Assembly (NCBI GenBank): GCA_052036095.1
Contig: JBPOHA010000056.1
Span: 466 to 64,465, forward strand
Reading direction: 5' to 3'
DNA from: Bacillota bacterium
GTDB taxonomy: Bacteria > Bacillota > Clostridia > TANB77 > CAG-508
Length of the DNA stretch: 64,000 bases
Positions 1-64,000 of the stretch are shown here, piece after piece. How positions within the stretch are numbered: position 1 is the stretch's first letter; each line of letters starts with the position of its first letter. The translations under genes and the position numbers were made by a program. Under the pieces are notes generated by a model. It saw only the letters and a program-made list of their open reading frames with translations. It was not told the origin of the DNA and made no database searches.

Positions 1-1111
1 TAAAACTCAAAAAAAGAGAGACACTAATTTTGAATTATTACGTATTTTAGCAATGCTTATGATAATTGTGCATCATTACAATGTATTTGGAGGAATTCTA
101 TATAATGCTGATAAAGTTATTGATTCACAAAGAATAGAGTATTATATTTTTTACTTTGCAGAGTATATATGCATAATTGCTGTAAATCTATACGTTATGA
201 TTTCAGGATATTACATGGTAAAATCTAAAATGAAAGTGAAAAAGATTGTGAAATTGGAACTTGAATTGCTTTTTTATTCAGTTTTAATTTATGCAATTTT
301 AGTATGGCAACATAAGATTGATTTCAACGCATCAGATTGTTTGTATACATTTTTCCCAGTTATTTCTAATCAATATTGGTTTATGACGGCATACATGGGA
401 TTGTATCTTCTAGTTCCATTTATTAATAAATTAGCAAATTCACTAAATAAAAAATCTTATGGATATTTGATAATAATATCAACTATTATTTTTTCAGTAG
501 TTAGAACAATTTTTCCAACAAATAATATATTGGAATCTAATGGTGGTTACAGCTTAACATGGTTTATATATTTATATTTATTAGCAGGATACATACACTT
601 ATATTTTGATAGAGATATAAAAAAATATAAATTAGCCATTATATTCTTTTTATTGATATTTGGAGAGATGGCTGTAAGGTTTTATTTACAAAAAAGTACA
701 GATAATTTTGATAAAATATGGGTAAAAACTTCTTTGAATTTCTCATTATTTTATAATCAGCTATTCATATTAATAGAAACTGTAATTGTATTTTTATTCT
801 TTAAAAATATTCACATAAAAAATGAAATAGCAAATAAAATGATTACAGTCATATCACCATTAACTCTTGGAGTTTATCTAATTCATGTTAACGAAAATTT
901 AAAATCTGTTTTATGGGAAAAAACATTAAGGATTCATGAATGTTTTGGCAGCCAAGAGATATTTAAAGTAGTAATATTAGGAACTATAACTATTTTTATA
1001 GTTTGCTGTGCAATTGATGCATGTAGAAGTTTATTATTTAAATTATTTGATAAAACTAAAATTGTTAAAAAGATTGATGAGAAGTTAGAAAAGATTAATA
1101 TTGATGTTTAA
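1..1111 (+). CDS. Acyltransferase family 3 (OafA-like) integral membrane protein. The frame is open to position 1, so it is probably 5'-partial; the first ATG is at 53.
   Basis: Multi-TM hydrophobic protein with acyltransferase-3-like composition. No in-frame stop between position 2 and the first ATG. Confidence 0.45.
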   Translation, partial: KTQKKRDTNFELLRILAMLMIIVHHYNVFGGILYNADKVIDSQRIEYYIFYFAEYICIIAVNLYVMISGYYMVKSKMKVKKIVKLELELLFYSVLIYAILVWQHKIDFNASDCLYTFFPVISNQYWFMTAYMGLYLLVPFINKLANSLNKKSYGYLIIISTIIFSVVRTIFPTNNILESNGGYSLTWFIYLYLLAGYIHLYFDRDIKKYKLAIIFFLLIFGEMAVRFYLQKSTDNFDKIWVKTSLNFSLFYNQLFILIETVIVFLFFKNIHIKNEIANKMITVISPLTLGVYLIHVNENLKSVLWEKTLRIHECFGSQEIFKVVILGTITIFIVCCAIDACRSLLFKLFDKTKIVKKIDEKLEKINIDV

Positions 1112-1269
1112 GAAATAATTGATGAGAGATTATTTATAGTAAATTGAAAAATCACTTGATTTATTTAGCAATATATGTTATTATAAAAGGAGCCTTTTAC
1201 TTAGTCTTAGGTAAGGAAACTCCGCTAAGGCCCAGTTAGAGGAAAATATTAATTAGGAGGTATGTCATT

Positions 1270-1536
1270 ATGATGACAAAGGAAAAGAAAGAAGAAGTAA
1301 TCAAATCTAACAGAAGAGATGAGAAGGACACTGGTTCTCCAGAAGTTCAAGTAGCTCTTTTAACAGAAAGAATCAATGAATTAACAGAACACTTAAAGGC
1401 TAATCCAAATGATAATCACTCAAGAAGAGGATTATTAAAAATGGTTGGTAGTAGAAAGAATTTATTAAACTACTTAGCTAAAAAAGATATTCAAAGATAT
1501 AGAGATTTAGTTGCAAAATTAGGATTAAGAAAATAG
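1270..1536 (+). CDS. rpsO: 30S ribosomal protein S15
   Basis: Motifs [41 protein letters not shown] are diagnostic of uS15. AGGAGG lies 11 nt upstream. Followed by an intrinsic terminator and pnp. Confidence 0.95.
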
Positions 1537-1548
1537 TAAAATTGATGG

Positions 1549-1580
1549 CGAACGTATTAATTATAATACGCTCGCTTTTA
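1549..1580 (+). terminator. rpsO intrinsic terminator (GCGAACGTATTA..TAATACGCTCGC + TTTT)
   Basis: 12-bp stem with one mismatch followed by a T-run, directly after the rpsO stop. Confidence 0.7.
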
Positions 1581-2038
1581 ATCATTATAATAATTAAGAT
1601 TTACTATTAAATTGTGTTTTTGATAAGAAATAAATTATTTTCAAAAGCAATTTAAATTTAGTAAAATGCAATTAGAATTTATTAAAAATAATTAAAGCTT
1701 ACTAAAGGTACAATTAAATTTACTATAAATAATTAAATGTGAATAAAATACAATATTTTATTTTATTTATATTGAAAAATGGTAATAATTGTATTATAGT
1801 ATATATAGTAATTGATTTATGCTAGTAGCTTGTATGATGTACTATGAATTAGTTAAATTATGAAAAAATTGAAATCAAAATAATCGATATAATTAATCAT
1901 TAAGATATTAGAAAGATAGTATAACATAGAGGTTACAACTAAGTCAGTTACGTAAATTTTAAAAATATGTAAAGCTATATAAATATTAAAGTTTAGTAAA
2001 AAATTATAATAGTATTTACATAAAAGAAAGGAAATTAT

Positions 2039-4165
2039 ATGTTTAAAGTTTATGAAACAGAGTTAGCTGGAAGAAAACTAACAATTGAATCAGGAAAATT
2101 TGCAAAACAAGCAAATGGAAGTGTTACAGTAAGATATGGAGATACAGTTGTAATGACTAATGTTACAGCTGCTAAAGAAGCCAAAACAGATGTTGACTTT
2201 TTCCCATTATCAGTTGATTATGAAGAAAAATTATATTCTGTTGGAAAAATACCAGGAAGCTTCAATAGAAGAGAAGGAAAACCTGCTGATAAGGCAATAT
2301 TAGTATCAAGAGCAATTGATAGACCAATAAGACCTTTATTCCCAGCAGATTTTAGAAATGATGTATGTATAGTTAATACTGTACTTTCAATGGATAAAGA
2401 TAACAGTCCAGAAGTATGTGCTAATATTGGTACATCAGCTGCACTTGCAATCTCAGACATTCCATGGGGAGGTCCAACAGCAGCAGTTCAAGTTGGATAT
2501 GTTGATGGAAAAATCGTTATCAATCCAACAGCAGAGGAAGAAAAAAATTCTAAATTACGTTTAACTGTTGCAGGTACAGAAGAAGCAATAGCTATGATTG
2601 AAGCAGGAGCTGATGAGATTCCTAATGATTTAATGTTAGAAGCAATTAAAGAAGCTCATGTTGAAATTAAAAAGGTTTGTAAATTTATATCTGATATTAA
2701 ATCAGAAATAGGAAAACCAAAATTTGAATATCAATCATTTTCAGTTAATCCAGATTTTTACAAAGTTGTATGTGAAAGATTAGAAGATGAAATGTACAAT
2801 GATGTTAAAGAAATAGATAAAGTTATAAGAAATAATAATGTTGAAGCAACAACAGAAAAGATAAAAGCAATAGCAGTTGAAATGTTTGGTGAAGATGCTG
2901 AAACAGAGCATGCATTTGATATAGCAACAGCTGTACATGATTTAGAGAAAAAATGTGTTAGAAAAATGATTTTAACAGAACATAAGAGACCAGACGGAAG
3001 AGCAATTGATGAAATAAGACCATTATCAGCAGAAGTTGGTTTATTACCAAGAGTTCATGGAAGTGCTTTATTCTCAAGAGGACAAACTCAAGTATTAACA
3101 GTAGCAACATTAGGAACAAAATCTGATGAGCAATTATTAGATGGTTTAGATGATGATACAGCAAAAAGATATATGCATCAATATAATTTCCCTTCATATA
3201 GTGTTGGAGAAGCTAGAGCTTCAAGAGGACCAGGAAGAAGAGAAATTGGACATGGAGCTTTAGCAGAAAGAGCTTTACTTCCAGTTATCCCATCTGAGGA
3301 AGAATTCCCATATACAATGAGACTTGTTTCAGAAGTATTAGAGTCAAATGGCTCAACTTCACAAGCTAGTATTTGTGGCAGTACATTAGCACTTATGGAT
3401 GCTGGTGTACCTATTAAAAAGCCAGTAGCAGGAATTTCAACTGGATTAATTACAGATTATGATCATCCAGAAAATTATATAGTATTAACTGATATACAAG
3501 ATATTGAAGATTTCTTCGGAGATATGGACTTTAAAGTTGGAGGAACTAAAGACGGAATAACTGCAATTCAAGTTGATACAAAAATCGGTGGATTAAGTTA
3601 TGAAATTATTAAAGAAGCTTTTGAAAAAACAAAGATAGCTCGTGATCATATAATTGATGATGTTATATTAAAAGCTATACCAGAGCCTAGAAAAGAACTT
3701 TCTAAATATGCTCCAAAGATTATTACAATGACTGTTCCAGTAGAGAAGATTAAAGATGTAATTGGTGCTGGTGGAAAAGTAATTAATAAGATTATTGAAG
3801 AAACTGGTGTAAAGATTGACATTGAAGAAGATGGAAGAGTATTTATTTATACTGAAGATATTGAAATGGCTAATAAAGCAAAGAAGATAATTGAAGGTTT
3901 AACTCGTGAAATAGTAGCTGGAGAAATATATGATGGTGTTGTTACTAGAATTACAACATTTGGTGCTTTTGTAGATATTGGAGGAGGAAAAGAAGGATTA
4001 CTTCACATCTCTAAGATATCAAGCAAGAGAGTTGAAAAGGTAGAAGATGTACTTTCAGTAGGAGATGAAGTTAGAGTTAAAGTTTCTGAAATCGATAGCC
4101 AAGGAAGAATAAATCTTAATATGAAAGATTTAGAAGCTAAAGAAACAGATGTAACTAGCAAATAA
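2039..4165 (+). CDS. pnp: Polynucleotide phosphorylase (PNPase)
   Basis: 708 aa with two RNase PH domains, KH and a C-terminal S1 domain (GAFVDIGGGKEGLLHISKIS). Classic rpsO-pnp arrangement with a roughly 500 nt leader. Confidence 0.97.
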   Translation: MFKVYETELAGRKLTIESGKFAKQANGSVTVRYGDTVVMTNVTAAKEAKTDVDFFPLSVDYEEKLYSVGKIPGSFNRREGKPADKAILVSRAIDRPIRPLFPADFRNDVCIVNTVLSMDKDNSPEVCANIGTSAALAISDIPWGGPTAAVQVGYVDGKIVINPTAEEEKNSKLRLTVAGTEEAIAMIEAGADEIPNDLMLEAIKEAHVEIKKVCKFISDIKSEIGKPKFEYQSFSVNPDFYKVVCERLEDEMYNDVKEIDKVIRNNNVEATTEKIKAIAVEMFGEDAETEHAFDIATAVHDLEKKCVRKMILTEHKRPDGRAIDEIRPLSAEVGLLPRVHGSALFSRGQTQVLTVATLGTKSDEQLLDGLDDDTAKRYMHQYNFPSYSVGEARASRGPGRREIGHGALAERALLPVIPSEEEFPYTMRLVSEVLESNGSTSQASICGSTLALMDAGVPIKKPVAGISTGLITDYDHPENYIVLTDIQDIEDFFGDMDFKVGGTKDGITAIQVDTKIGGLSYEIIKEAFEKTKIARDHIIDDVILKAIPEPRKELSKYAPKIITMTVPVEKIKDVIGAGGKVINKIIEETGVKIDIEEDGRVFIYTEDIEMANKAKKIIEGLTREIVAGEIYDGVVTRITTFGAFVDIGGGKEGLLHISKISSKRVEKVEDVLSVGDEVRVKVSEIDSQGRINLNMKDLEAKETDVTSK

Positions 4166-4291
4166 AATTTGGATTATTAACTTTCCTGACAAAGATGTGT
4201 TAGTAACTTCAAATGATGATTATTTTAATACTTGAATTTACTTTTACAATTCACAACCTACAATTACAAAAGTAAATATTTACAATAAGTA

Positions 4292-4320
4292 TTGCAAAAA
4301 GAAAACAGATACTGTAAAAT
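4292..4320 (+). promoter_or_regulatory. Sigma-A type promoter: TTGCAA, 17-nt spacer, TAAAAT
   Basis: Near-consensus -35/-10 with 17-nt spacing. The same 39-nt core GTATTGCAAAAAGAAAACAGATACTGTAAAAT recurs at 59042-59070, and its 5' half at 25366-25389. Confidence 0.6.
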
Positions 4321-4568
4321 AAAAATGTATTAAATCTCTATATAAAAAATATAAAGATGAAATACAACAAGAGAAAAATGATATAGAGAGGAATACAAGA
4401 AGAAAAAACAAAAGTATGCTAAAAAAGAATATAAAAAGTAAAAAGAAGTATACAATAAGCAAAATAACACAAAAAGAAAAAGCAAAAGTAGTGTAAAACA
4501 AAAAGTAAAAAGGCAGAAAAGTAAAAGAAACGAAAAGTTTAACACTAAAAATGAAAGGAGAATATCAA

Positions 4569-5768
4569 ATGAAAAGGATTATAAAAAATGTAAAAGGTAT
4601 CACATTAATAGCTCTTGTTGTAACAATAATAGTATTATTGATATTAGCAGGAGTATCAATCAATATAGCATTTAACACTGGAATAATAAGCAAATCAAAA
4701 AATGCAACAACAAAATATCAAGAAGCAACAGCAAATGAAACAAATAGCTTAAATGAAATAGAAAGTGAAGTAGATAAATTATCAAAAGGAGATAGCAACA
4801 AAATACCAACAGCAGATTTGGGAACATCAAAAAAAGCAAAAACAGTATTTACAACTAAAACAGATGTAACAGATGCATTAGGAAACAAAGCAAGAATTCC
4901 AGTAGGATTTAAGATAGCAGATGATTCAGCAGAAACAATACCAGGAGGAGTAGTAATAGAAGATGTAAGTGCTGGAGATAGCACATCAGTAGGAAATCAA
5001 TTTGTATGGATACCAGTAGGAAAAGAAATAAAAAGTGCAACAGAAACTGTAGATATAGCATTAGGAAGATATAGTTTTGATAGTAATGGAAATGCAACAG
5101 CATGTACAAATACAAGTTATGTAGAAGAAACTGCAACAGAACATAAAACAAGTGGAGATGGAAATACAATAGCAAAAGATATAGAAAAATTTAAACAAAG
5201 TGTATCAGATAATGGAGGATATTATCTAGCAAGATATGAAGCAGGAGTGACAGGATATGATTCTACAGTATCAACAGGCAATAGTAGTGGTGCAGCAAGT
5301 TGGACAGGATATGCAAATGGAAAGCTAACAATAAAATCAAATCAACAAGTATGGAATTATATAACACAAAATAAAGCAGCAGATATAGCAAGAAATATGT
5401 ATAGTGCAAATGTAACAAGTGATTTAGTAAATAGTTATGCATGGGATACAGCAATAGTATATATAGAGAAATGTGGAACAAATGCAAATTATGCAAATCA
5501 AATAGGAAAAGCAACTGATAACAATTTAGCAAATACAGGAATGACTAAATTAAAATCAACAAGTGCAATAGATGCACAATGCAATATATACGATATGGCA
5601 GGAAGTGTATATGAATGGACTACGGAGTCTGGCTCTAACACCCTCTATCGTTGCGTCATTCGTGGAGGCGTTTACTACGACAGCAACTACTTTTCGGCTA
5701 GTCGTAGCGGCGGCGATACGAGCTTTGCTTACGTAAGCATTGGTTTTCGTCCACTTTTATACTTGTAG
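4569..5768 (+). CDS. Pilin-like N-terminus plus C-terminal FGE-sulfatase (SUMF1/C-type-lectin-like) domain protein, paralog 1. The ORF track starts at 4551; the ATG at 4569 is better placed behind GGAG.
   Basis: N-terminus MKRIIKNVKG/ITLIALVVTIIVLLILAGVS resembles a class III (prepilin) signal peptide with E5 replaced by A. C-terminal motifs GRYEAG, SYAWDTA, GSVYEWT, RGGVYYD and a terminal IGFRPLLYL are typical of the FGE-sulfatase fold. Confidence 0.6.
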   Translation: MKRIIKNVKGITLIALVVTIIVLLILAGVSINIAFNTGIISKSKNATTKYQEATANETNSLNEIESEVDKLSKGDSNKIPTADLGTSKKAKTVFTTKTDVTDALGNKARIPVGFKIADDSAETIPGGVVIEDVSAGDSTSVGNQFVWIPVGKEIKSATETVDIALGRYSFDSNGNATACTNTSYVEETATEHKTSGDGNTIAKDIEKFKQSVSDNGGYYLARYEAGVTGYDSTVSTGNSSGAASWTGYANGKLTIKSNQQVWNYITQNKAADIARNMYSANVTSDLVNSYAWDTAIVYIEKCGTNANYANQIGKATDNNLANTGMTKLKSTSAIDAQCNIYDMAGSVYEWTTESGSNTLYRCVIRGGVYYDSNYFSASRSGGDTSFAYVSIGFRPLLYL

Positions 5769-6002
5769 CGCTGAGTCCTGATAATACAATATCGGGAAAT
5801 AGAATTAATAAAGAAAATCGTATGGCTTCCAAAGAGAAGAAGGTAGGAAGAGAATGAGTTCACAGCACCAAAAGATAAGAACCAGTTTAAAAAAATCACA
5901 AGATAAGCAAGAAAATTTTAATATACCTATTGACATTTTAAAAAAATAGTAATCTTAAAAATGTTATACATTTGAAATAAATAAATAAAAAAATATATAT
6001 GA

Positions 6003-6036
6003 AGCTCTGCAATTACTTAAGTTGCAGAGCTTTTAC
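6003..6036. terminator. Bidirectional intrinsic terminator (AGCTCTGCAA..TTGCAGAGCT)
   Basis: 10-bp perfect stem, with a T-run on the + side and an A-run upstream. Confidence 0.6.
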
Positions 6037-6304
6037 CTTATATTGCAAATAGTTTACAAAAACACAAATAGTTCACAAAATGGACATAAAAGAACTTATT
6101 ATGTAACTTATAACTTACAAAATTCGACAAAAAATAAAACTGTGGATAATGTGGATAACTCTGTGAATAACTTTTATTAGTACATTTCACAAAGACGAAT
6201 ATTAAGCAAAAAATAATTGAATAGTTATTATGGAAAGTAATCAAAAAAGTTAAAATATTATGTAAAACAATTATTAAAATATCAAATCATAATATATTAA
6301 AGAA

Positions 6305-6336
6305 AAAATTCTGATGTTTTACATCAGAATTTTTTA
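6305..6336. terminator. Bidirectional intrinsic terminator (AAAATTCTGATG..CATCAGAATTTT)
   Basis: 12-bp perfect stem flanked by an A-run and a T-run. It lies 36 nt downstream (minus strand) of the stop of small ORF 6372-6488. Confidence 0.7.
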
Positions 6337-6371
6337 CTATAAACAATAATTTCGATTATGGTGTGCTAAAA

Positions 6372-6488
6372 TTAGCAACCTCCAAATCCAAATCCTTTGC
6401 CTCCGCCGCAGCAACAGCAGATTAATAATAATACTATTATTATACAGCAACAGTCATTGTCTCTTCCACCGCATCTATTTTCTGGCAT
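6372..6488 (-). CDS. Unannotated 38-aa Cys/Gly-rich hydrophobic peptide (MPENRCGGRDNDCCCIIIVLLLICCCCGGGKGFGFGGC)
   Basis: Manual minus-strand translation. AGGAGG lies 8 nt upstream of the ATG, on the complement of 6497-6502. It is below the 60-aa cutoff of the ORF track. TAA stop at 6372-6374. Confidence 0.55.
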   Translation of the reverse strand: MPENRCGGRDNDCCCIIIVLLLICCCCGGGKGFGFGGC

Positions 6489-6538
6489 ATAAATCCCTCC
6501 TTTCTATGGATAAAAATTATGGTTTTTGCAAATCTTAA

Positions 6539-6673
6539 TTAGCAGTTTCCATCGTTTCCACAACATGGTTGTGGTGTTGGCATACAGTCATCATGGCCAC
6601 ATCCGCATCCACAGCAGCATATCAAAACGATAAGGATAATAAACCATAACATTTCGCTGTTTGAACCTCTCAT
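6539..6673 (-). CDS. Unannotated 44-aa Cys/Gly-rich hydrophobic peptide (MRGSNSEMLWFIILIVLICCCGCGCGHDDCMPTPQPCCGNDGNC)
   Basis: Manual minus-strand translation. AGGAGG (complement of 6681-6686) lies 7 nt upstream of the ATG at 6673. Tandem with the 6372-6488 ORF, with a 50-nt spacer carrying the second SD. Confidence 0.55.
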   Translation of the reverse strand: MRGSNSEMLWFIILIVLICCCGCGCGHDDCMPTPQPCCGNDGNC

Positions 6674-6764
6674 TGCAATACCTCCTCTTAAGATTTCTAA
6701 ATCTTTTGTATGATATATACTATTCTAAATACTCATATTTGGTTACATATCTTATAAAAAATAC

Positions 6765-6793
6765 TTGAAAATGAAAAATTGCTATGGTATTAT
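6765..6793 (+). promoter_or_regulatory. Sigma-A promoter for mutL: TTGAAA, 17 nt, TGgTATTAT (extended -10)
   Basis: Hexamers at 6765-6770 and 6788-6793 with a TG at -15/-14, 45 nt upstream of the mutL ATG. Confidence 0.5.
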
Positions 6794-6837
6794 ATTATTG
6801 AAATATAACATATTTATAAAAGTGAAAGGAACTTAAA

Positions 6838-9069
6838 ATGGGCAAAATTGTATTATTAGATGATTTAACTATAAATCAAATTGCTGCTGGAGAAGTTATT
6901 GAGAGACCAGCATCTGCAGTAAAAGAACTAGTAGAAAACTCGATAGATGCAGGAGCAAAAAATATATCAATAGATATAAAAAATGGTGGAATATCATATA
7001 TACGAATTACAGACGATGGTTCTGGAATCTTAAAAGACGATATGGAAATTGCTTTTGAAAGGCATGCTACAAGCAAAATTAGGAAAGCTGACGATTTAGA
7101 CACAGTTAAATCGATGGGGTTCAGAGGTGAGGCTTTAGCGAGTATTGCAGCAATTGCAAAAGTTGAAATGACATCAAAAGCATTAGGACAAGAAAATGGA
7201 TATACAATTTGCTTAGAAGGCGGAAACATAACTGATCAACATGAAGATGGCTGTGCACAAGGGACAAGTATTACAATAAGAGAGCTATTTTATAATACGC
7301 CAGTTAGATACAAGTTTTTAAAAAAAGATTTTACAGAAACAGGTTATATAGAAGAAACTATTCAAAGAATAGCACTTGCAAATCCTTCAGTTGCTATAAA
7401 ATTAGTTGATACTGGAAAAGTTACATTACAAACAACTGGAAATGGAAAGCTAGAAGATGCTATTTATGCAGTATTTGGTAAAGAAATTACAGAAAATGTA
7501 TTACCAGTAGATTATTCTTACGAAGATTTACATATAAATGGTGTTATTGGAAAACCAATAATTTCACGTTCAAATAGAACAAATCAATTATTCTATGTAA
7601 ATCATAGATTTATCAAAGACAAAACGTTAACTAGCGCAGCAGAGCAGGGATTTAAAGGATTAGTTACAATAGGAAAGCATGGATTTTTAATATTAAATAT
7701 TGATATGGATCCAAAGAAAGTTGATGTAAATGTACACCCAACAAAGCTTGAAGTAAGATTTGAGGAAGAATCTAAAGTTTTCAAGGCAGTATATCATGCA
7801 ATAAAAGAAACTTTACTTAAATCAGACTTAATTTCAAGTCCTGATAAAGATTATAGTGAGTTAACTCCAAATGACATTTTAAGAGATATTAGAAATAACT
7901 CAATAACGAATAATGCAAGGATAAAAGCTTGGGGAATTCAAAAAGCAGAAGAACCTTCTTCTAGTAGCAAAATAATTGAAAAAGAAAATCCAAAAGAAAA
8001 TGAAGAATCTATAAAAGAAAAAGAAGAACTTAATGAGGATTTTGTTGATGCGCAAGATATAATAAAAGAAGATATTGCAAAACATGTACAAGAAATGAAC
8101 AAAATTGACAATGTAACTCCTTTAAAAAATTCTTTAGATACAGATAAATTAGAAGTTTCAGCAGACAAAGAAAATATAGACAATGTAAAAGAAAATGTAG
8201 AAGAAAATGTAGAAGAAGAAGAAAATAATGAAATATCAAATCAAAATAGCAGTGAAGAAAATGTAACTACTAACAAAAATATTAGTGAAGAAAATCAAGT
8301 TTCTAATATAAGTGGTATTGAAGAGAAAGAGCCTTCTTTTGAAGAAATGTATCATAAGCTTTTTGGAAGAGATATAGAAGATGCTAAAAAAGAATATGAA
8401 GAAAAATTAAAAGAAGATGAGGAAAAATATCCTATACAACCTATATCAAATAATGAAGTATCAATGTTTGAAAAAGAAGGAGTAGATAAAAATCCACCTT
8501 ATCAATTTGTTGGAATAGCATTTAAAACATATATTATTTTGACTATAAAAGATGAATTATATATATTAGATCAACACGCAGCTCATGAAAGAATTATGTA
8601 TGAAAAAGTAAAAGAAAATTATTATAGCAAAACAGATAAAGATTCTCAATTGATGTTAATACCAGACATAATTAACTTAAACAATAAAGAAATGGGAATA
8701 TTTAGAGATAATAAAGAAATGTTTAATGAAGCAGGATTTATAGTAGATGAGTTTGGTGAAAATACCGTAAAATTAACTGGAGTTCCAGAATTTTGCTTAG
8801 AATTTGATACTAAAGAAATATTTTTGGAAACATTAGATGAGATAGATACTGTTGCAAGAACTGCAAAACAAGAAATCGAAGATAAATTTTTAGCAACTGT
8901 AGCATGCAAGGCAGCTGTTAAAGCACATATGGCATTATCTAAAGAAGAAGTTGACAGTTTAATGAAACAATTGCTAAGACTTCCAAATCCATTTAGTTGC
9001 CCACATGGAAGGCCTACAGTAATTAAAATGACAAAGAATGATATTGAAAAGAAATTCTCAAGGAGATAA
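6838..9069 (+). CDS. mutL: DNA mismatch repair protein MutL, with a roughly 200-aa acidic/Asn-rich low-complexity linker
   Basis: N-terminal GHKL ATPase motifs (IAAGEVIERPASAVKELVENSIDAGA, DDGSGI). C-terminal dimerisation domain with QHAAHERI. Confidence 0.95.
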   Translation: MGKIVLLDDLTINQIAAGEVIERPASAVKELVENSIDAGAKNISIDIKNGGISYIRITDDGSGILKDDMEIAFERHATSKIRKADDLDTVKSMGFRGEALASIAAIAKVEMTSKALGQENGYTICLEGGNITDQHEDGCAQGTSITIRELFYNTPVRYKFLKKDFTETGYIEETIQRIALANPSVAIKLVDTGKVTLQTTGNGKLEDAIYAVFGKEITENVLPVDYSYEDLHINGVIGKPIISRSNRTNQLFYVNHRFIKDKTLTSAAEQGFKGLVTIGKHGFLILNIDMDPKKVDVNVHPTKLEVRFEEESKVFKAVYHAIKETLLKSDLISSPDKDYSELTPNDILRDIRNNSITNNARIKAWGIQKAEEPSSSSKIIEKENPKENEESIKEKEELNEDFVDAQDIIKEDIAKHVQEMNKIDNVTPLKNSLDTDKLEVSADKENIDNVKENVEENVEEEENNEISNQNSSEENVTTNKNISEENQVSNISGIEEKEPSFEEMYHKLFGRDIEDAKKEYEEKLKEDEEKYPIQPISNNEVSMFEKEGVDKNPPYQFVGIAFKTYIILTIKDELYILDQHAAHERIMYEKVKENYYSKTDKDSQLMLIPDIINLNNKEMGIFRDNKEMFNEAGFIVDEFGENTVKLTGVPEFCLEFDTKEIFLETLDEIDTVARTAKQEIEDKFLATVACKAAVKAHMALSKEEVDSLMKQLLRLPNPFSCPHGRPTVIKMTKNDIEKKFSRR

Positions 9070-9220
9070 AAATTTAAAGTTATCTTTATATAAATAAAAT
9101 AGAATTTTAAAAGTATCAAATATAAGAGGCTAAGCTAAATTTATGAATGTAAAATAATAAGCTAATTATTAAAAAATGAGAAAGAAGAATAATAATAGAA
9201 TTAGATAGGATGATATTGAC

Positions 9221-9724
9221 ATGCAAAATATAATAGTAACATTATTGATAATATTTAATATATTTGGAATTTTTATACTTTTAAAAATGACAAAAGGAAA
9301 AGAAATAGTAACGAGAATAATACTTACTATATCATTGATTATTTTAAATTATATTATACTAAACGTAATATATAAAATTGCTTCAATTGGAGTAGATAGT
9401 GATGTTACTTCTGCTTCAAAAATTATGCTGATATTTGCATTTATGCCAATAAATTTGGTGGCGATTGCTAGCCCAATTGCAATCGCAACAAATGAGAAAA
9501 AGATGGAAGCAAAGAAAAATATAATTCTTAGAAATGTAATTATTACGATTATTATATTAGTTTTTGAAATTATTGCTTTGAAAAATATTCAAATTGGAAT
9601 AGAAGATATAAGAAACAAAAGAAGTATCGGAATAGAAAATGATAAAGTTTTTGAAGATTATAACAATGTTGAAAAAAATAATATAACTAATACAATTATA
9701 AAGGATAATATAACAAAAAAATAA
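9221..9724 (+). CDS. Hypothetical integral membrane protein
   Basis: 167 aa, multiple hydrophobic helices, no recognisable motif. Confidence 0.35.
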   Translation: MQNIIVTLLIIFNIFGIFILLKMTKGKEIVTRIILTISLIILNYIILNVIYKIASIGVDSDVTSASKIMLIFAFMPINLVAIASPIAIATNEKKMEAKKNIILRNVIITIIILVFEIIALKNIQIGIEDIRNKRSIGIENDKVFEDYNNVEKNNITNTIIKDNITKK

Positions 9725-9788
9725 AAATATAAATAAAAAATAAACAAATATAAATAAAAAATATATAGAATATGCAAGGATTTATGAG

Positions 9789-10700
9789 ATGGAAAAAACA
9801 ATGAATAGACCTAAAATAATAGTTATATGTGGACCTACAGCTTCTGGAAAGACAAGCTTAGGCATACAAGTTGCAAATAGAATAAATGGTGAAATAATAT
9901 CTTGTGATTCAATGCAAATATACAAGGAAATGAATATTGGAACAGCAAAGCCAACGATTGAAGAGCAAAAGCAAGCAATACATCATTTAATCGATTTTGT
10001 AGAGCCAACTGAAAGATATAGCGTGGCTCAATTTAAACTAGATGCAGATAAAAATATTAAAGAAATTATTTCAAAAGGTAAAAGCCCAATTCTAGTTGGT
10101 GGGACAGGACTATATATCAACTCGCTAATATATAATATAGAATACAAAGAAATTTCCACTAATTTAGAATACAGAAAATCATTAGAAAGTGTAAACTTAC
10201 AAGAGTTATATGAAAAAGCAAGATTAATTGATAACGAAGCCGTTAGCAAAATTAGCAATACTGATAGAAAAAGATTAAGCAGAATATTGGAGCTGTACAA
10301 CACAACTGGAAAAACTAAAACTCAATTGGAAAAAGAATCTAGAAAAGAGCTTCAATATGATTACAAAATATTTGTATTAAATATGCCAAGAGAGATATTA
10401 TATGACAGAATAAACAAAAGAGTAGATTTAATGATTAAAAATGGACTTATTGAAGAAGTAAGTAAATTGCTAAAAAAATATAATGAATTTCCAACGGCAA
10501 TGCAAGGACTAGGATACAAAGAAGTAAAAGAATATCTAGATGGAACTATAAATAAAGAAGAAATGATTGAAAAAGTCAAACAAGAATCAAGAAGATATGC
10601 AAAAAGGCAATTAACATGGTTTAGAACTTATAAAGACGCAACTTGGCTTGAAGCGGGAAATACTAAAAATGTAGAAATCATATCAAATTCTATTATTTAA
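9789..10700 (+). CDS. miaA: tRNA dimethylallyltransferase
   Basis: P-loop VICGPTASGKTSLGIQVA and DSMQIYKEMNIGTAKPT. The mutL-miaA synteny is retained. Confidence 0.92.
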   Translation: MEKTMNRPKIIVICGPTASGKTSLGIQVANRINGEIISCDSMQIYKEMNIGTAKPTIEEQKQAIHHLIDFVEPTERYSVAQFKLDADKNIKEIISKGKSPILVGGTGLYINSLIYNIEYKEISTNLEYRKSLESVNLQELYEKARLIDNEAVSKISNTDRKRLSRILELYNTTGKTKTQLEKESRKELQYDYKIFVLNMPREILYDRINKRVDLMIKNGLIEEVSKLLKKYNEFPTAMQGLGYKEVKEYLDGTINKEEMIEKVKQESRRYAKRQLTWFRTYKDATWLEAGNTKNVEIISNSII

Positions 10701-10778
10701 AAGATTATAAAAATGAAATAAGAAAGATTCAAATTATAAAATAGGAAAAATTAATAGAACTTCATAAAAGGAGAGCCT

Positions 10779-12062
10779 TTGAAAAAACAAGAAAGCAATA
10801 AAAACAAAATAGAAGAAAAGAGAAAAAGAAAATTAAATAAATTAAGATTTGCTATAGTTAGTATAATAGCTATAGTTTTTATTGCGTATATGATGAGCTC
10901 TGTGGCTAATTTAATAAGAAATCCTAGCAATACTGTGATAGTAAAAGAGGGCACTGTATCAAAAGAAGAAACTGCTATTGGAACAATTATAAGAAATGAA
11001 ACAGTTATAAAAGGAGAAAATTACAAAAATGGAATGGAACAGATTGCAGATGAAGGAAAGAAAATTGCAAAAGGCGAATCACTATTTAGATATTATTCTA
11101 GTGGAGAAGAAGATATAAAAAACAAAATAAAGACATTAGACCTAAAAATTCAAGAAGCAATACAAAACAATAATGACGATTTATATTCAAGTGATACTAA
11201 GATTTTAGATTCTCAAATAAGCGAAAAGTTGGACAGCATAAATAGTCTAAATAGCATTCAAACGATACAAGAATACAAAAAGAACATAGCAAATTTAATT
11301 TCAAAGAAGGCAAAAATTGCAGGTGAATTAAGCCCAAGTGGTTCATATTTAAAAAAACTAATTGACCAGCGAACAGAATATGAAAATGAACTAACTGATG
11401 GATCTGAATATATTAAATCACCAAGCAGTGGAATAGTTTCATATAGAGTAGACGGTTTGGAGGAAAAATTAACTACTGAGGATTTTTCAAAATATAATAA
11501 ACAATTTTTAAACGGATTAAATATAAAAACAGGACAAATAATTCCAACTAGCAATGAAAAAGGAAAAATCATTGACAATTTCATTTGCTACATAGCATGC
11601 ACAAGCAACACAAAAGAAGCAAATAATGCAAAAATAGATGATACCTTAAAAATTGTTTTACCAAGCGGAAAAACGATACCTGCAAAAATAGAGTATATTA
11701 TAAAAGAAAACGACAATGAATCAACACTAATGCTAAGTTTCACAGAGGGAATAGATGAGCTAATAACTTATAGAAAAATAAATTTTGACATAATTTGGTG
11801 GAATTCTAAAGGATACAAAGTACCAAATTCTGCTATAATAACAAAAAATAATTTAAACTATGTAATAAGAACGAAAAATGGATACGAAGAGAAAGTTATA
11901 GTAAAAGTAAAAAAAGTATCTGATTATTATTCAATAGTATCAAATTATAGCACATCCGAAATTAAGGAGTTAAACTTAGAAAAAGATGTAAGCACTTCAA
12001 TAATATTGTATGATGAGTTAATATTAAAACCAACAGAGGAAAAAATTGACAGCATCAAGTAA
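10779..12062 (+). CDS. Membrane-anchored coiled-coil protein, HlyD/membrane-fusion-like. TTG start after AAAGGAGAG.
   Basis: N-terminal K-rich segment plus one TM, then long coiled-coil and beta-rich regions. It occupies the slot where hfq usually follows miaA. Confidence 0.3.
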   Translation: MKKQESNKNKIEEKRKRKLNKLRFAIVSIIAIVFIAYMMSSVANLIRNPSNTVIVKEGTVSKEETAIGTIIRNETVIKGENYKNGMEQIADEGKKIAKGESLFRYYSSGEEDIKNKIKTLDLKIQEAIQNNNDDLYSSDTKILDSQISEKLDSINSLNSIQTIQEYKKNIANLISKKAKIAGELSPSGSYLKKLIDQRTEYENELTDGSEYIKSPSSGIVSYRVDGLEEKLTTEDFSKYNKQFLNGLNIKTGQIIPTSNEKGKIIDNFICYIACTSNTKEANNAKIDDTLKIVLPSGKTIPAKIEYIIKENDNESTLMLSFTEGIDELITYRKINFDIIWWNSKGYKVPNSAIITKNNLNYVIRTKNGYEEKVIVKVKKVSDYYSIVSNYSTSEIKELNLEKDVSTSIILYDELILKPTEEKIDSIK

Positions 12063-12194
12063 TATTACAAAAAAATTACAAAAAGGTTAAATTAGCATTA
12101 CATATTAACAAAAACTATTGACAATAATTCGAAAAAGTTAGATACTAAGTATAATCGATAAATACGAATGAAAAATAATAGGAGGTTATTTTTA

Positions 12195-12671
12195 ATGGCA
12201 AGCGTAGTAAATAAATTATGGAATATGATAAGCATGAACAATGCTGAAGAAGCAGATGAGGAATATGACGAAAACGAGAACCAAGAAGGATATGAAGACC
12301 AAGAAGAGATAGATGAGGAGCCAAAAGGATTATTTGGAAGAAAAAATAATAAAGTTGTAAACATGCAATCAACTGTTAGAATGGTGATTTTACAACCAAC
12401 TACTTTTGAACAAGCTTCAGAAATTTGTGGTTTATTAAAGGAGAAAAAGTCAGTTATTGTTAATTTAGAATATGTTAACAAAGACGATGCAAGAAGAATA
12501 ATTGATGTTGTCAGTGGTGCAGCATTTGCACTAGATGGCTATATGAAAAAAGTTTCTGGATCTATTATTTTGGTAGCTCCATATAATTATGATATTACAG
12601 ATGACAAAGATGCAGCTAAACCATCAAAATTACCACCAGTATCTTGGTTAAAAAATAATTTAAATAATTAA
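12195..12671 (+). CDS. sepF: Cell division protein SepF. The ORF track starts at 12168; the ATG at 12195 follows AGGAGG.
   Basis: Acidic N-terminal linker, then VVNMQSTVRMVILQPTTFEQASEICGLLKEKKSVIVNLEYVNKDDARRIIDVVSGAAFALDG, matching the SepF core. Confidence 0.88.
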   Translation: MASVVNKLWNMISMNNAEEADEEYDENENQEGYEDQEEIDEEPKGLFGRKNNKVVNMQSTVRMVILQPTTFEQASEICGLLKEKKSVIVNLEYVNKDDARRIIDVVSGAAFALDGYMKKVSGSIILVAPYNYDITDDKDAAKPSKLPPVSWLKNNLNN

Positions 12672-12769
12672 TTTTGATCTATTGTATTAAGTATTTTTAA
12701 GGTTAGTATTAAAATTTTAAATTAAAAATATTTTTCATGCTATAGAAATATAAAATGCGGAGGTATGAA

Positions 12770-13225
12770 ATGATTACACCATTAGAGATTGAAAACAAAA
12801 AGTTCTCTAAAAAAACTTTAAATGGATATAATCCAGAAGAAGTTGACGACTTCTTAGACGATTTAACAAATGATTATGAAAAATTATATAAAGATTCTCA
12901 AGCAAGTCAAAGCAAAATAGAAGAATTAAAAACATCATTAGAACATTATACACAAATAGAATCTACTTTGCAGAGCACTTTATTAATGGCGCAATCTGCA
13001 TCAGATGAAGTTAAAAATGCTGCTCAAAAACAAGCTGAACAAATTATAAAAGAGGCTGAAGGAAAAGCAAGAGAAGCTACGCTAGGATTAGAAAGCAAAA
13101 TATCAGAAAAAAAGAAAGAATTAGAAAGCTTAGAAAAACAATTTGATGTATACAAAGCTAAAATGGAATCATTACTTATTTCTCAACTTGAATTATTAAA
13201 AGAAGTAAATAAAGACGAAGAATAA
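12770..13225 (+). CDS. divIVA: DivIVA domain protein. The ATG at 12770 follows GGAGG.
   Basis: MITPLEIENKKFSKKTLNGYNPEEVDDFLDDL is the canonical DivIVA N-terminus, followed by coiled coil. Confidence 0.88.
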   Translation: MITPLEIENKKFSKKTLNGYNPEEVDDFLDDLTNDYEKLYKDSQASQSKIEELKTSLEHYTQIESTLQSTLLMAQSASDEVKNAAQKQAEQIIKEAEGKAREATLGLESKISEKKKELESLEKQFDVYKAKMESLLISQLELLKEVNKDEE

Positions 13226-13278
13226 GAAATATATAAAATTAAAAATACTAAATAAATTACATTTTTGTAATAAAACTA

Positions 13279-13321
13279 AAGAGGCAAATGCTATAAAAGG
13301 CTAAACCTCTTTATTTTTTTG
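13279..13321 (+). terminator. Intrinsic terminator after divIVA (AAAGAGG..CCTCTTT + T8)
   Basis: 7-bp stem with a large loop, then TTATTTTTTT. Confidence 0.5.
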
Positions 13322-13421
13322 CTATGATACTAAAAAAAACATGTATTACATAGAAGTTAAGGAAATATTACAATTTTATTATTGATATTGACAAGGAAAA
13401 AATAAGGGCTAAAATAGTATT

Positions 13422-13973
13422 ATGAGAGTTATAAGTGGAAGAGCTAGAGGGACTAAACTTAATTCAATAGAAGATATATCAACCAGACCTACATTAGACA
13501 GAGTAAAAGAATCTTTATTTAATATTTTACAAGAAAAGATACGAAATAAAGTAGTATTAGATTTATTCGCAGGTAGTGGAGCATTAGGAATTGAAGCTTT
13601 GAGCAGAGGAACACGAAAAGCATATTTTTGTGATGTTAATAAAGAATCTATAAAATTTATTAAATCAAATTTGCAAAAGACTAATTTTATTGATCAAGCG
13701 ATTATATTAAATGAAGATTACAAAAAGTGCATTTTAGAATTAAATGAAAAAGTAGATATTATATTTATAGATCCACCATACAAAGCAGATATTGGAGTGA
13801 ATTCTATAAAATTAATAATCGAAAATAATATACTCAGTAAAGAGGGAATTATTGTACTAGAAACAGATGAAAAAATAAGAGATGAAGAAGAAATAAAAAA
13901 AATTAGTAATATTACTATTTATGATGCTAGAAAATATGGAAGAGTAAACTTATTGTTCATAAAGTGTGGATAA
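13422..13973 (+). CDS. rsmD: 16S rRNA (guanine966-N2)-methyltransferase
   Basis: VLDLFAGSGALGIEALSRG and DPPY motifs. Preceded by TTGACA, 16 nt, TAAAAT at 13390-13417. Confidence 0.88.
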   Translation: MRVISGRARGTKLNSIEDISTRPTLDRVKESLFNILQEKIRNKVVLDLFAGSGALGIEALSRGTRKAYFCDVNKESIKFIKSNLQKTNFIDQAIILNEDYKKCILELNEKVDIIFIDPPYKADIGVNSIKLIIENNILSKEGIIVLETDEKIRDEEEIKKISNITIYDARKYGRVNLLFIKCG

Positions 13974-14174
13974 CTATTAGCAAAAAAAGCAATTTGTGAC
14001 TTTTATTTTAAAAAAAACAAAAGTTATACACATTTAAAGAAAAAAATGTGGACAGCATTATAGTTTTTTTAGAAAATGGACAATTAAAAATGAAAAAAAT
14101 AGAAAAGAAAATTTATAATTTAAAAATATTAAGAAATAATTATCATAAAACAAATTCGAAAGGATAAGAGAAAA

Positions 14175-14612
14175 ATGGAAATTTTTACATTACTAAATAA
14201 CTTAGAAGATATATTAGAAAATAGCAAAAAAGTACCACTTTCTGATAAATGTATTATTAATCAAGAAGAAGTACTAGAATTAATAAAAGAGATTAGATTA
14301 AAATTGCCAGATGAGCTAAAACAAGCTAAATGGGTTAAAGAAGAAAGAGAAAGAATATTAGCAGAAGCACAAAAAGAAGCTGATGATGTTGTAAAAGAAG
14401 CTGAAAATAGAATAATATCAATGATAGACGAGCATGAAATTACAAAAAAAGCATATGAACAAAAAAATCAAATTATGTCAGTGGCAAATGAAAGCTCAAG
14501 ACAAATAACTCAGGGAGCTAAAGAATATGCAGATAAAATATTAGAGAACCTTCAAAGTTCATTACAAGCCACTTTAAAAGAAATTGAACAAGATAGAAAA
14601 GAATTAAAATAA
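14175..14612 (+). CDS. Hypothetical coiled-coil protein
   Basis: 145 aa, charged and helical. It sits where coaD is usually found after rsmD. Confidence 0.3.
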   Translation: MEIFTLLNNLEDILENSKKVPLSDKCIINQEEVLELIKEIRLKLPDELKQAKWVKEERERILAEAQKEADDVVKEAENRIISMIDEHEITKKAYEQKNQIMSVANESSRQITQGAKEYADKILENLQSSLQATLKEIEQDRKELK

Positions 14613-14652
14613 ACATTTTTTAATATTGTCTATTATAGAATGAGGTAATTGT

Positions 14653-16218
14653 ATGAATCAATTTAATGATGATAATAATTTCAAAGAAGATAATTTAGCT
14701 GATTTAAATTCGGCAATAAACAATGATATGGAAAATTTAAATAAAAGTGATAATAAAGATATTATAATAAGAATTGCAATAGTAGCTATTGCAATTTTGT
14801 TGGTAATATCCATTATTATAGGAATAATATTTACCCAAAAAACGGAAAGCCAAAAAAATGAAAATAAAGTTCAAGAAAATATATTAGTTCCATCAATAAT
14901 CGAAAATACTGAGAATATAACTAATGAAAAGATAATAGATGATAGCACGGCATATCTAAACAGAAAATATGGAAAAGTTAGTATAATATGGATTGACAAC
15001 AATAATAATATTATAGATAAACCACAAGTTCCAGTATTAGGAGATATGCAAGCTATCACATATAAAGAGTCGACGTCAAGCTTTGAAAATACTACAAATA
15101 GCGATAGAAATTGGTATGATTATTCTAATAAAAAATGGGCTAATGCAATTAACTCAGATGGAAGCTATTTTGTATGGATTCCAAGGTATGCATATAAAAT
15201 AGTATATTATGAAGATAACAAATACAATAAAAAAATTGGATATAGTGATTATAGAGGAATACTAAAAATAAATGATGATGATACCTTAACTAGAATTTAC
15301 ACTAATAATAGTGGATTAGTCGAAGTGGGAAACCATTACATAGTAGAACCAGCATTTATGAAAGATATAGCAAGTGGATATAAAAATGGCGGTTGGAACA
15401 GTAATCTATCTGGAATTTGGGTCGCAAAATATGAAATGAGCATGGAGACATCTGGAAAGCATACAGAAACAGACAATACTGATAACGGGAATGTGTTAAC
15501 TGATAATACAATAAAAGCAGTTAGCAAACCTGGTGTAAGCAGTTGGAGAAATATAATTATAAATAATGCGTATTTAAATAGTTACAATTATGACAGAGAA
15601 AAAGAAAGCCATATGATAAAAAACAGCGAATGGGGAGCGATTGCATATTTATCACATAGTCAATATGGAACAGAAGAAACAACTATAGCTACAAATAATA
15701 GCAGCAAATATATAACTGGTGGAAATAAAGTAGTAACACAAATATATGTATATAATGGTTCACAGAGCACAAATGGAAATGCAACGGGGATATATGATAT
15801 GTGTGGAGGAGCTTGGGAACTAATAGCAGGTTATACTAACAACGGTTATAGAGGACTTGTTGACTATGGAGGCCAAAATGATACAGATCTATATGGAACA
15901 AGCATAAATACTAAATATAAAAATGTATATGATCATGCAAATATCGATAAGGGAGGAAATGACTATAATTCTACTTATGCAAATGCTAACTATTTATTAG
16001 CATCTGGAAGAAGGGGAGAAGCAATATTTGAAACATCAACAAGTGGATTTGGCGGAAATGGATGGAATTCAAGTTCATCATTTTTTACAGAACAAGATAT
16101 ACCATTTTTTATGAGAGGTGGTGACTTTAACAGCACTACAGGAGGTATATTTAGCTATAATGGAGTTAGTGGACAAACAAATGCAAGTCAAACATTTAGA
16201 GTAGTTATGAGTTTTTAA
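14653..16218 (+). CDS. Membrane-anchored FGE-sulfatase (SUMF1-like) domain protein, paralog 2
   Basis: One TM at residues about 35-60. Motifs WVAKYEMS, SEWGAIAYLSHSQYG, GIYDMCGGAWELI, FFMRGGDFNS and C-terminal FRVVMSF are collinear with the proteins at 4569 and 59211. Confidence 0.55.
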   Translation: MNQFNDDNNFKEDNLADLNSAINNDMENLNKSDNKDIIIRIAIVAIAILLVISIIIGIIFTQKTESQKNENKVQENILVPSIIENTENITNEKIIDDSTAYLNRKYGKVSIIWIDNNNNIIDKPQVPVLGDMQAITYKESTSSFENTTNSDRNWYDYSNKKWANAINSDGSYFVWIPRYAYKIVYYEDNKYNKKIGYSDYRGILKINDDDTLTRIYTNNSGLVEVGNHYIVEPAFMKDIASGYKNGGWNSNLSGIWVAKYEMSMETSGKHTETDNTDNGNVLTDNTIKAVSKPGVSSWRNIIINNAYLNSYNYDREKESHMIKNSEWGAIAYLSHSQYGTEETTIATNNSSKYITGGNKVVTQIYVYNGSQSTNGNATGIYDMCGGAWELIAGYTNNGYRGLVDYGGQNDTDLYGTSINTKYKNVYDHANIDKGGNDYNSTYANANYLLASGRRGEAIFETSTSGFGGNGWNSSSSFFTEQDIPFFMRGGDFNSTTGGIFSYNGVSGQTNASQTFRVVMSF

Positions 16219-16378
16219 TTTTATAATATGTTTGAGGAGAAAATGAAGAAAGAAAATAAAAGTGTAAAAATAAAGCAAATGGATATGCAGTATACAATGA
16301 TTGAGGTACAGTTTCAATAATATGAGGCAAATATCTTTGAAAAACCTACAAATATCTTTGAAAAACTGCTAAAAACTA

Positions 16379-16407
16379 TTGACTTTTAAAGCAAATTAGA
16401 TTATAAT
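16379..16407 (+). promoter_or_regulatory. Consensus sigma-A promoter (TTGACT, 17 nt, TATAAT) for the rimP-nusA-infB operon
   Basis: Exact hexamers at 16379-16384 and 16402-16407. Followed by leader hairpin 16431-16461 (AAGAGTGGAA..TTCCACTCTT). Confidence 0.65.
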
Positions 16408-16547
16408 AATAACATACATAAGAGATAGCAAAGAGTGGAAGCAAATTCCACTCTTTCATTTATGAAAAGAAGTTTATAGGTATCCTTGAAAAACCTAAAT
16501 ATTTATTAAAAGGAGTATGGTTATTTTTTAATAATCATATTATAAGA

Positions 16548-17030
16548 ATGACAACTTTAGAAATTAAAGTAAAAGAATTTATAGAGCCAATTATTAATGA
16601 AAAAGGTTATCAATTATATGATGTAATCTATGAAAAAGAAGGAAAAGATTATTATCTAAGAATTTTTATAGATAAGCCTGAAGGGATTGGTTTAGAAGAT
16701 TGTGAAAATGTTAATAATGCAATTACAGATTTGTTAGATGAGAAGAACTTTATTAAAGAAGCATATTTCTTAGAAGTTTCATCACCAGGTATAGAAAGAA
16801 GAATTAGAACAGAAGAACATTTAAAAAATAGTATAGACAAAAAAATTAATGTTCATTTATATAAAGCAATAGAAAAGAAAAAAGAAATTGAAGGAATATT
16901 AAAAAAAGTAAATGATTCAAATATTGAAATATTGAGCGATGAAAATTTAAAAAAAGATAATATAATTATTGAAAAAAATAATATTTCAGTAATACATACT
17001 GTATATGATTGGAATGCTTCTACTAAATAA
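16548..17030 (+). CDS. rimP: Ribosome maturation factor RimP
   Basis: YYLRIFIDKPEGIGLEDCENVNNAI..EVSSPGIERRI is the RimP signature. Lies upstream of nusA. Confidence 0.85.
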   Translation: MTTLEIKVKEFIEPIINEKGYQLYDVIYEKEGKDYYLRIFIDKPEGIGLEDCENVNNAITDLLDEKNFIKEAYFLEVSSPGIERRIRTEEHLKNSIDKKINVHLYKAIEKKKEIEGILKKVNDSNIEILSDENLKKDNIIIEKNNISVIHTVYDWNASTK

Positions 17031-17141
17031 TATACTAATTATAAATTGATATAAAATTTACTAATTTTAAAATATTATGAAAGTCAAAAAATAATTATAG
17101 GTTAAATAATAATTAACCAGAGAAAGGAAATAAAAAGAAAA

Positions 17142-18734
17142 ATGAAAAAGAAAGATGTAAAAATAATAGACAAGGGAATTGATACAACAGAATTAATGCT
17201 TGCAATGGATGAACTAGAAAAAAATAATGGAATAAAAAAGGCTGACTTAATGGAATCAATTGAAACAGCTTTAGTTGTAGCTTATAAAAGAAACTTTGAT
17301 TCAGTTGATGAAAATGTAAAAGTTGCTATAGACAAAATAGACGGAAAGATGCATGTTTACCAAGAAAAGAATGTTGTAGAGAATGTAGAAGATGACAAAA
17401 AAGAAATGTCATTAGAAGAAGCACAAAAAATTGATAAGAATTATAAAATAGATGATAAAGTCGAAATTGAATTAATGCCTAAAGAATTTGGAAGAATAGC
17501 AGCTCAAACAGCAAAACAAGTTATTACACAAAAAATTAGAGAAATGTCTAGAGATATCATATTTGCAGAATTTGCAGATAAAAAGGGCGAAATTGTTACT
17601 GGATTAGTCCAAAAGGCAGATGGTGGAGCAGTAATATTAGATCTAGGAAAAATCGAAGGAATTATGCCAAAGAAAGAACAAATTCCTACTGAAAGATATA
17701 TGGTAAATGACAAAGTAAAAACTTGTGTAATAAGTGTAGAAAAAGGAATAAAAGGTTCTACTCAAATTATTTTATCTCGTGCAAGTATAGAATTAGTAAG
17801 AAAATTATTTGAGATAGAAATTCCAGAAATATATGAAGGATTAATTGAAATAAAGAGCATTTCACGTGAAGCAGGAGCAAGAAGCAAAGTAGCAGTTTAT
17901 TCACCAAATCCTAATATAGACCCAGTTGGATCATGTGTAGGACAAAAAGGTATTCGTATACAAAATATTATAAATGAATTAAATGGCGAAAAAATTGATG
18001 TTATAGAATGGAATGAAGATCCTTCAATATTTATATCAACAGCTTTATTACCAGCAAAAGTTTTGGCCGTAGATATAAAAGAAGAAGAAAGATTTGCACA
18101 AGTAATAGTTCCAGATGATCAATTATCTCTAGCAATTGGTAAAGGTGGTCAAAATGCTAAATTAGCAGCTAGACTTACTGGATGGAAGATTGATATAAAG
18201 AGTGAATCACAATTTAGACAGTTAATAGAGCAAGCACAAAAAAATAGTGAAGTAGATAGTGAAATAAAAGAAGATTCTAATAAAGATGAAAAAACAGACG
18301 AAAGTGCAAACGAAACAGTATTAGAAGATAAAAAAGCAGAGAAAAAAGTTACGGCTAAGAAAGAAAGCAAAGAATCAGCAGAGAAGAAAGTTACGGCTAA
18401 GAAAGAAAGCAAAGAATCAGCAGAAAAGAAAGCTACAGCAAAAAAAGCAGAGAAGAAAGTTACAACTAAGAAAGAAAGCAAAGAATCAGCAGAAAAGAAA
18501 GCTCCAGCAAAAAAAACAGAAAAGAAAGTTACGGCTAAGAAAGAAAGCAAAGAATCAGCAGAAAAGAAAGCTCCAGCTAAAAAAGAGAGCAAAGAAACAG
18601 CAGAAAAGAAAGCTCCAGCAAAAAAAGCAGAGAAGAAAGTTAAGGCTAAGAAAGAAAGCAAAGAAACAGCAGAAAAGAAAGCTACAGCAAAAAAAGCAGA
18701 AAAGAAAGCTACGGCTAAGAAAGAAAGCAAATAA
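17142..18734 (+). CDS. nusA: Transcription termination/antitermination factor NusA, with a roughly 130-aa C-terminal Lys/Ala-rich tandem-repeat tail
   Basis: NTD, S1 (GEIVTGLVQKADGGAVILDLG) and KH1/KH2 (GSCVGQKGIRIQNI, IGKGGQNAKLAARLTGWKIDI) domains, then KKVTAKKESKESAEKK repeats. Confidence 0.95.
   Translation: MKKKDVKIIDKGIDTTELMLAMDELEKNNGIKKADLMESIETALVVAYKRNFDSVDENVKVAIDKIDGKMHVYQEKNVVENVEDDKKEMSLEEAQKIDKNYKIDDKVEIELMPKEFGRIAAQTAKQVITQKIREMSRDIIFAEFADKKGEIVTGLVQKADGGAVILDLGKIEGIMPKKEQIPTERYMVNDKVKTCVISVEKGIKGSTQIILSRASIELVRKLFEIEIPEIYEGLIEIKSISREAGARSKVAVYSPNPNIDPVGSCVGQKGIRIQNIINELNGEKIDVIEWNEDPSIFISTALLPAKVLAVDIKEEERFAQVIVPDDQLSLAIGKGGQNAKLAARLTGWKIDIKSESQFRQLIEQAQKNSEVDSEIKEDSNKDEKTDESANETVLEDKKAEKKVTAKKESKESAEKKVTAKKESKESAEKKATAKKAEKKVTTKKESKESAEKKAPAKKTEKKVTAKKESKESAEKKAPAKKESKETAEKKAPAKKAEKKVKAKKESKETAEKKATAKKAEKKATAKKESK
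18337..18726 (+). repeat. In-frame tandem repeats, period about 60 nt with 21-nt sub-repeats, encoding the NusA KKxxAKKESKE tail
   Basis: Direct reading of the repeated AAAGTTACGGCTAAGAAAGAAAGCAAAGAATCAGCAGAGAAG units. Confidence 0.85.
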
Positions 18735-18930
18735 TTGTAAGAAAGTCAAAATAAAAATTGGACAATTTGGTATGATTATAAATTAAAATAATTTTTTAGG
18801 CTAATAAATATAAAATGAATTGATTAGGAATAAAGTATTTAATTTATCTATAAAATGATATAGAGAAATATAAGAGGTGTAGTATTGAATAAATTGATAA
18901 TAAAAAATGAGAATAATATTTTAACAGGAG

Positions 18931-21900
18931 GTGAATATATTGGGTAAGATAAAAATTCAAGAAATAGCAAAGAAACTTGAAACAAATAGCAAAGAAATCT
19001 TAGAGATTGCAAAGAAGATTGGAGTAATTGCTAAAACAAGTTCTAGTTCAGTAGAAGAAGATGATGCTAAAAAAATTGAAAGCAATTTTAAGAGAAAAGG
19101 AAAAAAAGAAGAGATAAAGACTACTGGGCAAGTAATAATTAGAAGAGAAGTTATAGTAAATGAAGATGATAAAAAGAATAATAATGTAGTTAGAAATTCA
19201 ACTAAGGTTGGAATTGGTTTTAACGAGACAAGAAATAAAGATTTTAATATTGTTTATAGGGAAAAACCTTTAAAGCCTATGACTGTAAATGAACTATTTG
19301 GAATAAAATCTAAAGCAGAGCCTAAAACTAAGAAAGTAGAGACTCAAAAAATCGAAGAAAAGAAAGATGATAAAGTTGAAGAAAGCAATTCTACAAATGC
19401 AATAGTAAGCAAAGAAGAAAAGAAAGCTAGTGTAGAAAATGCTGATAAGACTATTGTTAATAATGCAAAAAAAGAAATAGAAAATAATGTAGAAATAAAA
19501 GAAAATAGTGCAACAATTTCAAATCAAAGTGCAGAAACTAAAATTTTAAATAACCAAAGTTTGAATAATCAAACTGTCAATAATCAAAATTCAAATAGTC
19601 AAAATACCAATAATAATCAAAGCAAAGAAAATTACAACAAAAATTATAATAATCAAAGTAGAGATAATTATAATAGAAATAGTAATAATCAAAATAGAGA
19701 TGGTTATAATAAGAGTAGCAATTATCAAAATAGAGATAATAATAGAACATATAATAATAGAAATAGTTATGACAATAGAAATAGTAATTATGTGAATAGA
19801 GATAACAACCAACGTAGCAATTATACAAATAGAGATGGATTCTCTAATAGAAACAATACAAATAGAGATGGCTTTGTATCCAGAAATAATAATTATAATA
19901 ATGGAAGCAGAGAAGGTTTCTCAAATAGAAATGCAAATGGTTATAATAGCGAAAATAGAGGATTTCAAGGAAGAAATAATTTCCAAAACCATAATAATTT
20001 CGAAAATAGAGATAACAATTTCCAAAGAAGCGGAAATAACTTTGGCTCTAATAATGGATTCAAAAAAGATTTTAGAAAGCCAATGGGTGGATTTGGCGGA
20101 CCAAGACAAGGAAAAGACGAAGCAGAAAAAATTGAAACTATTGAAAAAGACAATAGAAGAGATTATAGTACAAAAATAATTGATAAACAAAAAGCAAATC
20201 GAAATATTGATGACAACAAGAGGGGAGTAAAAGCTAGAAAAGGATTTGAAGAAGAAGGATTTGATGAAGATAAATTAAGAGATTTAAAACAGGTAGATAG
20301 ATTATCTAATATGTTTGAAGATCAAGAAGGCGGAATGCTTGATTATTATGATTTATCAACAGCCAGAGGAAAAAGAAATAAGAGAAGAATAAGAAAAGAT
20401 GAAGATAGAAATAAACAAAAAATATTTGAATTAAAAGAGATAACAATACCTGCAACAATTTCTGTAAAAGATTTAGCAACAGAATTAAAGAAAACAAGTG
20501 CTGAAGTTGTTAAAAAATTATTTGATTTGGGAATTATGGCAAATATTAATCAAGATCTTGATTTTGATACAGCATATTTAGTAGCAGATAGTTTGGGAAT
20601 TGTGGCTGTACAAAAAGACGAAGTTAAAGATGAAGATATATTATTTGATGATTCTGAAGATAAGGAAGAAAATTTAATTGCAAGACCACCAGTAGTAGTA
20701 GTAATGGGACACGTAGATCACGGAAAAACTTCCCTTCTTGATGCTATTAGAAATACTAATGTAATTGAAGGAGAAGCTGGTGGAATTACCCAACATATAG
20801 GCGCATATAAAGTAACTATTAATGGAAGAGAAATAACATTTTTGGATACTCCAGGGCATGAAGCATTTACTTCAATGCGTGCTAGAGGTGCTAAAATTAC
20901 TGATATAGCAATATTAGTTGTTGCAGCAGATGATGGTGTTATGCCTCAAACTATTGAAGCAATCAATCATGCAAAGGCTGCAGGAATACCAATTGTTGTA
21001 GCAGTTAACAAAATTGATTTACCAGGTGCAAATGTCGATAAAGTTAAACAAGAATTAATGAAATACGAGTTAGTTCCAGAAGAATGGGGAGGAGATACAA
21101 TATTTGTACCAATTTCCGCTAAGAAAAATATCAATATAGATAATTTATTAGAGATGCTACTATTAGTTGCAGATATGCAAAATCTAAGAGCTAATCCTAA
21201 TAGACAATCAAAAGGAACTGTAATAGAAGCAAGACTTGACAAGGCACAAGGACCAGTTGCATCAGTATTGGTACAAAGAGGAACTCTAAATGAAGGTGAT
21301 ACAATTATTTTAGGAAGTTCAATTGGAAAAATTAGAACAATGAAAGATGACAAAGGAAAGAGAATCAAAAAAGCAGGACCTTCAACTCCAGTTGTAATTA
21401 CAGGATTACATGATGTACCACAAGCAGGAGATATATTCTATGAAGTTAAGAATGAAAAAGTTGCAAAACATTTAATAGATCAAAGAAAACTTGAAAATAG
21501 AGAAAAAGTAATTGCAAATACCGATGTAGTAACACTAGATAACTTATTTGAAAAAATGGAAACAGAAGAATTAAAGCAATTTAACATAATATTAAAGACA
21601 GATGTTCAAGGAACTGCAGAAGCAATGAAATCTTCACTTGAAAAATTATCAAATGCTGAAGTAAAAGTTAAAGTAATACATTCAGGCGTTGGTGGTGTTA
21701 CAGAGTCAGATGTACAACTTGCTAAAGCTGCAAAAGCTATAATAATTGCATTCAATGTACGTCCAATAGGTGTAGCTAAAAACCTTGCTGAAAAAGAAGG
21801 AGTAGAGGTTAAGCAATACTCTATTATCTATGAAGCACTAGAAGATGTAGAAAGTGCAATGAAAGGATTGCTTGCTCCAGTATACAAAGAAGTTAATATT

Positions 21901-22179
21901 GGTAATGCAGAAGTAAGACAAATATTCAAGGTTTCAAATGTTGGAACAATTGCTGGATGCTTTGTACTTGATGGAAAACTTGAAAGAAATGCGGGAGTTA
22001 GAGTTATACGTGATAGTGTAGTAATTCACGATGGCAAGTTAATTTCATTAAAGAGATTTAAAGACGATGCAAGAGAAGTATCAAAAGGATTTGAATGTGG
22101 TCTTCAAATTGAAGATTACAATGATATAGCTGTTGGAGATACGATTGAAGCATACATTAAAGAAGAAGTAAAAAGATAA
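18931..22179 (+). CDS. infB: Translation initiation factor IF-2. The probable true start is the TTG at 18940, 8 nt after AGGAGGTG. Has an Asn/Arg/Tyr-rich low-complexity N-terminal insert.
   Basis: G-domain motifs [27 protein letters not shown]-terminal domains conserved. No ylxR/ylxQ ORFs between nusA and infB. Confidence 0.95.
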
Positions 22180-22193
22180 TAAATAAAAAATCC

Positions 22194-22346
22194 TAATATA
22201 GATTATTAATATTGAAAATAATTCAAAATAAAAATAAATATCAAAGTAAGAATAAACTTAAAAGTAAAAATCAAAATAAAAACAAATATCAAAGTAAGAA
22301 TAAACTTAAAAGTAAAATTTAAAATAAATATTAATAATCTATATAA
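22194..22346. repeat. 20-bp terminal inverted repeats (TAATATAGATTATTAATATT / AATATTAATAATCTATATAA) enclosing two 48-bp tandem repeats
   Basis: The reverse complement of 22194-22213 matches 22327-22346 at 19 of 20 positions. The internal unit AAAATAAAAATAAATATCAAAGTAAGAATAAACTTAAAAGTAAAAATC occurs twice. Confidence 0.7.
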
Positions 22347-22373
22347 AGATAGTGTAAATAGGAAAGGTCGAAA

Positions 22374-22748
22374 ATGGCAAAGAATACTAATAGACTTGGA
22401 AGAATTAATGAAGAGTTAAAAAAAGAAATTAGCCAAGTTATAAATTATGAATTGAAAAATAATGACATTACGGGTATGATTAGTGTAACAAGAGTAAATA
22501 TAACACCTGATTTTAGATATGCTAAAGTTTATGTAAGTATACTAAATACAAAAAATTTAAAGCAAACTTTAGATGGATTAAAAAAATCTAGTAAATTTAT
22601 AAGATCAAGAGTTGCAAATACTGTAAATCTAAGAATAACTCCGGAACTAGTATTTGAATATGATGATTCGGATATAGTAGGATCTAAAATTGACGCAATT
22701 TTAAAAGAAATTCATGAAAAAGATGCAAGCATAAAGAAAGAAAAATAA
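22374..22748 (+). CDS. rbfA: Ribosome-binding factor A
   Basis: RLGRINEELKKEISQVI..ITGMISVTRVNITPDFRYAKVYVS is the RbfA signature. Lies downstream of infB. Confidence 0.9.
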   Translation: MAKNTNRLGRINEELKKEISQVINYELKNNDITGMISVTRVNITPDFRYAKVYVSILNTKNLKQTLDGLKKSSKFIRSRVANTVNLRITPELVFEYDDSDIVGSKIDAILKEIHEKDASIKKEK

Positions 22749-22766
22749 TGATAAAAGGAGAAATAA

Positions 22767-23720
22767 ATGTCCACAATAGATGATATATTAAAAAAAATAA
22801 AAAAAGCCAAAAGCATTGTAATACTAACTCATGAAAATCCAGATGGAGACGCAATTGGATCTAGTTTAGCCATGTATACTCAAATTAAGAGTATGAAGAA
22901 AAATGTAGATTTAATTATTCCTTCATATCCAAAAATATTTAATGTTCTAGCAGACATATCTGAAGCTAAAAAAGAAGGAAAAGAAGAACCTTATGATTTA
23001 GCAATATCAGTAGATTGTGCTACTATAAAATTATTAAATGGATGGTCAAGTTATTTTGAAAATTCAAATTTTAAGATAGCAATAGATCATCATAGTACAA
23101 ATGATATGTTTGGAGATTTTAATTATGTGGACTTAAGTTCACCAGCATGTGCACAAGTAATCTATATGATGTTTAAACATTATGGATGGAAAATTACTCC
23201 TGAAATAGGAACAGACTTAATGACAGGAATTATTACAGACACAGGAGGATTTCAATATTCAGGAGTATCAAAAGAAACTTTTGAAATAGCATCTGAATTG
23301 TTGTCAAAAGGTGTAAACATTTCAAAAATTTATAAGCAAGTCATGGAAACAAAAACAATGGCAAACTTTAAATTAAGAAAAATTGCATTAGATAGAATGG
23401 AATTTTTAGAAGATGGAAAGATCACATTTACATATATAACTAAAGAAGATGAAAAAGATACTAATGCTGAAACAGGTGACTATGAAGGAATCGTTAATGA
23501 GGGCAGAGCTATTGAAGGAGTAGAAGTTTCAATATTCCTTCATGAGATGAATAATGGATTTAAAGCCTCATTAAGAGCTAATAATTATGTTAACGTTTCA
23601 GATGTTTGCCTAATGTTTGGCGGTGGAGGACATATAAAAGCTGCTGGAGCAACAATGCAGGGGACTCCAAAACAAATAAAAGATAAATTAGTAAAAGAAA
23701 TAAAATTGCAATTAAAATAA
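22767..23720 (+). CDS. nrnA: DHH/DHHA1 phosphoesterase (bifunctional oligoribonuclease / pAp phosphatase NrnA)
   Basis: LTHENPDGDAIGS, DHH (AIDHHS) and C-terminal GGGH (MFGGGGHIKAAG) motifs. Confidence 0.85.
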   Translation: MSTIDDILKKIKKAKSIVILTHENPDGDAIGSSLAMYTQIKSMKKNVDLIIPSYPKIFNVLADISEAKKEGKEEPYDLAISVDCATIKLLNGWSSYFENSNFKIAIDHHSTNDMFGDFNYVDLSSPACAQVIYMMFKHYGWKITPEIGTDLMTGIITDTGGFQYSGVSKETFEIASELLSKGVNISKIYKQVMETKTMANFKLRKIALDRMEFLEDGKITFTYITKEDEKDTNAETGDYEGIVNEGRAIEGVEVSIFLHEMNNGFKASLRANNYVNVSDVCLMFGGGGHIKAAGATMQGTPKQIKDKLVKEIKLQLK

Positions 23721-24027
23721 ATACATACTTTAGATGAACAAATAATATATATGAAATATAAATGAATATAAAGCAATATAGCATATATATATTCAAAGGC
23801 TCAGCTAGATTAGATAAAATTTTACAAACGTTAATAGCGGAGTAAAATTTTATTTAGTTTTAATATTTATTTATAAATATTACACTTTGCTTTATAATAT
23901 AAATACAGCAATATATTATTATATGAAACTTTTAGGTTTACAGATAGAGAGATTAAAATAAATTTTAACAAAATTTATCTTACGTTTTCTAAGAATAATT
24001 AGAATAAAAATATATTAGGAGAAAGAT

Positions 24028-25011
24028 ATGGACGGATTAATAATAGTAGACAAGCCAATTGGAAAAACATCATTTGATATGGTTCATGAAATAAGAAAAA
24101 AATATAATATACAAAAAGTAGGGCATATAGGCACTTTAGATCCATTAGCAACAGGAGTATTGCCTATATTAATTGGTCAAGCAACAAAACTTTCTGATTA
24201 TTTAATGGAACATGACAAAGAATATATAGCAACTTTAAAATTGGGACAAGCCACAGAAACAGGAGATCAAGAGGGAAAAATAATAGAAGAAAAAGAAGTT
24301 CCTAATTTAGGAAAAATTGATATACAAAGAATTTTGAATGAAAACTTCATAGGTGAGCAAATGCAAGTGCCACCAATGTATTCTGCTATTAAAGTAAATG
24401 GAAAAAAATTATATGAGCTAGCTCGCAAAGGTGAAAAAATAGATGTAGCACCTAGAAAAATAAATATTTTTGAGATTGAATATTTAGAAAAAGACGTGAC
24501 AATGAATGATAGCAAAAATCTATTATTAGATGAAGAAGAAAATGAAGAATCTAATAAGATGGCAAACCTAGAAATGATAAAAAAAGAAGGCACAACAAAA
24601 AATACTATAACTTTTAGAGTAGTATGTTCTAAGGGAACATATATACGAGTATTATGTGAAGATATTGCTAAAAAAATAGGAACATGTGGATATATGGAAT
24701 CTTTAAGAAGAACTCGAGTTGGTGATTTTAAAATTGAAGAAACGGGAAAATTTATTGATCTTAAGGATTTATTAAAAGTACCTAATGTAAATATAGAAAA
24801 TAATGATATGAAGAAATTGTTAAATGGAGTTCCTATAGAAATAAATAATACAGAGATTTCAAAAAATGAAAATAAAAATGATGATGAACATAAAATGGAA
24901 AAAATAAATAAAAATGAAACTTTATATTTAGTTAATATTTATAATAATGAAAAATTTGTTGGAATTGGTGAGATAAAAAACAATTTCTTAAAAAGAAAAA
25001 TATTAGTATAA
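24028..25011 (+). CDS. truB: tRNA pseudouridine(55) synthase TruB with a C-terminal extension
   Basis: GLIIVDKPIGKTSFDMV..HIGTLDPLATGVLPILIG. The catalytic Asp lies in GTLDP. Confidence 0.92.
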   Translation: MDGLIIVDKPIGKTSFDMVHEIRKKYNIQKVGHIGTLDPLATGVLPILIGQATKLSDYLMEHDKEYIATLKLGQATETGDQEGKIIEEKEVPNLGKIDIQRILNENFIGEQMQVPPMYSAIKVNGKKLYELARKGEKIDVAPRKINIFEIEYLEKDVTMNDSKNLLLDEEENEESNKMANLEMIKKEGTTKNTITFRVVCSKGTYIRVLCEDIAKKIGTCGYMESLRRTRVGDFKIEETGKFIDLKDLLKVPNVNIENNDMKKLLNGVPIEINNTEISKNENKNDDEHKMEKINKNETLYLVNIYNNEKFVGIGEIKNNFLKRKILV

Positions 25012-25080
25012 TTATTATAGAAAAATTATGTCTTTTTTAAATGATTATAAAAATAGATAAAAAGTATTCAAGTTGGCAAA

Positions 25081-25290
25081 AAAAAAAGCCCCCATGTTGG
25101 CCGTAAGCTTAAGAATTTTAAGAGCCTGTTTACACAGGTGGGTGTCTTGTTAAATACTTATGGGCTTCTTACTAAGTAAGCATGCACGCCATATTTAAAG
25201 GCAGACTCCCTTTAATCTAAATGTTGGTTCTAAAATCTTAAACTACACGCACCACACAGGGAATAATCTTTACTGTACTTATAGAGTATC
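25081..25290. ncRNA. Candidate structured non-coding RNA: a GC-rich ORF-free island
   Basis: About 45% GC against about 25% in the flanks. No ORF longer than 20 codons on either strand. Several local hairpins (CCUGUuuacaCAGG; CUUACuaaGUAAG) and a possible long-range pairing GGGUGUCU/AGACUCCC. The minus-strand version ends GGGGGC(U)9. Confidence 0.3.
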
Positions 25291-25360
25291 ATAATTTCTT
25301 TTTAAAAGCAATAGATTTTTGAAAAATTCACAATAAATATACACTATTAAAAATTGTTTT

Positions 25361-25560
25361 AAAAGTATTGCAAAAAGAAAATAGATACTGGGTGCTTATG
25401 ACGGCCTTGGTTTCCGTCCAATTTTATACTTGTAGCGCTGAACCCTAATAATACAATATTTGGAAATAGAATTAAGAAAGGAAATCGTATGGCTTCAAAG
25501 AGAAGAAGGTAGGAAGCGAATGAGTTCACAGTACCAAAAGGTGATATGTTTCACACACTT
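25361..25560 (+). pseudogene. Remnant of an FGE-domain pilin-like gene cassette: promoter 5' half fused to a 16-codon C-terminal fragment (..GAYDGLGFRPILYL*) plus the conserved 3' element
   Basis: 25362-25389 matches 4288-4314 (the -35 and spacer). 25408-25557 is about 90% identical to 5745-5880. The -10 and almost all of the coding sequence are absent. Confidence 0.65.
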
Positions 25561-25565
25561 TTACA

Positions 25566-25600
25566 GGACTAGTCTTGCCGGACTAGTCCTTATTTTATTT
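25566..25600 (+). terminator. Intrinsic terminator (GGACTAGTC..GACTAGTCC + TTATTTTATTT)
   Basis: 9-bp perfect stem followed by a U-rich tract, immediately after the cassette remnant. Confidence 0.65.
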
Positions 25601-25873
25601 AAAATAAGGACTATAAGGTTATGTAAATAAGAAGGAGAACTAGAATGAAATAGAAATTTAAAGTATTCTATTTTAAAACATGTATTTACTTTTAAAATTC
25701 ACACACAATTATTTACGTTATTTTTTTAGAATTTTATGTTTATTTTTTTTCATTAATGTGTTATTATTAAAAGGAAAAATTTGCAAAATAAATATAATTA
25801 ATTTACAATAATTATAATGGCTAAAAATAATATATGCAATTAAATAAAAACATAATAAGCTAAGGAGAAAAAC

Positions 25874-26725
25874 TTGAAAAATAAAAAAACGACGATAGTT
25901 ATAAAAGGAAAGACAAATACTAGATATAATATATTTTATAAGTTAGTAGCTACAATTGTATTAATTGTAATTTTTATAATATTGCTCACAAATTTAATAA
26001 TTAATAAAGTAACAAATAATAAATTTGCACAAGAAGCAAATGAGTTTTCAAAAATGAATGCAACTACTGTTTTTAGTATAGATAAAATCTATATGTACAG
26101 TAGTGCTAGTGCGACGAGTAATCAAGACACTAGACCTATATGGAATTTAGATGTAAGCCAATATACAGATATTGCATTATACATAAATAATAGACCATTA
26201 GAAGGACAGAATTATGAAAATTCTATAAAAGAGATGTACATAAGCAATGTTAAATTTGTAGGACCAGAAGTAGGAACTCCTACGATTTATTACAAAAATA
26301 TTAATAACTTTGGAAAGATTAATTCTACTGAAGATTATAAGATAGAGGATAAGCTAGAATATGATGTAATTAAAGAGGGAGATGTTGATTATAGCAAACC
26401 TCAAATATTTAGTAACTGTCAAAATCCAATAACATTAGAATATATAAACAAAGATATTAAACAGAATACAATAATTTCTGATATTAGCTCAGAAATTAAG
26501 TTTGATGGAAGTATATTAAGAAGAACTGGAGTTATATTGGATACTATAAGTTCTACGCTTTCATTTAAAATAACAATTATTAATTATTATAATCAAGAAT
26601 TTGTAACAAATGTATATATTGATATTCCTTTAAGGGATACAGTAAATAATGCTACTATATATAATAGTAATATAGTAAAAAAGTTAGAAAGCACTAATTT
26701 AATAAAATTTTTTAGAATAAAATAG
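25874..26725 (+). CDS. Hypothetical signal-anchored protein (TTG start)
   Basis: 283 aa, one N-terminal TM, N/Y/T-rich, no recognisable motif. Confidence 0.3.
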   Translation: MKNKKTTIVIKGKTNTRYNIFYKLVATIVLIVIFIILLTNLIINKVTNNKFAQEANEFSKMNATTVFSIDKIYMYSSASATSNQDTRPIWNLDVSQYTDIALYINNRPLEGQNYENSIKEMYISNVKFVGPEVGTPTIYYKNINNFGKINSTEDYKIEDKLEYDVIKEGDVDYSKPQIFSNCQNPITLEYINKDIKQNTIISDISSEIKFDGSILRRTGVILDTISSTLSFKITIINYYNQEFVTNVYIDIPLRDTVNNATIYNSNIVKKLESTNLIKFFRIK

Positions 26726-26846
26726 CTAGTGTTTAATATATATCACTTGAAAGTAAAAGAAATATTAATAAGTTAAAAATTTATAGTTTTTATCACAATA
26801 AAAAAATTTTAGAAATAAAAAATTAAACGGAAGGAAAGTTGGAGAA

Positions 26847-27674
26847 ATGAAAATTAAAGAAGCTATGAAAGATGTAAAAGAAAATATAGGATATATAGAG
26901 TCAAAAATGTTGATGGAATATACATTAAATGAAGATGAAAATTATTTAATTATTAATGCAGAAAAAGATTTAACTAATGAACAAGAAGAAAATTTTAAAA
27001 AGTATGTTGAAGAAGTAATAGATGGAAAACCCCTACAATATATAACGCACTCACAAGAATTTATGGAAACAAAATTTTATGTAGATGAAAATGTACTAAT
27101 CCCTCAGCCAGATACAGAATCAGTCGTTCAATATGCAATACAAAAAATACAGAGATTTTTTGCAAAAGAGAATAAAGTTGTTAGAATTTTAGATTTATGC
27201 ACTGGGAGTGGAGCAATAGCTATTTCATTAAAAAAATATATGGATATGCTACATATAAATTGTGAAGTAACAGCTTCAGATATTAGCAAAGAAGCATTAA
27301 AAGCAGCACAGAAAAATTGCAAAGAAATACTTAGAAATAATGATATTAAATTAGTGGAGTCTGATATGTTTGAAAAAATAGAAGGGACATTTGATATAAT
27401 AATATCAAATCCACCATATATTAAAACAGACGTAATAAAAGATCTTCCAATTGATGTGCAAAATGAACCTGAAATTGCACTAGACGGTGGCAAAGATGGT
27501 TTAGACTTTTATAGAAAAATACGTGAAAATGTAGAAAGATATTTGACACCAGAAGGATATATATTTATGGAAATAGGATACGATGAGGCTTTAGATGTGA
27601 TGAGAATATTTAGAAACTCAGAGTGTTTTAAAGATTATAATAAAAATGATAGAGTAATTATTTGGCAAAAATAA
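26847..27674 (+). CDS. prmC: Release factor glutamine N5-methyltransferase
   Basis: LDLCTGSGAIAIS and NPPY (IISNPPYIKTD) motifs, HemK-family length. prfA is not adjacent. Confidence 0.85.
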   Translation: MKIKEAMKDVKENIGYIESKMLMEYTLNEDENYLIINAEKDLTNEQEENFKKYVEEVIDGKPLQYITHSQEFMETKFYVDENVLIPQPDTESVVQYAIQKIQRFFAKENKVVRILDLCTGSGAIAISLKKYMDMLHINCEVTASDISKEALKAAQKNCKEILRNNDIKLVESDMFEKIEGTFDIIISNPPYIKTDVIKDLPIDVQNEPEIALDGGKDGLDFYRKIRENVERYLTPEGYIFMEIGYDEALDVMRIFRNSECFKDYNKNDRVIIWQK

Positions 27675-27742
27675 AGAAGGCAAAGTAAGTATTTGTAAGA
27701 CTAAAAAAAGAATAATTATAAATATTATAAGGAGGATAATTG

Positions 27743-28600
27743 ATGGAATCTTTTTCAGCTAGCATAAAGCAAGAAATAGCTACAATAAATAATTTGAAAA
27801 ATAAAAATCTAGTTAGAGCTGAATTAATTGGATATTTTTTGACGATTTCATCAAATAAATTTATAACAGAAAGTGAATATAATATTAACAGATTTGCAAA
27901 ATTATTGAGTAATATTGATGTAAACAATTATACAATAGAAATGCAAGGAAAGAAATTTTGTATTAAGCTAAAAAATATAAATAAAATATTTGGAAGTTTG
28001 GAAATAGACGACAACAATGAAGAAGAAGTAAAAGCCATGACAAGAGGTGCTTTTTTAGGAGGAGGGACAATCACAAATCCTTCAAATGTATATCATTTGC
28101 AACTTAATTTACAAAATGAAAAAGATGCAGAATTTTTAAAGTTAACTTTAAAAAAATATGATATAAATGTAAAAAGTGGAGAAAGCAAAGCTACTCCTAT
28201 TTTATACATAAAAGAAGGAGAAATGATTTCAAGTTTTTTAGCTTTTATTGGAGCAAATAAATCAGTATTAGAGTTTGAAGACACAAGAGTAATAAAAGAT
28301 GTAAGAAATAATGTTAATAGATTAGTAAATTGTGAAACAGCTAATATTAATAAGACCATTACATCATCAGTAAAACAAATAGAAGATATAAAATTAATAA
28401 AGGAAAAACACAAATTTGATAAGTTATCCGAAAAAGAGCAAGAGTTAGCTGAATTAAGATTGAAAAATCCAAGAGCAACTTTGGACGAACTAGGAAAAAT
28501 GCTAAATCCAAGCCTTGGAAAATCAGGTGTAAATCATAGATTATCTGAAATAAAGAAAAAAGCGGATGAGCTAAAAAAAGCAGAAAATAGAGTTCATTAA
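27743..28600 (+). CDS. whiA: Sporulation/division regulator WhiA (ATG at 27743 follows GGAGG)
   Basis: Degenerate LAGLIDADG-type N-domain (RGAFLGGGTITNPSNVYHLQ) and a C-terminal HTH (ATLDELGKMLNPSLGKSGVNHRLSEI). Confidence 0.85.
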   Translation: MESFSASIKQEIATINNLKNKNLVRAELIGYFLTISSNKFITESEYNINRFAKLLSNIDVNNYTIEMQGKKFCIKLKNINKIFGSLEIDDNNEEEVKAMTRGAFLGGGTITNPSNVYHLQLNLQNEKDAEFLKLTLKKYDINVKSGESKATPILYIKEGEMISSFLAFIGANKSVLEFEDTRVIKDVRNNVNRLVNCETANINKTITSSVKQIEDIKLIKEKHKFDKLSEKEQELAELRLKNPRATLDELGKMLNPSLGKSGVNHRLSEIKKKADELKKAENRVH

Positions 28601-28644
28601 AACAGAATATTATAAAGTATATAAAAGATAAACAGTAAGAAGTA

Positions 28645-28740
28645 AAATAAGCATATATTGGAAATGTAAAAGTAATAAATAAGCATATATTGGAAATATA
28701 ACAGTAATAAATAAGCATATATTGAAAATGTAAAAGTAAA
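28645..28740 (+). repeat. Three tandem 32-bp direct repeats (AATAAGCATATATTGGAAATGTAAAAGTAATA) immediately upstream of hemW
   Basis: Direct reading: 28645-28676, 28677-28708 and 28709-28740 with 2-4 substitutions each. Confidence 0.8.
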
Positions 28741-28760
28741 AAATGAATGAAGGTGAAAAA

Positions 28761-29894
28761 ATGAGAGATATAGGAATTTATATACATATACCATTTTGCA
28801 AAAGTAAATGTAACTATTGCGATTTCACATCATTTAGTGGAAAAGAAAACTTAATAAAAGAATATATAGAATGTCTAAAAAAAGAAATTCAACAACGTTC
28901 ACAAGATGATTATAGAGTTAAGACAATATATATTGGTGGAGGGACACCATCATATATTGAAGCTGAGTACATTGAAGAAATCTTAGCAACTGTAGAAAAT
29001 AATTTTATAATAGATGAAGATGTTGAGATTTCAATGGAAGTAAACCCAGGAACAGTAACTGGAAGTAAATTTAAAGAATATAACCAATCGGGAATTAATA
29101 GATTGAGCATAGGACTACAAACTTCAAATGATAACTTATTAAAAGAATTAGGAAGAATTCATACTTATGATGAATATGAAAAAACTATAAAATTAGCAAA
29201 GAAAAATGGATTTTCAAATATTAATACAGATATAATGTTAGGAGTACCTAATCAAACTATATATGATGTTGAAGACACAATTGAAAAATTAATTAAATTA
29301 AATTTAACACATATATCAGTGTATTCATTAATTGTTGAAGAAAATACAAAATTAGAAAATATGATTAATAATGGAAAGTTACAATTACCAGATGAAGAAA
29401 TTGAAAGGTATATGTACTGGTTCGCAAAAAGAAAGTTAGAAGAGAATGGATATATACACTATGAAATTTCTAACTTTTCAAAACCTTTTTATAGATGTAA
29501 ACATAATTTAGATTGCTGGAATCAAAAACAGTATTTGGGCTTTGGAGTTTCGGCAGCATCTTATGAGAATTCATGTAGATATAAAAATACAGATTGCTTA
29601 GAAAAATATATAAAAAATATTGAAAGCCAAGAAGAATACAAAAATGTTAAAGTTGAAGAAAAACAGGACAAGCAAACTGCAATGAATGAATATATGATTT
29701 TAGGATTAAGGACTATAAGAGGAGTAGAGGTTTCTAGTTTTTATGAAAAATTTAACGAAAATCCGTATGCTATATATAATAAAAAAATCGAAAAGTTATT
29801 GTATGAAGGACTTATAGAAATTGATCGTTCTAATATAAGATTAAGTGACAAAGGATTGGATTTAGCAAATATTGTATGGGAAGAATTTATATAA
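28761..29894 (+). CDS. hemW: Radical SAM heme chaperone HemW (coproporphyrinogen III oxidase-like)
   Basis: IYIHIPFCKSKCNYCDF is the CxxxCxxC radical SAM motif in HemW/HemN-like context. The ATG at 28761 follows AAGGTG. Confidence 0.85.
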   Translation: MRDIGIYIHIPFCKSKCNYCDFTSFSGKENLIKEYIECLKKEIQQRSQDDYRVKTIYIGGGTPSYIEAEYIEEILATVENNFIIDEDVEISMEVNPGTVTGSKFKEYNQSGINRLSIGLQTSNDNLLKELGRIHTYDEYEKTIKLAKKNGFSNINTDIMLGVPNQTIYDVEDTIEKLIKLNLTHISVYSLIVEENTKLENMINNGKLQLPDEEIERYMYWFAKRKLEENGYIHYEISNFSKPFYRCKHNLDCWNQKQYLGFGVSAASYENSCRYKNTDCLEKYIKNIESQEEYKNVKVEEKQDKQTAMNEYMILGLRTIRGVEVSSFYEKFNENPYAIYNKKIEKLLYEGLIEIDRSNIRLSDKGLDLANIVWEEFI

Positions 29895-30039
29895 ATTATT
29901 GACTTTGAAAACTCCAAATGCTAAAATGGGATACATAATAAGATATAAATTATATATATAAATAGTAGACTTTGTATATAATATAAATTATGTTGCTATA
30001 AGAAACGAAAAAATTTTATACAATGATAAGAAGAAAAAA

Positions 30040-30186
30040 AGTTAATAATAAAACAAAAATTAATAATAAAACAAAAGTTAATAATAAAACAAAAGTTAAT
30101 AATAAAACGAAAGTTAATAATAAAAGAAAAGTTAATAATAAAACGAAAGTTAATAATAAAACAAAAATTAATAAGAAAAATAAAAA
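30040..30186 (+). repeat. Seven tandem copies of a 21-bp repeat (AAAACAAAAGTTAATAATAAA)
   Basis: Direct reading. In frame with ORF 30023-30379, but the only Shine-Dalgarno (AGGAG 30190-30194) serves the ATG at 30200, so the array is probably 5' non-coding. Confidence 0.75.
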
Positions 30187-30199
30187 AATAGGAGAAAAA

Positions 30200-30379
30200 A
30201 TGAAAGAAAAGATTGAAAAAGATAGTAAAGAAGCGAAAAAAATAAAAAGAGAAGATAAAAAACAAAAAATTCGTAGAGTTGCCAAAATAGGTATGACAAG
30301 ATTAATTGCGTTAATAGTATGCTTGTGTATGATATTAGCAACAGCAGGTACATTAATTTTTTACTTAATTAATCAATAA
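30200..30379 (+). CDS. Small K-rich single-TM membrane protein (59 aa) upstream of cdaA
   Basis: MKEKIEKDSKEAKKIKREDKKQKIRRVAKIGMTRLIALIVCLCMILATAGTLIFYLINQ. AGGAG 6 nt upstream. Confidence 0.45.
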   Translation: MKEKIEKDSKEAKKIKREDKKQKIRRVAKIGMTRLIALIVCLCMILATAGTLIFYLINQ

Positions 30380-30415
30380 ATATTGAAAAATTAAAGTTGT
30401 TAAAGGAGAAATAAT

Positions 30416-31366
30416 ATGTTCGAAGAATTAAACAAACAAATGACTGTGGACTTTTCATCATACATAGGAGAATTACATTCAAATCCATGGCAAATAGTAA
30501 CATTAGTATTGGATATCATTGCTGTAGGATTTTTAATATATGCATTTGTAAAAATAGCAAGACGTTCTAAAGTATGGCAATTAGTAAAAGGAATTGCTTT
30601 ACTAATAATAATAACTTTGATAAGTGGTTGGTTAAAATTAAGAATACTTAATTTTATATTAACATCAGTAATGACTTATGGAGTAATCGCTTTACTTGTA
30701 ATATTTCAGCCAGAATTACGTAGAGGTTTAGAGCAATTAGGATCAACAAATACAAATAAATTCTCACGAATGCTTGGAATAGATAAAAGCTTAAAGGATA
30801 GAACAAGAGAAGATATTTATAAAGTAGTAATTGCAGTAGAAGAATTAGCAAAGACAAAAACAGGAGCACTTATAGTATTTGAAAGAGATATAAAATTACA
30901 GGACATAGTAGAAACAGGAGTTGTATTAGATTCAGCAATTTCTCCACAAATATTAGTAAATATATTTGTACCAAATACACCACTTCATGATGGCGCAGTA
31001 ATAATTAGCAATAATAAAATATCATCAGCAGCTTGTATTTTACCACTTGCAGATGACAAAGATATAGCAAGAGAATTAGGTACAAGACATAGAGCAGCAA
31101 TGGGGATATCAAGAGAATCAGATGCAATAGCAGTTGTAGTATCAGAAGAAACTGGAAAAATATCAATAGCGAAAGATGGTACATTAATTGCAGATGTAAA
31201 AGATGATTCATTAAAAAGAATATTAATAAAACACTTAGTTACAGCAAGATTTGGGTCTGATGAAAAAGAAAGCAAGATAACAGAACTTAAACAAAAAATG
31301 GCTAAGAATAAAAAAGAAAAAGCAGAAAAAAATAAAGAAAAAACTGAAAATAAAGAAAAAAAATAG
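30416..31366 (+). CDS. cdaA: Diadenylate cyclase CdaA (DacA)
   Basis: Three N-terminal TM helices, then DisA_N domain motifs TGALIVFERD, LHDGAVII and GTRHRAA. No cdaR/glmM downstream. Confidence 0.9.
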   Translation: MFEELNKQMTVDFSSYIGELHSNPWQIVTLVLDIIAVGFLIYAFVKIARRSKVWQLVKGIALLIIITLISGWLKLRILNFILTSVMTYGVIALLVIFQPELRRGLEQLGSTNTNKFSRMLGIDKSLKDRTREDIYKVVIAVEELAKTKTGALIVFERDIKLQDIVETGVVLDSAISPQILVNIFVPNTPLHDGAVIISNNKISSAACILPLADDKDIARELGTRHRAAMGISRESDAIAVVVSEETGKISIAKDGTLIADVKDDSLKRILIKHLVTARFGSDEKESKITELKQKMAKNKKEKAEKNKEKTENKEKK

Positions 31367-31461
31367 ATTTATATTTATAGTAAATATTACATAAAATAAT
31401 AAATAATAAATAATAAATAATATAAATTTATAACATAATATGCTAATAATTAATAACGATT

Positions 31462-31482
31462 ATAAAATGAAGGAGATTATGA
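31462..31482 (+). other. Start-stop mini-ORF (MKEIMI*, or MI* from the ATG at 31474 with GAAGGAG) 23 nt upstream of the SD-less truA start
   Basis: Direct reading. ATGATTT aaaa AAATCAT forms an inverted repeat around the mini-ORF stop. Confidence 0.4.
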
Positions 31483-31505
31483 TTTAAAAAATCATATAAT
31501 AATTA

Positions 31506-32246
31506 ATGAGAAATATTAGACTTGTAATTGAATATGATGGTAAAGATTTTAATGGATGGCAAAAACAACCCAACAAACTAAATATTCAAGGAGAGATTGA
31601 AAGAGCGATTGAAGTAATAACAGGAGAAAAAGTTGACTTAATAGCATCAGGAAGAACTGATGCTGGAGTAAATGCATTAGGGCAAGTAGCTAATTTTAAA
31701 ATTGAAAATACTATTCCAATAGAAAAAATTCCGTATGCATTAAATTCACAACTAAAACAATCTATAAGAGTTCAATCAGCAGAAGAAGTGGATGAGAGAT
31801 TTCACAGTAGATATAGTTGCAAGAAGAAAACATACAGATATATAATTAATAATACAGAGCAAGGAAGTGCAATTTATAGAAATATGCAATATCATTTCCC
31901 AGTAAAATTAAATGCAGATAAAATGAATGAAGCTATAAAATATTTAATAGGAGAACATGATTTTAAATCGTTTAAAGCAAGTGGTACTAGTAGCAAAACT
32001 AGCATTAGAATTATATATGATGCTAGTGTAAAAAGAGATGGAGACATAATTACAATAGAGTTAACTGGTAATGGTTTCTTATATAATATGGTAAGAATTA
32101 TAGCTGGGACATTACTTGATGTTGGATTAGAAAAGACAACACCATTAGATGTAAAAAATATATTAGAGGCTAAAGATAGATTAAAAGCTGGAAAAACTTT
32201 ACCAGCGACAGGACTATTCTTAGTAAAAGTAGTATATGAAAATTAA
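31506..32246 (+). CDS. truA: tRNA pseudouridine(38-40) synthase
   Basis: RLVIEYDGKDFNGWQKQPN..GRTDAGVNALGQVANF carries the TruA catalytic Asp motif. Confidence 0.92.
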   Translation: MRNIRLVIEYDGKDFNGWQKQPNKLNIQGEIERAIEVITGEKVDLIASGRTDAGVNALGQVANFKIENTIPIEKIPYALNSQLKQSIRVQSAEEVDERFHSRYSCKKKTYRYIINNTEQGSAIYRNMQYHFPVKLNADKMNEAIKYLIGEHDFKSFKASGTSSKTSIRIIYDASVKRDGDIITIELTGNGFLYNMVRIIAGTLLDVGLEKTTPLDVKNILEAKDRLKAGKTLPATGLFLVKVVYEN

Positions 32247-32445
32247 ATATGGAAATAGTAAAAAAATAGAGAAATCAATGAACGCATAAGATGGAAAGTT
32301 ATACTAAACATTAGGCGTTCATTTTTATATATGTTATATCAATTACTTTACATCTAAGATAAAGATTATTTTTAATTTTAAATTGTAGCAAAATGAAATT
32401 CACAAATATTATGTTAAGTACATATATTATACAAGGGGAAGATAT

Positions 32446-32790
32446 ATGAGTACAATTCTATTATTTTTCGTACTTCCACTTGCAACAATAATATTTGCGA
32501 TTGCTTTAGAAAAATTATTTGATAATCCATTTATAGTAACTGCTGTAATATTTGCAATATTTTTAATTGTAACATTTACAGTAGCAACAATAGATTTTCT
32601 AATATTTGCAATAGCATATACAATAATTGCACTAATTACAGCATTATTGACAAATTTAATATCGGATTTAATAACAAGATTAAATAACAATAATAATAGT
32701 AGTAACAGTAATAATAATTTACCAAATACTCAAGCTTGCAGGATATGTAAATGTCAACAATGTATTTGCAATTCACTTCGTGGAAGATAG
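32446..32790 (+). CDS. Small three-TM membrane protein with an Asn-rich linker and a Cys-rich C-terminal tail (ACRICKCQQCICNS)
   Basis: Hydropathy from the translation. Seven Cys within the last 20 residues. Confidence 0.4.
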   Translation: MSTILLFFVLPLATIIFAIALEKLFDNPFIVTAVIFAIFLIVTFTVATIDFLIFAIAYTIIALITALLTNLISDLITRLNNNNNSSNSNNNLPNTQACRICKCQQCICNSLRGR

Positions 32791-32934
32791 ATAAAAAATA
32801 ACAGTTATATAATTTTAAGTGTACACTGTACATTTATAAAATATAGCTGCTATTTTTTTATTATTTAAAATATATTGAAAATAAATATTATTTAGTATAA
32901 TATAATATCAATAAAAAACAAAAGAGGTAATTTA

Positions 32935-33678
32935 ATGGATAAAGATGAGATTGAAAAATTAGAGGAATGGCAAAAAGAAAAAGAAATTCTTGAAAAAGAA
33001 AGATATGGTTATTCAACATCAGAATTAATAAATATGTCAAAAAAAATAAATACCAAAAAGAATAAAACTATACATAAGGTTGGTATAATAACTTCAAAAA
33101 TTCTTAAAATAATATTAATTATAATTGCATTAATAGTTATTGGGATTATATTTATTTATGTAAAAATGAATTTTGATAATATGAAAAACAGAGTAAATAT
33201 TGATACAGTAGATGCTATACAATCTATGTATAATATCAAAGTTAAGGTTTTAAATAAAGAAGTTGATGAAGATGGTAATGGAAAATATTATTTAAAAGCA
33301 AAAGATAATAATATTAATTTTACAGCTGTAAAATCATTTGGAAATTTAAACGAGGATTACTCAGCGCAATGTCTTAAATATTATTTTAATTTATGGGATA
33401 GTGAAGAAAAGAAAGATTTTAAAGTAACTCAAAAGGTTGAAGATGAGATATTAAAATATGAAATATATATAGACAATTTTAATAATATTGATAGTGCTAC
33501 AAAAGCAATATTAAGCTTTAAAGATTTTTGCGGAAATGAATTTAAACTATATTGGAATATATATATTCTTACAAATAATCAAAGAATTTACCCATTTCAT
33601 AATTCTAACCAAAGTGACGATGAAGTGATACAAGCGACAAAAGAAGAATATGATAATCTTTTAAAAAATCAAAAATAA
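32935..33678 (+). CDS. Hypothetical signal-anchored protein
   Basis: 247 aa, one TM near residue 55-75, no recognisable motif. Confidence 0.3.
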   Translation: MDKDEIEKLEEWQKEKEILEKERYGYSTSELINMSKKINTKKNKTIHKVGIITSKILKIILIIIALIVIGIIFIYVKMNFDNMKNRVNIDTVDAIQSMYNIKVKVLNKEVDEDGNGKYYLKAKDNNINFTAVKSFGNLNEDYSAQCLKYYFNLWDSEEKKDFKVTQKVEDEILKYEIYIDNFNNIDSATKAILSFKDFCGNEFKLYWNIYILTNNQRIYPFHNSNQSDDEVIQATKEEYDNLLKNQK

Positions 33679-33912
33679 AAATAACAAAATTTTAGATAAA
33701 TATTATGAATTTAACAATGTAGATGAAAATGTATTTATTGAACCAGATATTAGTAATTATGAAGTTACATCAAAATAGATTAAAGAACTAGCTCAAACAA
33801 TTAAAATTGAGCTAATTTTTTACTTATTAAACTAAAATCTTTTATTAACATTGATAAATAACTATATTAATGATATTATATATATGAATTTATAATGAGG
33901 GGAATTAAACAA

Positions 33913-36144
33913 ATGTTAAAACTAGAAAATGTGTCGAAGTTCTATTATAATAAGGGAATAATTGCAACTGGTTTTACAAAAGCTAATTTAGAACTAAAAT
34001 TAGGCGAATTTGTTGTAATAACAGGAGAATCTGGAAGTGGAAAAAGTACACTTTTAAATGTTATTTCAGGACTTGATAATTATGAAGAAGGAGAAATGTA
34101 TATAAATGGCAAGGAAACTAGCCATTATACTGAAAAAGATTTTGAAGATTATAGAAGAAAATATATTGCAAATATTTTTCAAGCATTTAATCTAGTAAAT
34201 TCATATACAGTATATCAAAATATTGAATTAGTTCTACTTCTAAATGGATATAAGAAAAGAGAAGTTAAACAAAAAATATTAGATATTATTGAACAAGTTG
34301 GATTAACTAAATTCAAAAACACAAAAGTATCTAAATTATCAGGAGGACAAAAACAAAGAGTTGCTATTGCAAGAGCAGTAGTAAAAGACACACCAATTAT
34401 TGTAGCAGATGAGCCAACAGGAAATTTAGACTCGAAATCTGCAAGTGAAGTAATTGAAATACTTAAAAAAGTAGCAAAAGATAAATTAGTAGTAATGGTA
34501 ACACATAATATTGAGCAAGTAGAAAAATATGCTACTAGAATAGTAAAAATGCATGATGGTAAAATAGTAGAGAATAATGAGATAAAAAAAGTCACAAATG
34601 ATGTACAACTAAAAGAAAATACTCATAATAAGATTACTGCTTTTAATAGATTACGAATAGGAATACGAAATACTTTTAATATAAGATCAAAATTTATATT
34701 ATTATTTTTTGTGTTCTCTTTTACGATTTCAGCACTATACATGGAATATTCAGCTTTTACATTAATAGAAAAAACAAAACTTGATGATAGCTATAGTCTT
34801 ATTTTTCAAAACACTTCAGATAAGAGAATTGTAATGAAAAAATCAGATAAAACATCATTTTCAGAAGATGATTTTAATAAAATAGCTGGATTAGAAAATA
34901 TTGATTATATTGTAAAAAATGATTTGTTTTTAGATAAATCTATTGTACTTGATAAAGGAGAAGAGTGGAACGCACAAAAAAATTATTCAATTTCATTTTA
35001 TGGAAATGTTAATAGTATAAATAATTTTAAAGATAAGCTAGATGTGGGCAGACTTCCTGAAAATGATGATGAGGTAATTATTGTTTTAAATAAAGAAAAT
35101 GTTGCATCAAAACATGAAGACGAAGTTCTAAATCAAGAATTTTATATTGATAATCCAGAAGATATGCTAGGACAGTCAAGTGACTTAGGAAAATTAATCA
35201 TAGTTGGAATAAAGTATGTTGAAAATTCAACAGATTTTAATACTAAAATTTATGCAAAAGATAAAGTATTTGAAAATTTAAGAACTTTTACAAATAGAAG
35301 CTACAGCACAGAAAAGATATTATTTAATAATAAATATGTAGATTATCAAATAGTACCAACAGATAAAGTCGAAAGTGGAGAAGTATTAGTAAATGATGAT
35401 CTAAAATATCAATTTAAAAACAACAAAATAAAAGGACAATCATTACAAATTTTTATACATAATATATATTATGATGATGAATTAGACTTAGAAGTAACAC
35501 AAACTTTTAATAAAAATAATTTAAAATCAAAAACCGGATTTACAAGTTTTGAAAAATATCAATATGCAATATTTGTAAATAAAGATGATTATAATAATTT
35601 ATATAATAAACCTACATATCAAGCAAGTGTATTTGTAAAGGATGAAAAAAACATAGACAAAACCTTAGATGATTTAAGCAATCTTAATATTAAAGCAAGA
35701 AAAGTATCAGATTATAAAATAGATTACGCAACGCAAAGCAAAAAAATAATACAAATAATAAGAACGGTTGTAACAATAATATTAATAATTGTATTATTCT
35801 TTATTTCATATTTAATAATAAAATTAATATTAAAATCAAGAAACATATATTTTACAACATTAAGGATGCTTGGAGCAAACAAAAAAGATTTAAAAAGAAT
35901 ATTAGATATTGAGCTATTTTTAAATTCAACGATTTCATATTGTGTTATATTAATTATAATATACCTAATTAAAAATAATATTATTAATGTAGAGTGGCTT
36001 ACAAATTTAGCTAATTGCTTAAGCCAAAAAGAATTTATATTAATGTATATAATTGTATTTATAATGATTAGACTTATTTCAAAAAAATTCTCTAAAAAGA
36101 TTTTTAAAGATACAATTATTAGAACTTATGATGAGGAGGTATAA
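33913..36144 (+). CDS. Fused ABC transporter ATP-binding / FtsX-family permease protein (MacB-like). The ORF track starts at 33895.
   Basis: Walker A GESGSGKSTLLN, signature LSGGQKQRVAIARA, Walker B IVADEPTGNLD. The C-terminal half is an extracytoplasmic domain plus TM helices. Confidence 0.85.
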   Translation: MLKLENVSKFYYNKGIIATGFTKANLELKLGEFVVITGESGSGKSTLLNVISGLDNYEEGEMYINGKETSHYTEKDFEDYRRKYIANIFQAFNLVNSYTVYQNIELVLLLNGYKKREVKQKILDIIEQVGLTKFKNTKVSKLSGGQKQRVAIARAVVKDTPIIVADEPTGNLDSKSASEVIEILKKVAKDKLVVMVTHNIEQVEKYATRIVKMHDGKIVENNEIKKVTNDVQLKENTHNKITAFNRLRIGIRNTFNIRSKFILLFFVFSFTISALYMEYSAFTLIEKTKLDDSYSLIFQNTSDKRIVMKKSDKTSFSEDDFNKIAGLENIDYIVKNDLFLDKSIVLDKGEEWNAQKNYSISFYGNVNSINNFKDKLDVGRLPENDDEVIIVLNKENVASKHEDEVLNQEFYIDNPEDMLGQSSDLGKLIIVGIKYVENSTDFNTKIYAKDKVFENLRTFTNRSYSTEKILFNNKYVDYQIVPTDKVESGEVLVNDDLKYQFKNNKIKGQSLQIFIHNIYYDDELDLEVTQTFNKNNLKSKTGFTSFEKYQYAIFVNKDDYNNLYNKPTYQASVFVKDEKNIDKTLDDLSNLNIKARKVSDYKIDYATQSKKIIQIIRTVVTIILIIVLFFISYLIIKLILKSRNIYFTTLRMLGANKKDLKRILDIELFLNSTISYCVILIIIYLIKNNIINVEWLTNLANCLSQKEFILMYIIVFIMIRLISKKFSKKIFKDTIIRTYDEEV

Positions 36145-36149
36145 GCAGT

Positions 36150-38642
36150 ATGGAAAATAATAATGAAAATATGGTAAAAGTAGAAAAAGTAAATAAATAT
36201 TTCAATAGACATCATAGAAATCAAATACATATTATTGACAATACCTCATTTGAACTAGAAAATAAAGGAATGTGCGTAATTTTAGGACAGTCTGGAAGTG
36301 GAAAGACAACACTTCTAAATGCTATTGGTGGACTTGATAAAATAAACAAAGGTAAAATATATGTAAATGGCAAAAAAATAACTAGCATATTTTCTGGTAA
36401 AGTAGACAAAATCAGAAATATAAATGTTGGATATATTTTTCAAGATTATAAATTGCTTGAAAATATGAGTGTATATGATAATGTTGCACTTTCGCTAAAA
36501 ATGACTGGATTGAAAGATAAAAAAGAAATAGAAAAAAGAGTTAATTATGTTTTAAATTCAGTAAATATGTATAGATATAGAGCAAGACCAGCTAAAATGC
36601 TTTCAGGTGGTGAAAAGCAAAGAGTTGCAATAGCAAGAGCTATAGTAAAAAATCCTAATATAGTAATAGCAGATGAACCAACAGGAAATCTCGATAGCAA
36701 AAATTCACTTGAAATAATGAATATATTAAAAGCTATCTCAAAAGAAAAACTTGTTATATTAGTTACACATGAAGAAGATTTAGCAAGGTTTTATGCTTCA
36801 AGAATATTAGAAATAATTGATGGAAAAGTAGTTAAAGATTATAAAAATGAACCAAAAGAATCCTTGGAATATAGATTAGATAATAAAATATATTTGAAAG
36901 ATTTAAAAAACACTCAAGACATACAAACAGAAAATTTCAATATCAATGTTTATTCAGAAGAAACTAACAACAATAGCAATAAAATAAATGTTAATTTAGT
37001 AGTGAAAAATGGAAATATTTATATAAAATCTGATAATGATAATGTAGAAGTTGTTGATGAAAATTCTCCAATAGAATTTATAAATGAACATTATAAAGAG
37101 ATTGATAAAAATGACATAAATAAAGATGAGTATAGTATTGAAAAAGCAAGTGATAAAAAATATAAAGTTAAATACAAATCTATATATGGAATATTCAAAT
37201 CACTAGGAATAGGATTTAAAAGAATTTCAAATTACTCAGTTATAAAAAAGATTTTAATACTAGGATTTTTTGCATCAAGTATGTTTATAGTATATTCAGT
37301 TTGCAACATAAAAGGTGTACAAATTGTAAAAGATAGTGATTTTATAACTACAGATAAAAACTATTTAAAAGTTGACTCTGTTAAGAGCAACATTGAAGGT
37401 TTCGAAAAATATGAAAGAATAGATGGAATTGATTATATAATTCCTGGAGATGGAAAAATTAGTTTTAAACTTAAAGTAGATGATTATTATCAATTAGCTA
37501 AGCAAACTTACGAACTTTCGGGTTCAATGGTAAGTTTGGATGATGTAAATTCAAATGATATTATTTTAGGCAGAATGCCACAAAATGAATATGAGATAGT
37601 TATTGATGAATTAACAGCAGATAGACTTATTAATCCTTCTAATGGACAAATTGATATTAGAGGAATGGGAATAAATTCTAATGAAGAACTAATAAATAGA
37701 AAAGTACAAATAGACAATATGAATGATTTTACAATCGTTGGAATTGCAAATTTAGGAAATCCATCAATATATGTAAATAAGTCATTATTTATTAATATAC
37801 TAAATAATTCAGTACAAAGTTCATTTGGAATAGGAATATATTTTAATGGTGAAACTAATGACAACAATGAAACAAAAGTAGTTGACTACAATTTATGCTT
37901 AAATGATATTGAATTAACAAAAGGAAGAATGCCAGAAGATGATTATGAAGTTATAGTAAATGCATCAAATAAAGACACAATGAAATTAAACAAGCAAATA
38001 AATGCAAAAGTTAATGATACACAATTAACGGTTGTAGGATATTATGAAAGTAAGACAAACAAACAAGAATATTTAGTTAATAGCAATACAGTAAAATATG
38101 ATGTAATAACAAAGAAAACTGGATTTATGGTACATACAAAGCAAAAAGCAGAAGTAATGGAAAAATTAAAAGATGAATATAGCTTAAATGTTATAAATCC
38201 TTACGAAAAAGACAGACAAGATTATATGAATAAAAGAAAAGATACAATAAATAATTCAATACTATATGCAGGGATAATACTAGCTATATCACTAATAGAG
38301 ATTTATTTAATGATTCGTTCATCATTCTTATCAAGAATAAAAGAAATAGGAGTTCTAAGAGCAATAGGAGTGAAGAAAGCAGATATTTATAGAATGTTTT
38401 TAGGAGAAATAATAGCAATAACAATTTGTGGAAGTATGCCAGGAATAGCTTTAATGTCATATATATTAGATGGAATTTCTAAAATAAAGTATATAAATAA
38501 CACTTTTATAGTAAATAAAGAAACAATACTAATAAGTATTTTAATAATATGTGGAGTCAATATTTTAGTTGGACTATTGCCATTAACAAAAATATTAAGA
38601 AAAACACCTGCCCAAATATTAGCAAGACATGATGTAGAATAA
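36150..38642 (+). CDS. Second fused ABC ATPase / FtsX-family permease protein. Its start is translationally coupled to the upstream gene.
   Basis: GQSGSGKTTLLN, LSGGEKQRVAIARA, IADEPTGNLD. Large extracytoplasmic domain and C-terminal FtsX-like TM bundle. SD GAGGAGG lies inside the stop region of the upstream gene. Confidence 0.85.
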   Translation: MENNNENMVKVEKVNKYFNRHHRNQIHIIDNTSFELENKGMCVILGQSGSGKTTLLNAIGGLDKINKGKIYVNGKKITSIFSGKVDKIRNINVGYIFQDYKLLENMSVYDNVALSLKMTGLKDKKEIEKRVNYVLNSVNMYRYRARPAKMLSGGEKQRVAIARAIVKNPNIVIADEPTGNLDSKNSLEIMNILKAISKEKLVILVTHEEDLARFYASRILEIIDGKVVKDYKNEPKESLEYRLDNKIYLKDLKNTQDIQTENFNINVYSEETNNNSNKINVNLVVKNGNIYIKSDNDNVEVVDENSPIEFINEHYKEIDKNDINKDEYSIEKASDKKYKVKYKSIYGIFKSLGIGFKRISNYSVIKKILILGFFASSMFIVYSVCNIKGVQIVKDSDFITTDKNYLKVDSVKSNIEGFEKYERIDGIDYIIPGDGKISFKLKVDDYYQLAKQTYELSGSMVSLDDVNSNDIILGRMPQNEYEIVIDELTADRLINPSNGQIDIRGMGINSNEELINRKVQIDNMNDFTIVGIANLGNPSIYVNKSLFINILNNSVQSSFGIGIYFNGETNDNNETKVVDYNLCLNDIELTKGRMPEDDYEVIVNASNKDTMKLNKQINAKVNDTQLTVVGYYESKTNKQEYLVNSNTVKYDVITKKTGFMVHTKQKAEVMEKLKDEYSLNVINPYEKDRQDYMNKRKDTINNSILYAGIILAISLIEIYLMIRSSFLSRIKEIGVLRAIGVKKADIYRMFLGEIIAITICGSMPGIALMSYILDGISKIKYINNTFIVNKETILISILIICGVNILVGLLPLTKILRKTPAQILARHDVE

Positions 38643-38733
38643 TAAAATTAAATACAAGTATTTTAGATAAGTGTAGATATTTCAAGAAAAAAATGATATA
38701 ATAAAAGTGAAAAATATGTAAGGAGGTATAAGG

Positions 38734-38982
38734 ATGACTAATACAAAAAAAGAATTATATGATACAATAAATTCTCTTCCTGATTCAATGGCTATCGAAG
38801 TACTTAATTATGCTGACTATTTAGCAACAAAATGTTTTGAAAATAATTTACCAGATAGATTAGTAATAAAAGATATTAATGATCTAAAAACAAAATTACA
38901 AAATAGAGCTAGCAAAGTAGCTGAAGGAGAAACAAAAGAATACTCAGTTGATGAAGCTTTTAAAGAAATTGACAAAATATAA
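38734..38982 (+). CDS. Hypothetical small acidic protein (82 aa)
   Basis: Strong AAGGAGG SD. No recognisable motif. Confidence 0.35.
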   Translation: MTNTKKELYDTINSLPDSMAIEVLNYADYLATKCFENNLPDRLVIKDINDLKTKLQNRASKVAEGETKEYSVDEAFKEIDKI

Positions 38983-39009
38983 AATTTGGAGATTTAAAAG
39001 GATATATAC

Positions 39010-41241
39010 ATGATAGAAAAATATTTAAATAAATTAGAATATAATGTAATAATTGAAAAATTAGCTTCTTTTTGCCATACATACATTGGCAAGGAGATAG
39101 CTTTTAAATTAGAACCATACACAGAAAAAGAAAAGGTACAAAAAGCACTAAATGAAACATCAGATGCCTTAAAATTAACCCACAGTATGGGTAGTTTTCC
39201 AATTGGTGAAATAGATGATATGTCATTGATAATTAAGAGAATAGAAAGCAGTATGTGCTTATCTGCAAAATCTTTATTAGAGGTGGCTACATTATTAAAA
39301 ACATCAAGAGAATTATTAAAATATTATAAAGATTCTGAATTTTTTGAAAGTGAATTATTTAGTTTAAAAGATTATTTTGAGCTATTATATTCTAATGAAG
39401 AAATAGAAAAGAAAATATTTAGATCTATATTATCAGAAGATACAATTGCTGATGAAGCTTCAAGTAAATTAGCTTCAATAAGGAGAAACAAGAAAAGTTT
39501 AGAGTTAGATATACGAAATAAACTTAATTCAATAATTCATTCTAATACATATTCAAAATATATAATGGATTCAGTTGTAACAATTAGAAATGGAAGATTT
39601 GTAGTTCCAGTTAAGGGAGAATATAGAAACAATATAAGCGGATTTGTACATGATACATCAGCTAGTGGTTCAACAGTATATATAGAGCCTATGGCTGTAT
39701 TTGAAGCTAATAATGCAATAGGAAATTTGACAGTTGAAGAAAGCAAAGAAATAGAAAGAATACTAGAAGAATTATCATCTCTTCTTTATCCAGTATATGG
39801 AAATATAAAACAAACTAATAATGTAATTGGAAGATTAGATTTTATACAAGCTAAAGCTAAATTATCAATCGAACAAAATGCAACTTGTCCTAATATAGGC
39901 TCTTTCATTGATTTCAAAGGAGCTAGACATCCAATAATTGATTATAATAAAGTAGTACCAATTGATGTTTACGTAGGAGATAAATTTAAAACATTAGTAA
40001 TTACAGGCCCTAATACAGGTGGAAAAACTGTAACATTAAAAACTGTTGGATTATTATGTGCGATGGCTCAATCTGGAATGCATATACCAGTAAGAGAAGG
40101 AAGCATAATTAAAGTATTTGATAATATTTTTGCTGATATTGGTGACGAGCAAAGCATTGAAGAATCACTAAGTACATTTTCAGCACACATAGTTAATATA
40201 AAACAAATTCTTGATACTTTTACATCAGACAGTTTAATATTAGTTGATGAATTAGGATCTGGTACAGATCCAATAGAAGGTGCCAATCTTGCGATTAGTT
40301 TATTGGAATATTTTCACAAAGAGGGAGCGCTAACAATAGCAACAACACACTATCATGAAATTAAAAATTATTGTATTACAAATGATGGCTTTGAAAATGC
40401 AAGTTGTGAATTTGACTTAAAAACATTGAAGCCAACATATCACATATTGATAGGTATTCCAGGAAAAAGTAATGCTTTTGCTATAAGTAGTAAATTAGGA
40501 ATTCCATCTAATATAATTGATAGAGCATCAGAGTTAGTAAGTGCACCTGATACAGATATCGAAACTTTGATGAAAGAAATGTATGATGATAGAAAAGAAA
40601 TTGAAAAAGAAAAAGATGAAATACAAAAAAATTTAAATCAAATTGAACTATTAAGAAAATCATTAGAAAAAGAAAATTCTGAAAAGATTCAAAAAGAAGA
40701 AGAGAAGATTGAGAAAGCTAAACATGAAGCTAGAGAAATTTTATTAGATGCTAAAGAGGAAGCGGATGAAATAATACGTAACCTTAATAGAATGAATGAA
40801 AAAGTAAAAAGCGATATGAAAGATGAAGATTTAAAAAAAGCCAATGCAATGAGAAATAAATTAAACTCTGAACTAGATAAAGTTGGAGGCGAAAATAAAT
40901 TAGACTTAAGTGTATTGTTAAAATTAAATAATCAATATGATAAGAAAAATAATGATTTGAATTCAACAGTACATTTTACAAATGATAAATCAAAAGATAC
41001 AATGACTGAAATAAATTTGATAGGAGAAAATGTTGCATCAGCAGTAGAAATTTTAGATAAATACTTAGATAATTGCAAAATGGCGCATTTAAATCAAGTA
41101 AGAGTAGTACATGGAAAAGGTACAGGAAAATTGCGACAAGGAATACAACAATATTTGAAAACAAGTAAATATGTAAAATCTTTTAATATAGCAGGATATG
41201 GAGAAGGAGATTACGGAGTAACAATAGTTTATTTAAAATAA
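39010..41241 (+). CDS. mutS2: Endonuclease MutS2 (MutS domains III-V plus a C-terminal Smr domain)
   Basis: P-loop ITGPNTGGKTVTLK, ABC-like DELGSGTD, a long coiled coil and the C-terminal Smr motif (VVHGKGTGKLRQGIQQYLK). Confidence 0.9.
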   Translation: MIEKYLNKLEYNVIIEKLASFCHTYIGKEIAFKLEPYTEKEKVQKALNETSDALKLTHSMGSFPIGEIDDMSLIIKRIESSMCLSAKSLLEVATLLKTSRELLKYYKDSEFFESELFSLKDYFELLYSNEEIEKKIFRSILSEDTIADEASSKLASIRRNKKSLELDIRNKLNSIIHSNTYSKYIMDSVVTIRNGRFVVPVKGEYRNNISGFVHDTSASGSTVYIEPMAVFEANNAIGNLTVEESKEIERILEELSSLLYPVYGNIKQTNNVIGRLDFIQAKAKLSIEQNATCPNIGSFIDFKGARHPIIDYNKVVPIDVYVGDKFKTLVITGPNTGGKTVTLKTVGLLCAMAQSGMHIPVREGSIIKVFDNIFADIGDEQSIEESLSTFSAHIVNIKQILDTFTSDSLILVDELGSGTDPIEGANLAISLLEYFHKEGALTIATTHYHEIKNYCITNDGFENASCEFDLKTLKPTYHILIGIPGKSNAFAISSKLGIPSNIIDRASELVSAPDTDIETLMKEMYDDRKEIEKEKDEIQKNLNQIELLRKSLEKENSEKIQKEEEKIEKAKHEAREILLDAKEEADEIIRNLNRMNEKVKSDMKDEDLKKANAMRNKLNSELDKVGGENKLDLSVLLKLNNQYDKKNNDLNSTVHFTNDKSKDTMTEINLIGENVASAVEILDKYLDNCKMAHLNQVRVVHGKGTGKLRQGIQQYLKTSKYVKSFNIAGYGEGDYGVTIVYLK

Positions 41242-41259
41242 AATATAGTAAAGGAGTAT

Positions 41260-42519
41260 ATGATTACAAAAAGTAATTATAGAAAAGATATGGAGAAACC
41301 AGAATTATTAGCCCCAGCGGGTTCATTTGAAAAAGCAAAAGCAGCATTCTTATATGGAGCAGATGCTGTATACTGTGGCACAGGAAAGCTATCATTAAGA
41401 AGCAGAGCAGAAGTTGACAATGATGATTTAGCAAAAACAATAGAATATGCACATAGTATTGGAAAAAAAGTATATGCAACGATAAACATATATGCACCTG
41501 ATAATATGTATGAGCAAATTGAAGAACAAGTAAAAATGCTCAATAAATTAGCAGTTGATGCAATAATAGCATCAGATGGAGGAGTAATTGAATTAATAAA
41601 AAAAATAGCTCCAGACATTCCAATTCATATAAGTACACAAGCAAATACTTTAAGTGCACATTCTGCAAACTTTTGGTATAAAAATGGAGCAAAAAGAGTA
41701 ATACTTTCAAGAGAAATGAATAAAGAACAAATGAAATATTTGATAGAAAACACTCCTCAAGGATTAGAAACAGAAATATTTATTCATGGAGCAATATGCT
41801 GGGCATATTCAGGAAGATGCTATTTAAGTGATTTCTTAGCATGCAGAAATGCAAACATGGGCGATTGTGCACAAAGTTGCAGATGGGCATACAATATGTA
41901 TCTTGAAGAAAAGAATAATCCGGGAAATATGATGCCAGTCGAAACAGATGAAAATGGCACATACATATTATCATCAAAAGATTTATGCCTAATTAGAAGA
42001 ATACCAGACATAGTAGAAATGGGAATTACCAGTTTGAAAATAGAAGGTAGACTAAAATCGGAATATTATGTTGCTAGTGTTGTTAATGTATATAGAAATG
42101 CAATAGATGATTATATTAAAGATCCTAAAGGATATGATTATACAAAATATTTGAAAGAGCTTGAAAAAACGAAAACTAGAGGACTTACAGAATTTTTCTT
42201 CAATGATAAAAATAATAAAGATTTTCAAGAATATGAAGGAAAACAATATAATCAAGAATATGAATATGGCGGACAAGTAATTGCATACAATGAAGATAAA
42301 AGCATTATAAAAATAGGAAATAAATTACAAGTAGGAGATAAGATGGAAATCTTAATTCCAAATAAAGTTTCAGTTGAAGAATTCACAATAAACAAATTAT
42401 GGGATACTGAAACAAACGAAGAAGTAGACTGCGTAAATCCAGGAAAAGAAGGACAATCTATAAAAATTCATTTACCAATAAAATGCGAAGAAGGTTGGGT
42501 AATTAGAAGAAAAAGATAA
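41260..42519 (+). CDS. Peptidase U32 family protein (PrtC/collagenase-like)
   Basis: N-terminal PELLAPAGSFEKAKAAFLYGADAVY and the conserved Cys cluster region (CWAYSGRCYLSDFLACRNANMGDCAQSC). Confidence 0.8.
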   Translation: MITKSNYRKDMEKPELLAPAGSFEKAKAAFLYGADAVYCGTGKLSLRSRAEVDNDDLAKTIEYAHSIGKKVYATINIYAPDNMYEQIEEQVKMLNKLAVDAIIASDGGVIELIKKIAPDIPIHISTQANTLSAHSANFWYKNGAKRVILSREMNKEQMKYLIENTPQGLETEIFIHGAICWAYSGRCYLSDFLACRNANMGDCAQSCRWAYNMYLEEKNNPGNMMPVETDENGTYILSSKDLCLIRRIPDIVEMGITSLKIEGRLKSEYYVASVVNVYRNAIDDYIKDPKGYDYTKYLKELEKTKTRGLTEFFFNDKNNKDFQEYEGKQYNQEYEYGGQVIAYNEDKSIIKIGNKLQVGDKMEILIPNKVSVEEFTINKLWDTETNEEVDCVNPGKEGQSIKIHLPIKCEEGWVIRRKR

Positions 42520-42573
42520 AATATTAGATATAAAAATAAGCTATATTTATTATAAAAAATTATTTAGAATTAA

Positions 42574-42606
42574 GTTGCGGTTGGCATTTACCACCGCAAT
42601 TTTTTC
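42574..42606 (+). terminator. Intrinsic terminator (TTGCGGTTGG..CCACCGCAA + TTTTTTC)
   Basis: GC-rich stem followed by a T-run after the U32 peptidase gene. Confidence 0.65.
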
Positions 42607-42675
42607 TTAGCCGTACATGCACTTTCAAAGAAAACAAAACATATAATTAGATATATGAAAATATGGGAGGCGCAA

Positions 42676-43374
42676 ATGTTAGGTATTACTTTATCAGGTT
42701 TCTTTACATTTTTAAGTTCAGCAATATATACAGTTGGATATATATCAAATAATAGTTTATTTCCAGAAACATTAAATCAAGAAGATGAGAAAAAATACAT
42801 AGAACTAATGGAAAATGGAGATGAAGAAGCAAAGAACATTTTAATAGAACATAATTTAAGACTAGTTGCACATGTTTGCAAAAAGTATTCAAATACAAAA
42901 GCTGATCAAGATGATTTGATATCAATAGGATCAATAGGATTAATAAAAGGTATTAATAGTTATAATTCAAAAAAATCAATTAAATTATCAACATACATTT
43001 CAAGATGTATAGAAAACGAAGTACTAATGTATTTGCGTTCAACTAAGAGACAAAATACAGAAGTATACCTAGAAGATCCAATAGGAAAAGATAAAGATGA
43101 CAATACAGTAACATTAAAAGAAGTATTAGAAAATGACGATAAACCAATAGATGAAGAAATTGACTTAAAACTAAAAATTAAAAAATTATATGAAAAAATA
43201 AAAGAAATTTTAAAAGGAAGAGAAAGAACTATAATAGAGCTTAGATTTGGATTAAATGGAGAAGAACCAATGACTCAAAATCAAATAGCAAAGGGTATGG
43301 GAATATCACGTAGCTATGTTTCAAGAATTGAAACCAAGGCAATAGGAAAACTCGCAAAAGAATTTAAGGATTAA
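42676..43374 (+). CDS. sigK: Sporulation sigma factor K, pro-protein form, uninterrupted. The ATG at 42676 follows GGGAGG; an alternative ATG lies at 42655.
   Basis: Hydrophobic pro-sequence, then SNNSLFPETLNQEDEKKYIELMENGDEEAKNILIEHNLRLVAHVCKKY, ..DPIGKDKDDN.., and region 4 (GMGISRSYVSRIE) closely matching SigK. Confidence 0.85.
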   Translation: MLGITLSGFFTFLSSAIYTVGYISNNSLFPETLNQEDEKKYIELMENGDEEAKNILIEHNLRLVAHVCKKYSNTKADQDDLISIGSIGLIKGINSYNSKKSIKLSTYISRCIENEVLMYLRSTKRQNTEVYLEDPIGKDKDDNTVTLKEVLENDDKPIDEEIDLKLKIKKLYEKIKEILKGRERTIIELRFGLNGEEPMTQNQIAKGMGISRSYVSRIETKAIGKLAKEFKD

Positions 43375-43404
43375 AAAATGCTACAATAATATTTTATAAT
43401 TTTG

Positions 43405-43552
43405 GGATATTATCGATTTTAATTAAGATATTATTGTTTTTAATTAAGATATTATCGATTTTAAATTAAGATATTATTGTTTTTAATTAAGATATTATTG
43501 TTTTTAATTAAGCTATTGTTTTTAATTAAGATATTATCGATTTTAATTAATA
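43405..43552 (+). repeat. About seven tandem 20-24 bp direct repeats (TTTTAATTAAGATATTATYGWT) just downstream of sigK
   Basis: Direct reading. The units contain the TTAATTAA palindrome. Confidence 0.75.
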
Positions 43553-43734
43553 TATAGAATTTAATTTTTTATAAAATATAGATTATTTAAATTATATATG
43601 ATATACTAAGTTAAAATTTAAAGTATAACAATAGAAAAGTTTATTTTTATAAAAGATTTATGTATAATAAGATTTATAAATAATATATCTAAGAAGATTG
43701 TTAATACACATAAGCAATAGAAAGAGGTAGAAAT

Positions 43735-44196
43735 ATGAAAACAAGAGGATTTGAAGTAGCAAAAGGATTTGAAAATTCAGAGATTAATTTGCCAGTAAGA
43801 AAAACAAAATATTCAGCAGGATATGATTTTGAAGCAGCAGAAGATACAATAGTTCCAGCTTTTAAACCAGGTTGTAATCCAACATTAATAAAAACTGGAA
43901 TTAAAGCATATATGCAAGATGATGAAATGCTATGCTTATATAATAGAAGTTCTAATCCAAAGAAAAAAGGTCTAATATTAGCTAATAGTGTTGGAATAGT
44001 AGACAAAGACTATTATGGAAATGAGGATAACGACGGTGCAATTATGTTTGCATTTTATAATGTAAAAGATGTTGATGTTGAAATCAAAAAGGGTGATTGC
44101 ATTGGGCAAGGAATTTTTGAAAAATATTTAGTAGCAGATGATGATATTGCTGAAGGTGAAAGAAAAGGTGGATTTGGCTCGACAACTAATAAATAA
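43735..44196 (+). CDS. dut: dUTP diphosphatase (dUTPase)
   Basis: AGYDFEAAEDT.., RSS(NPKKKG), GIVDKDYYGNE and a C-terminal GERKGGFGSTT (motif V). Confidence 0.75.
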   Translation: MKTRGFEVAKGFENSEINLPVRKTKYSAGYDFEAAEDTIVPAFKPGCNPTLIKTGIKAYMQDDEMLCLYNRSSNPKKKGLILANSVGIVDKDYYGNEDNDGAIMFAFYNVKDVDVEIKKGDCIGQGIFEKYLVADDDIAEGERKGGFGSTTNK

Positions 44197-44242
44197 GATA
44201 CTAGATTCAAAATAATATAAATAATAAATTAATAAAAAGCTT

Positions 44243-44284
44243 AAGCTATAATCATGTTTTCATAATTATAGCTTAATGAATTTT
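44243..44284 (+). terminator. Hairpin terminator after dut (AAGCTATAAT..ATTATAGCTT)
   Basis: 10-bp perfect stem with a 12-nt loop. It overlaps the first ATG (44276) of the next ORF, arguing for the later start at 44315. Confidence 0.5.
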
Positions 44285-44314
44285 ATCGTAATAATGAGGG
44301 GTTTGACATTAAGA

Positions 44315-44980
44315 ATGAAAAAGGAAAAGATTAAAAGCACAATTAAAGAAAATTGGCTATGGTGTTTGATATTAGTATTTTTTTTAGTATTGTTTTTTAA
44401 AATTGCAGAAGACGTTTTTGAAAAAGAAATATTTAATTTTGACTTTACAATATATAATTTTATACTTGTACATAGAAATAATTTATTTAATAGCTTTTTC
44501 AAGATTTTTACGTATCTAGGAAGTGCTTATGTTATTGTAACTACTGCAATATTAATTGCAATATTTGCAAAAGATAAAAATACAAAAATTATAATCCCTA
44601 TAAATGTAGTAATAGTAGCATTATTGAATGTAATATTAAAAAATATCTTTGCAAGACCTAGACCTAATAATTTGAGATTAATACAAGAAAATGGTTATAG
44701 TTTTCCATCAGGACATGCTATGATAAGCACTGCATTTTATGGATTACTTATATATATTATTTGCACAAAAGTAAAAACGAAGAAAGAAAAAGTAATCTAT
44801 TCAATATTATTATCTTTATTAATTGTTTTAATTGATTTTAGTAGGATTTACTTAGGAGTTCATTACGTCAGTGATGTACTTGCAGGCAGTTGCTTATCAA
44901 TTGCATACGTAATTATTTTTGTAAATACAAATAAATTAATAAAAATGAAAATATCAAAAGGTAAAGAAAAAGTAAAGTAA
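44315..44980 (+). CDS. PAP2-family phosphatase (undecaprenyl-diphosphatase / PgpB-like)
   Basis: Six TM helices. PAP2 motifs KNIFARPRPNN, PSGHA and SRIYLGVHYVSDV. Confidence 0.8.
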   Translation: MKKEKIKSTIKENWLWCLILVFFLVLFFKIAEDVFEKEIFNFDFTIYNFILVHRNNLFNSFFKIFTYLGSAYVIVTTAILIAIFAKDKNTKIIIPINVVIVALLNVILKNIFARPRPNNLRLIQENGYSFPSGHAMISTAFYGLLIYIICTKVKTKKEKVIYSILLSLLIVLIDFSRIYLGVHYVSDVLAGSCLSIAYVIIFVNTNKLIKMKISKGKEKVK

Positions 44981-45071
44981 GAGAAATAAGTATTTTTGTA
45001 CAGAACCAAAATTATTAGAAAAAAGTTTAATAAAGATGGCTCACTTCAAAAATACTTATTTCTTTTTTCTA

Positions 45072-45130
45072 TTGACAATTGAATACACATTCAACTATAA
45101 TAATAAAAATAGTTGAATACATATTCAACT
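45072..45130 (+). promoter_or_regulatory. Sigma-A promoter (TTGACA, 18 nt, TATAAT) overlapped by two TTGAAT-N4-ATTCAA inverted repeats: candidate ArsR/SmtB-type operators
   Basis: TTGACA at 45072-45077 and TATAAT at 45096-45101. Palindromes at 45079-45094 and 45111-45130 (AGTTGAAT-ACAT-ATTCAACT). Confidence 0.5.
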
Positions 45131-45290
45131 GTATACATAATATATAAATAAAAAAATAATTATAGCATCTAGAAAAATGGAAAATATATAGAAAATTTAA
45201 AATAAGAAATTAAATAATAAACAATTTAATGAAAAAATAAGTGATAAAAAGATTTTCATAATAATAAATAAAAAATATTAAAAGGAGGAA

Positions 45291-45302
45291 ATGATTATTT
45301 AA
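45291..45302 (+). other. Start-stop mini-ORF (MII*) 2 nt after AAAGGAGG, 26 nt upstream of the SD-less arsR start
   Basis: Direct reading. Same architecture as upstream of truA. Confidence 0.35.
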
Positions 45303-45328
45303 AAATTAAATATATCATTGAAAATAAT

Positions 45329-45691
45329 ATGGAAAAGAAACTTGATATGTGCGATTGCACAGTAATACATCAGGAGGTAGTAGATACAGTAATTGACCAA
45401 TTACCAAATGACAAAAAAATAGAATCTTTAGCTAATTTTTATAAAATATTTAGTGATAGTACAAAAGTGAAAATCTTATGGGCGCTAGATATTTCAGAAA
45501 TGTGCGTATGTGACTTAGCTTGTATAAATAAACTTACAAAATCTGCAATATCACATCAGCTAAGTTCACTAAAAGAGATGAATCTAGTAAAGTCGAGAAG
45601 AGAAGGAAAGATTGTATACTATTCTCTTTCTGATGAATGTGTAAAAGAAATATTGGAAAAAGGTGTAATCCATACTATGAATAGAAAATAA
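45329..45691 (+). CDS. ArsR/SmtB-family metalloregulatory repressor (CadC-like)
   Basis: N-terminal CDC and alpha-3 CVCDLA metal-ligand cysteines. wHTH LTKSAISHQLSSLKEMNLV. Confidence 0.85.
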   Translation: MEKKLDMCDCTVIHQEVVDTVIDQLPNDKKIESLANFYKIFSDSTKVKILWALDISEMCVCDLACINKLTKSAISHQLSSLKEMNLVKSRREGKIVYYSLSDECVKEILEKGVIHTMNRK

Positions 45692-45929
45692 TAATCTATA
45701 TTAAAAGAAAGAATAAAATTTTAGAATATTACTTAAAATAAAACTATATTATAATTGAATTATATATAGAGAGAGCTAGATAATATTTTTATTAATTATA
45801 GAGAGCTAGATAATATTTTATATTAATTATATTGAACTATGGTATTAAATAATAAAATGAAATTAAAAAAAGGTTTATAGGTAAAGCCTCAAAAAAACTT
45901 AAATATATTACGCAAGGAACAAATTTAAA

Positions 45930-48035
45930 ATGGATAAGAAAAAATTAGCACAAATTATTGCAAGTGGAATATTATTTTTGATTACTATTTGTAGTGGGAT
46001 TCAAAACGAAACTATAAAAATAGTATTATTTGCACTATGCTATATAATAAGTGGATATGATGTAATTATAGAGGCAGTAAAAAATATATTTAAAGGAAGA
46101 CTTTTTGATGAGAGTTTTTTAATGACAATAGCTACAATTGGAGCATTTGCAATAAAGGAATATCCAGAAGCAATAGCTGTAATGCTATTTTATAAAGTTG
46201 GAGAATTATTTGAAGATTATGCAACTGACAAATCTAGAAAGTCAATTACAGATTTAATGGATATTAGGCCAGACTTCGCAAACATACAATCAGAAGATGG
46301 AAATTTAAAAAAAGTTAATCCTAAAGATGTTAAAATAGGAGATATTATAGTTATAAAACCTGGAGAGAAAATACCATTAGATGGTGTTATAATTGAAGGA
46401 AAAACTACACTAGACACATCAGCTTTAACAGGTGAAGCAATGCCAAGAGAAGCTAATATAGGTGAAAAAATTATAAGTGGATGTATTAATTTAACAGGAA
46501 TTATTTCAGTAAAAGTAGAAAAAGAATTTGGAGAGTCTACTGTTAGTAAAATTATTAATTTAGTTCAAAATGCAAGCAATAAAAAAGCTGAAACAGAAAA
46601 CTTTATAACAAAGTTTTCAAAGATTTATACTCCAATAGTTGTTTTATCAGCATTATTAATTGCAATTATACCAGGATTTATATTAAAAATTGGCACATCG
46701 TACGAATGGATTTATAGAGCGTTAACTTTCTTAGTTATATCATGCCCATGTGCATTAGTAATTTCAGTACCACTTAGCTTTTTTGGAGGAATTGGAGGAG
46801 CATCAAAATCAGGTATATTAATAAAGGGCGGAAACTATATTGACACTCTTTCAAAAGTAAGTACAGTGGTTTTTGATAAGACTGGGACATTAACAAAAGG
46901 AAAATTTGAAGTAAAAGAAATAATTCCTTCAAAGTTTTACCTTGAATTACAATCTAATAATTTAGAAAATGATTTTAAATCAAAGAACACTGATGAACAA
47001 GAAAAAACGCAATCACAAAATATTAAGAAAATTGATTATAAAAGCTACAACAGTGATGAAAATGATAATGAATTAAAAAATAAAATTATAGAATATGCAG
47101 TATATGCTGAAAATTATTCTAATCATCCAATCGCAAGTTCTGTAAAAAAAATGTACCGAGATAAGATTGATACTAGTAAGATATCTGATATAAATGAAAT
47201 AGCAGGTAAAGGAATTGAGTGTAAAGTTAGCAAAGAGAAAGTTGTCGTTGGAAATTTAGAATTAATGAAAGAAAAGAAAGTTCAATATTTTGAAAAAGAA
47301 TTAGTGTTTTTTAATAATGAGTGTAACTCCGAAAATCAAAATAATATAAAAGATAAATTTAAAAATAGCATTGTAACTCCAATAGGGAGTTTAAAAGAAA
47401 ATACAATGAATAGTATTAGTGGTACAATTCTATATGTTGCGGTAGATAACAAATATATTGGTAAAATTATAATTGCAGATCAAGAGAAAGAAGATAGTAG
47501 ATATGCAATAAATAATTTAAAGAAACTTGGAATAACGGATATTATTATGCTTACAGGGGACAAAAAACAGATAGCAGAAAAGGTGGCAAAAGATTTAAAA
47601 ATAAACAAAGTATATGCAGAATTATTGCCAACAGAAAAAGTTAAAAAGATAGAAAATTTACTAACAAATAATGTAAAGAATAGATTAGGAAAAGTTGCTT
47701 TTGTTGGAGATGGAATAAATGATGCCCCAGTATTAGCAAGAGCTGATATTGGAATTGCAATGGGAGGGCTTGGCTCAGATGCAGCGATTGAAGCATCTGA
47801 TATAGTTGTAATGACAGACGAACCATCAAAAGTAGCAAAGGCAATAAGAATTGCAAAAAATACAATTAAAATTGCAAAAGAAAATATAACATTTGCAATT
47901 ATGATAAAAATATTAATATTAATTTTGAGTGCATTTGGAATTGCAACAATGTGGGAAGCAGTATTTGCAGATGTTGGAGTTACAATAATTGCAGTATTAA
48001 ATTCTTTTAGGACGATGAATACAAAAAAAATATAA
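45930..48035 (+). CDS. P1B-type heavy-metal translocating ATPase (Cd/Zn/Co-type), lacking an N-terminal HMA domain, with an N/K-rich insert in the nucleotide-binding domain
   Basis: CPC in TM6 (VISCPCALVISVP), DKTGTLT, GDGINDAP, TGD/TGE-region motifs. Confidence 0.9.
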   Translation: MDKKKLAQIIASGILFLITICSGIQNETIKIVLFALCYIISGYDVIIEAVKNIFKGRLFDESFLMTIATIGAFAIKEYPEAIAVMLFYKVGELFEDYATDKSRKSITDLMDIRPDFANIQSEDGNLKKVNPKDVKIGDIIVIKPGEKIPLDGVIIEGKTTLDTSALTGEAMPREANIGEKIISGCINLTGIISVKVEKEFGESTVSKIINLVQNASNKKAETENFITKFSKIYTPIVVLSALLIAIIPGFILKIGTSYEWIYRALTFLVISCPCALVISVPLSFFGGIGGASKSGILIKGGNYIDTLSKVSTVVFDKTGTLTKGKFEVKEIIPSKFYLELQSNNLENDFKSKNTDEQEKTQSQNIKKIDYKSYNSDENDNELKNKIIEYAVYAENYSNHPIASSVKKMYRDKIDTSKISDINEIAGKGIECKVSKEKVVVGNLELMKEKKVQYFEKELVFFNNECNSENQNNIKDKFKNSIVTPIGSLKENTMNSISGTILYVAVDNKYIGKIIIADQEKEDSRYAINNLKKLGITDIIMLTGDKKQIAEKVAKDLKINKVYAELLPTEKVKKIENLLTNNVKNRLGKVAFVGDGINDAPVLARADIGIAMGGLGSDAAIEASDIVVMTDEPSKVAKAIRIAKNTIKIAKENITFAIMIKILILILSAFGIATMWEAVFADVGVTIIAVLNSFRTMNTKKI

Positions 48036-48088
48036 AAACTATTATCAAATCTTCAAGAGGTGAATATAATAAAAGAGATATTCATATT

Positions 48089-48724
48089 TTGGAGGTTTAT
48101 TTGTTTTATATAGAAACTAAAATTTTACAAAAGAAAATGACATATAATGGAGTAGCAATTTTAAAATATAAAATAGAGTTTCCACAAATAAGAGGATATG
48201 ATAAATTTAATTTACTTAATTATACGAGGGCATTAGAACTGCAAAAAAAATGTGAAAGTGAATTATTTGAAGAGTCAAAAAAACTATATAATTATAATAT
48301 TAAAAATAATTATCCAATAATGGTTTATGAGATTATTTCAAATTATTTAGTAACATATAATTATGAAAAAATTATTAGTTTATATACAGATAATTATATA
48401 TATACAGGTGGTGCACATGGTAATACAACGAGAACGTCTCAAACTTGGAATATTGAAAGACAACATATAATAGAATTAAAGGAAATTTTTCCTAAAAATC
48501 CAAATTATGTATCAGAGATACTTACAAAAATTAATAATCAAATTGAAGAAAATATTAAAAAAGGAAATAATTATTATTTTGATAATTATTGTCCCCTTGT
48601 AGTCAATAATTTTAAAGTAGAAAATTTTTATTTGACTAATGGTACAACTGCAGCTGTAATCTTTTATCAACAATATGATATTGCACCATACTCAAGTGGT
48701 ATACTAAATTTCTTTGTACAATAA
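48089..48724 (+). CDS. DUF3298/DUF4163 (RsiV/PdaC-like) domain protein. The start is uncertain: TTG at 48089 or ATG at 48137.
   Basis: The YTGGAHGNTTRT motif is characteristic of DUF3298. Confidence 0.6.
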   Translation: MEVYLFYIETKILQKKMTYNGVAILKYKIEFPQIRGYDKFNLLNYTRALELQKKCESELFEESKKLYNYNIKNNYPIMVYEIISNYLVTYNYEKIISLYTDNYIYTGGAHGNTTRTSQTWNIERQHIIELKEIFPKNPNYVSEILTKINNQIEENIKKGNNYYFDNYCPLVVNNFKVENFYLTNGTTAAVIFYQQYDIAPYSSGILNFFVQ

Positions 48725-48807
48725 AATTTAATTAAAAAATTAAGATTATTAATGCTAAGATATGGAAACACTACATAGGAATAGCAATAAGGAGAATTAA
48801 AAGCATA

Positions 48808-50430
48808 GTGGAAAATAATAAAGAAAATTTTCAAAATGAAGTAAAGAATGCTATAAATATTATTTGCAAATATGGAATACTAGATAAGATGGACAATGTA
48901 TGCACATACGAAACTTTTATGACTAGAGTTGAAGATGAATTATCAAGGAATAATAATTACTTATTAAAAAATGGAAAAAGCACTATATTTATGGGTGATA
49001 TAGATAATTTAGGAAAATTAAATATAAAGTATAAAAATCAAAATAGAGTTGATTCTGCACTTTCCAGTCTTATAAAAAATATAAGAAAGGTCCTTAGAGA
49101 TAATGGAATTCCAAGTTATGATATAGGAAAAATGGGAGATGAAATTTATATATTTATTCCTCATAGTATAGATGAAAATAAAAAATCAAATATACTTAAT
49201 GAACTTAACAATACTAAAGCATATATTAATCAAGATTCTAAAAATGGCAAAATGGAAGATTACATTACGATTAGTTTTGGAGCTTCAAAAATAGGAATAA
49301 GTGGATTAGAAGATTCTAAAAGTAAAGCAGAAGATTTAATGATGGAAACTAAGGAAAAAAGAAAAATAAAAAAAATGCAATTATTATTAAATAGTTCATC
49401 TAAGAAAAAAATTATAATGAAAGAATTGTTGGATGATATAGATGTGCAATTAAGAATAGATACTGATAAATTAAAAAAAGAACAGTATGAAATTTATAAA
49501 AAAAATAAGTATAATAGTATTAAAAAAATTTTAAGAAAAATAGATAAGATTACTGAAAAAGATAAAAGTTTAAAAGATATTATTGAAAAAGAGAAAAGAG
49601 AGCCATCATTTCTTGAAAATGTAACATTAAAAGAAGAAAATAAAAAATACGAAAAAAAATATCCGAATATAAAAATTTTACCAAGAGATTTGGAAGTATT
49701 ACAAATAGCTGATATATTGCAACATTCAGTAATACCAGGTGTGCAACGAAAAAGTACATTCTTAAACAAAAATTTAAAAGAACTATTAAATAAAGATATT
49801 AAAAGTCAACTGCAGGTATTTAGTAATACTGATATATCAACACTAGAGATTGGAAAAATTAAATATATGAATGATAATTATGGTCATTCATTTTGCGATA
49901 ATCAAATATATAATTTAATGCAAGTTGTAATTAATAAATTAGATGAACTAGGTATAACAAAAAATGCAGACATTATAGAAGAGAATATATCTACTTATTA
50001 TATTTTAATAAATAGTAATACATCTAAAGAAAAATGGAATGAGTTTGAAAAGAAATTAAGCGAATTGGAAAATAAGCAAATATTATCTGTAACTATATCT
50101 AAGCCAAAGAAACTATTAGCAAAAAAACAAAGAGAAAATGGAGAAATTAAAAAAGAAAAAAATAGAATAGAATATAATGGTGAACAAGAAGAAAAAAGTA
50201 TTAAAGATATAGTTATTAATAATTTTCAAAAAATAATTGACGAAAATAAAAAAGAAAATGAGATTAAAAAGATTGAAAAAAAGATGATGGACACTGATTT
50301 AATAGATTATGTAGTTGAAAAAAGTATGAAAACAATGTGCGTTGATTTAAAAAATGTAAAACAAATAAGACAACTGGGAAGAAATAGACAGCAAAAAGAA
50401 GCAGAAAAAATTGAAAAAGAAAGAAAGTAG
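48808..50430 (+). CDS. Degenerate GGDEF-like (nucleotidyl-cyclase palm) domain protein with a long K/E-rich C-terminal region. GTG start.
   Basis: Residues 60-160 are collinear with a GGDEF domain: DIDNLGKLN matches DIDhFKxIN, MGDEIYIFIP matches GGDEFviiLP, ITISFGAS matches ltvSiGvA. A second weaker YMNDNYGH segment lies near residue 355. Confidence 0.5.
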   Translation: MENNKENFQNEVKNAINIICKYGILDKMDNVCTYETFMTRVEDELSRNNNYLLKNGKSTIFMGDIDNLGKLNIKYKNQNRVDSALSSLIKNIRKVLRDNGIPSYDIGKMGDEIYIFIPHSIDENKKSNILNELNNTKAYINQDSKNGKMEDYITISFGASKIGISGLEDSKSKAEDLMMETKEKRKIKKMQLLLNSSSKKKIIMKELLDDIDVQLRIDTDKLKKEQYEIYKKNKYNSIKKILRKIDKITEKDKSLKDIIEKEKREPSFLENVTLKEENKKYEKKYPNIKILPRDLEVLQIADILQHSVIPGVQRKSTFLNKNLKELLNKDIKSQLQVFSNTDISTLEIGKIKYMNDNYGHSFCDNQIYNLMQVVINKLDELGITKNADIIEENISTYYILINSNTSKEKWNEFEKKLSELENKQILSVTISKPKKLLAKKQRENGEIKKEKNRIEYNGEQEEKSIKDIVINNFQKIIDENKKENEIKKIEKKMMDTDLIDYVVEKSMKTMCVDLKNVKQIRQLGRNRQQKEAEKIEKERK

Positions 50431-50639
50431 AAAATATGTAAGATAAAATTTGCTCATAGTAATATATGTTTAACAAACCACCTATATAAAAAATATATAG
50501 GTCAATTAATAGAAGGATGTAAAGGCAAATGCAAGTTGAAAACTGAATGAAGAAAAAAATATATATAGAGATAAGTATTGATTTTTTGAAACAATTGTGA
50601 TAAACTAAGTATGTTAATTAAATATAGGGAGAAAATAAA

Positions 50640-50897
50640 ATGACAGTAGTAAAAAATATATTATTAGTAGTATATGTTATAATTTGTATAGCATTAATTC
50701 TTATAACAACATTTCAATCAAAGGATAATAATAATTCCGTTGAAGATACTTATGAAAATCCAAGATTTAATAAGTATTATGAAAAAAATAAGAGCAGAAC
50801 TAAAACTGGAAAATTACAAAAGAATACAATTATATTAGAAATTGTATTCACGGTTTTAACAATAGTTACTGGAGTTATGTGTATTTTAGTAAAATAA
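50640..50897 (+). CDS. Small two-TM membrane protein
   Basis: 85 aa with hydrophobic termini. Confidence 0.35.
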   Translation: MTVVKNILLVVYVIICIALILITTFQSKDNNNSVEDTYENPRFNKYYEKNKSRTKTGKLQKNTIILEIVFTVLTIVTGVMCILVK

Positions 50898-51046
50898 GTA
50901 ATTCAAAGTAAGTATATGTTTTGTAATTATTATTGATGTATGTATATTAAGGATGTATTGCATAAATACATCCTTTTGTTTATATATGTATCTATAAAGA
51001 TTCTGATTTGTTTATAATAAGAATAATAAAATAAAAAGAGGAAAAT

Positions 51047-52984
51047 ATGGAAGAAGTAAAATTAACTAGATTAGTAGGTACTTTTAAAAAAAGTAGAAAT
51101 TTTGGATTTGTCGTTCCAGATGATAGGAAGATAAAAGAAGATGTTTTTATTTCAAAATCTAATTGGGGAAAAGCTAAAGACAATCAAAAAGTTGTTGTTA
51201 GCATTTTAAAGCAACCTATAAAAGGTAAGAAAGCAGAAGGAAAAATTACAGAGATTCTTGGATATGCAGATGAAACTGGTGTTGATATGTTATCAATTAT
51301 TCGCCAATACAATTTGCCTAATGAATTCTCAAATGAGGTTATAAGAGAAGCTAAAAATGTAAGCAAAGAGCCTATTTTATTGAAGGGTAGACTCGATTTA
51401 AGAAATGAAGAGATATTTACTATAGATGGGGAAGATGCAAAAGACTTAGACGATGCCGTTTGCGTAAATAAAAATGATGATGGGACATATACATTAGGAG
51501 TTCATATTGCTGATGTTAGCAATTATGTAAGAGAAGAAAGTGAGCTTAACAAAGAAGCACTAAATAGAGCTACTAGTGTATATATGCTAGATAGAGTAAT
51601 TCCAATGCTCCCAACTGAACTATCAAATGGAATATGCAGTCTTAATCAACATGAAGATAGATATGCATTATCTGTAATTATGAAAATAAATCAAGATGGA
51701 AAAGTTATTGATTCTGATATAAAAAAGAGTGTTATTAGAGTTACAAGAAGAATGAATTATCATGAAGTTTCAGATATAATTAGTTTAAGCATTGAAGAAA
51801 AGAAAAATCATGAAAAAGTAAAAAGTACAAATGAAGAATTAGATAATAAACTTATTAACTTAAAGAATGAAAAAGTTAAAAATAAAACAATAAAAACAGC
51901 AAATATATCAAGCAAGTTAGAAGAAGATTTAAAAAATGATGAAATTAAATTATATGGAAAAAAGAAAGATATTGAAAAACTTTTAAAATATGCTGATCAT
52001 TTCAATAGAATGGAGGAGCTTTCTAAAATTTTAAAAACTAGAAGGCAAAAAGATGGGTATTTGTCTCTTGATATTCCAGAAAGTAAAATAACATTGGACA
52101 AGTTTGGACATCCAATAAAAGTTGAAGCATACGAAACAACAATCGCAAATGAGATAATTGAGCAATTTATGCTTACAGCAAATGAAGTAGTTGCCGAGAG
52201 ATTTTACTGGTTAAATGCCCCTTTTATATATAGAGTACATGAAAAGCCAGAAGAAGAAAAAATAGTAGAATTAAATAAAGCATTATTTAATTTTGGATAC
52301 AAATTAAAAGGCAAAAAAGATGATATAAAACCAAAAGCATTTTCACAAATATTAGAGGATGTAAAAGGGAAGCCAGAAGAAAAAGTTGTATCAAATTTAT
52401 TATTGAGAACTTTAAAAATTGCAAGATATGAAGCGGAAAATAAGGGACACTTTGGAATAGCTAGTAAATATTATTGTCATTTTACATCACCAATAAGAAG
52501 ATATCCAGACTTATTTATTCACAGAATTATAAGTATGTATATACAAAATAATTACGAAATGGATGAATATTTCGGAGAAAAATATGGGAAAAAAGCTATA
52601 AAATATGCGATGAGATCATCTGAATGTGAACAAAATGCAACAAAAGCAGAGAGAGATTGTGATGATATGAAAATGGCAGAATATATGGAAGATAAGATTG
52701 GGAGTCAATATGATGGTATTATTTCAAGTGTTACTAATTTTGGAATGTTTGTAGAATTACAAAATACAGTCGAAGGTTTAGTAAGATTTGAAAATATTAA
52801 TGGAGATTATTTCAAATATAATGAAGCTAATAAAACTTTAATTGGTAAAACTACAAAGAAAGTATATAAATTAGGAGACAAGGTTAGGGTAGAAGTTATT
52901 GATGCAAATAAAGAATTAAGACGTGTGGACTTTAAAATTGCAGAACCTCACAAAACTGAAAAAATAGATAAAAGTAATAATTAA
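51047..52984 (+). CDS. rnr: Ribonuclease R
   Basis: Cold-shock-like N-terminus, RNB catalytic motif FTIDGEDAKDLDDAV, C-terminal S1 domain. Confidence 0.9.
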   Translation: MEEVKLTRLVGTFKKSRNFGFVVPDDRKIKEDVFISKSNWGKAKDNQKVVVSILKQPIKGKKAEGKITEILGYADETGVDMLSIIRQYNLPNEFSNEVIREAKNVSKEPILLKGRLDLRNEEIFTIDGEDAKDLDDAVCVNKNDDGTYTLGVHIADVSNYVREESELNKEALNRATSVYMLDRVIPMLPTELSNGICSLNQHEDRYALSVIMKINQDGKVIDSDIKKSVIRVTRRMNYHEVSDIISLSIEEKKNHEKVKSTNEELDNKLINLKNEKVKNKTIKTANISSKLEEDLKNDEIKLYGKKKDIEKLLKYADHFNRMEELSKILKTRRQKDGYLSLDIPESKITLDKFGHPIKVEAYETTIANEIIEQFMLTANEVVAERFYWLNAPFIYRVHEKPEEEKIVELNKALFNFGYKLKGKKDDIKPKAFSQILEDVKGKPEEKVVSNLLLRTLKIARYEAENKGHFGIASKYYCHFTSPIRRYPDLFIHRIISMYIQNNYEMDEYFGEKYGKKAIKYAMRSSECEQNATKAERDCDDMKMAEYMEDKIGSQYDGIISSVTNFGMFVELQNTVEGLVRFENINGDYFKYNEANKTLIGKTTKKVYKLGDKVRVEVIDANKELRRVDFKIAEPHKTEKIDKSNN

Positions 52985-53241
52985 TATAAATCTTAAAATA
53001 TAAAAAAATAAAAAGAAACTATGAAAGAACAAATTAGCATTCGGGAAACGTGAGCAAAACGGTCATCAACATATTTAGGTGTAAAAGCATTAAAATGCAT
53101 ATATTAATATAGTATCAAAGATTGCTCACTGTGAGTTCCTGACGTCTAATTTTTCTAGAATAGTTTGCTTTTTATTTTATTAAATATATAATAATTATTA
53201 TTACTTAATCTATTTTTTTAGTTTTGGGAGAATAAATAATT

Positions 53242-54486
53242 TTATGTGCCTATGATTAGATAACTTGAATTTAGATTTGTATTTACAGTAGTTTTGAAAA
53301 ATGCATTTCTATAATTATTGATCCAACCATAATTTACCCAATCATTCCAATTGGAAAAATTCTTTACAGCATATTTCCCAAATGATGAGATGTCAGAATC
53401 AAATTCTTTAGAAGTTTTATACAAATAATCATCTATGTGAGACTTTATATAAGAGTTTGCAAAATCTTCGATTTTTTTAGAATTTTCAGGAGTTAAATAA
53501 TTTGAATTGCTTGTAGACGTCATAACTTTGCAATTTATTGAAATATTGCATTCAATATAGGGATTACCGTTGATTATTTCAACGGTATTTTTGCATTTAC
53601 TATTATATAAATTAAGAGAAATATATTTAGAATCTTCAAAAGGACTAGGAATACTTATCGTAGCGTTTTTTAATTTATTAATTATTATCAAATGACATAT
53701 TGATTCAATTTCATCTAATTCACCTACAATTTTTCCATCCTTAAAAGCAGCAATAGCTAAAGTTTCTACATTTTTATCAGAAGAATTTGATTCATTATTT
53801 AATGAATAACTTGAGTCGTCTAAATTATAAATTTGATTTGTGCCAGATGAAAAACCAGAGCTATCAGCAGAGCTTATATTTCCCAAAATAGCATAGGGTT
53901 CAGTAAAGCTATCATTTAAATCACTAAAGAAATCTTTTAATTTTATAGTTTCAGTATAACCTGTATTCTTTTCTGAATTTTTTGCAATTTCATAATATCG
54001 TGCAGATAATTGTTCAAGCATAGGAGAAGAGTTAGTCAAAAAGTAATCTGCATTACATTGAGAGATTATTACATTGCAAGTTGGTCTAATCTCAATATTA
54101 TTCATTAGAGAATACACATAATTTGCAATTCCAGTAGATGCTAATTCTTCAGAAAAAACTAATACCTTACAATGAGATAAATTTATTTTTTTACTAACAT
54201 AACTATCTATTAGATTAATACCAGATTCAATAGTATTACATTCAATAGTATTTGTAATAGATGAAGATGATTGACTTGAACTAGAAGATTTGGAACTTCC
54301 AGAAGATGATGAAGATGGAATGGCTATTTGAAAGCTCATTTTTAATAAACCATTACTTCCTTTATCAAAACCCAAAGCAACAACATAAGCTAAATCATCT
54401 ATAGTATTTATTGATGATGAATTTGTTCCAGCAAAAAACAATAATGCAATTATTAACAAGACAACCAATATCTTTTTAGCTTTCAT
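53242..54486 (-). CDS. Spore germination protein, Ger(x)C family. The start is taken at MKAKKILVV; the ORF track extends to 54546.
   Basis: Signal peptide, then DDLAYVVALGFDKG as in GerAC-family N-termini. No lipobox Cys is present. Confidence 0.65.
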   Translation of the reverse strand: MKAKKILVVLLIIALLFFAGTNSSSINTIDDLAYVVALGFDKGSNGLLKMSFQIAIPSSSSSGSSKSSSSSQSSSSITNTIECNTIESGINLIDSYVSKKINLSHCKVLVFSEELASTGIANYVYSLMNNIEIRPTCNVIISQCNADYFLTNSSPMLEQLSARYYEIAKNSEKNTGYTETIKLKDFFSDLNDSFTEPYAILGNISSADSSGFSSGTNQIYNLDDSSYSLNNESNSSDKNVETLAIAAFKDGKIVGELDEIESICHLIIINKLKNATISIPSPFEDSKYISLNLYNSKCKNTVEIINGNPYIECNISINCKVMTSTSNSNYLTPENSKKIEDFANSYIKSHIDDYLYKTSKEFDSDISSFGKYAVKNFSNWNDWVNYGWINNYRNAFFKTTVNTNLNSSYLIIGT

Positions 54487-54679
54487 TCTAATTCCTTTCT
54501 TATATATTAAATCATAATATAATATTTTATAATAATATATGTGCAATTATTTTTATTAAATTAGTTACATCTGAACAAATTTGTAAAATAAATGAATATA
54601 TTTTTAATTTTATATTTATTTATACAATAGGAAAGATAAACTTTTCTAAAATATAAAACGCTAAGATTTGCTTTTAATG

Positions 54680-55786
54680 TTAAATTGAGTTTTTCTTTAA
54701 TTTAACAATACTACTTTTTTTAATATATCCAATAAGCAAAATAATAAAACTATAAGCAAAAACAATTCCAATAGCTAGATATTTATATATAACATTCTTT
54801 AAAAAAGTAATTTGAACTATATTCTGTGGAATTAATGTAATAATAAAAATTAATATAGCTATAAGATATATTAAAATTGAAGGATTTTTTATACTAATAT
54901 TTTTCTTATTAACTTTAACTATATAAGCAATAATCACAGATATATATGAGATAAAAGCAAGTATCCATATAAAGATAAATAGAGCATCAGTTCTTTCAAA
55001 AAACTTACCAAATTCAATATTTCTGCAAGTTAAGTAAGCAGATAATACTTCAGTTCCTGTTTGAATAAAAGGGAATTGAAGTAATAGCGAGGCAACACTT
55101 AAAATCAAATATAATGCTGAGATAATAATTGAAATTATTCCAATTTTTTTATAATCTTTACTATTTTTTAAATTAGGACGAATTAAAAATAAATATATTA
55201 ATCCACCAAAAGCAAATACATTACTGCTACCTTTAATAAAAGTTTCAGAAAAGCCATAACCAATTAAAGGCAACATTTTTTCAGGTTCTAATTCACTAAA
55301 AGATGCACAAAAAATAATTATAATACTTACTAAAATAAGTGGTATTATAAGTGCATTAGACTTAACTACATTTTTAAAACCAAGTTTATTTACTATAACG
55401 GCAACAATAATAAATATAAGTATAATTGACCAAATCTTAGCATTTGGGTAATATATTATTTGCAAATTTTCTGAAAAGTTAAGTAGTAGAATTGATGAAA
55501 TAAAAATTAAATATCCACAATAAAGTATAGATGTAAGAATTTTAAGAGGTTTCCCACCAACAAATTCTGAAACGTCAATAATATCTTTATTTTCGAAAGG
55601 ACTAAATAATTTATTAATAATAAGAAAAAAGATAATAACTAATATTGAAACATACAAAGTATTAATGACAGCAGCTGGACCAGTAGATATTAAAATACTA
55701 TTAGGTAAACTTAAAATAATATGTGTTAGCATAACAATTATAATTAAAAAGATTGCTTCAACATTATTGATTTTATCTGTCTCCAT
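54680..55786 (-). CDS. Spore germination protein, GerAB/APC-permease family
   Basis: 368 aa, about 10 TM helices. Sits between the GerA- and GerC-family genes. Confidence 0.7.
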   Translation of the reverse strand: METDKINNVEAIFLIIIVMLTHIILSLPNSILISTGPAAVINTLYVSILVIIFFLIINKLFSPFENKDIIDVSEFVGGKPLKILTSILYCGYLIFISSILLLNFSENLQIIYYPNAKIWSIILIFIIVAVIVNKLGFKNVVKSNALIIPLILVSIIIIFCASFSELEPEKMLPLIGYGFSETFIKGSSNVFAFGGLIYLFLIRPNLKNSKDYKKIGIISIIISALYLILSVASLLLQFPFIQTGTEVLSAYLTCRNIEFGKFFERTDALFIFIWILAFISYISVIIAYIVKVNKKNISIKNPSILIYLIAILIFIITLIPQNIVQITFLKNVIYKYLAIGIVFAYSFIILLIGYIKKSSIVKLKKNSI

Positions 55787-55851
55787 TAATTTTTTTACTT
55801 CCTTTCTAAAATATTAAAGTTTTATGATTAATTCAAATTATAAATAATTAA

Positions 55852-57537
55852 TTAAAATTTTTTTCTCCATTGCAAGCTTCTAGATTTTTGTATCTTTCCT
55901 ATTTTAGGGTCAAGGAAGCTTGGCCTTTCTTCACGTTTCCATGCAGGTCTTAAAAAATATCCTTCACCTTTAACTACATTTAAAGGAGCATAAGGGGAAA
56001 GATATGACACTCCAAATGATTTTAAAGAACAAAGTATTGCTAAATGAATAAAAAGACCTATAGCTATTCCTAAAAAACCTGAAAGGAAGCCTAACATTGT
56101 ATATGCAAATCGAAAAATACGTAAATGTAGATTAAGGGAGAAGTCAGGTATTACAAAAGAGTTTATAGCTGTTATAGCAACAATAATTATCAAGATAGGA
56201 GAAACTATATCAGCTTGAACGGCAGCTTGTCCTAATACTAGAGCTCCTACAATTCCAACAGTTGTGCCAAGAGGGGAAGGAACTCTAAGACCTGCTTCAC
56301 GGATTATCTCAAATGATAGTTCCATAAGTAGAATTTCTACTATAACCATAAAAGGAACAGAAGAACGTGATGCTACTATAGAAAATAAAAGTTCAGTTGG
56401 TATGAGTTCTCTATGATAAGTTATTATAGCAATATAAAGCCCAGGAAGTGTTAGAGTAACAAAAAAAGCTATTGCTCTAATAATTTTTAATACGTTAGCA
56501 AAAATATAATTAATGTTTTTATCTTCTGGTGATGACAAGAAATCAATTAAAGTTATAGGCATTACTAAAACAAAAGGAGAACCATTATATATTACTATGA
56601 CTCTTCCTTGAAGCAAAAAATTAGTTGCACGGTCAACCCTTTCAGTTGATAATACCTCTGGGAGGCTTGTACTAATATCATCTTTTATCATTTCACCAAG
56701 TTCACCAATTGAAACAATATAATCTACATCAAGATTATTAATTCTATATTTAACTTCAGCAACTAAGTCAGCATTTGCAATATTTTTTAAATAACATACA
56801 GAGCAAGGATTCTTTTTTAATTTGCCAACAGTAAGATTTTCAATTATCAAATTTTCATTGCACAAATTGCGTCTTAACATTGCTGTATTAGTACGTAAAT
56901 TTTCGACGAATCCTTCTTTAGATCCTTTTACAAGGGGCTCACTTTTAGGCTCAGATACACTTCTCATTTGAAATTTTTTAGCAGAAACATCAAAAGCATA
57001 ATCCATAGTGTCAACAAAAAGCAGACAATTTCCAGAAGAAATGTCTGTAATTACCTTTTCAAATGAATTAACTCTTTCTATTGAATTTTGAGGCAAAAGG
57101 CTATCAGATATATAGTCTGCAATATTAAATTTTTTTACAGGTCTTACAGAAATCGTTTTAGAAACTGATTTTGATATAACTTGTGGAGAATTATTTTGAT
57201 TAGCTAGATTTTTTAACATAAGAGGATTTAATATAAAATCATTAATGGATTTATCATCCACCATACCGTCAATATAGACTATAAAAGCCTTATATTGCTT
57301 GCTTCTGACATTTATTAAAAAATCACGAATCTTAATATCGGAGTTAATTAAACAATTAAATCTAACATTAATATATTCAAGATTGATATCTATATTAGGT
57401 GATACTTTCTGATTTTTTAAAGTATCATCAGGATGAAACTTATTATCATATTCACCATTTTTTATAGGCAATGTAAAACTATATTCATCATTATTATCTG
57501 CAAATAAATCGGCAAAGATTCTTTTAATTAGATTCAT
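55852..57537 (-). CDS. Spore germination protein, GerAA family
   Basis: Soluble N-domain, then a C-terminal TM bundle. LLQGRVIVIYNGSPFVLVMPIT is typical of GerA-family receptors. Confidence 0.8.
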   Translation of the reverse strand: MNLIKRIFADLFADNNDEYSFTLPIKNGEYDNKFHPDDTLKNQKVSPNIDINLEYINVRFNCLINSDIKIRDFLINVRSKQYKAFIVYIDGMVDDKSINDFILNPLMLKNLANQNNSPQVISKSVSKTISVRPVKKFNIADYISDSLLPQNSIERVNSFEKVITDISSGNCLLFVDTMDYAFDVSAKKFQMRSVSEPKSEPLVKGSKEGFVENLRTNTAMLRRNLCNENLIIENLTVGKLKKNPCSVCYLKNIANADLVAEVKYRINNLDVDYIVSIGELGEMIKDDISTSLPEVLSTERVDRATNFLLQGRVIVIYNGSPFVLVMPITLIDFLSSPEDKNINYIFANVLKIIRAIAFFVTLTLPGLYIAIITYHRELIPTELLFSIVASRSSVPFMVIVEILLMELSFEIIREAGLRVPSPLGTTVGIVGALVLGQAAVQADIVSPILIIIVAITAINSFVIPDFSLNLHLRIFRFAYTMLGFLSGFLGIAIGLFIHLAILCSLKSFGVSYLSPYAPLNVVKGEGYFLRPAWKREERPSFLDPKIGKIQKSRSLQWRKKF

Positions 57538-57752
57538 ATTTATGAAGATATTCCTTTCTTAGTCTATTATTAATTTTTAAAATCAAAAATATCATAAAAT
57601 ATAAATGAAATTTTGGTATTAAAAATATTTTATAGATATGCACAATCATATTTATTTATCTATCTATTAAAAATATTATAATTATTATTTTAATTATCTT
57701 GTACAAAAAATATACAAATATACAAAAAAAGCAAAACTAATACAAAATAAAT

Positions 57753-58946
57753 TTAAAATTCTTGCAGAATTTTTGCTAAATATTTCATAGCATTAATACT
57801 TTCATCTAAAGTATTTCCAGTAGCTCCAACCTCAATAATGCAAGCTGCTTTAGAAATATGTTGATTGTATTCTGAATTTCTTAGAATAATTGGCTTAAAT
57901 AATCCAGGATACATATCATTGGCTTTTTGTTGCAACTTTATAGCAAATTTAAGATTTTGATTCCAGTTAGAATTAACAGGATTAGCAACATTAGAACCAA
58001 TTACGAACATTAATTGAGATACATATTCATCTCCAATCTTTACTTTTGGAGCATAACTTTCATCTCCAATTGCATCTCTGTGCAAATCAATAATAATGTC
58101 AGTATCAGGGTTACTAGAAAGTATAGCTTTTGCTGTTTCTAAAGAGCGAGAATATGATCCATTATATGCAGGATAATCATGGTAAGTTTTATTATGATCA
58201 ACTTGAACACCATAAGATTTTAATTGATTTTCAAGTTCATCTCCAACTTTTGCTACACTAAAATTTAAATCAGTGGTTCTAAATGTACCTGTTGGTTCAT
58301 AATTATATGCATCACTTGAAGTATAGCTTTCACACGTATGTGTATGATAAATTCCTATTTTCTTTTTATTAACCTCAATATTAGGAGTGAGCATATCTTC
58401 AGTTAAAGTATAATCAGTTCCATTATTTATTTTAACTCCATAATAATCATTAGTAGATCTAGGGTTTACACTATTAGGAATAATTTCAGTTTTTACATCA
58501 GTTTGAGCTTGCTCAATTTCAGAATTACTATTGCTTAAAAGATTTGAATTATTGATATTATTAGAATTAGTGGTATCTTGAGTAATTGAACTATTCTGCA
58601 TTAAATCATAATTAGTTGAAGAATTTCCTGCGTAATTATTATAGGAAGCTAATTTTTTATAATCGATTAAATTTCCATCATTGTCTTTTATTGATTTAAC
58701 AATATTAATATCAGATAAAATACTATTTTCAAAAATAATATTAATAATATTGTTTTGAGAATTAGAAGTTGAATTATACATCGAGTTAATTTCTCCGATA
58801 CTATCATTAAAAAAATAATGCATTAAGTTAGAATTATCTCTATTCAAAAAAGAAAAAAGAAAATAAAAAATAAAGATTATAGCAATAGCAATAATTATTA
58901 AAAAAATATATTTAATTAAATCTTTTAATTTTAAAACTTGTATCAT
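57753..58946 (-). CDS. spoIIP: Stage II sporulation protein P (SpoIIP)
   Basis: N-terminal TM. GIYHTHTCESY and DLHRDA motifs of the SpoIIP amidase/endopeptidase family. Confidence 0.75.
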   Translation of the reverse strand: MIQVLKLKDLIKYIFLIIIAIAIIFIFYFLFSFLNRDNSNLMHYFFNDSIGEINSMYNSTSNSQNNIINIIFENSILSDINIVKSIKDNDGNLIDYKKLASYNNYAGNSSTNYDLMQNSSITQDTTNSNNINNSNLLSNSNSEIEQAQTDVKTEIIPNSVNPRSTNDYYGVKINNGTDYTLTEDMLTPNIEVNKKKIGIYHTHTCESYTSSDAYNYEPTGTFRTTDLNFSVAKVGDELENQLKSYGVQVDHNKTYHDYPAYNGSYSRSLETAKAILSSNPDTDIIIDLHRDAIGDESYAPKVKIGDEYVSQLMFVIGSNVANPVNSNWNQNLKFAIKLQQKANDMYPGLFKPIILRNSEYNQHISKAACIIEVGATGNTLDESINAMKYLAKILQEF

Positions 58947-59041
58947 ATAAAAAATATATTCCTAGCAACTAAAACTTATGAATAAAATTTGATACTTTAA
59001 TTAAACACATAAACTTTTTAACGCATAATTAAAAAAATGTA

Positions 59042-59070
59042 TTGCAAAAAATAAACAGATAATGTAAAAT
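59042..59070 (+). promoter_or_regulatory. Second copy of the cassette promoter (TTGCAA, 17 nt, TAAAAT)
   Basis: GTATTGCAAAAAATAAACAGATAATGTAAAAT matches the promoter at 4288-4320. Confidence 0.6.
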
Positions 59071-59210
59071 GAAAATAACTAAATCGCTAGAAAAAGATTA
59101 TAGTATAATATGTAAAAATAATCAGAATCAAAGTTAAGAAGTACAGAATAATAGAAGAAATAAAAATATGATGCAAAATATGAAAACTTAAGTTTAAGTG
59201 AGGTAAAAAG

Positions 59211-60365
59211 ATGAATCGAAAGATAGAAAAACTTTGGAAAAGAGAAAGTGGAATTACTATGATTTCACTAGTTATAACAATAATAGTTTTATTAATATTA
59301 GCATCAGTAACTATTAAGGTAACATTAAATACAGAAATAGTAGAAAAGACAAAAAATACAGCAACAGAGTATAAAGAATCTGAAAGTAACCAAACAAATC
59401 AATTGTCAAATTTAAAAGTATATATAGATGCAGATGTAGGATACACAATTAAAGCTACAACTGTCAAAGAAGCAAAGGAAGAAGGAGAATACTATAATAG
59501 TAATACAGAAATAACAGACTCAAGTACAACGCCAGCAAAAATAAAAGTTCCAGCTGGATTTAAAATAGCAAGTGATTCAGCAACAAAAGTAGCAGGAGGA
59601 GTAGTAATAGAAGACACAAATGGTAATCAATATGTATGGATACCATGTACAATAGATGGAGCAAATGGAAGCTTAAAGTATGATAGATATGACTTTCAAA
59701 AGCAAGACGGGTACTATGGTGGATATTCAGAAAATATGTCAAGTGATAATAATGAGCAAAATAGTATAAAAGATAATGGTGGCTATTACATTGGCAGATA
59801 TGAGGCTGGGATAAATTCACAAAGGACAGAATCTGGAGACAAAACAAAAATGACTATGGCTGATTTGGGAGAGGTGCTAGAAAAAAATAATCAGTTCGTA
59901 TATAATTATGTAACAATAGACCAAGCAAAGAAATTAGCAGTGGAAGTATCTAGTCATTATGATTATTCATTAATGAGTGAGTTATGCAATAGTTATGCAT
60001 GGGATACAGCATTAAAATTTATTGATGCAACAGTAGATGGATATTCAACAAATACAACACAAGGAAATTATAATAATACATCATTTACATATACAGATAT
60101 CAATGGAAATACACAAACAAAAGGAACAGGAACGTCAACTTTGATACCTACAGGAAAAACCACATCAGTATGTAATATATATGATATGGGAGGAAATACA
60201 TGGGAGTGGATAACAGAATCTTATGCAAATTCAAGTTCTAAGTATGTTTATCGTGGAGGAAGTATTGATAATAGTTTTTCAAATAATCCTGCGGGATGCA
60301 GAAGTTATGATAATAATACATGCTCTCATTATAACATTGGATTTCGAGTTACTTTATATTTATAA
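59211..60365 (+). CDS. Pilin-like N-terminus plus FGE-sulfatase domain protein, paralog 3
   Basis: N-terminus MNRKIEKLWKRESG/ITMISLVITIIVLLILASVT. Motifs GRYEAG, SYAWDTA, GNTWEWI, RGGSIDN and terminal IGFRVTLYL. A purine-rich leader as for paralog 1. Confidence 0.6.
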   Translation: MNRKIEKLWKRESGITMISLVITIIVLLILASVTIKVTLNTEIVEKTKNTATEYKESESNQTNQLSNLKVYIDADVGYTIKATTVKEAKEEGEYYNSNTEITDSSTTPAKIKVPAGFKIASDSATKVAGGVVIEDTNGNQYVWIPCTIDGANGSLKYDRYDFQKQDGYYGGYSENMSSDNNEQNSIKDNGGYYIGRYEAGINSQRTESGDKTKMTMADLGEVLEKNNQFVYNYVTIDQAKKLAVEVSSHYDYSLMSELCNSYAWDTALKFIDATVDGYSTNTTQGNYNNTSFTYTDINGNTQTKGTGTSTLIPTGKTTSVCNIYDMGGNTWEWITESYANSSSKYVYRGGSIDNSFSNNPAGCRSYDNNTCSHYNIGFRVTLYL

Positions 60366-60400
60366 TTAATAGACAATAAATTTTTATGAAAGGTAAATAA

Positions 60401-62428
60401 ATGAAGATACAACATTTAGCAGTTATTTTTGTAATAATAATACTTCCTATATCACTGGTGTTATCAATATATACAGGAAATCTTATAAAAGTTTCAAATA
60501 AGCAATCTTCGTATGACACATTATTGCTTAATTCTACTTATGATGCTGTCAGAGCATATCAAATGAATACATTAAATAACAATTATACTGGAGTTAACGA
60601 GTCAAAAATTAGAGATATAAATGCTTCAGTAAATTCATTCTTCAATAGTTTAGCTACAGGTCTTTCTTCAAGCGGATATAGTAAAGATGATTTAAGAACG
60701 TATGTCCCAGCAATGATATATACATTATATGATGGATATTATGTTTATGGATGTTATAAAAATTCAGCCTCGATTTCAAATGGAAAGCCACAGTTTTCAA
60801 CTGATGCTACTCTTAATAGAGATACTGAATATGGTCTTAAATCATATGTATATTATTCTTGCGAATATAAAAATACAGATTATGATATAATTGTTAATTA
60901 TTCACTTGATAATTATATTTCAGTATATGGCACATATACTGAAAATGGAGAAAAAAAGTTTATATCAAAATCAGGATATTATATAGCTGCAGATGGGATA
61001 ACTATTGATAATACAACAAAAACTGTAAAAAAAGATAATAGAATTGTTGCAGAACCTGAAACTTTGGGGGAATATATATCTACTACTGATAATTATTATA
61101 CAATTAGTAATAATCAAAGAATATACCATACAAAAAAGAATGATACTAAATATTATAATTATATTATTTATAATAGTGTAAAATATTATTTTGATGATTA
61201 TATTAAAACTAATCCACCTGCAAGCTACAAAACAGCTATAGGTAACCAAATTCTAAATACAAGTTTCAATAACTCATATGATGGATATCCTGTATTTAGA
61301 TTAGAAAATAATTTACGAGTATATTTAAATAAAAATGAGTTAGATTCAGTTGTTGACTATTTAAATGGAGACCAAACATGGACAACTAATGATTTGGTTA
61401 ATAATAAGGGAACTTATTTTAAAGATATAAATGCATATTATTATTACAAAAATGCAAAAGATTTCAGTGAAAAGTTATACCCAATATTAAGTCAAATAAA
61501 TATATACACATCAGATAAGCAATATAATGATGTTATTCAAACTGATACATATAAGGAAAAATATGTTACACAATTAGGAAGTGATGCAGATACGCATGTA
61601 AAAACATCTTATGATACTGGAAAAATATTTGACTATAAAGAAAGTGGAAATAATCCGGAATTAGAATCTTCATCATTTAACAACCATAGAATTGATGTAA
61701 TAGTAAGTTCTATAGAGTCTAGTCTTGTAACATCAATCAAAAATTTTAATGATTATACAGCAAGCTCATTTGAATATACAATGCCAGTTTTAAGCGAAGA
61801 TGATTGGTATACAATAGCTAACAATATGACAGTTGTTTCTTTTCTACAGGGACTTACAATAGGAAATTATAAATATTATAGCAATTATACTGTTGTTGCA
61901 AATACAAAAAACAATGAGTTCGTATCAAAAGATTCAATATATGTACAAGATGATTATGAGAAAAGTATTGGATCACCACAAGATAGCACACTTGCTGGGG
62001 CTTGGGAAAACTTGTATAAAAATAATATTTTTTCATTCTTTGGAACTCAAACTGAAGCAGAATATCATAACCCAAGATGTAATTTGTATAATACAACAAT
62101 GAATACGAGAATTAATAATTCATCATCTTCACAACAAGAAAAAATAAAAGTAGTAGGATATAAAAATACTGAATATGATAGAGTAAGTTTTACGTATCAA
62201 ATAAAAGATGGAAATACAATAGGTACAGAACAAGTGGAAAATTATTATTTGCAGCCAGGATCTAGCGGTTATGAATGTATAGTTTCGCAAGGAGAAGTAA
62301 ACACAATTACTACCGATGATTTAATTGAAGGAACAAAGAAAGTAAATAGTGAAATTAGCAAAGCATATGTTACAGCACTTGCACGTGAAAGGGCAGCGAT
62401 ATATAGATATTCAAGTAATTTAGATTAA
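60401..62428 (+). CDS. Large signal-anchored N/Y/T-rich extracytoplasmic protein, co-operonic with FGE paralog 3
   Basis: 35-nt gap after the upstream gene, N-terminal TM. 675 aa, no recognisable catalytic motif. Confidence 0.45.
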   Translation: MKIQHLAVIFVIIILPISLVLSIYTGNLIKVSNKQSSYDTLLLNSTYDAVRAYQMNTLNNNYTGVNESKIRDINASVNSFFNSLATGLSSSGYSKDDLRTYVPAMIYTLYDGYYVYGCYKNSASISNGKPQFSTDATLNRDTEYGLKSYVYYSCEYKNTDYDIIVNYSLDNYISVYGTYTENGEKKFISKSGYYIAADGITIDNTTKTVKKDNRIVAEPETLGEYISTTDNYYTISNNQRIYHTKKNDTKYYNYIIYNSVKYYFDDYIKTNPPASYKTAIGNQILNTSFNNSYDGYPVFRLENNLRVYLNKNELDSVVDYLNGDQTWTTNDLVNNKGTYFKDINAYYYYKNAKDFSEKLYPILSQINIYTSDKQYNDVIQTDTYKEKYVTQLGSDADTHVKTSYDTGKIFDYKESGNNPELESSSFNNHRIDVIVSSIESSLVTSIKNFNDYTASSFEYTMPVLSEDDWYTIANNMTVVSFLQGLTIGNYKYYSNYTVVANTKNNEFVSKDSIYVQDDYEKSIGSPQDSTLAGAWENLYKNNIFSFFGTQTEAEYHNPRCNLYNTTMNTRINNSSSSQQEKIKVVGYKNTEYDRVSFTYQIKDGNTIGTEQVENYYLQPGSSGYECIVSQGEVNTITTDDLIEGTKKVNSEISKAYVTALARERAAIYRYSSNLD

Positions 62429-62463
62429 AAACGTTAAAAACACTAAAAAGTTAAAAAAAAGTA

Positions 62464-62492
62464 TTGACAAAAGTCAAAGAAGTTAGTATAAT
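62464..62492 (+). promoter_or_regulatory. Consensus sigma-A promoter (TTGACA, 17 nt, TATAAT) for rpmF-rpmE
   Basis: Exact hexamers with a 17-nt spacer, 60 nt upstream of rpmF. Confidence 0.65.
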
Positions 62493-62554
62493 TATAAAGT
62501 GACTTAGGAATGAGATTTAAATATAGATATTCTAAAGCATAAGGAGGGATTAAA

Positions 62555-62740
62555 ATGGCACAACCAAAAAGAAGATGGTCTAAAGCAAGAACACATACAA
62601 AGAGATCAACATGGAAATTAGAAAATAAGAACTTAGTAGAATGCCCACATTGCCACAATCTTGTAATGCAACATAGAATTTGCCCAAGCTGTGGATATTA
62701 TGACGGTACTGAAGTTATATCTCAAAAGGCTACTAAATAA
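62555..62740 (+). CDS. rpmF: 50S ribosomal protein L32 (zinc-ribbon, C4 form)
   Basis: [41 protein letters not shown]. Strong AAGGAGGG SD. Confidence 0.8.
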
Positions 62741-62759
62741 TAAGAAAGAGGTGAATGTG

Positions 62760-62960
62760 ATGAAAGAAGGAATACATCCAGAATATCAAGAAGCAACAAT
62801 CACTTGTGCTTGTGGAAATGTCATGAAGACAAATTCAACAAAAAAAGATTTGAAAGTTGATATATGCTCAAAATGTCATCCATTTTGGACAGGTAATTTA
62901 AGAAAAGAAACAACTGGTGGAAAAGCTGATAAGTTCAAAAAGAAATATGGATTAAAATAA
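62760..62960 (+). CDS. rpmE: 50S ribosomal protein L31. The ATG at 62760 lies inside ORF-track ORF 62691-62960.
   Basis: [45 protein letters not shown] matches bL31 with Zn-ligand cysteines. Confidence 0.85.
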
Positions 62961-62971
62961 GGTCTATATAG

Positions 62972-63005
62972 GCTCTGTAGCATTTTTGTTACAGAGCTTT
63001 TGTTC
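62972..63005 (+). terminator. Intrinsic terminator after rpmE (GCTCTGTA..TACAGAGC + TTTTGTTC)
   Basis: 8-bp stem with a 10-nt loop and a U-rich tail. Confidence 0.6.
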
Positions 63006-63042
63006 TTTATATGAAAAATATTAATTAGATTGGAGATTAAAC

Positions 63043-64000
63043 GTGCAAGCGGATATAAAAGAGTGGACTGATAAAATTAAAAAAATTAACAGCAGCAAAG
63101 AAAAAAAATATTATATTTTAACAATGGGGTGTCAACTTAATGAAAACGATTCAGAAAAGTTGGCTGGAATTGTTATGCAAGCAGGTTATAAAAAGGCAGA
63201 AACTATAGAAGATAGTGATCTTATTATCTTTAATACTTGCTGTGTTAGAGAAAATGCTGAAGATAAATTATTTGGAAAATTAGGAGAAGTAAAAAAATAT
63301 AAAGAAGAAAAGGGTACTATTATTGCAATTGGTGGATGTATGATGCAAGAAAAACATATTGTACAAAAATTAAAAGCGAGTTATCCTTTTGTTGATATTG
63401 TGTTTGGAACACATACTCTTGAAAATTTTCCAAAAGATCTATATGAATCAATTGTAGAAAATAAAAAAATTAATGATATTCTTGATATTGATGGGAACAT
63501 CTTTGAAGGTGTTCCAGTTGAAAGAGAAGACAAAATAAAAGCATCTGTTACCATTATGAATGGCTGTAATAACTTTTGCACATATTGTATTGTTCCTTAT
63601 GTAAGAGGAAGAGAACGTAGTAGAAAACCACAAGATATTATTAATGAAGTACAATGTTTAGCAAATCAAGGATATAAAGAGATTATGCTCCTTGGACAAA
63701 ATGTAAATTCATATTTGGTTAGCGAAAACGAAAAAGAAAATATTACAAATTTGCATTTTGCTAGTACAAAAGTGGAAAGCATAAATTCAAATTCAAATAA
63801 TCAAAAAGAAAATGAAAACGAAGTAAATTCATTTGCTACTTTGCTTAAAGCACTTGACAAAATTGATGGAATTGAACGTATTAGATTTATTTCTCCACAT
63901 CCAAAAGATTTTACAGATGATGTTATAGATGCAATAAAAAATAGCAGACATGTTTGCAAATTAATACATTTACCTCTTCAATCTGGTAGTACACAAGTAT
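63043..64000 (+). CDS. miaB: tRNA-i6A37 methylthiotransferase MiaB. 3'-partial: it runs off the window. GTG start; not in the ORF track.
   Basis: MTTase N-domain KKYYILTMGCQLNENDSE..FNTCCVRE and the radical-SAM motif IMNGCNNFCTYCIVPYVRG. Confidence 0.8.
   Translation, partial: MQADIKEWTDKIKKINSSKEKKYYILTMGCQLNENDSEKLAGIVMQAGYKKAETIEDSDLIIFNTCCVRENAEDKLFGKLGEVKKYKEEKGTIIAIGGCMMQEKHIVQKLKASYPFVDIVFGTHTLENFPKDLYESIVENKKINDILDIDGNIFEGVPVEREDKIKASVTIMNGCNNFCTYCIVPYVRGRERSRKPQDIINEVQCLANQGYKEIMLLGQNVNSYLVSENEKENITNLHFASTKVESINSNSNNQKENENEVNSFATLLKALDKIDGIERIRFISPHPKDFTDDVIDAIKNSRHVCKLIHLPLQSGSTQV

What the first reader, a model, noticed from the sequence alone, without database searches (positions are those of the whole stretch)
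4283..5880. Cassette 1: conserved promoter, polypurine leader, and a pilin-like protein with a C-terminal FGE-sulfatase domain
The protein starts with a prepilin-like segment, KG/ITLIALVVTIIVLLILAGVS. This is the class III signal-peptide architecture, but with Ala instead of the canonical Glu5. It ends in an FGE-sulfatase (SUMF1/C-type-lectin) fold, with motifs GSVYEWT, RGGVYYD and a terminal GFRPLLYL. FGE-type formylglycine generation needs O2, so in an anaerobic spore-former this fold is more likely a glycan- or ligand-binding module. A pseudopilin-like helix fused to a lectin-like head would be a candidate surface adhesin or minor-pilin tip protein. I do not know of a described family with this architecture in Clostridia. 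The gene has its own near-consensus promoter that is re-used at 59 kb.
Basis: partly seen in the sequence, partly recalled or inferred. Interest (0 to 1): 0.7.

Follow-up and report, generated by a model that had tools for sequence, protein, structure and literature searches.

The report
Retroelement-diversified pilin-like adhesin gene
This gene encodes a pilin-like surface protein whose binding tip has the sequence marks of a diversity-generating retroelement (DGR), a reverse-transcriptase system that rewrites chosen codons, so this gut Clostridia-type bacterium can probably change what the protein binds.

Summary

- **VR signature in the window.** The stretch 5615-5755 is 19% A against 47% in the gene body. 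Its 51% G+C is the window maximum. Its codons end almost only in C or T.
- **Family evidence.** The family has more than 7,500 clusters from gut metagenomes. About 21 positions in the last 57 residues are hypervariable and use the amino-acid set expected from mutated AAY codons.
- **Templates found.** I found the template repeats (TR). They sit in MutS-like/Avd/RT/TR loci in relatives. Cognate TR-VR pairs differ at 15-18 sites per 100 nt, all at template adenines.
- **Gap for the window.** The window holds no RT or TR, and no sampled TR is cognate to its VR. Cassette 1 is therefore a remote target, either still served or now a fossil.
- **Pilin reading.** In a relative, the small pilin beside the prepilin peptidase has the same KGITLIALV... 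N-terminus, with Ala at +5.
- **Extra copy.** A deleted third copy lies at 25363-25540.

This is a known mechanism acting on an uncharacterised kind of target, a modular type IV pilin-like protein.

The parts
4278..4326 (+). Conserved upstream element with promoter-like hexamers: TTGCAA (4292-4297), 17 nt, TAAAAT (4315-4320)
   Evidence: 84% identical to 59028-59076 (D16). Also present up to 'gatactg' at 25363-25390. Promoter scan gives 9 of 12 matches.
4321..4568 (+). Long purine-rich 5' leader ending in the ribosome-binding site AAAGGAG (4554-4560)
   Evidence: 4321-4550 is 77% purine, top 0.8% of 230-nt windows. Partly alignable with the leader of relative L001. Function not established.
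4569..5768 (+). ORF, 399 aa plus stop: pilin-like N-terminus, central domain, C-terminal FGE-sulfatase/C-type-lectin-like domain
   Evidence: Identical to P0001. 35% identical to the paralog at 59211-60365 (E=3e-65).
4569..4673 (+). Class III signal-like segment: basic leader MKRIIKNVK, Gly10, then hydrophobic helix ITLIALVVTIIVLLILAGVSINIAF (Ala at +5)
   Evidence: Read from the sequence. The same N-terminus is on the small operon pilin of L002 and on every target gene seen. Family profile hits Geopilin domain 1 (E=0.0013-0.006) and MshA (E=0.07-0.08). Pfam N_methyl is below threshold.
5499..5750 (+). FGE-sulfatase-like (C-type-lectin-type) domain match
   Evidence: PF03781 E=0.0016-0.0018, 18.4-18.6 bits, below the 23.3-bit cut-off. 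22 of 23 family members match. PDB profile hits 5aoh (E=8e-5), PorK/GldK and SUMF2.
5615..5755 (+). DGR variable repeat (VR); the 5' limit is approximate
   Evidence: A 19.1% against 47.1% in the gene body (Fisher p=1e-10). G+C 51%, the window maximum. Third codon positions C19 T18 G3 A3. Aligns with the family's hypervariable columns. Homologous to TRs from relatives, but the best has 11 non-A mismatches per 100 nt, so none is cognate.
5756..5780 (+). VR-specific 3' element (candidate IMH, the homing-initiation site): TTTATACTTGTAG plus CGCTGAGTCCTG. TR-VR homology ends just before it.
   Evidence: TRs read ...CCACT/CTAATA... and VRs read ...CCACT/TTTATAYTTGTAG. After the stop codon, NNCTGRNNNCTG recurs in most lineages; that part was not in the search pattern.
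5776..5797 (+). Small inverted repeat (TCCTGATA / TATCGGGA), a candidate target-site hairpin
   Evidence: Predicted by DNA folding, but no better than shuffled sequence (z=0.01). Inconclusive.
5769..5880 (+). Conserved 3' flank shared with the partial copy and with L001
   Evidence: 5726-5874 matches 25393-25540 at 86-96% (D8 and D17). Also alignable with L001.
6001..6036 (+). Intrinsic terminator that closes the cassette 1 transcription unit
   Evidence: 14-bp stem, -22.2 kcal/mol, z=-6.4, 0 of 200 shuffles as stable, followed by UUUU.
25363..25540 (+). Deleted third copy: upstream element (to 25390) joined directly to the last ~45 nt of a VR (25391-25435, stop at 25433-25435) and the conserved 3' flank (25436-25540)
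   Evidence: It differs from cassette 1 at variable codons and also at two non-A third positions, read.
59028..60365 (+). Cassette 2: the same upstream element (59028-59076) and a 384-aa paralog (59211-60365) without VR marks
   Evidence: PF03781 32.1 bits. Tail A content 34%, not depleted. Its 3' end has diverged from the VR-specific element.

Best explanation
Cassette 1 encodes a modular surface protein with three parts: a type IV pilin-type N-terminal signal and helix, a central domain, and a C-terminal FGE-sulfatase/C-type-lectin-like binding domain. The last ~47 codons of that domain are a DGR variable repeat.

In this clade of AT-rich gut Clostridia, a chromosomal DGR carries a MutS-like gene in some loci (seen in L031), Avd, a ~337-aa reverse transcriptase (RT), a ~110-nt template repeat (TR) just downstream of the RT, and a small OB-fold-like ORF. 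The proposed mechanism is that the TR is transcribed and reverse-transcribed with random misincorporation opposite adenines. The resulting cDNA then replaces the VR of several target genes scattered around the chromosome. Scaffold codons avoid A and so stay fixed. AAY codons become any of about 15 amino acids, which re-tunes the binding surface.

The window copy is one such remote target. Its DGR core lies outside these 64 kb or has been lost.

Shown here: the sequence signature in the window, and TR-VR pairs with adenine-only differences plus RT and Avd in relatives. Inferred: that the window's own genome still has a matching DGR, that the protein is cleaved by a prepilin peptidase and displayed on a type IV filament, and that it acts as an adhesin.
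For: 1. Window VR 5615-5755: A 19% against 47% in the body (p=1e-10). G+C 51%, the maximum in the window. Codon third positions are almost all C or T.
2. In 118 homologs, about 21 columns with 2-3 bits of entropy alternate with invariant columns in the last 57 residues. Their repertoire is essentially the NNY set, with K, E, Q, M and W rare.
3. A TR-specific pattern found 41 metagenome loci. Most are AAY-rich copies of the VR with an RT-like ORF directly upstream.
4. Cognate pairs show 0 non-A mismatches against 15-18 A-site mismatches per 100 nt. Several loci hold VR and TR together (display).
5. Pfam confirms RVT_1 (7.7e-18), bAvd (1.9e-16 and 2e-18) and MutS_I (2.6e-5, above its cut-off).
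6. Targets are dispersed among housekeeping genes, with 2-3 or more per genome.
7. Pilin evidence: the operon pilin next to the prepilin peptidase and T2SSE/T2SSF genes in L002 has the same N-terminus. The N-terminus is invariant across targets. The PDB profile hits pilin alpha-1 helices.
8. Remote targets, the MutS-like accessory gene and the avd-RT-TR order are all documented DGR features (PMC5758913).
Against: - No TR, RT or Avd lies in the window.
- The best sampled TR has 11 non-A mismatches per 100 nt against the window VR, so activity on this copy is not shown.
- The genome also holds a deleted copy and a paralog without VR marks, which is compatible with decay.
- VR alleles are fairly stable in the family: one VR sits on 34 different backbones.
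- The target-site hairpin is not better than chance.
- For the pilin reading: Glu5 is absent, N_methyl is below threshold, TIGR02532 gives no hit, and the window has no pilus machinery.
- Both AlphaFold models failed (pLDDT 41.5 and 44.1), so no fold could be checked by structure.
Confidence: 0.78

Rival explanations
1. Fossil target. The gene descends from a DGR target, but this genome has lost its DGR core or its TR no longer matches. The VR is then frozen, and the protein is a static surface protein that keeps only the compositional scar.
For: No RT or TR lies in 64 kb. No cognate TR turned up among 41 sampled. A deleted copy lies at 25363-25540 and a paralog lacks VR marks. The nearest relative L001 has K and E codons at variable positions and a more A-rich tail. 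VR alleles are often stable.
Against: The VR is intact and in frame, still strongly A-depleted, and uses NNY codons almost exclusively; ordinary drift in a 26% G+C genome should erode this. The VR-specific 3' element is intact. Remote targets normally lie far from the core (PMC5758913), and DGR cores tend to fall on short contigs that binning loses.
Confidence: 0.35
2. Membrane-anchored receptor rather than a pilin. The N-terminal hydrophobic segment would be an uncleaved signal-anchor holding a DGR-diversified binding domain at the cell surface, with no assembly into a filament.
For: Ala replaces Glu5. N_methyl is below threshold and NCBIfam gives no prepilin hit. Most cellular DGR targets are described as membrane-anchored, with an N-terminal transmembrane segment or signal peptide (PMC8144416). 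Most family copies are not next to pilus genes.
Against: The same 30-residue N-terminus is on a 121-aa protein sitting immediately upstream of the prepilin peptidase in a pilus operon. A Gly follows the short basic leader in all copies. The family profile matches pilin alpha-1 helices.
Confidence: 0.3
3. The G+C-rich tail is a recombination or horizontal-transfer mosaic, or reflects ordinary diversifying selection, with no retroelement involved.
For: The composition changes abruptly at the 3' end. A repeat of the 3' end lies elsewhere in the window.
Against: Variation is confined to fixed codons, with conserved third positions and an NNY repertoire. A-rich templates next to RT genes explain every difference in relatives. 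Scaffold codons avoid A specifically.
Confidence: 0.03
4. A working formylglycine-generating enzyme or related oxidase.
For: Only the weak PF03781 similarity.
Against: The match covers only the C-terminal part of the model, and that part is hypervariable. The protein has a pilin or anchor N-terminus. DGR variable proteins use this fold as a binding scaffold (PMC8144416).
Confidence: 0.02

Closest known systems
DGR variable proteins with a C-type-lectin/FGE-sulfatase fold, and the Treponema DGR with its remote targets (TvpA, Bordetella phage Mtd and Legionella LdtA are recalled from my own knowledge)
   Same: The VR is at the 3' end of the gene in an FGE-sulfatase-type fold. There are adenine-specific TR-VR differences, an Avd plus RT core, and several targets far from the core. 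The Treponema DGR has seven non-adjacent targets, and a MutS-like accessory gene occurs in 16 known DGRs (PMC5758913).
   Different: Here the N-terminus is type IV pilin-like; TvpA and LdtA are lipoproteins (my own knowledge). The TR lies directly downstream of the RT and is followed by a small OB-fold-like ORF. The host clade is uncultured, very AT-rich gut Clostridia.
DGR-diversified type V pilus tip adhesins of Bacteroides (bioRxiv 10.1101/2024.11.15.621889)
   Same: A DGR re-tunes the binding head of a pilus subunit in gut bacteria, with a C-type-lectin head on a pilin module.
   Different: That is a different pilus system: type V, with lipoprotein precursors and strand-exchange assembly in a diderm, often carried on conjugative elements or prophages. 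Here the system is type IV-like in a monoderm, chromosomal, with dispersed targets. That paper does not mention type IV pili or Firmicutes.
Modular type IV pilins, e.g. Streptococcus sanguinis PilB (vWA module) and PilC (lectin module) (PMC8179133)
   Same: A pilin module at the N-terminus carries a grafted ligand-binding module, probably displayed at the filament tip. The class is widespread in monoderms.
   Different: Those pilins have canonical class III signals and static modules. Neither 'sulfatase' nor 'C-type lectin' occurs in that paper's main text. This family lacks Glu5, and its pilin fold beyond alpha-1 is unverified.
Tip minor pseudopilins that lack Glu5 (GspK type)
   Same: They lack the conserved Glu5 and sit at the tip carrying a bulky extra domain (the GspK tip location is noted in PMC8179133; the lack of Glu5 is my own knowledge).
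   Different: In this clade the small operon pilin also has Ala5, so the lack of Glu5 is a clade trait and not a marker of tip position. There is no sequence homology to GspK.
Formylglycine-generating enzyme (SUMF1) and PorK/GldK
   Same: They share the fold family at low sequence similarity.
   Different: There is no evidence of catalysis. The matched region is the hypervariable binding surface.

Membership tests
DGR target gene (variable protein) | Variable repeat at the 3' end of an ORF, within a C-type-lectin/FGE-sulfatase-type fold | tested here: met
   The VR at 5615-5755 ends 13 nt before the end of the stop codon. PF03781 is weak for this protein but found in 22 of 23 family members.
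DGR target gene (variable protein) | A cognate template repeat that differs from the VR only at template adenines | tested here: inconclusive
   Met for relatives: 0 non-A against 15-18 A-site mismatches per 100 nt. Not met for the window copy: no TR in 64 kb, and the best sampled TR has 11 non-A mismatches.
DGR target gene (variable protein) | DGR-type reverse transcriptase (and usually Avd) in the same genome | tested here: inconclusive
   Relatives have RVT_1 at 7.7e-18 with YxDD and [ILV]GxxxSQ motifs, and bAvd at 2e-18. None is in the window.
DGR target gene (variable protein) | Adenine avoidance in scaffold codons, with variable codons of the NNY type | tested here: met
   A is 19% against 47% in the body. 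Third positions are C19 T18 G3 A3 in the VR against A219 T101 G15 C13 in the body. The family repertoire is the NNY set.
DGR target gene (variable protein) | VR-specific initiation element (IMH) at the VR's 3' end, plus a downstream hairpin | tested here: inconclusive
   A VR-specific conserved 3' element is present and differs from the TR end; part of that conservation was imposed by my search pattern. The hairpin is no better than shuffles.
Type IV pilin (class III signal peptide) | Short basic leader ending in Gly, followed by a ~20-residue hydrophobic helix | tested here: met
   MKRIIKNVK-G-ITLIALVVTIIVLLILAGVS. Invariant across the family. Profile hits to pilin alpha-1 helices at E=0.0013-0.08.
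Type IV pilin (class III signal peptide) | Glu at position +5 of the mature protein | tested here: not met
   Ala at +5. The small operon pilin of L002 also has Ala.
Type IV pilin (class III signal peptide) | Significant match to the N-terminal methylation motif models (PF07963, TIGR02532) | tested here: not met
   PF07963 E=0.046, 13.7 bits against a 21.2-bit cut-off. No TIGR02532 hit at E<=1.
Type IV pilin (class III signal peptide) | Prepilin peptidase and assembly ATPase/platform genes in the genome | tested here: inconclusive
   Present beside a family member in relative L002: A24_N_bact, two T2SSE, T2SSF. Absent from the window. The rest of the genome was not available.
Type IV pilin (class III signal peptide) | Cleavage after Gly, N-methylation and incorporation into filaments | not testable with these tools
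   Needs mass spectrometry or filament purification.
FGE-sulfatase (PF03781) enzymes | Pfam match above the gathering score | tested here: not met
   18.4-18.6 bits against 23.3 for this protein. The paralog at 59211 passes with 32.1 bits.
FGE-sulfatase (PF03781) enzymes | Catalytic cysteine pair and copper site of formylglycine-generating enzymes | not tested
   Not examined. The aligned region is the hypervariable one, and both structure models were unusable.

The most novel reading that the evidence does not exclude
A chromosomal DGR in a widespread clade of small, AT-rich human-gut Clostridia acts in trans on a dispersed multi-copy family of modular type IV pilins that naturally lack Glu5. 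This would give a monoderm bacterium filament-displayed adhesins whose specificity can be rewritten. It would be the first coupling of DGR hypermutation to type IV filaments, and the type IV counterpart of the Bacteroides type V tip-adhesin system.
Probability: 0.45. Interest if true: 0.7.

Novelty: new variant of a known kind. Interest (0 to 1): 0.55.

Why it matters
DGRs are the only known natural system of targeted protein hypermutation in prokaryotes, and the human gut holds the greatest known density of them (bioRxiv 10.1101/2024.11.15.621889). Metagenome surveys state that they cannot see DGRs that act on remote targets (PMC8144416). The family found here is of that kind: more than 7,500 target clusters and more than 3,300 RT clusters, with targets scattered among housekeeping genes.

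If the N-terminus is a working pilin signal, these are programmable adhesins on type IV filaments of monoderm gut bacteria. That links two fields that have not been joined. My literature searches found no paper combining DGR with prepilin or type IV pilin. One survey lists a 'G-type pilin' domain on VR-bearing proteins without comment (PMC11661182).

There is also a practical use. The A-poor, G+C-rich 3' tail with the FRPLLYL end, and the conserved TR flanks, are simple markers for annotating such targets and cores in AT-rich genomes.

Tried and rejected
- **Is the 25.4-kb repeat the TR?** No. It is the upstream element joined to the last ~45 nt of a VR plus the 3' flank. It sits next to truB and a 6S RNA, with no RT.
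- **TR in the window.** A sliding comparison that tolerates A mismatches found none. No ORF in the window or in the first 27 loci has RT motifs.
- **VR 3'-end pattern on species genomes.** It returned only VR ends. TRs diverge from VRs just before that element, so the pattern could not catch them.
- **TR pattern on viral contigs.** No hits.
- **The window genome's own DGR.** Look-ups of two window proteins found no record, and cluster tables gave no accession. The only NCBI-only RT homolog (P0211) comes from another metagenome and is not cognate, with 28 non-A mismatches.
- **Structure prediction.** Two runs, with 23 and 117 sequences, gave mean pLDDT 41.5 and 44.1. No fold search was run on them because the matches would be meaningless.
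- **Target-site hairpin.** Not distinguishable from shuffled sequence.
- **A conserved partner gene downstream.** The 675-aa ORF after cassette 2 and the 628-aa ORF after the L001 gene are unrelated.
- **NCBIfam naming.** Nothing useful.
Full report
**1. What is at the coordinates**

An ORF runs from 4551 to 5768 on the + strand. The likely start is ATG 4569, 8 nt after AAAGGAG. This gives 399 aa, identical to database protein P0001. The gene lies between pnp (2039-4165) and mutL (6838-9069) in a stretch of ordinary core genes of a spore-forming, 26% G+C Clostridia-type organism. Those genes include miaA, sepF, divIVA, rimP, nusA, rbfA, truB, whiA, cdaA, mutS2, RNase R, gerA-type genes and spoIIP.

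- a conserved upstream element with TTGCAA-17-TAAAAT;
- a 230-nt leader that is 77% purine;
- the N-terminus MKRIIKNVK-G-ITLIALVVTIIVLLILAGVS;
- the C-terminal motifs GSVYEWT, RGGVYYD and GFRPLLYL.

A strong intrinsic terminator at 6001-6036 closes the transcription unit.

**2.

From about 5615 the gene changes composition abruptly. A falls from 47% to 19% (Fisher p=1e-10). G+C rises to 51%, the highest of any 141-nt stretch in the 64 kb. Codon third positions switch from mostly A or T to almost only C or T.

A homolog search returned more than 7,500 clusters, mostly singletons of ~455 aa from gut metagenomes. In an alignment of 118 of them, about 21 columns with 2-3 bits of entropy alternate with invariant columns, all within the last 57 residues. 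The amino acids at those columns are essentially those that NNY codons encode. This is the pattern left by a diversity-generating retroelement (DGR), in which adenines of AAY codons in a template are mutagenised while scaffold codons avoid A.

**3. Finding the template**

The window holds no template repeat (TR) and no reverse transcriptase (RT).

The conserved 3' end of the VR, used as a pattern on species-representative genomes, hit 23 loci. They come from uncultured gut Clostridia such as Clostridium sp. CAG:343, Clostridium sp. 28_17 and several human and mouse MAGs. All 23 were ends of target genes, often several per genome, and some were tandem.

I then inferred the template by taking invariant bases as they are and variable bases as A. 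I searched MGNGGNGGYAAYTAYAAYAAYAGYAAY. It gave nothing in viral contigs and 41 loci in metagenomes. Most of these are AAY-rich copies of the VR with a ~337-aa RT-like ORF directly upstream.

Cognate pairs are unambiguous. VRs of L002-L005, L009 and L017, and VRs lying in the same loci as their TR (L031, L037, L050, L056, L059), differ from the TR at 15-18 positions per 100 nt. All of these are template adenines, with no other mismatches (display).

TR and VR diverge right after ...CGYCCACT. The VR continues TTTATAYTTGTAG-NNCTGRNNNCTG, while the TR continues CTAATA... followed by a conserved hairpin-forming stretch.

**4. The DGR core**

In L031 and L052 the order is: [target with VR] - [MutS-domain-I-like ORF, seen in L031] - Avd - RT - TR - small OB-fold-like ORF. 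Pfam gives RVT_1 at 7.7e-18, bAvd at 1.9e-16 and 2e-18, MutS_I at 2.6e-5 (above its cut-off), and only a weak SSB/OB match. L052's core sits among tgt and yajC, so it is chromosomal. No viral hit was found.

RT homologs number 3,388 at E<=1e-30, mostly on contigs of 1-5 kb. This suggests these loci break assemblies.

MutS-like accessory genes, the avd-RT-TR order and remote targets are all documented (PMC5758913). Large metagenome surveys state that they miss remote-target DGRs (PMC8144416).

**5. Status of the window copy**

Its VR is homologous to the sampled TRs, but none is cognate: the best has 11 non-A and 25 A-site mismatches per 100 nt. I could not reach the rest of the genome, and one candidate RT contig proved unrelated. 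Whether this copy is still being rewritten is therefore open.

For activity: the VR is intact and strongly A-depleted, and the VR-specific 3' element is intact.

For decay: the same window holds a deleted copy at 25363-25540, which is the upstream element joined to the last ~45 nt of a VR plus the 3' flank. It also holds a 35%-identical paralog at 59211-60365 with no VR marks.

In the family, VR alleles are fairly stable. There are 45 distinct VRs in 118 sequences, and one VR is shared by 34 backbones. Pairs with at least 98% backbone identity share the VR 59% of the time, whereas pairs with 90-95% backbone identity match at only 23% of the hypervariable positions. Diversification therefore looks episodic.

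**6. The pilin question**

HMM support is weak. N_methyl scores E=0.046, below threshold, and TIGR02532 gives no hit. Glu5 is replaced by Ala.

In L002 a family member lies next to a type IV pilus operon with a prepilin peptidase, two T2SSE genes and a T2SSF gene. The 121-aa pilin gene just upstream of the peptidase begins MKNQKGITLIALVITIIVLLILAGVTIAMLTGENGIL, the same N-terminus as the DGR targets. The motif is invariant in all targets across species. A family profile matches the alpha-1 helices of Geopilin (E=0.0013-0.006) and MshA (E=0.07-0.08).

So Ala5 is a trait of this clade's pilins. The protein is best read as a modular type IV pilin in the sense of the S. sanguinis PilB/PilC work (PMC8179133). 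An uncleaved membrane anchor remains a fair alternative.

The window has no pilus machinery.

**7. The C-terminal fold**

PF03781 is below threshold for this protein (18.4 bits against 23.3) but matches 22 of 23 family members and passes in the paralog. PDB profile hits are to FGE-like domains: 5aoh at 8e-5, PorK/GldK, and SUMF2. Both AlphaFold runs failed (pLDDT 41.5 and 44.1), so the fold rests on sequence profiles and on the general rule that DGR VRs lie in C-type-lectin folds (PMC8144416).

**8. Comparison and novelty**

The mechanism is a standard DGR. The closest functional precedent is DGR diversification of type V pilus tip adhesins in Bacteroides (bioRxiv 10.1101/2024.11.15.621889). 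That paper does not mention type IV pili or Firmicutes.

No paper in the library combines DGR with prepilin or type IV pilin. The supplementary tables of the largest survey hold no pilin annotation. One survey lists a 'G-type pilin' domain among rare VR-bearing domains without analysis (PMC11661182).

I rate this a new variant of a known kind. It is of moderate interest, mainly because the family is abundant in the human gut and invisible to standard DGR surveys.

**9. Unexplained points**

- Alignment column 425, the residue before EWTTE, is hypervariable (W, F, S, R, Y...) although it lies upstream of where TR-VR homology begins in the cognate pair shown.
- The 110-nt 3' flank is better conserved between the window and L001 than the coding sequence is.
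- The role of the purine-rich leader is unknown.

Noticed in passing
window 25085-25265 (-): 6S RNA gene (Rfam RF00013, 110 bits, full length), immediately beside the deleted cassette copy and downstream of truB.
   Followed up: partly
window 6372-6488 (-) and 6539-6673 (-): Two small ORFs (38 and 44 aa) encode Cys/Gly-rich peptides with a hydrophobic core (e.g. MRGSNSEMLWFIILIVLICCCGCGCGHDDCMPTPQPCCGNDGNC). They lie between cassette 1 and mutL and resemble small sporulation-type peptides.
   Followed up: no
window 43385-43577: Eight tandem copies of a ~21-nt unit (GATATTATCGATTTTAATTAA) in the gap between a sigma-factor gene and the dUTPase gene. Function unknown.
   Followed up: no
window 30002-30199: About nine tandem 18-nt units (AAAGTTAATAATAAAACA) upstream of the cdaA-like gene. 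They would encode a KVNNKT repeat if translated.
   Followed up: no
window 18261-18800: Eleven overlapping copies of a 27/42-nt periodic repeat at the 3' end of the nusA ORF, giving a low-complexity protein tail. MutL and other housekeeping proteins here also carry long N/K/E-rich inserts.
   Followed up: no
window 60401-62428 (+): A 675-aa ORF directly after cassette 2 has an N-terminal hydrophobic segment and no Pfam or NCBIfam match. It is not homologous to the ORF that follows the L001 gene.
   Followed up: partly
L052 10955-11215 (-); L031 7085-7372 (-); L045 2760-3005 (-): A small (81-95 aa) OB-fold/SSB-like ORF follows the TR in three DGR cores. Pfam SSB matches are weak (E=0.0015-0.01 for the two tested, L052 and L031). 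It may be an unrecognised DGR accessory gene.
   Followed up: partly
L028-L068, about 10-60 nt downstream of each TR: The stretch after the TR is highly conserved (CTCTAATA...GAGATTATATATTTTAAGGAATATATACAGTAAAAGTATTAG) and contains an inverted repeat. It probably corresponds to the structured spacer RNA that DGR RTs need for priming.
   Followed up: no
L002 10001-11371 and L003 10001-11371: The same 456-aa protein, with ~200 nt upstream and ~100 nt downstream, is found in two unrelated chromosomal contexts: next to a pilus operon, and next to pheST and a MutS_I fragment. The whole cassette therefore appears to be duplicated or mobile.
   Followed up: partly
L003/L004 11521-11829: A 102-aa MutS_I-domain ORF lies directly downstream of a remote target gene, far from any RT within 10 kb. 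It echoes the MutS-like accessory gene of the DGR core.
   Followed up: no
L013 3841-7792: Three tandem family genes in one mouse-gut MAG. Only the last keeps the canonical FRPILYL end; the other two end in FRTVLYL and SRITLYIR, suggesting graded decay or alternative VR types.
   Followed up: no
alignment A5, column 425: One hypervariable residue (W/F/S/R/Y/L/M/Q), six codons upstream of where TR-VR homology starts, uses codons outside the NNY set.
   Followed up: no

Follow-up and report, generated by a model that had tools for sequence, protein, structure and literature searches.

The DNA analysed here, a 64,000-nt stretch referred to as the window, holds between truB (24028-25011) and a gene for a 283-aa protein (25874-26725) the leftover of a variable-protein gene of a diversity-generating retroelement (DGR), in which half of a promoter is joined to the last 14 codons of the gene and its 3' flank. 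The window is chromosomal, with 26% GC and core genes that include rpsO, pnp, mutL, miaA, nusA, infB, rbfA, nrnA, and truB. The stub, flagged in a preliminary description, is most likely a decayed remote target of a DGR family, and looks like ordinary gene loss in an interesting family. We give a probability of roughly 0.7 to its having arisen by an internal deletion in a once-intact resident paralogue that left a stub now fixed and inert. The elements of the stub, its surroundings, and the reference copy are as follows.

4221-5880, plus strand: reference full-length cassette, with pre-promoter, promoter, leader, gene, VR, and 3' element.
25085-25265, minus strand: 6S RNA gene, convergent with truB (Rfam RF00013, 110.4 bits).
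25313-25362, plus strand: pre-promoter region of the stub cassette, with the AATTCACA motif, adjoining the divergent 6S RNA promoter.
25363-25390, plus strand: family promoter without its -10 hexamer; the -35 (TTGCAA, 25368-25373) is followed by the 17-nt spacer, which runs to ...GATACTG.
25391-25408, plus strand: six former variable-region codons, GGT GCT TAT GAC GGC CTT (G A Y D G L).
25409-25435, plus strand: complete IMH-like VR end (IMH, initiation of mutagenic homing) with its stop, GGTTTCCGTCCAATTTTATACTTGTAG, read as G F R P I L Y L.
25436-25545, plus strand: lineage-specific, non-coding post-VR element of ~110 nt.
25565-25613, plus strand: intrinsic terminator with an 11-bp stem (25565-25590) and a T run as far as 25600; a second palindrome (25584-25613) overlaps it.
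25662-25712, plus strand: fragment of a second cassette pre-promoter, 3' of the stub terminator, with the shared 20-mer ATTTACTTTTAMAATTCACA.

Both halves of the stub have a counterpart in the full-length copy. In BLAST alignments, 25363-25390 matched the promoter of the full-length gene (4287-4314) at 27 of 28 positions, and 25407-25540 matched the gene end and 3' flank (5740-5874) at 91.1% over 135 nt (E = 4e-43); the preliminary description had beforehand let its reading stand or fall on a similarity of about 90% over about 140 nt, and the alignments bear this figure out. Every element that it had named in the clean fusion of a promoter half to the last 14 codons of an FGE-domain gene was likewise present, as was the conserved 3' element followed by a terminator. 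Exact copies of the 26-mer GTATTGCAAAAAGAAAAYAGATACTG stand at 4289-4314 and 25365-25390, a copy with three mismatches stands at 59039, and 100 shuffles gave 0 chance matches. Farther upstream, 25325-25390 aligned to 4248-4314 with 78% identity over 68 nt, and the homology of stub-less relatives to the window stops at about 25340.

The deletion junction lies between 25390 and 25391. The promoter of the full copy (TTGCAA-17-TAAAAT, 4292-4320) belongs to a type that a promoter alignment showed to be kept upstream of family genes in other genera; the stub departs from this consensus right after ACTG (25390) and reads GGTGCT from 25391. As promoter homology ends at 25390 and the gene frame begins at 25391, the junction first placed at 25389/25390 moves one base to the right. 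The stub lacks the segment equivalent to 4315-5723 of the full copy (1,409 nt), which comprises the -10, the 248-nt A-rich leader, and 385 codons; the preliminary description had named the -10 and about 1.2 kb of coding sequence. The remaining promoter half (25363-25390) was not scored as promoter-like in a promoter scan. The frame 25391-25435 translates as GAYDGLGFRPILYL followed by a stop, and an in-frame TAG stands nine codons upstream of the GFRPILYL-stop block, three codons before the GGT at 25391, so that the six variable codons are not translated within any gene.

Some further features of the 5' region were observed. The family promoter and the first ~50 nt of the leader are kept across genera (L066 at about 9733-9817, L043, L080, and L032), and the window leader (4321-4568) contains an internal direct repeat (4392-4475 versus 4466-4550, 72%). 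The long A-rich 5' leader could be a regulatory leader. The second pre-promoter fragment, downstream of the stub terminator, shares with the full cassette an exact 20-mer, ATTTACTTTTAMAATTCACA, at 4236 and 25684, for which 0.24 matches are expected even when three mismatches are allowed; the similarity amounts to 88.6% over 35 nt by BLAST and to about 45 of 52 positions in an alignment, and the core of the fragment recurs in the post-terminator flank of L001, a further family locus described below. Possibly, the fragment is the 5' margin of an adjacent cassette that has been lost.

Judged from relatives, the "FGE cassette" family consists of DGR variable-protein genes, which the preliminary description missed. 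The C-termini of the more than 7,500 homologues are built on one invariant scaffold, EWTTET.S.S..PCV.RGG.Y..S..YTS.R.....TS.A.S..SFRPLLYL, whose fixed residues are separated by hypervariable positions. When species-representative genomes were scanned, 78 family loci came up in MAGs of uncultured gut Clostridia, one of which is a closed 1.57-Mb chromosome, and the genomes often hold more than one copy. A search for a phage or plasmid origin gave no matches. Template repeats were sought by testing the 3' end of each gene for a second near-copy. At three loci (L066, L012, and L096), the target gene is followed by genes for a MutS_I protein, bAvd, and an RVT_1 reverse transcriptase, and then by a template repeat. 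The VR of L066 (11150-11350) is 86% identical to the repeat at 13469-13613, and 17 of the 20 mismatches fall at TR adenines.

The pattern recurs in the sister lineage with the same VR end as the window copies. The VR-end pattern, run against metagenomes, picked out 21 loci of this lineage. A single 140-nt TR (L096, 2316-2455; also in L086), which has MutS_I, bAvd, and RT genes as neighbours, accounted for every one of the 21 VRs; about 83% of mismatches lay at TR adenines, and in its own VR the ratio was 21:1. Collinearity of TR and VR extends through GGTTTTCGTCCACT; beyond it the TR reads CTCTAATATTTTTCTAG and the VR TTTTATATTTGTAG, an IMH*/IMH relationship. The last ~140 nt of the gene in relatives thus differ from the template repeat almost only at template adenines, a pattern indicating that the gene end is rewritten there from the template repeat by a reverse transcriptase that misreads adenines. 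The RT of L096 is split into two overlapping ORFs (1287-1931 and 1819-2298), by a frameshift or an assembly error, and 21 diversified VRs match the adjoining TR. At L002, a 102-aa MutS_I-domain ORF (11521-11829) follows the target gene, with no Avd or RT gene within 10 kb; this target may be a remote one that was duplicated along with part of a DGR accessory gene.

Profile searches suggest, weakly for the pilin part, that the family proteins combine a type IV pilin-like N-terminal helix with a C-terminal FGE/C-type-lectin domain. With the FGE-sulfatase profile, 13 of 14 members gave matches at E ≤ 0.1, the best being 1.2e-7; for PF03781, the full copy in the window scored 18.6 bits, which is below the Pfam cut-off of 23.3, and the paralogue at 59211 scored 32.1 bits. 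Matches of the family to PorK/GldK and SUMF2 chains were weak. The N_methyl profile (PF07963) matched five of 14 members (best 5.5e-4; window copy 0.045), and the family profile hit geopilin N-terminal domains (1.4e-3); the family N-terminus (KG/ITLIALVV) lacks the Glu usual at +5.

No TR or RT was found in the 64-kb window, where the sole second copy of the VR end is the stub; the source contig is 65 kb, so that the search for DGR genes was bounded by the window. That the window copies are DGR targets is concluded from family membership, a composition shift, and an identity dip confined to the VR. The gene of the full copy occupies 4569-5768, its A-poor VR about 5617-5768, and its 3' element 5769-5880; across 5620-5770, the last ~150 nt, the A fraction falls from about 0.5 to 0.17 and GC rises to 0.53. 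The third family member in the window (59211-60365), whose promoter at 59039-59064 has three mismatches to the family promoter, has ordinary AT-rich, Asn-rich codons in the VR-equivalent position, no GC-rich VR, and no 3' element; on its sequence, it looks like a paralogue outside DGR targeting.

Other genes in the window were also recorded. Two Cys/Gly-rich hydrophobic peptides are encoded between the full cassette and mutL (6372-6488 and 6539-6673, both minus strand; 38 aa, MPENRCGGRDNDCCCIIIVLLLICCCCGGGKGFGFGGC, and 44 aa), with gene calls in contig L110 too (1280-1396 and 1447-1581). The 675-aa protein encoded after the 59211 gene (60401-62428) has no Pfam or NCBIfam match, and ORF 30023-30379 (plus strand) has a tandem KVNNKT-type repeat at its N-terminus (MIRRKKVNNKTKINNKTKVNNKTK...).

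L001 comes from the same sample as contig L105, which is 99.5% identical to the window, and is therefore probably a same-species paralogue; like L105, it is listed as present in three samples. The L001 cassette is without a promoter (9829-10000); its homology to the window leader begins a few bases past the stop codon of an upstream Fe-ADH gene, at a point about 17-25 nt into the predicted transcript. Between window and L001, the post-VR element is as conserved as the gene body, and identity in the VR falls to 45-70%.

Since the family consists of DGR targets, the 3' piece retained in the stub is the end of a hypervariable region with an IMH and a flank that the TR lacks. The collinearity of TR and VR in the sister lineage and the IMH*/IMH switch indicate that the stub holds a complete IMH (25409-25435), which is identical to the full copy at 25 of 27 positions (93%) and to L001 at all 27. 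The six variable codons are more diverged from the surviving copy (11 of 18 nt identical, 61%) than are the IMH and 3' element (123 of 137; Fisher p = 0.004), and this excess divergence shows that the stub VR diversified independently of the surviving copy. After the stop codon, stub and surviving copy agree at 25 of 30 bases (positions 1-30) and at 73 of 80 (positions 31-110). The post-VR element is 90.8% identical to 5766-5874 and about 91% identical to L001 over 79 nt, and was found only in the window (two copies) and L001; the core of the 3' element had no match in a metagenome scan, and the stop-codon junction had no exact DNA match in species-representative genomes. Stub and L001 also have in common the hairpin GGACTAGT...ACTAGTCC and the flank beyond it.

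Long post-VR flanks, each particular to its lineage and unrelated to the flank of the TR, occur in other lineages as well. One genome has five targets with at least 60 nt of common flank, including a CCACTGkTAGTGG hairpin, and in three of the five the common stretch is about 140 nt; this hairpin, which adjoins the IMH, stands out clearly in the CABUKD lineage. Among the 21 sister loci, the common post-VR flank is at least 130 nt long. The position of the post-VR element, and the analogy with Guo et al. 2011 (PMC3240598), suggest that it may have a role in target recognition or processing. A small protein was rejected as an interpretation of the 3' element, as the sense ORFs (MASKRRR-stop, MASKEKKVGRE-stop, and a 33-aa peptide) differ among the three copies; antisense frames break differently among the same copies. 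A structured RNA is not supported: an Rfam search of 25266-25880 at E ≤ 1 gave nothing but a spurious 19.7-bit hit, and structure was weak. The fold z-scores of the 3' region are driven by the terminator hairpin, and the 7-bp stem adjacent to the IMH in the window lineage has z-scores between -0.6 and +1.1, the three sequences compared showing one compensatory pair.

The stub is not confined to one assembly. Further contigs were found through the protein of the downstream gene, which is recorded on three more contigs; exact-protein look-ups with the window TruB, the cassette protein, and P0001 returned no record. L105 (sample ERZ22666005) matches the window at 99.5% over 14.9 kb, and L106 (ERZ22666148) at 99.9% from 25310 on; samples holding the species are these two and SRR34217590. 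In the window, L105, and L106, the 258-nt stub (25363-25620) is the same base for base. Identity in three independent assemblies indicates that the stub is real and fixed in the sampled population. The first ~24-27 nt of L106 (1-27, opposite window 25286-25312) are wholly unlike the window; the break, at 25313, coincides with the start of the cassette-derived block and the end of the 6S -35, and this departure could be contig-end noise or a structural variant.

Variation of the VR between strains was assessed with L110, a contig anchored downstream of mutL and from the same sample as L105. It covers 5093-13535 of the window with eight substitutions in 8,443 nt, none of them in the VR or 3' element. 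There is thus no sign of ongoing diversification of the intact copy between two strains on that timescale, which weakens the case for a DGR active here now but leaves derivation from a DGR target standing.

The history of the truB-6S slot can be followed in relatives. The 6S promoter (TTGCTT-17-TACTCT, about 25283-25311, minus strand), located in a three-way alignment, is divergent from the promoter half of the stub. Three nearer relatives, L081, L082, and L083 (TruB 84%, 61%, and 55% identical to that of the window), have 6S at the same position and on the same strand; L083 is fully syntenic, and the L081 contig (sample SRR8925740) ends within 6S. In L082 and L083 the slot is empty, with no stub, and the spacers cannot be aligned past the 6S promoter; the spacer from truB to the next gene is about 610 nt in the nearer relatives versus 862 nt in the window. 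The sole relative with a full-length family gene in the exact slot is the distant L042 (TruB 40%), in which rbfA, nrnA, truB, and 6S precede a family gene of 398 aa, with a frameshift close to its C-terminus and ordinary codons there. Its 6S gene (5234-5419, plus strand) is inverted relative to truB. A tie between 6S inversion and the deletion was considered and rejected, since the minus-strand arrangement is ancestral in the nearer stub-less relatives and only L042 differs.

Family genes occupy other recurrent positions: about 3 kb downstream of truB in L078, upstream of mutL in L065 (the slot of the full copy in the window), and beside spoIIP in L024, L079, and L038 (the slot of the 59211 gene). 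Such conserved slots across genomes suggest old resident paralogues rather than a mobile cassette. The proposal that the stub marks a hotspot for the family accordingly fared unevenly: the L042 gene in the same slot and the L078 gene ~3 kb away lend it weak support, and the empty slots of L082 and L083, together with residence at several conserved slots in place of repeated insertion, speak against it. Tandem family genes occur in L005, L031, L043, and L051, and these, with the second pre-promoter fragment, suggest that the site may once have held a tandem pair.

The favored deletion can be pictured as follows. A family paralogue would once have occupied the space that separates the 6S RNA gene from the gene after truB, perhaps as the leading member of a short tandem pair. 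One illegitimate deletion, about 1.4 kb long, would then have taken out everything from the -10 hexamer to codon 385 and brought the promoter spacer (...GATACTG) up against the six variable codons that remain. The stub, without a -10, leader, start codon, or open frame, would give no protein and probably little or no transcript, and would persist because it is recent or neutral. We infer both the inertness of the stub and deletion in situ; for the latter, no genome of this species or of a close relative with an intact gene at the site was found. A discrete deletion explains the clean promoter-to-gene-end fusion better than slow decay, as the preliminary description had held. Its further suggestion of recombination between cassette copies was not demonstrated: the donor was not found, and the junction lacks usable microhomology, sharing at most the single G at 25390. 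Microhomology-mediated deletion is not supported, the GATAC near both end points in the surviving copy being 2 nt out of register. A 5'-truncated retro-copy of cassette mRNA was rejected because homology to L001 runs past the terminator into flank outside the transcript, to about 25627.

Counting against a single deletion, the IMH and terminator of the stub match the L001 paralogue and not the surviving window copy, so that more than one rearrangement may be involved. A multi-step history, in which a tandem pair underwent unequal or ectopic recombination with an L001-type paralogue, importing the 3' end and terminator while the second cassette was lost apart from its pre-promoter edge, is the alternative we take most seriously, although we regard it as improbable. 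It would account for the cassette pre-promoter fragment downstream of the stub terminator, the perfect IMH match to L001 (27/27), and the presence in the stub of the L001 terminator and post-terminator flank, which the full copy in the window lacks; L001, from the sample and contig set of L105, is probably a same-species paralogue, and tandem arrays are known from L005, L031, L043, and L051. Homologous recombination between cassettes would, however, yield a hybrid gene and not a promoter-spacer/VR junction, the promoter-to-VR join still requires an illegitimate break, and the first 30 post-stop bases of the stub match the full copy better (25/30) than L001 (17/30). An assembly artefact that skipped a real full-length gene deserves mention in that the window derives from a MAG contig, and assembly is often upset by repeated promoters and 3' elements and by hypervariable regions; it is effectively refuted by the identity of the 258-nt stub in three samples, obtained with different assemblers and k-mer sizes, and by the absence of any k-mer common to the junction sides that could cause a false join.

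We think it quite unlikely that the stub is not inert but an orphan acceptor still recognised in trans, or that aberrant retrohoming made the 1.4-kb deletion. Retention for a working 3' module, either as an orphan DGR acceptor in trans or as an sRNA running from TTTATA-18-AATAAT to the terminator, is also quite unlikely. Guo et al. (PMC3240598) report for the Bordetella phage system that IMH and downstream inverted repeat suffice to target a heterologous gene and that sequences upstream of the VR are dispensable; the IMH of the stub is intact, IMH and flank are 91-93% identical, long post-VR flanks are generally kept in the clade while the flank of the TR itself is unrelated, and the promoter-like site overlaps the stop codon (25423-25452) and has an equivalent at the corresponding position of the full copy (5756-5785). 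Set against this are the lack of an Rfam family match, fold z-scores that stem from the terminator hairpin, a weak IMH-adjacent hairpin with its one compensatory pair in three sequences, the lack of any sign of current DGR activity in the species, and the finding of no orphan IMH stub among the 21 loci identified, without bias, by IMH pattern alone, the remaining loci giving nothing but frameshifted copies; identity across three assemblies is uninformative here, as the strains are 99.5-99.9% identical overall. A retrohoming by-product, in which a short cDNA that had entered at the IMH became linked by its 5' end to the promoter region and not to homologous VR sequence, with loss of the 1.4 kb between, is very improbable. 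The right-hand break does lie only 18 nt upstream of the IMH, within the segment replaced in retrohoming, and 5' cDNA integration is described by Wu et al. (PMC5758913) as imprecise and homology-dependent; moreover, six of about 100 loci (L003, L034, L042, L072, L076, and L102) have a frameshift in or just before the VR. These frameshifts could be real DGR-associated indels or assembly errors arising from VR heterogeneity, however; no microhomology between promoter spacer and VR is in register, and the promoter-to-VR fusion recurs at none of the other loci among about 100.

The stub alone matters little; deletion in a resident paralogue remains our preferred account of it, and its value is that it points to the "FGE cassettes" of the window as DGR targets with a putative pilin-like N-terminus. 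The family stands at conserved slots (pnp-mutL, truB-6S, and spoIIP) in small-genome gut Clostridia, often in multiple copies, and the stub, together with the VR of the intact copy that is unchanged between strains, shows how DGR targets are lost. If the post-VR flank is a recognition or processing element, it would extend the known needs of a target (IMH and 24-bp hairpin); such flanks could then help to predict remote targets and to design retargeted DGRs. If the stub were active or had been made by retrohoming, natural stubs would be a record of failed DGR cDNA integration, and the ~110-140-nt post-VR elements would be indicated as a previously undescribed cis component of MSL-type DGRs.

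Among the closest known counterparts is the TvpA system of Treponema denticola, in which TvpA and remote paralogues are DGR targets with FGE-type C-type-lectin variable domains (Wu et al. 2018, PMC5758913); remote targets are documented, and allowed by the family definition, in the same work. As in that system, the window family has its VR at the extreme 3' end of the gene and a C-terminal domain with FGE-sulfatase profile matches in 13 of 14 members, has several paralogous targets per genome, some far from the RT, and shows adenine-specific variation relative to one TR, with an IMH at the VR end. Unlike TvpA, it has a putative pilin-like helix at the N-terminus in place of a lipoprotein signal and MutS-like and Avd accessories rather than HRDC, and the object described here is a 45-nt gene stub, not a working target. 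In accessory genes, the relatives resemble "Architecture D" DGRs, which carry a MutS-like (MSL) gene, for example the Legionella DGR (PMC5758913): they have a small MutS_I-domain protein, bAvd, RT, and a TR after the RT. The window differs in that none of the MutS_I, bAvd, and RT genes lies within it.

At the VR end, the relevant comparison is with the mtd target of BPP-1, for which Guo et al. 2011 (PMC3240598) describe a GC-rich IMH and a downstream hairpin/cruciform, 24 bp; a hairpin or cruciform occurs just downstream of the IMH in 34% of DGRs (PMC5758913). As in mtd, the family VR ends in an IMH that is first GC-rich, then AT-rich, and that differs from the IMH* of the TR, and the sequence just downstream is common to targets and absent from the TR. 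Unlike that of mtd, the common flank is about 110-140 nt long rather than 24 bp and is lineage-specific, and the IMH hairpin is clear in the CABUKD lineage but weak in the window lineage. Finally, the stub resembles ordinary pseudogene stubs in its clean loss of the -10, the leader, and 96% of the coding sequence, in having no open frame, and in being fixed; it differs from them in that its parent is a hypermutation target and the piece retained is the cis module that defines such a target.

Follow-up and report, generated by a model that had tools for sequence, protein, structure and literature searches.

Organization of the locus

The locus, cassette 3, comprises a promoter, a purine-rich 5′ leader and two genes, geneA and geneB, and lies beside the divergently oriented gene spoIIP. 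Two related cassettes are present elsewhere in the window (the whole 64-kb stretch of DNA that was analysed). The features are as follows.

57753–58946, − strand: spoIIP, divergent from the cassette 3 promoter and recognized through the Pfam SpoIIP match of the identical gene in contig L092
59028–59076, + strand: cassette 3 promoter block, 84% identical over 49 nt to 4278–4326
59042–59047 and 59065–59070, + strand: cassette 3 promoter boxes, −35 TTGCAA and −10 TAAAAT, with a 17-nt spacer
59071–59210, + strand: 5′ leader of cassette 3, 71% purine and 55% A
59211–60365, + strand: geneA, 384 aa, a pilin-like N terminus followed by an FGE-type C-type-lectin fold
59211–59303, + strand: class-III-signal-like N-terminal module of geneA, with a basic leader (aa 1–13), Gly14 and then ITMISLVITIIVLLILA
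60246–60362, + strand: variable-region homologue, geneA aa 346–384, YRGGSIDNSFSNNPAGCRSYDNNTCSHYNIGFRVTLYL, apparently no longer diversified
60366–60400, + strand: geneA–geneB junction, 35 nt, which holds the geneB ribosome-binding site GAAAGG
60401–62428, + strand: geneB, 675 aa, an N-terminal membrane helix followed by a large β-rich ectodomain
4278–5874, + strand: cassette 1, a paralogue, with promoter (4292–4320), leader, gene (4551/4569–5768) and conserved 3′ element (5769–5874)
25366–25620, + strand: cassette 2, a promoter −35 box and spacer fused directly to the final ~45 nt of an FGE-type variable region, then the 3′ element

The cassettes had been described from the sequence as paralogous units with a common promoter, leader and N-terminal module, and this description holds. 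Besides the 84% promoter identity, both intact cassettes have purine-rich leaders (71% in cassette 3 and 77% in cassette 1, compared with a mean of 62%, s.d. 6%, for the 140 nt upstream of + strand genes). The TTGCAA-17-TAAAAT 29-mer has two matches in the window at up to three mismatches, with none expected by chance; the sole match beyond cassette 3 is that at 4292–4320, 5′ of cassette 1. A partial third copy of the promoter (−35 and spacer) lies at 25366–25391, and a fourth is present in contig L008. A promoter query returned no matches in 185,579 species genomes, and in metagenomes nothing beyond unrelated, chance-like matches. The concern raised with the original prediction, that the promoter might be widespread upstream of unrelated genes, is not borne out; across these genomes and metagenomes, the promoter is specific to the cassettes. 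The leaders of cassettes 1 and 3 can be aligned over their first ~30 nt only. That of cassette 3 is probably unstructured, with a minimum free energy of −6.8 kcal/mol (z = +1.31; 187 of 200 shuffles fold equally well or better) and no Rfam match at E ≤ 1.

The geneA protein and its N-terminal module

The geneA protein has the architecture and motifs first described for it, with GITMISLVITIIVLLILA at residue 14, GNTWEWI at 328, RGGSID at 348 and GFRVTLYL at 377. It matches the Pfam FGE-sulfatase family (PF03781; E = 1.2e-7, 32.1 bits with a cut-off of 23.3). In a Foldseek search against the PDB, every match of significant probability has the FGE fold; these include FGE, EgtB, PvdO and TvpA (PDB entry 2y3c, probability 0.99 over 275 columns). 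Among 8000 candidate homologues, 7945 score at E ≤ 1e-3, and by sequence the protein is a member of a very large family of gut Clostridia. The middle of the protein is divergent, as had been noted: residues 201–320 are identical to cassette 1 at 35 of 106 positions.

In the N-terminal module, the pattern G-[IV]-T-[LM]-[VI]-x-L-V is present in 117 of 120 geneA homologues. The basic leader closes with the invariant Gly14, K/R at −2 being nearly invariant, and ~20 hydrophobic residues come next; here the ITLxALVVTIxVLLILA stretch is likewise conserved in 117 of the 120. At position +5, counted from the predicted mature N terminus, 112 of 117 homologues have Ala and geneA has Ser; Glu occurs at this position in none of the 117, nor in geneA. 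The Pfam N_methyl profile reaches E = 0.038 and 14 bits on geneA, under its cut-off of 21.2, and E ≤ 1e-3 in 15 of 85 sampled other carriers of the module. Some database members of the module family have precomputed PF07963 assignments, and some are named ‘type II secretion system protein’ by NCBI.

In public data the module is found on 14,442 protein cluster representatives, joined to FGE, BspA-type LRR, GLUG, Listeria-Bacteroides repeat, Big_2 and phage tail collar payloads. Judged from these domain combinations, it is a general pilin-like anchor for diverse adhesin-type payloads. The proposal of one module recurring around divergent payloads is thus sound across public data, but does not extend to the window, where both intact payloads share the FGE-type C-type-lectin fold.

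This organization is similar to that of modular type IV pilins such as Streptococcus sanguinis PilB (PMC8179133): a short basic leader up to Gly, an invariant ~20-residue hydrophobic helix and a grafted functional module, with one N-terminal module serving many adhesin-type modules in the family. It differs from these pilins in that geneA lacks Glu +5, the N_methyl match is sub-threshold, and pilus machinery and prepilin peptidase are absent nearby; no prepilin peptidase or pilus assembly genes are encoded in the window.

geneB belongs to a CpaF-type operon in most related species

The geneB product is rich in Tyr (11.0%; background 3.7%) and Asn (10.5%; background 7.5%). Its earlier description as a 675-aa N/Y-rich protein with an N-terminal hydrophobic helix and no recognizable domain, encoded 35 nt 3′ of geneA, agrees with the searches: no match was detected in Pfam, NCBIfam or the PDB, a PDB profile search was also empty, and the best Foldseek E-values were only 0.27 (PDB) and 0.15 (BFVD). 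The AF2 model has a pLDDT of 86.7 and a pTM of 0.85. At least 653 homologues, all without names, are 40–56% identical over the full length, and a relative is encoded in 335 stretches of species-representative genomes in the GTDB collection. On this model and these homologues, geneB encodes a conserved lineage protein with a confident predicted structure that has no PDB relative.

Among 80 related species, geneB lies at the end of a CpaF-type ATPase operon in 64, after spoIIP in 6, after various housekeeping genes in 8 and at a contig end in 2. The conserved order in the 64 species is ATPase, a 691-aa polytopic protein, six small single-helix proteins and geneB. A PDB sequence search with the ATPase finds CpaF proteins only (E = 1.6e-8 over 268 residues). 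In NCBIfam, the TadA family matches best (2.9e-9, under the family cut-off), and Pfam T2SSE scores 23.8 bits, also under its cut-off. The polytopic and small proteins have no family match, and the ORFs upstream have no Pfam match. The small proteins begin MENASKALIIAG... and lack an EY motif.

In a tad locus, tadG is the terminal gene, and geneB is its positional analogue in Tad/Flp (type IVc) loci with a CpaF/TadA ATPase. As in Tad/Flp systems, the operon of the relatives combines a CpaF-related ATPase, a large polytopic membrane protein, small single-helix proteins and a large terminal helix-bearing protein. Unlike in those systems, homology is detectable for the ATPase only, and below family cut-offs; the small proteins lack the Flp G/XXXXEY motif; geneB has no Tad_N, vWA or PDB fold relative; and it is detached from the operon in the sub-lineage of the window. 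No TadB/C platform, Flp pilin with the G/XXXXEY motif or TadV peptidase was found in the relatives’ operon. The ATPase suggests that the operon is Tad-like.

In the sub-lineage to which the window belongs, the detached geneB stands in the order gerA operon, spoIIP, geneB, rpmF, rpmE and a miaB-like gene. Upstream neighbours of detached geneB copies vary, comprising spoIIP and, in the eight other species, RNase R, tyrS, clpC-like and recG-like genes.

The geneA–geneB junction

The arrangement in the window departs from that of the relatives. On the + strand, spoIIP stands directly 5′ of geneB in L004–L007, L012, L013, L015, L016, L024 and L035; in the window it is inverted with respect to every relative examined, and no long inverted repeat flanks it. 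Contig L092, from another sample, has the same arrangement at 99.8% identity, and since it is an independent assembly the arrangement is not a misassembly. The relatives’ conserved geneB promoter, TTGAAA-17/18-TGnTATTAT, is absent in the window, and homology to the regions upstream of the relatives’ geneB starts is seen only from the ribosome-binding site onwards. No terminator-like sites were found on the + strand between 58900 and 62600, and a −10-like TATAAT at 60361–60366 overlaps the geneA stop codon. Co-transcription of geneA and geneB is plausible from this sequence.

It had been suggested that geneB is a partner or cargo of geneA. Its distribution speaks against this: geneB is a conserved gene with partners of its own, at the end of the CpaF-type operon in 64 of 80 species and directly downstream of geneA in none of the 80, this adjacency being seen only in the window and in the conspecific L092. 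A functional pair, in which geneA would be a modular pilin-like lectin assembled on or anchored by a Tad-like filament system of geneB, so that the fusion reflects a presenter–anchor partnership, is unlikely. The terminator-free 35-nt gap and the loss of geneB’s own promoter would fit such a pair, as would the long N-terminal helices, typical of pilins, predicted for both proteins. There is also some similarity between the [KR]-G of geneA, followed by hydrophobic residues, and the small operon proteins of relatives (MENASKA-LIIAG...), in which K-A precedes the hydrophobic stretch. Moreover, geneA-family genes lie 2–10 kb downstream of geneB in ~9 of 80 species, including that of the DGR-bearing L009 (homologues within 10 kb downstream in L009–11, L028, L043, L044, L046, L059, L067 and L091), so that some linkage is possible. 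Against this, the geneA family is multi-copy, with two intact genes and one remnant in the 64-kb window, and occasional proximity to geneB is therefore expected by chance. The free variation in the upstream neighbour of detached geneB, the absence from the window of the ATPase, platform protein and prepilin peptidase, and the missing Glu5 of geneA also count against a pair. An operon fusion by rearrangement, with no conserved functional pairing, would most simply account for the adjacency; because the rearrangement is found only in this species, the pairing is most likely accidental.

The variable region and its diversification

An alignment of 58 homologues has fixed RGG, PAGxR and GFRxTLY positions in the C-terminal stretch of geneA, and the residues between them are hypervariable. 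In L009, a geneA homologue has a MutS_I-like ORF (msl), bAvd (avd) and an RVT_1 reverse transcriptase downstream, together with a 137-nt repeat of the homologue’s 3′ end at 86% identity, in which 14 of 19 mismatches fall at template adenines (P = 2.6e-4). The L009 homologue is a target of the adjacent DGR. By its sequence, the geneA protein belongs to the kind of lectin-like, membrane-anchored surface protein that DGRs hypermutate, and we infer that a DGR has acted on the variable region of the family in the genome of the window as well. The idea of a variable surface system is upheld for the C-terminal ~40 residues, on which the DGR acts; shuffling of the divergent middle is not the mechanism.

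FGE/CLec-class proteins form category ‘b’, the largest class of DGR targets (Wu et al. 2018, PMC5758913), and geneA resembles them in its FGE-type fold, variable residues in the C-terminal ~40 aa and GFRx end. Its paralogues are multi-copy and scattered in the chromosome, like the seven Treponema targets (PMC5758913). Cellular DGR targets usually combine an N-terminal membrane anchor with an extracellular binding domain (PMC8144416), and geneA shares this layout. The similarity to TvpA does not include the N terminus, which in geneA is a pilin-like class-III-type signal. That of TvpA is a lipoprotein signal.

Composition distinguishes the copies. The GC content of the last 135 nt and of the gene body is 29% and 31% in cassette 3, compared with 49% and 31% in cassette 1, 44% and 33% in L008, 48% and 35% in L009 and 53% and 33% in L043. 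The fraction of A in the variable region and gene body is 0.33 and 0.45 in cassette 3 and 0.19 and 0.47 in cassette 1. The footprint of adenine mutagenesis, an A-depleted and GC-enriched variable region, was thus not found in cassette 3, whereas cassette 1 keeps this composition and the 3′ element. The motif TAG-NN-CTGAG-NN-CTG, by analogy a putative IMH equivalent, lies 3′ of the stop codon in cassette 1, L008, L009, L043 and L044, with the variant CTGAA..CTA in cassette 2; a ~100-nt 3′ element is common to cassettes 1 and 2 and L008, with partial matches in L009, L043 and L044. Both the motif and the element are absent 3′ of the cassette 3 stop codon.

Cassette 2, which by its sequence is a deletion remnant, is 86–96% identical to 5726–5874. 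Its 3′ element includes two GGACTAGTCC palindromes and a hairpin, and these match the target–msl intergenic region of the L009 DGR. Apart from this remnant, no repeat of 60180–60420 or 5580–5900 is present in the window, and the reverse transcriptase, bAvd and MutS_I-like ORF of L009 have no tblastn match there. In comparison with DGR targets, cassette 3 therefore lacks a template repeat and reverse transcriptase within the 64-kb window and the post-stop motif, and its variable region is genomic in composition. Since this composition coincides with loss of the motif and the ~100-nt element, cassette 3 is apparently a frozen copy that has lost the DGR hallmarks.

Cassette 3 could instead be an active target whose reverse transcriptase and template repeat lie outside the window, the low GC content indicating that the variable region is currently template-like; we consider this improbable. 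Remote action would be in keeping with documented DGR targets at distances of over 100 kb (Wu et al., PMC5758913). Many Asn codons (AAT/AAC) remain in the variable region, as in recently template-like sequence, with six Asn among the variable positions. Cassette 1 and L008, of the same species, have strong signatures of recent diversification, so that a DGR is probably present, or was recently so, in this genome. However, the scaffold codons of cassette 3 are AT-rich genomic synonyms (GGA GGA, GGA TTT CGA GTT ACT TTA TAT TTA TAA), whereas cassettes 1 and 2 and L008 have GGT TTT/C CGT ... TTA TAC TTG TAG in common; cDNA replacement would homogenize such positions, and the difference counts against an active target, as does the loss of the post-stop motif and 3′ element. 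The variable region is also identical in the second strain (L092), where geneA has an 11-substitution tract elsewhere, although this is weak evidence because the two strains are 99.8% identical.

In true formylglycine-generating enzymes the catalytic cysteines lie in the stretch after the RGGS motif. That geneA encodes such an enzyme, or a related oxidase acting in the maturation of a substrate, possibly geneB, is extremely unlikely despite the Pfam FGE-sulfatase match and the presence of FGE, EgtB and PvdO among the fold matches, given that the family is hypervariable in this stretch and lacks a conserved Cys pair there (58 homologues), that the closest functional analogue among the matches is the non-enzymatic DGR protein TvpA, and that no sulfatase gene lies near geneA.

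Origin of cassette 3 and implications

We favour, as the probable explanation, that cassette 3 is a frozen DGR-type lectin copy fused to the unrelated geneB by a species-specific rearrangement. The pilin-like N-terminal helix would hold the geneA protein in the membrane or pass it through, and the modelled FGE-type C-type-lectin domain would present a ligand-binding face formed by the last ~40 residues. In diversified copies, the DGR reverse transcriptase would copy a template repeat, making errors at its adenines, and the resulting cDNA would take the place of the variable region. In this species only, spoIIP would have been inverted and cassette 3 brought to the place of the relatives’ geneB promoter. 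Because the cassette occupies that place, read-through from the cassette promoter most likely accounts for geneB transcription in this species, perhaps with a contribution from the −10-like box over the geneA stop codon.

These findings do not overturn current understanding. They describe a strongly conserved, unannotated CpaF-type operon in small-genome gut Clostridia, and a pilin-like module without Glu5, found on over 14,000 protein clusters in combination with many adhesin-type domains, that may be of specialist interest. Architecture and loose proximity would be in line with a further reading, which we regard as unlikely, in which the invariant KG-ITLIALVVTIIVLLILA module is the export and assembly signal for the CpaF-type (Tad-like) filament whose operon has geneB at its end, and geneA-type proteins are DGR-diversified modular pilins or tip lectins on that filament. 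If true, Gram-positive bacteria would have their own equivalent of the DGR-diversified type V pilus tips of Bacteroides, and the geneA–geneB fusion would be a genuine functional clue. The conceptual parallel with those pili (bioRxiv 10.1101/2024.11.15.621889) is that DGRs act on pilus-associated adhesins of gut bacteria; the pilus type and phylum are different, and the tie of geneA to a filament is here only putative. Identity as DGR targets would provide a concrete, testable mechanism for the variability of the geneA family, and a single genome offers a comparison of recently diversified copies (cassette 1 and L008), a copy that is apparently frozen (cassette 3) and one that appears deleted (cassette 2).

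A member of the DGR target family in cassette 3

Cassette 3, a promoter-leader-gene unit of the window (59042-62428), contains two consecutive genes.

59211-60365: geneA, encoding a 384-aa pilin-like protein with an FGE fold
60401-62428: geneB, starting 35 nt after geneA and encoding a 675-aa protein with 11% Tyr and 10.5% Asn

GeneA contains the FGE motifs that the original prediction had read in it and matches Pfam FGE-sulfatase above threshold. Its very large family comes mainly from uncultured gut Clostridia, with E ≤ 1e-3 for 7,945 of 8,000 scored candidates. In an alignment of 58 homologues the body is well conserved, and the C-terminal ~45 columns are hypervariable between fixed RGG, PAGxR and GFRxTLY residues. 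The AlphaFold model of geneA, of moderate quality (pLDDT of 67.9), matches FGE-fold proteins exclusively in the PDB, among them TvpA (2y3c, probability of 0.99), the variable protein of a diversity-generating retroelement (DGR), with Mtd lower in the list.

A direct link to such an element is found in a relative (locus L009). There, a 366-aa family member whose N-terminus is the same precedes a MutS_I-like ORF, bAvd and an RVT_1 reverse transcriptase; the MutS_I-like ORF would correspond to 'MSL', an accessory gene present in some DGRs. Past the reverse transcriptase, a downstream copy of 137 nt repeats the 3' end of the target gene (86% identity), and 14 of the 19 mismatches fall at adenines of this downstream copy (P = 2.6e-4), which is the signature of a DGR. 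FGE-type C-terminal variable regions form the largest class of DGR targets, and targets remote from their element are documented (PMC5758913); cellular targets normally have a membrane anchor at the N-terminus (PMC8144416). GeneA therefore belongs to a known kind of protein, the DGR target family.

The N-terminal module comprises a basic leader, an invariant Gly and the motif ITL[VI]ALVVTI.VLLILA, and is present in 117 of 120 homologues, with Ala rather than Glu at position +5. A search with a 50-aa consensus word returned almost only short contig-end fragments and was replaced by an exhaustive search with a Pfam tally, which identified the module in 14,442 cluster representatives that differ widely in length. 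Pfam N_methyl was reached by 15 of 85 sampled carriers. Payloads include FGE-sulfatase, BspA-type LRR, GLUG, Listeria-Bacteroides repeat, Big_2 and phage tail collar domains; most sampled carriers have no known payload domain. Because it is so frequent and its payloads so diverse, the module appears to be a general pilin-like anchor or export module. It is similar to the streptococcal modular type IV pilins (PMC8179133), but lacks the canonical Glu5. The window carries housekeeping, sporulation and germination genes only, and no pilus machinery or prepilin peptidase is encoded in it.

State of the variable region

Variable regions that are being, or have recently been, rewritten leave a strong compositional footprint in these AT-rich genomes.

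GC content of the 3' end and body of geneA-family genes
Gene: last 135 nt; gene body
Cassette 1: 0.49; 0.31
L008 (fourth cassette): 0.44; 0.33
L009 (DGR-bearing relative): 0.48; 0.35
L043 (further locus): 0.53; 0.33
Cassette 3: 0.29; 0.31

The variable region of cassette 3 (60246-60362) lacks this footprint, and even its scaffold codons are the AT-rich synonyms of the genome. It is identical in L092, a second strain of the species. Cassettes 1 and 2 and L008, which comes from the same metagenome as L092 (ERZ22666005) and has the promoter and leader of cassette 1, have in common a ~100-nt element 3' of the stop codon. It begins TAG-NN-CTGAG-NN-CTG (CTGAA..CTA in cassette 2), a motif also present in L009, L043 and L044. 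The elements of DGR-type target genes are located as follows.

Window 5769-5874: post-stop element of cassette 1
Window 25437-25620: post-stop element of cassette 2
L008 2462-2560: post-stop element of the fourth cassette
L009 9102-9330: post-stop element of the DGR-bearing relative

Those of cassette 2 and L009 contain two GGACTAGTCC palindromes and a hairpin, and in the longer flank of cassette 2 these match the intergenic region between target and msl in L009. In this DGR lineage the element may serve in target recognition or as part of the 3' UTR. The similarity of cassette 3 to the other copies stops exactly at its stop codon. Cassette 3 is probably a frozen copy, judging from its composition and flank. 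The window contains no reverse transcriptase, Avd or template repeat, and the stretches downstream of cassettes 1 and 2 and of L008 yielded no trace of the MutS_I-like ORF. We infer that cassette 1 and L008 would have been diversified recently by an element outside the window. Cassette 2 was rejected as a template repeat: only ~25 nt of already diversified codons are left, and its post-stop flank is common with cassette 1, which is not expected of a template repeat.

The paralogues are mosaic. The N-terminal modules of cassette 1 and L008 are identical at 37 of 41 positions, and cassette 3 and L008 have a common body (63 of 119 identical in the middle region). A tract of 11 substitutions in 32 nt (59596-59627, VAGGVVIEDTNG to VAEGVVIEDKAG) separates geneA from its L092 counterpart and holds 11 of the 15 differences between the two strains. 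It looks like a micro gene-conversion from another paralogue, and matches none of the three available copies. Many geneA-family genes and N-terminal fragments lie on very short contigs (0.5-3 kb), and short N-terminal ORFs occur on long contigs too (for example, P0253, P0260 and P0293); both are consistent with a multi-copy family whose copies fragment assemblies and leave behind remnants such as cassette 2. For the cassette 1 protein, no exact match is on record.

Promoter, leader and cassette layout

The promoter of cassette 3 (TTGCAA-17-TAAAAT) has, as a 29-mer with up to three mismatches, one other match in the window, which lies upstream of cassette 1; chance alone would give none. The features of this layout are as follows.

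59042-59070: promoter of cassette 3
4292-4320: promoter match of cassette 1
25366-25391: third, truncated promoter copy, joined without a gap to the final ~45 nt of an FGE-type gene (cassette 2)
25085-25265, minus strand: 6S RNA gene (Rfam RF00013, 110 bits, full length), adjoining cassette 2 immediately upstream

Cassette 2 is a deletion remnant. That cassettes 1 and 3 have the same promoter and a purine-rich leader, as originally predicted, is borne out by a conserved block of 49 nt (84% identity) and by purine contents of 77% and 71%, respectively, with a mean of 62% (s.d. 6%) upstream of other plus-strand genes. The two leaders are alignable over ~30 nt only. A structured leader or riboswitch was rejected: most shuffled versions of the cassette 3 leader fold better than the leader itself (z = +1.31), and an Rfam search gave no match. 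The leader is read as an unstructured A-rich 5' UTR.

A generic, widespread promoter, which would have spoken against a cassette feature, found no support. A degenerate 32-mer has no match in species-representative genomes, and a looser 28-mer has five in JGI metagenomes, all in unrelated A-rich contexts without a geneA homologue; neither search recovered further cassettes. One of these five, and the sole near-perfect match found outside the species (TTGCAAAAAATAAAAAGATAATGTAAAAT, 28 of 29 identical), lies at 517-544 of a metagenome contig with 32% GC (L095), 68 nt upstream of an unrelated 411-aa ORF.

Further features were observed elsewhere in the window.

6372-6490 and 6545-6680, minus strand: a pair of small Cys/Gly-rich ORFs (for example, MPENRCGGRDNDCCCIIIVLLLICCCCGGGKGFGFGGC) in the long gap from cassette 1 to mutL, reminiscent of YjcZ-like sporulation peptides
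30002-30199: about nine or ten 18-nt units (AAAGTTAATAATAAAACA) in tandem, upstream of a cdaA-like diadenylate cyclase gene (30416-31366)
43385-43577: eight tandem ~21-nt units (GATATTATCGATTTTAATTAA-like), flanked by a sigma-70-family gene (42655-43374) and a dUTPase gene (43735-44196)

GeneB and its home operon

The geneB product has no match in Pfam, NCBIfam or the PDB by sequence, in agreement with the original description of an Asn/Tyr-rich protein without recognizable domain. Its AlphaFold model is confident (pLDDT of 86.7 and pTM of 0.85), with residues 2-58 forming a helix that is followed by another helix and by β-rich domains; fold searches of the PDB and BFVD gave no relative. Full-length homologues number at least 653 (40-56% identity) and are all unnamed, and a relative is encoded in 335 stretches of species-representative genomes. 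Some homologues (P0017, P0023 and P0014-P0016) reach 983-1141 aa, two of them with a Listeria-Bacteroides repeat domain (PF09479), which suggests a surface-exposed C-terminal end.

What immediately precedes geneB in the loci fetched from 80 species
Conserved operon with geneB as its last gene: 64 loci
spoIIP, same strand: 6 loci
Assorted housekeeping genes: 8 loci
Contig end: 2 loci
GeneA homologue: 0 loci

The operon (L001 268-9965, and 64 of loci L012-L091) is unannotated and strongly conserved in small-genome gut Clostridia. Its products are an ATPase (634 aa), a polytopic membrane protein (691 aa) and six small proteins that have a single hydrophobic helix at the N-terminus, several of them beginning MENASKALIIAG, with geneB as the last gene; spoIVB and a transglutaminase-core gene usually follow. 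Three more conserved ORFs without Pfam match lie upstream (L022 67-2219). By sequence the ATPase matches CpaF proteins exclusively in the PDB (E = 1.6e-8), and among NCBIfam models it scores best with the TadA family (2.9e-9, under the curated cut-off). Because only the ATPase has a match, below cut-off, and the other components match no family, we call the operon 'CpaF-type, Tad-like' and no more. An assignment as spoIIIA was rejected, as SpoIIIAA is not matched and the ATPase matches CpaF/TadA instead. In one complete 1.57-Mb MAG (OZ007016.1, L072 2114-4095) the ATPase gene is broken into three ORFs, through a frameshift or through misassembly. GeneB is similar in position and architecture to TadG, the large protein encoded at the end of tad loci; no homology to TadG was detected.

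In the closest relatives of the window geneB is detached from the operon, in the order gerA operon (minus strand), spoIIP (plus strand), geneB, rpmF, rpmE, a MiaB-like gene and mutS. Two further loci (L004 and L006) also have spoIIP directly upstream.

Junction of geneA and geneB

In relatives that carry spoIIP upstream, a promoter-like TTGAAA-17/18-TGnTATTAT is conserved ~50 nt before geneB. Homology of the window to them starts only at the geneB ribosome-binding site: the end of geneA occupies the place of this promoter and spoIIP is inverted. The inverted repeats flanking spoIIP are AT-rich chance pairs only and give no cause for the inversion. The arrangement is real, because L092, assembled independently from another sample, has spoIIP (minus strand), geneA, geneB, rpmF and rpmE in the same order at 99.8% identity.

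Since geneB's own promoter is replaced and no terminator-like site lies between the genes, read-through from the cassette promoter would be the likeliest source of geneB transcripts. A perfect TATAAT overlapping the geneA stop codon (60361-60366), read from sequence with a weak -35 (TTGGAT) and an 18-nt spacer, could contribute. Just after geneB, a perfect consensus sigma-70 promoter (TTGACA-17-TATAAT, 62464-62492) upstream of rpmF would serve that gene.

The suggestion that geneB is a partner or cargo of geneA is unsupported by comparative genomics, with no geneA homologue directly upstream in any of the 80 loci. About nine loci have geneA homologues 2-10 kb downstream of geneB, a proximity not clearly above chance because this 64 kb alone holds two or three geneA-family copies. 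The adjacency would most simply be a species-specific operon fusion by rearrangement. The most novel alternative, display of the DGR lectins on the Tad-like filament system that includes geneB, is improbable. The proposal of a variable, modular surface system was right in spirit: a DGR is the mechanism, and the lectin fold on which it acts is anchored by a pilin-like module of wide occurrence.
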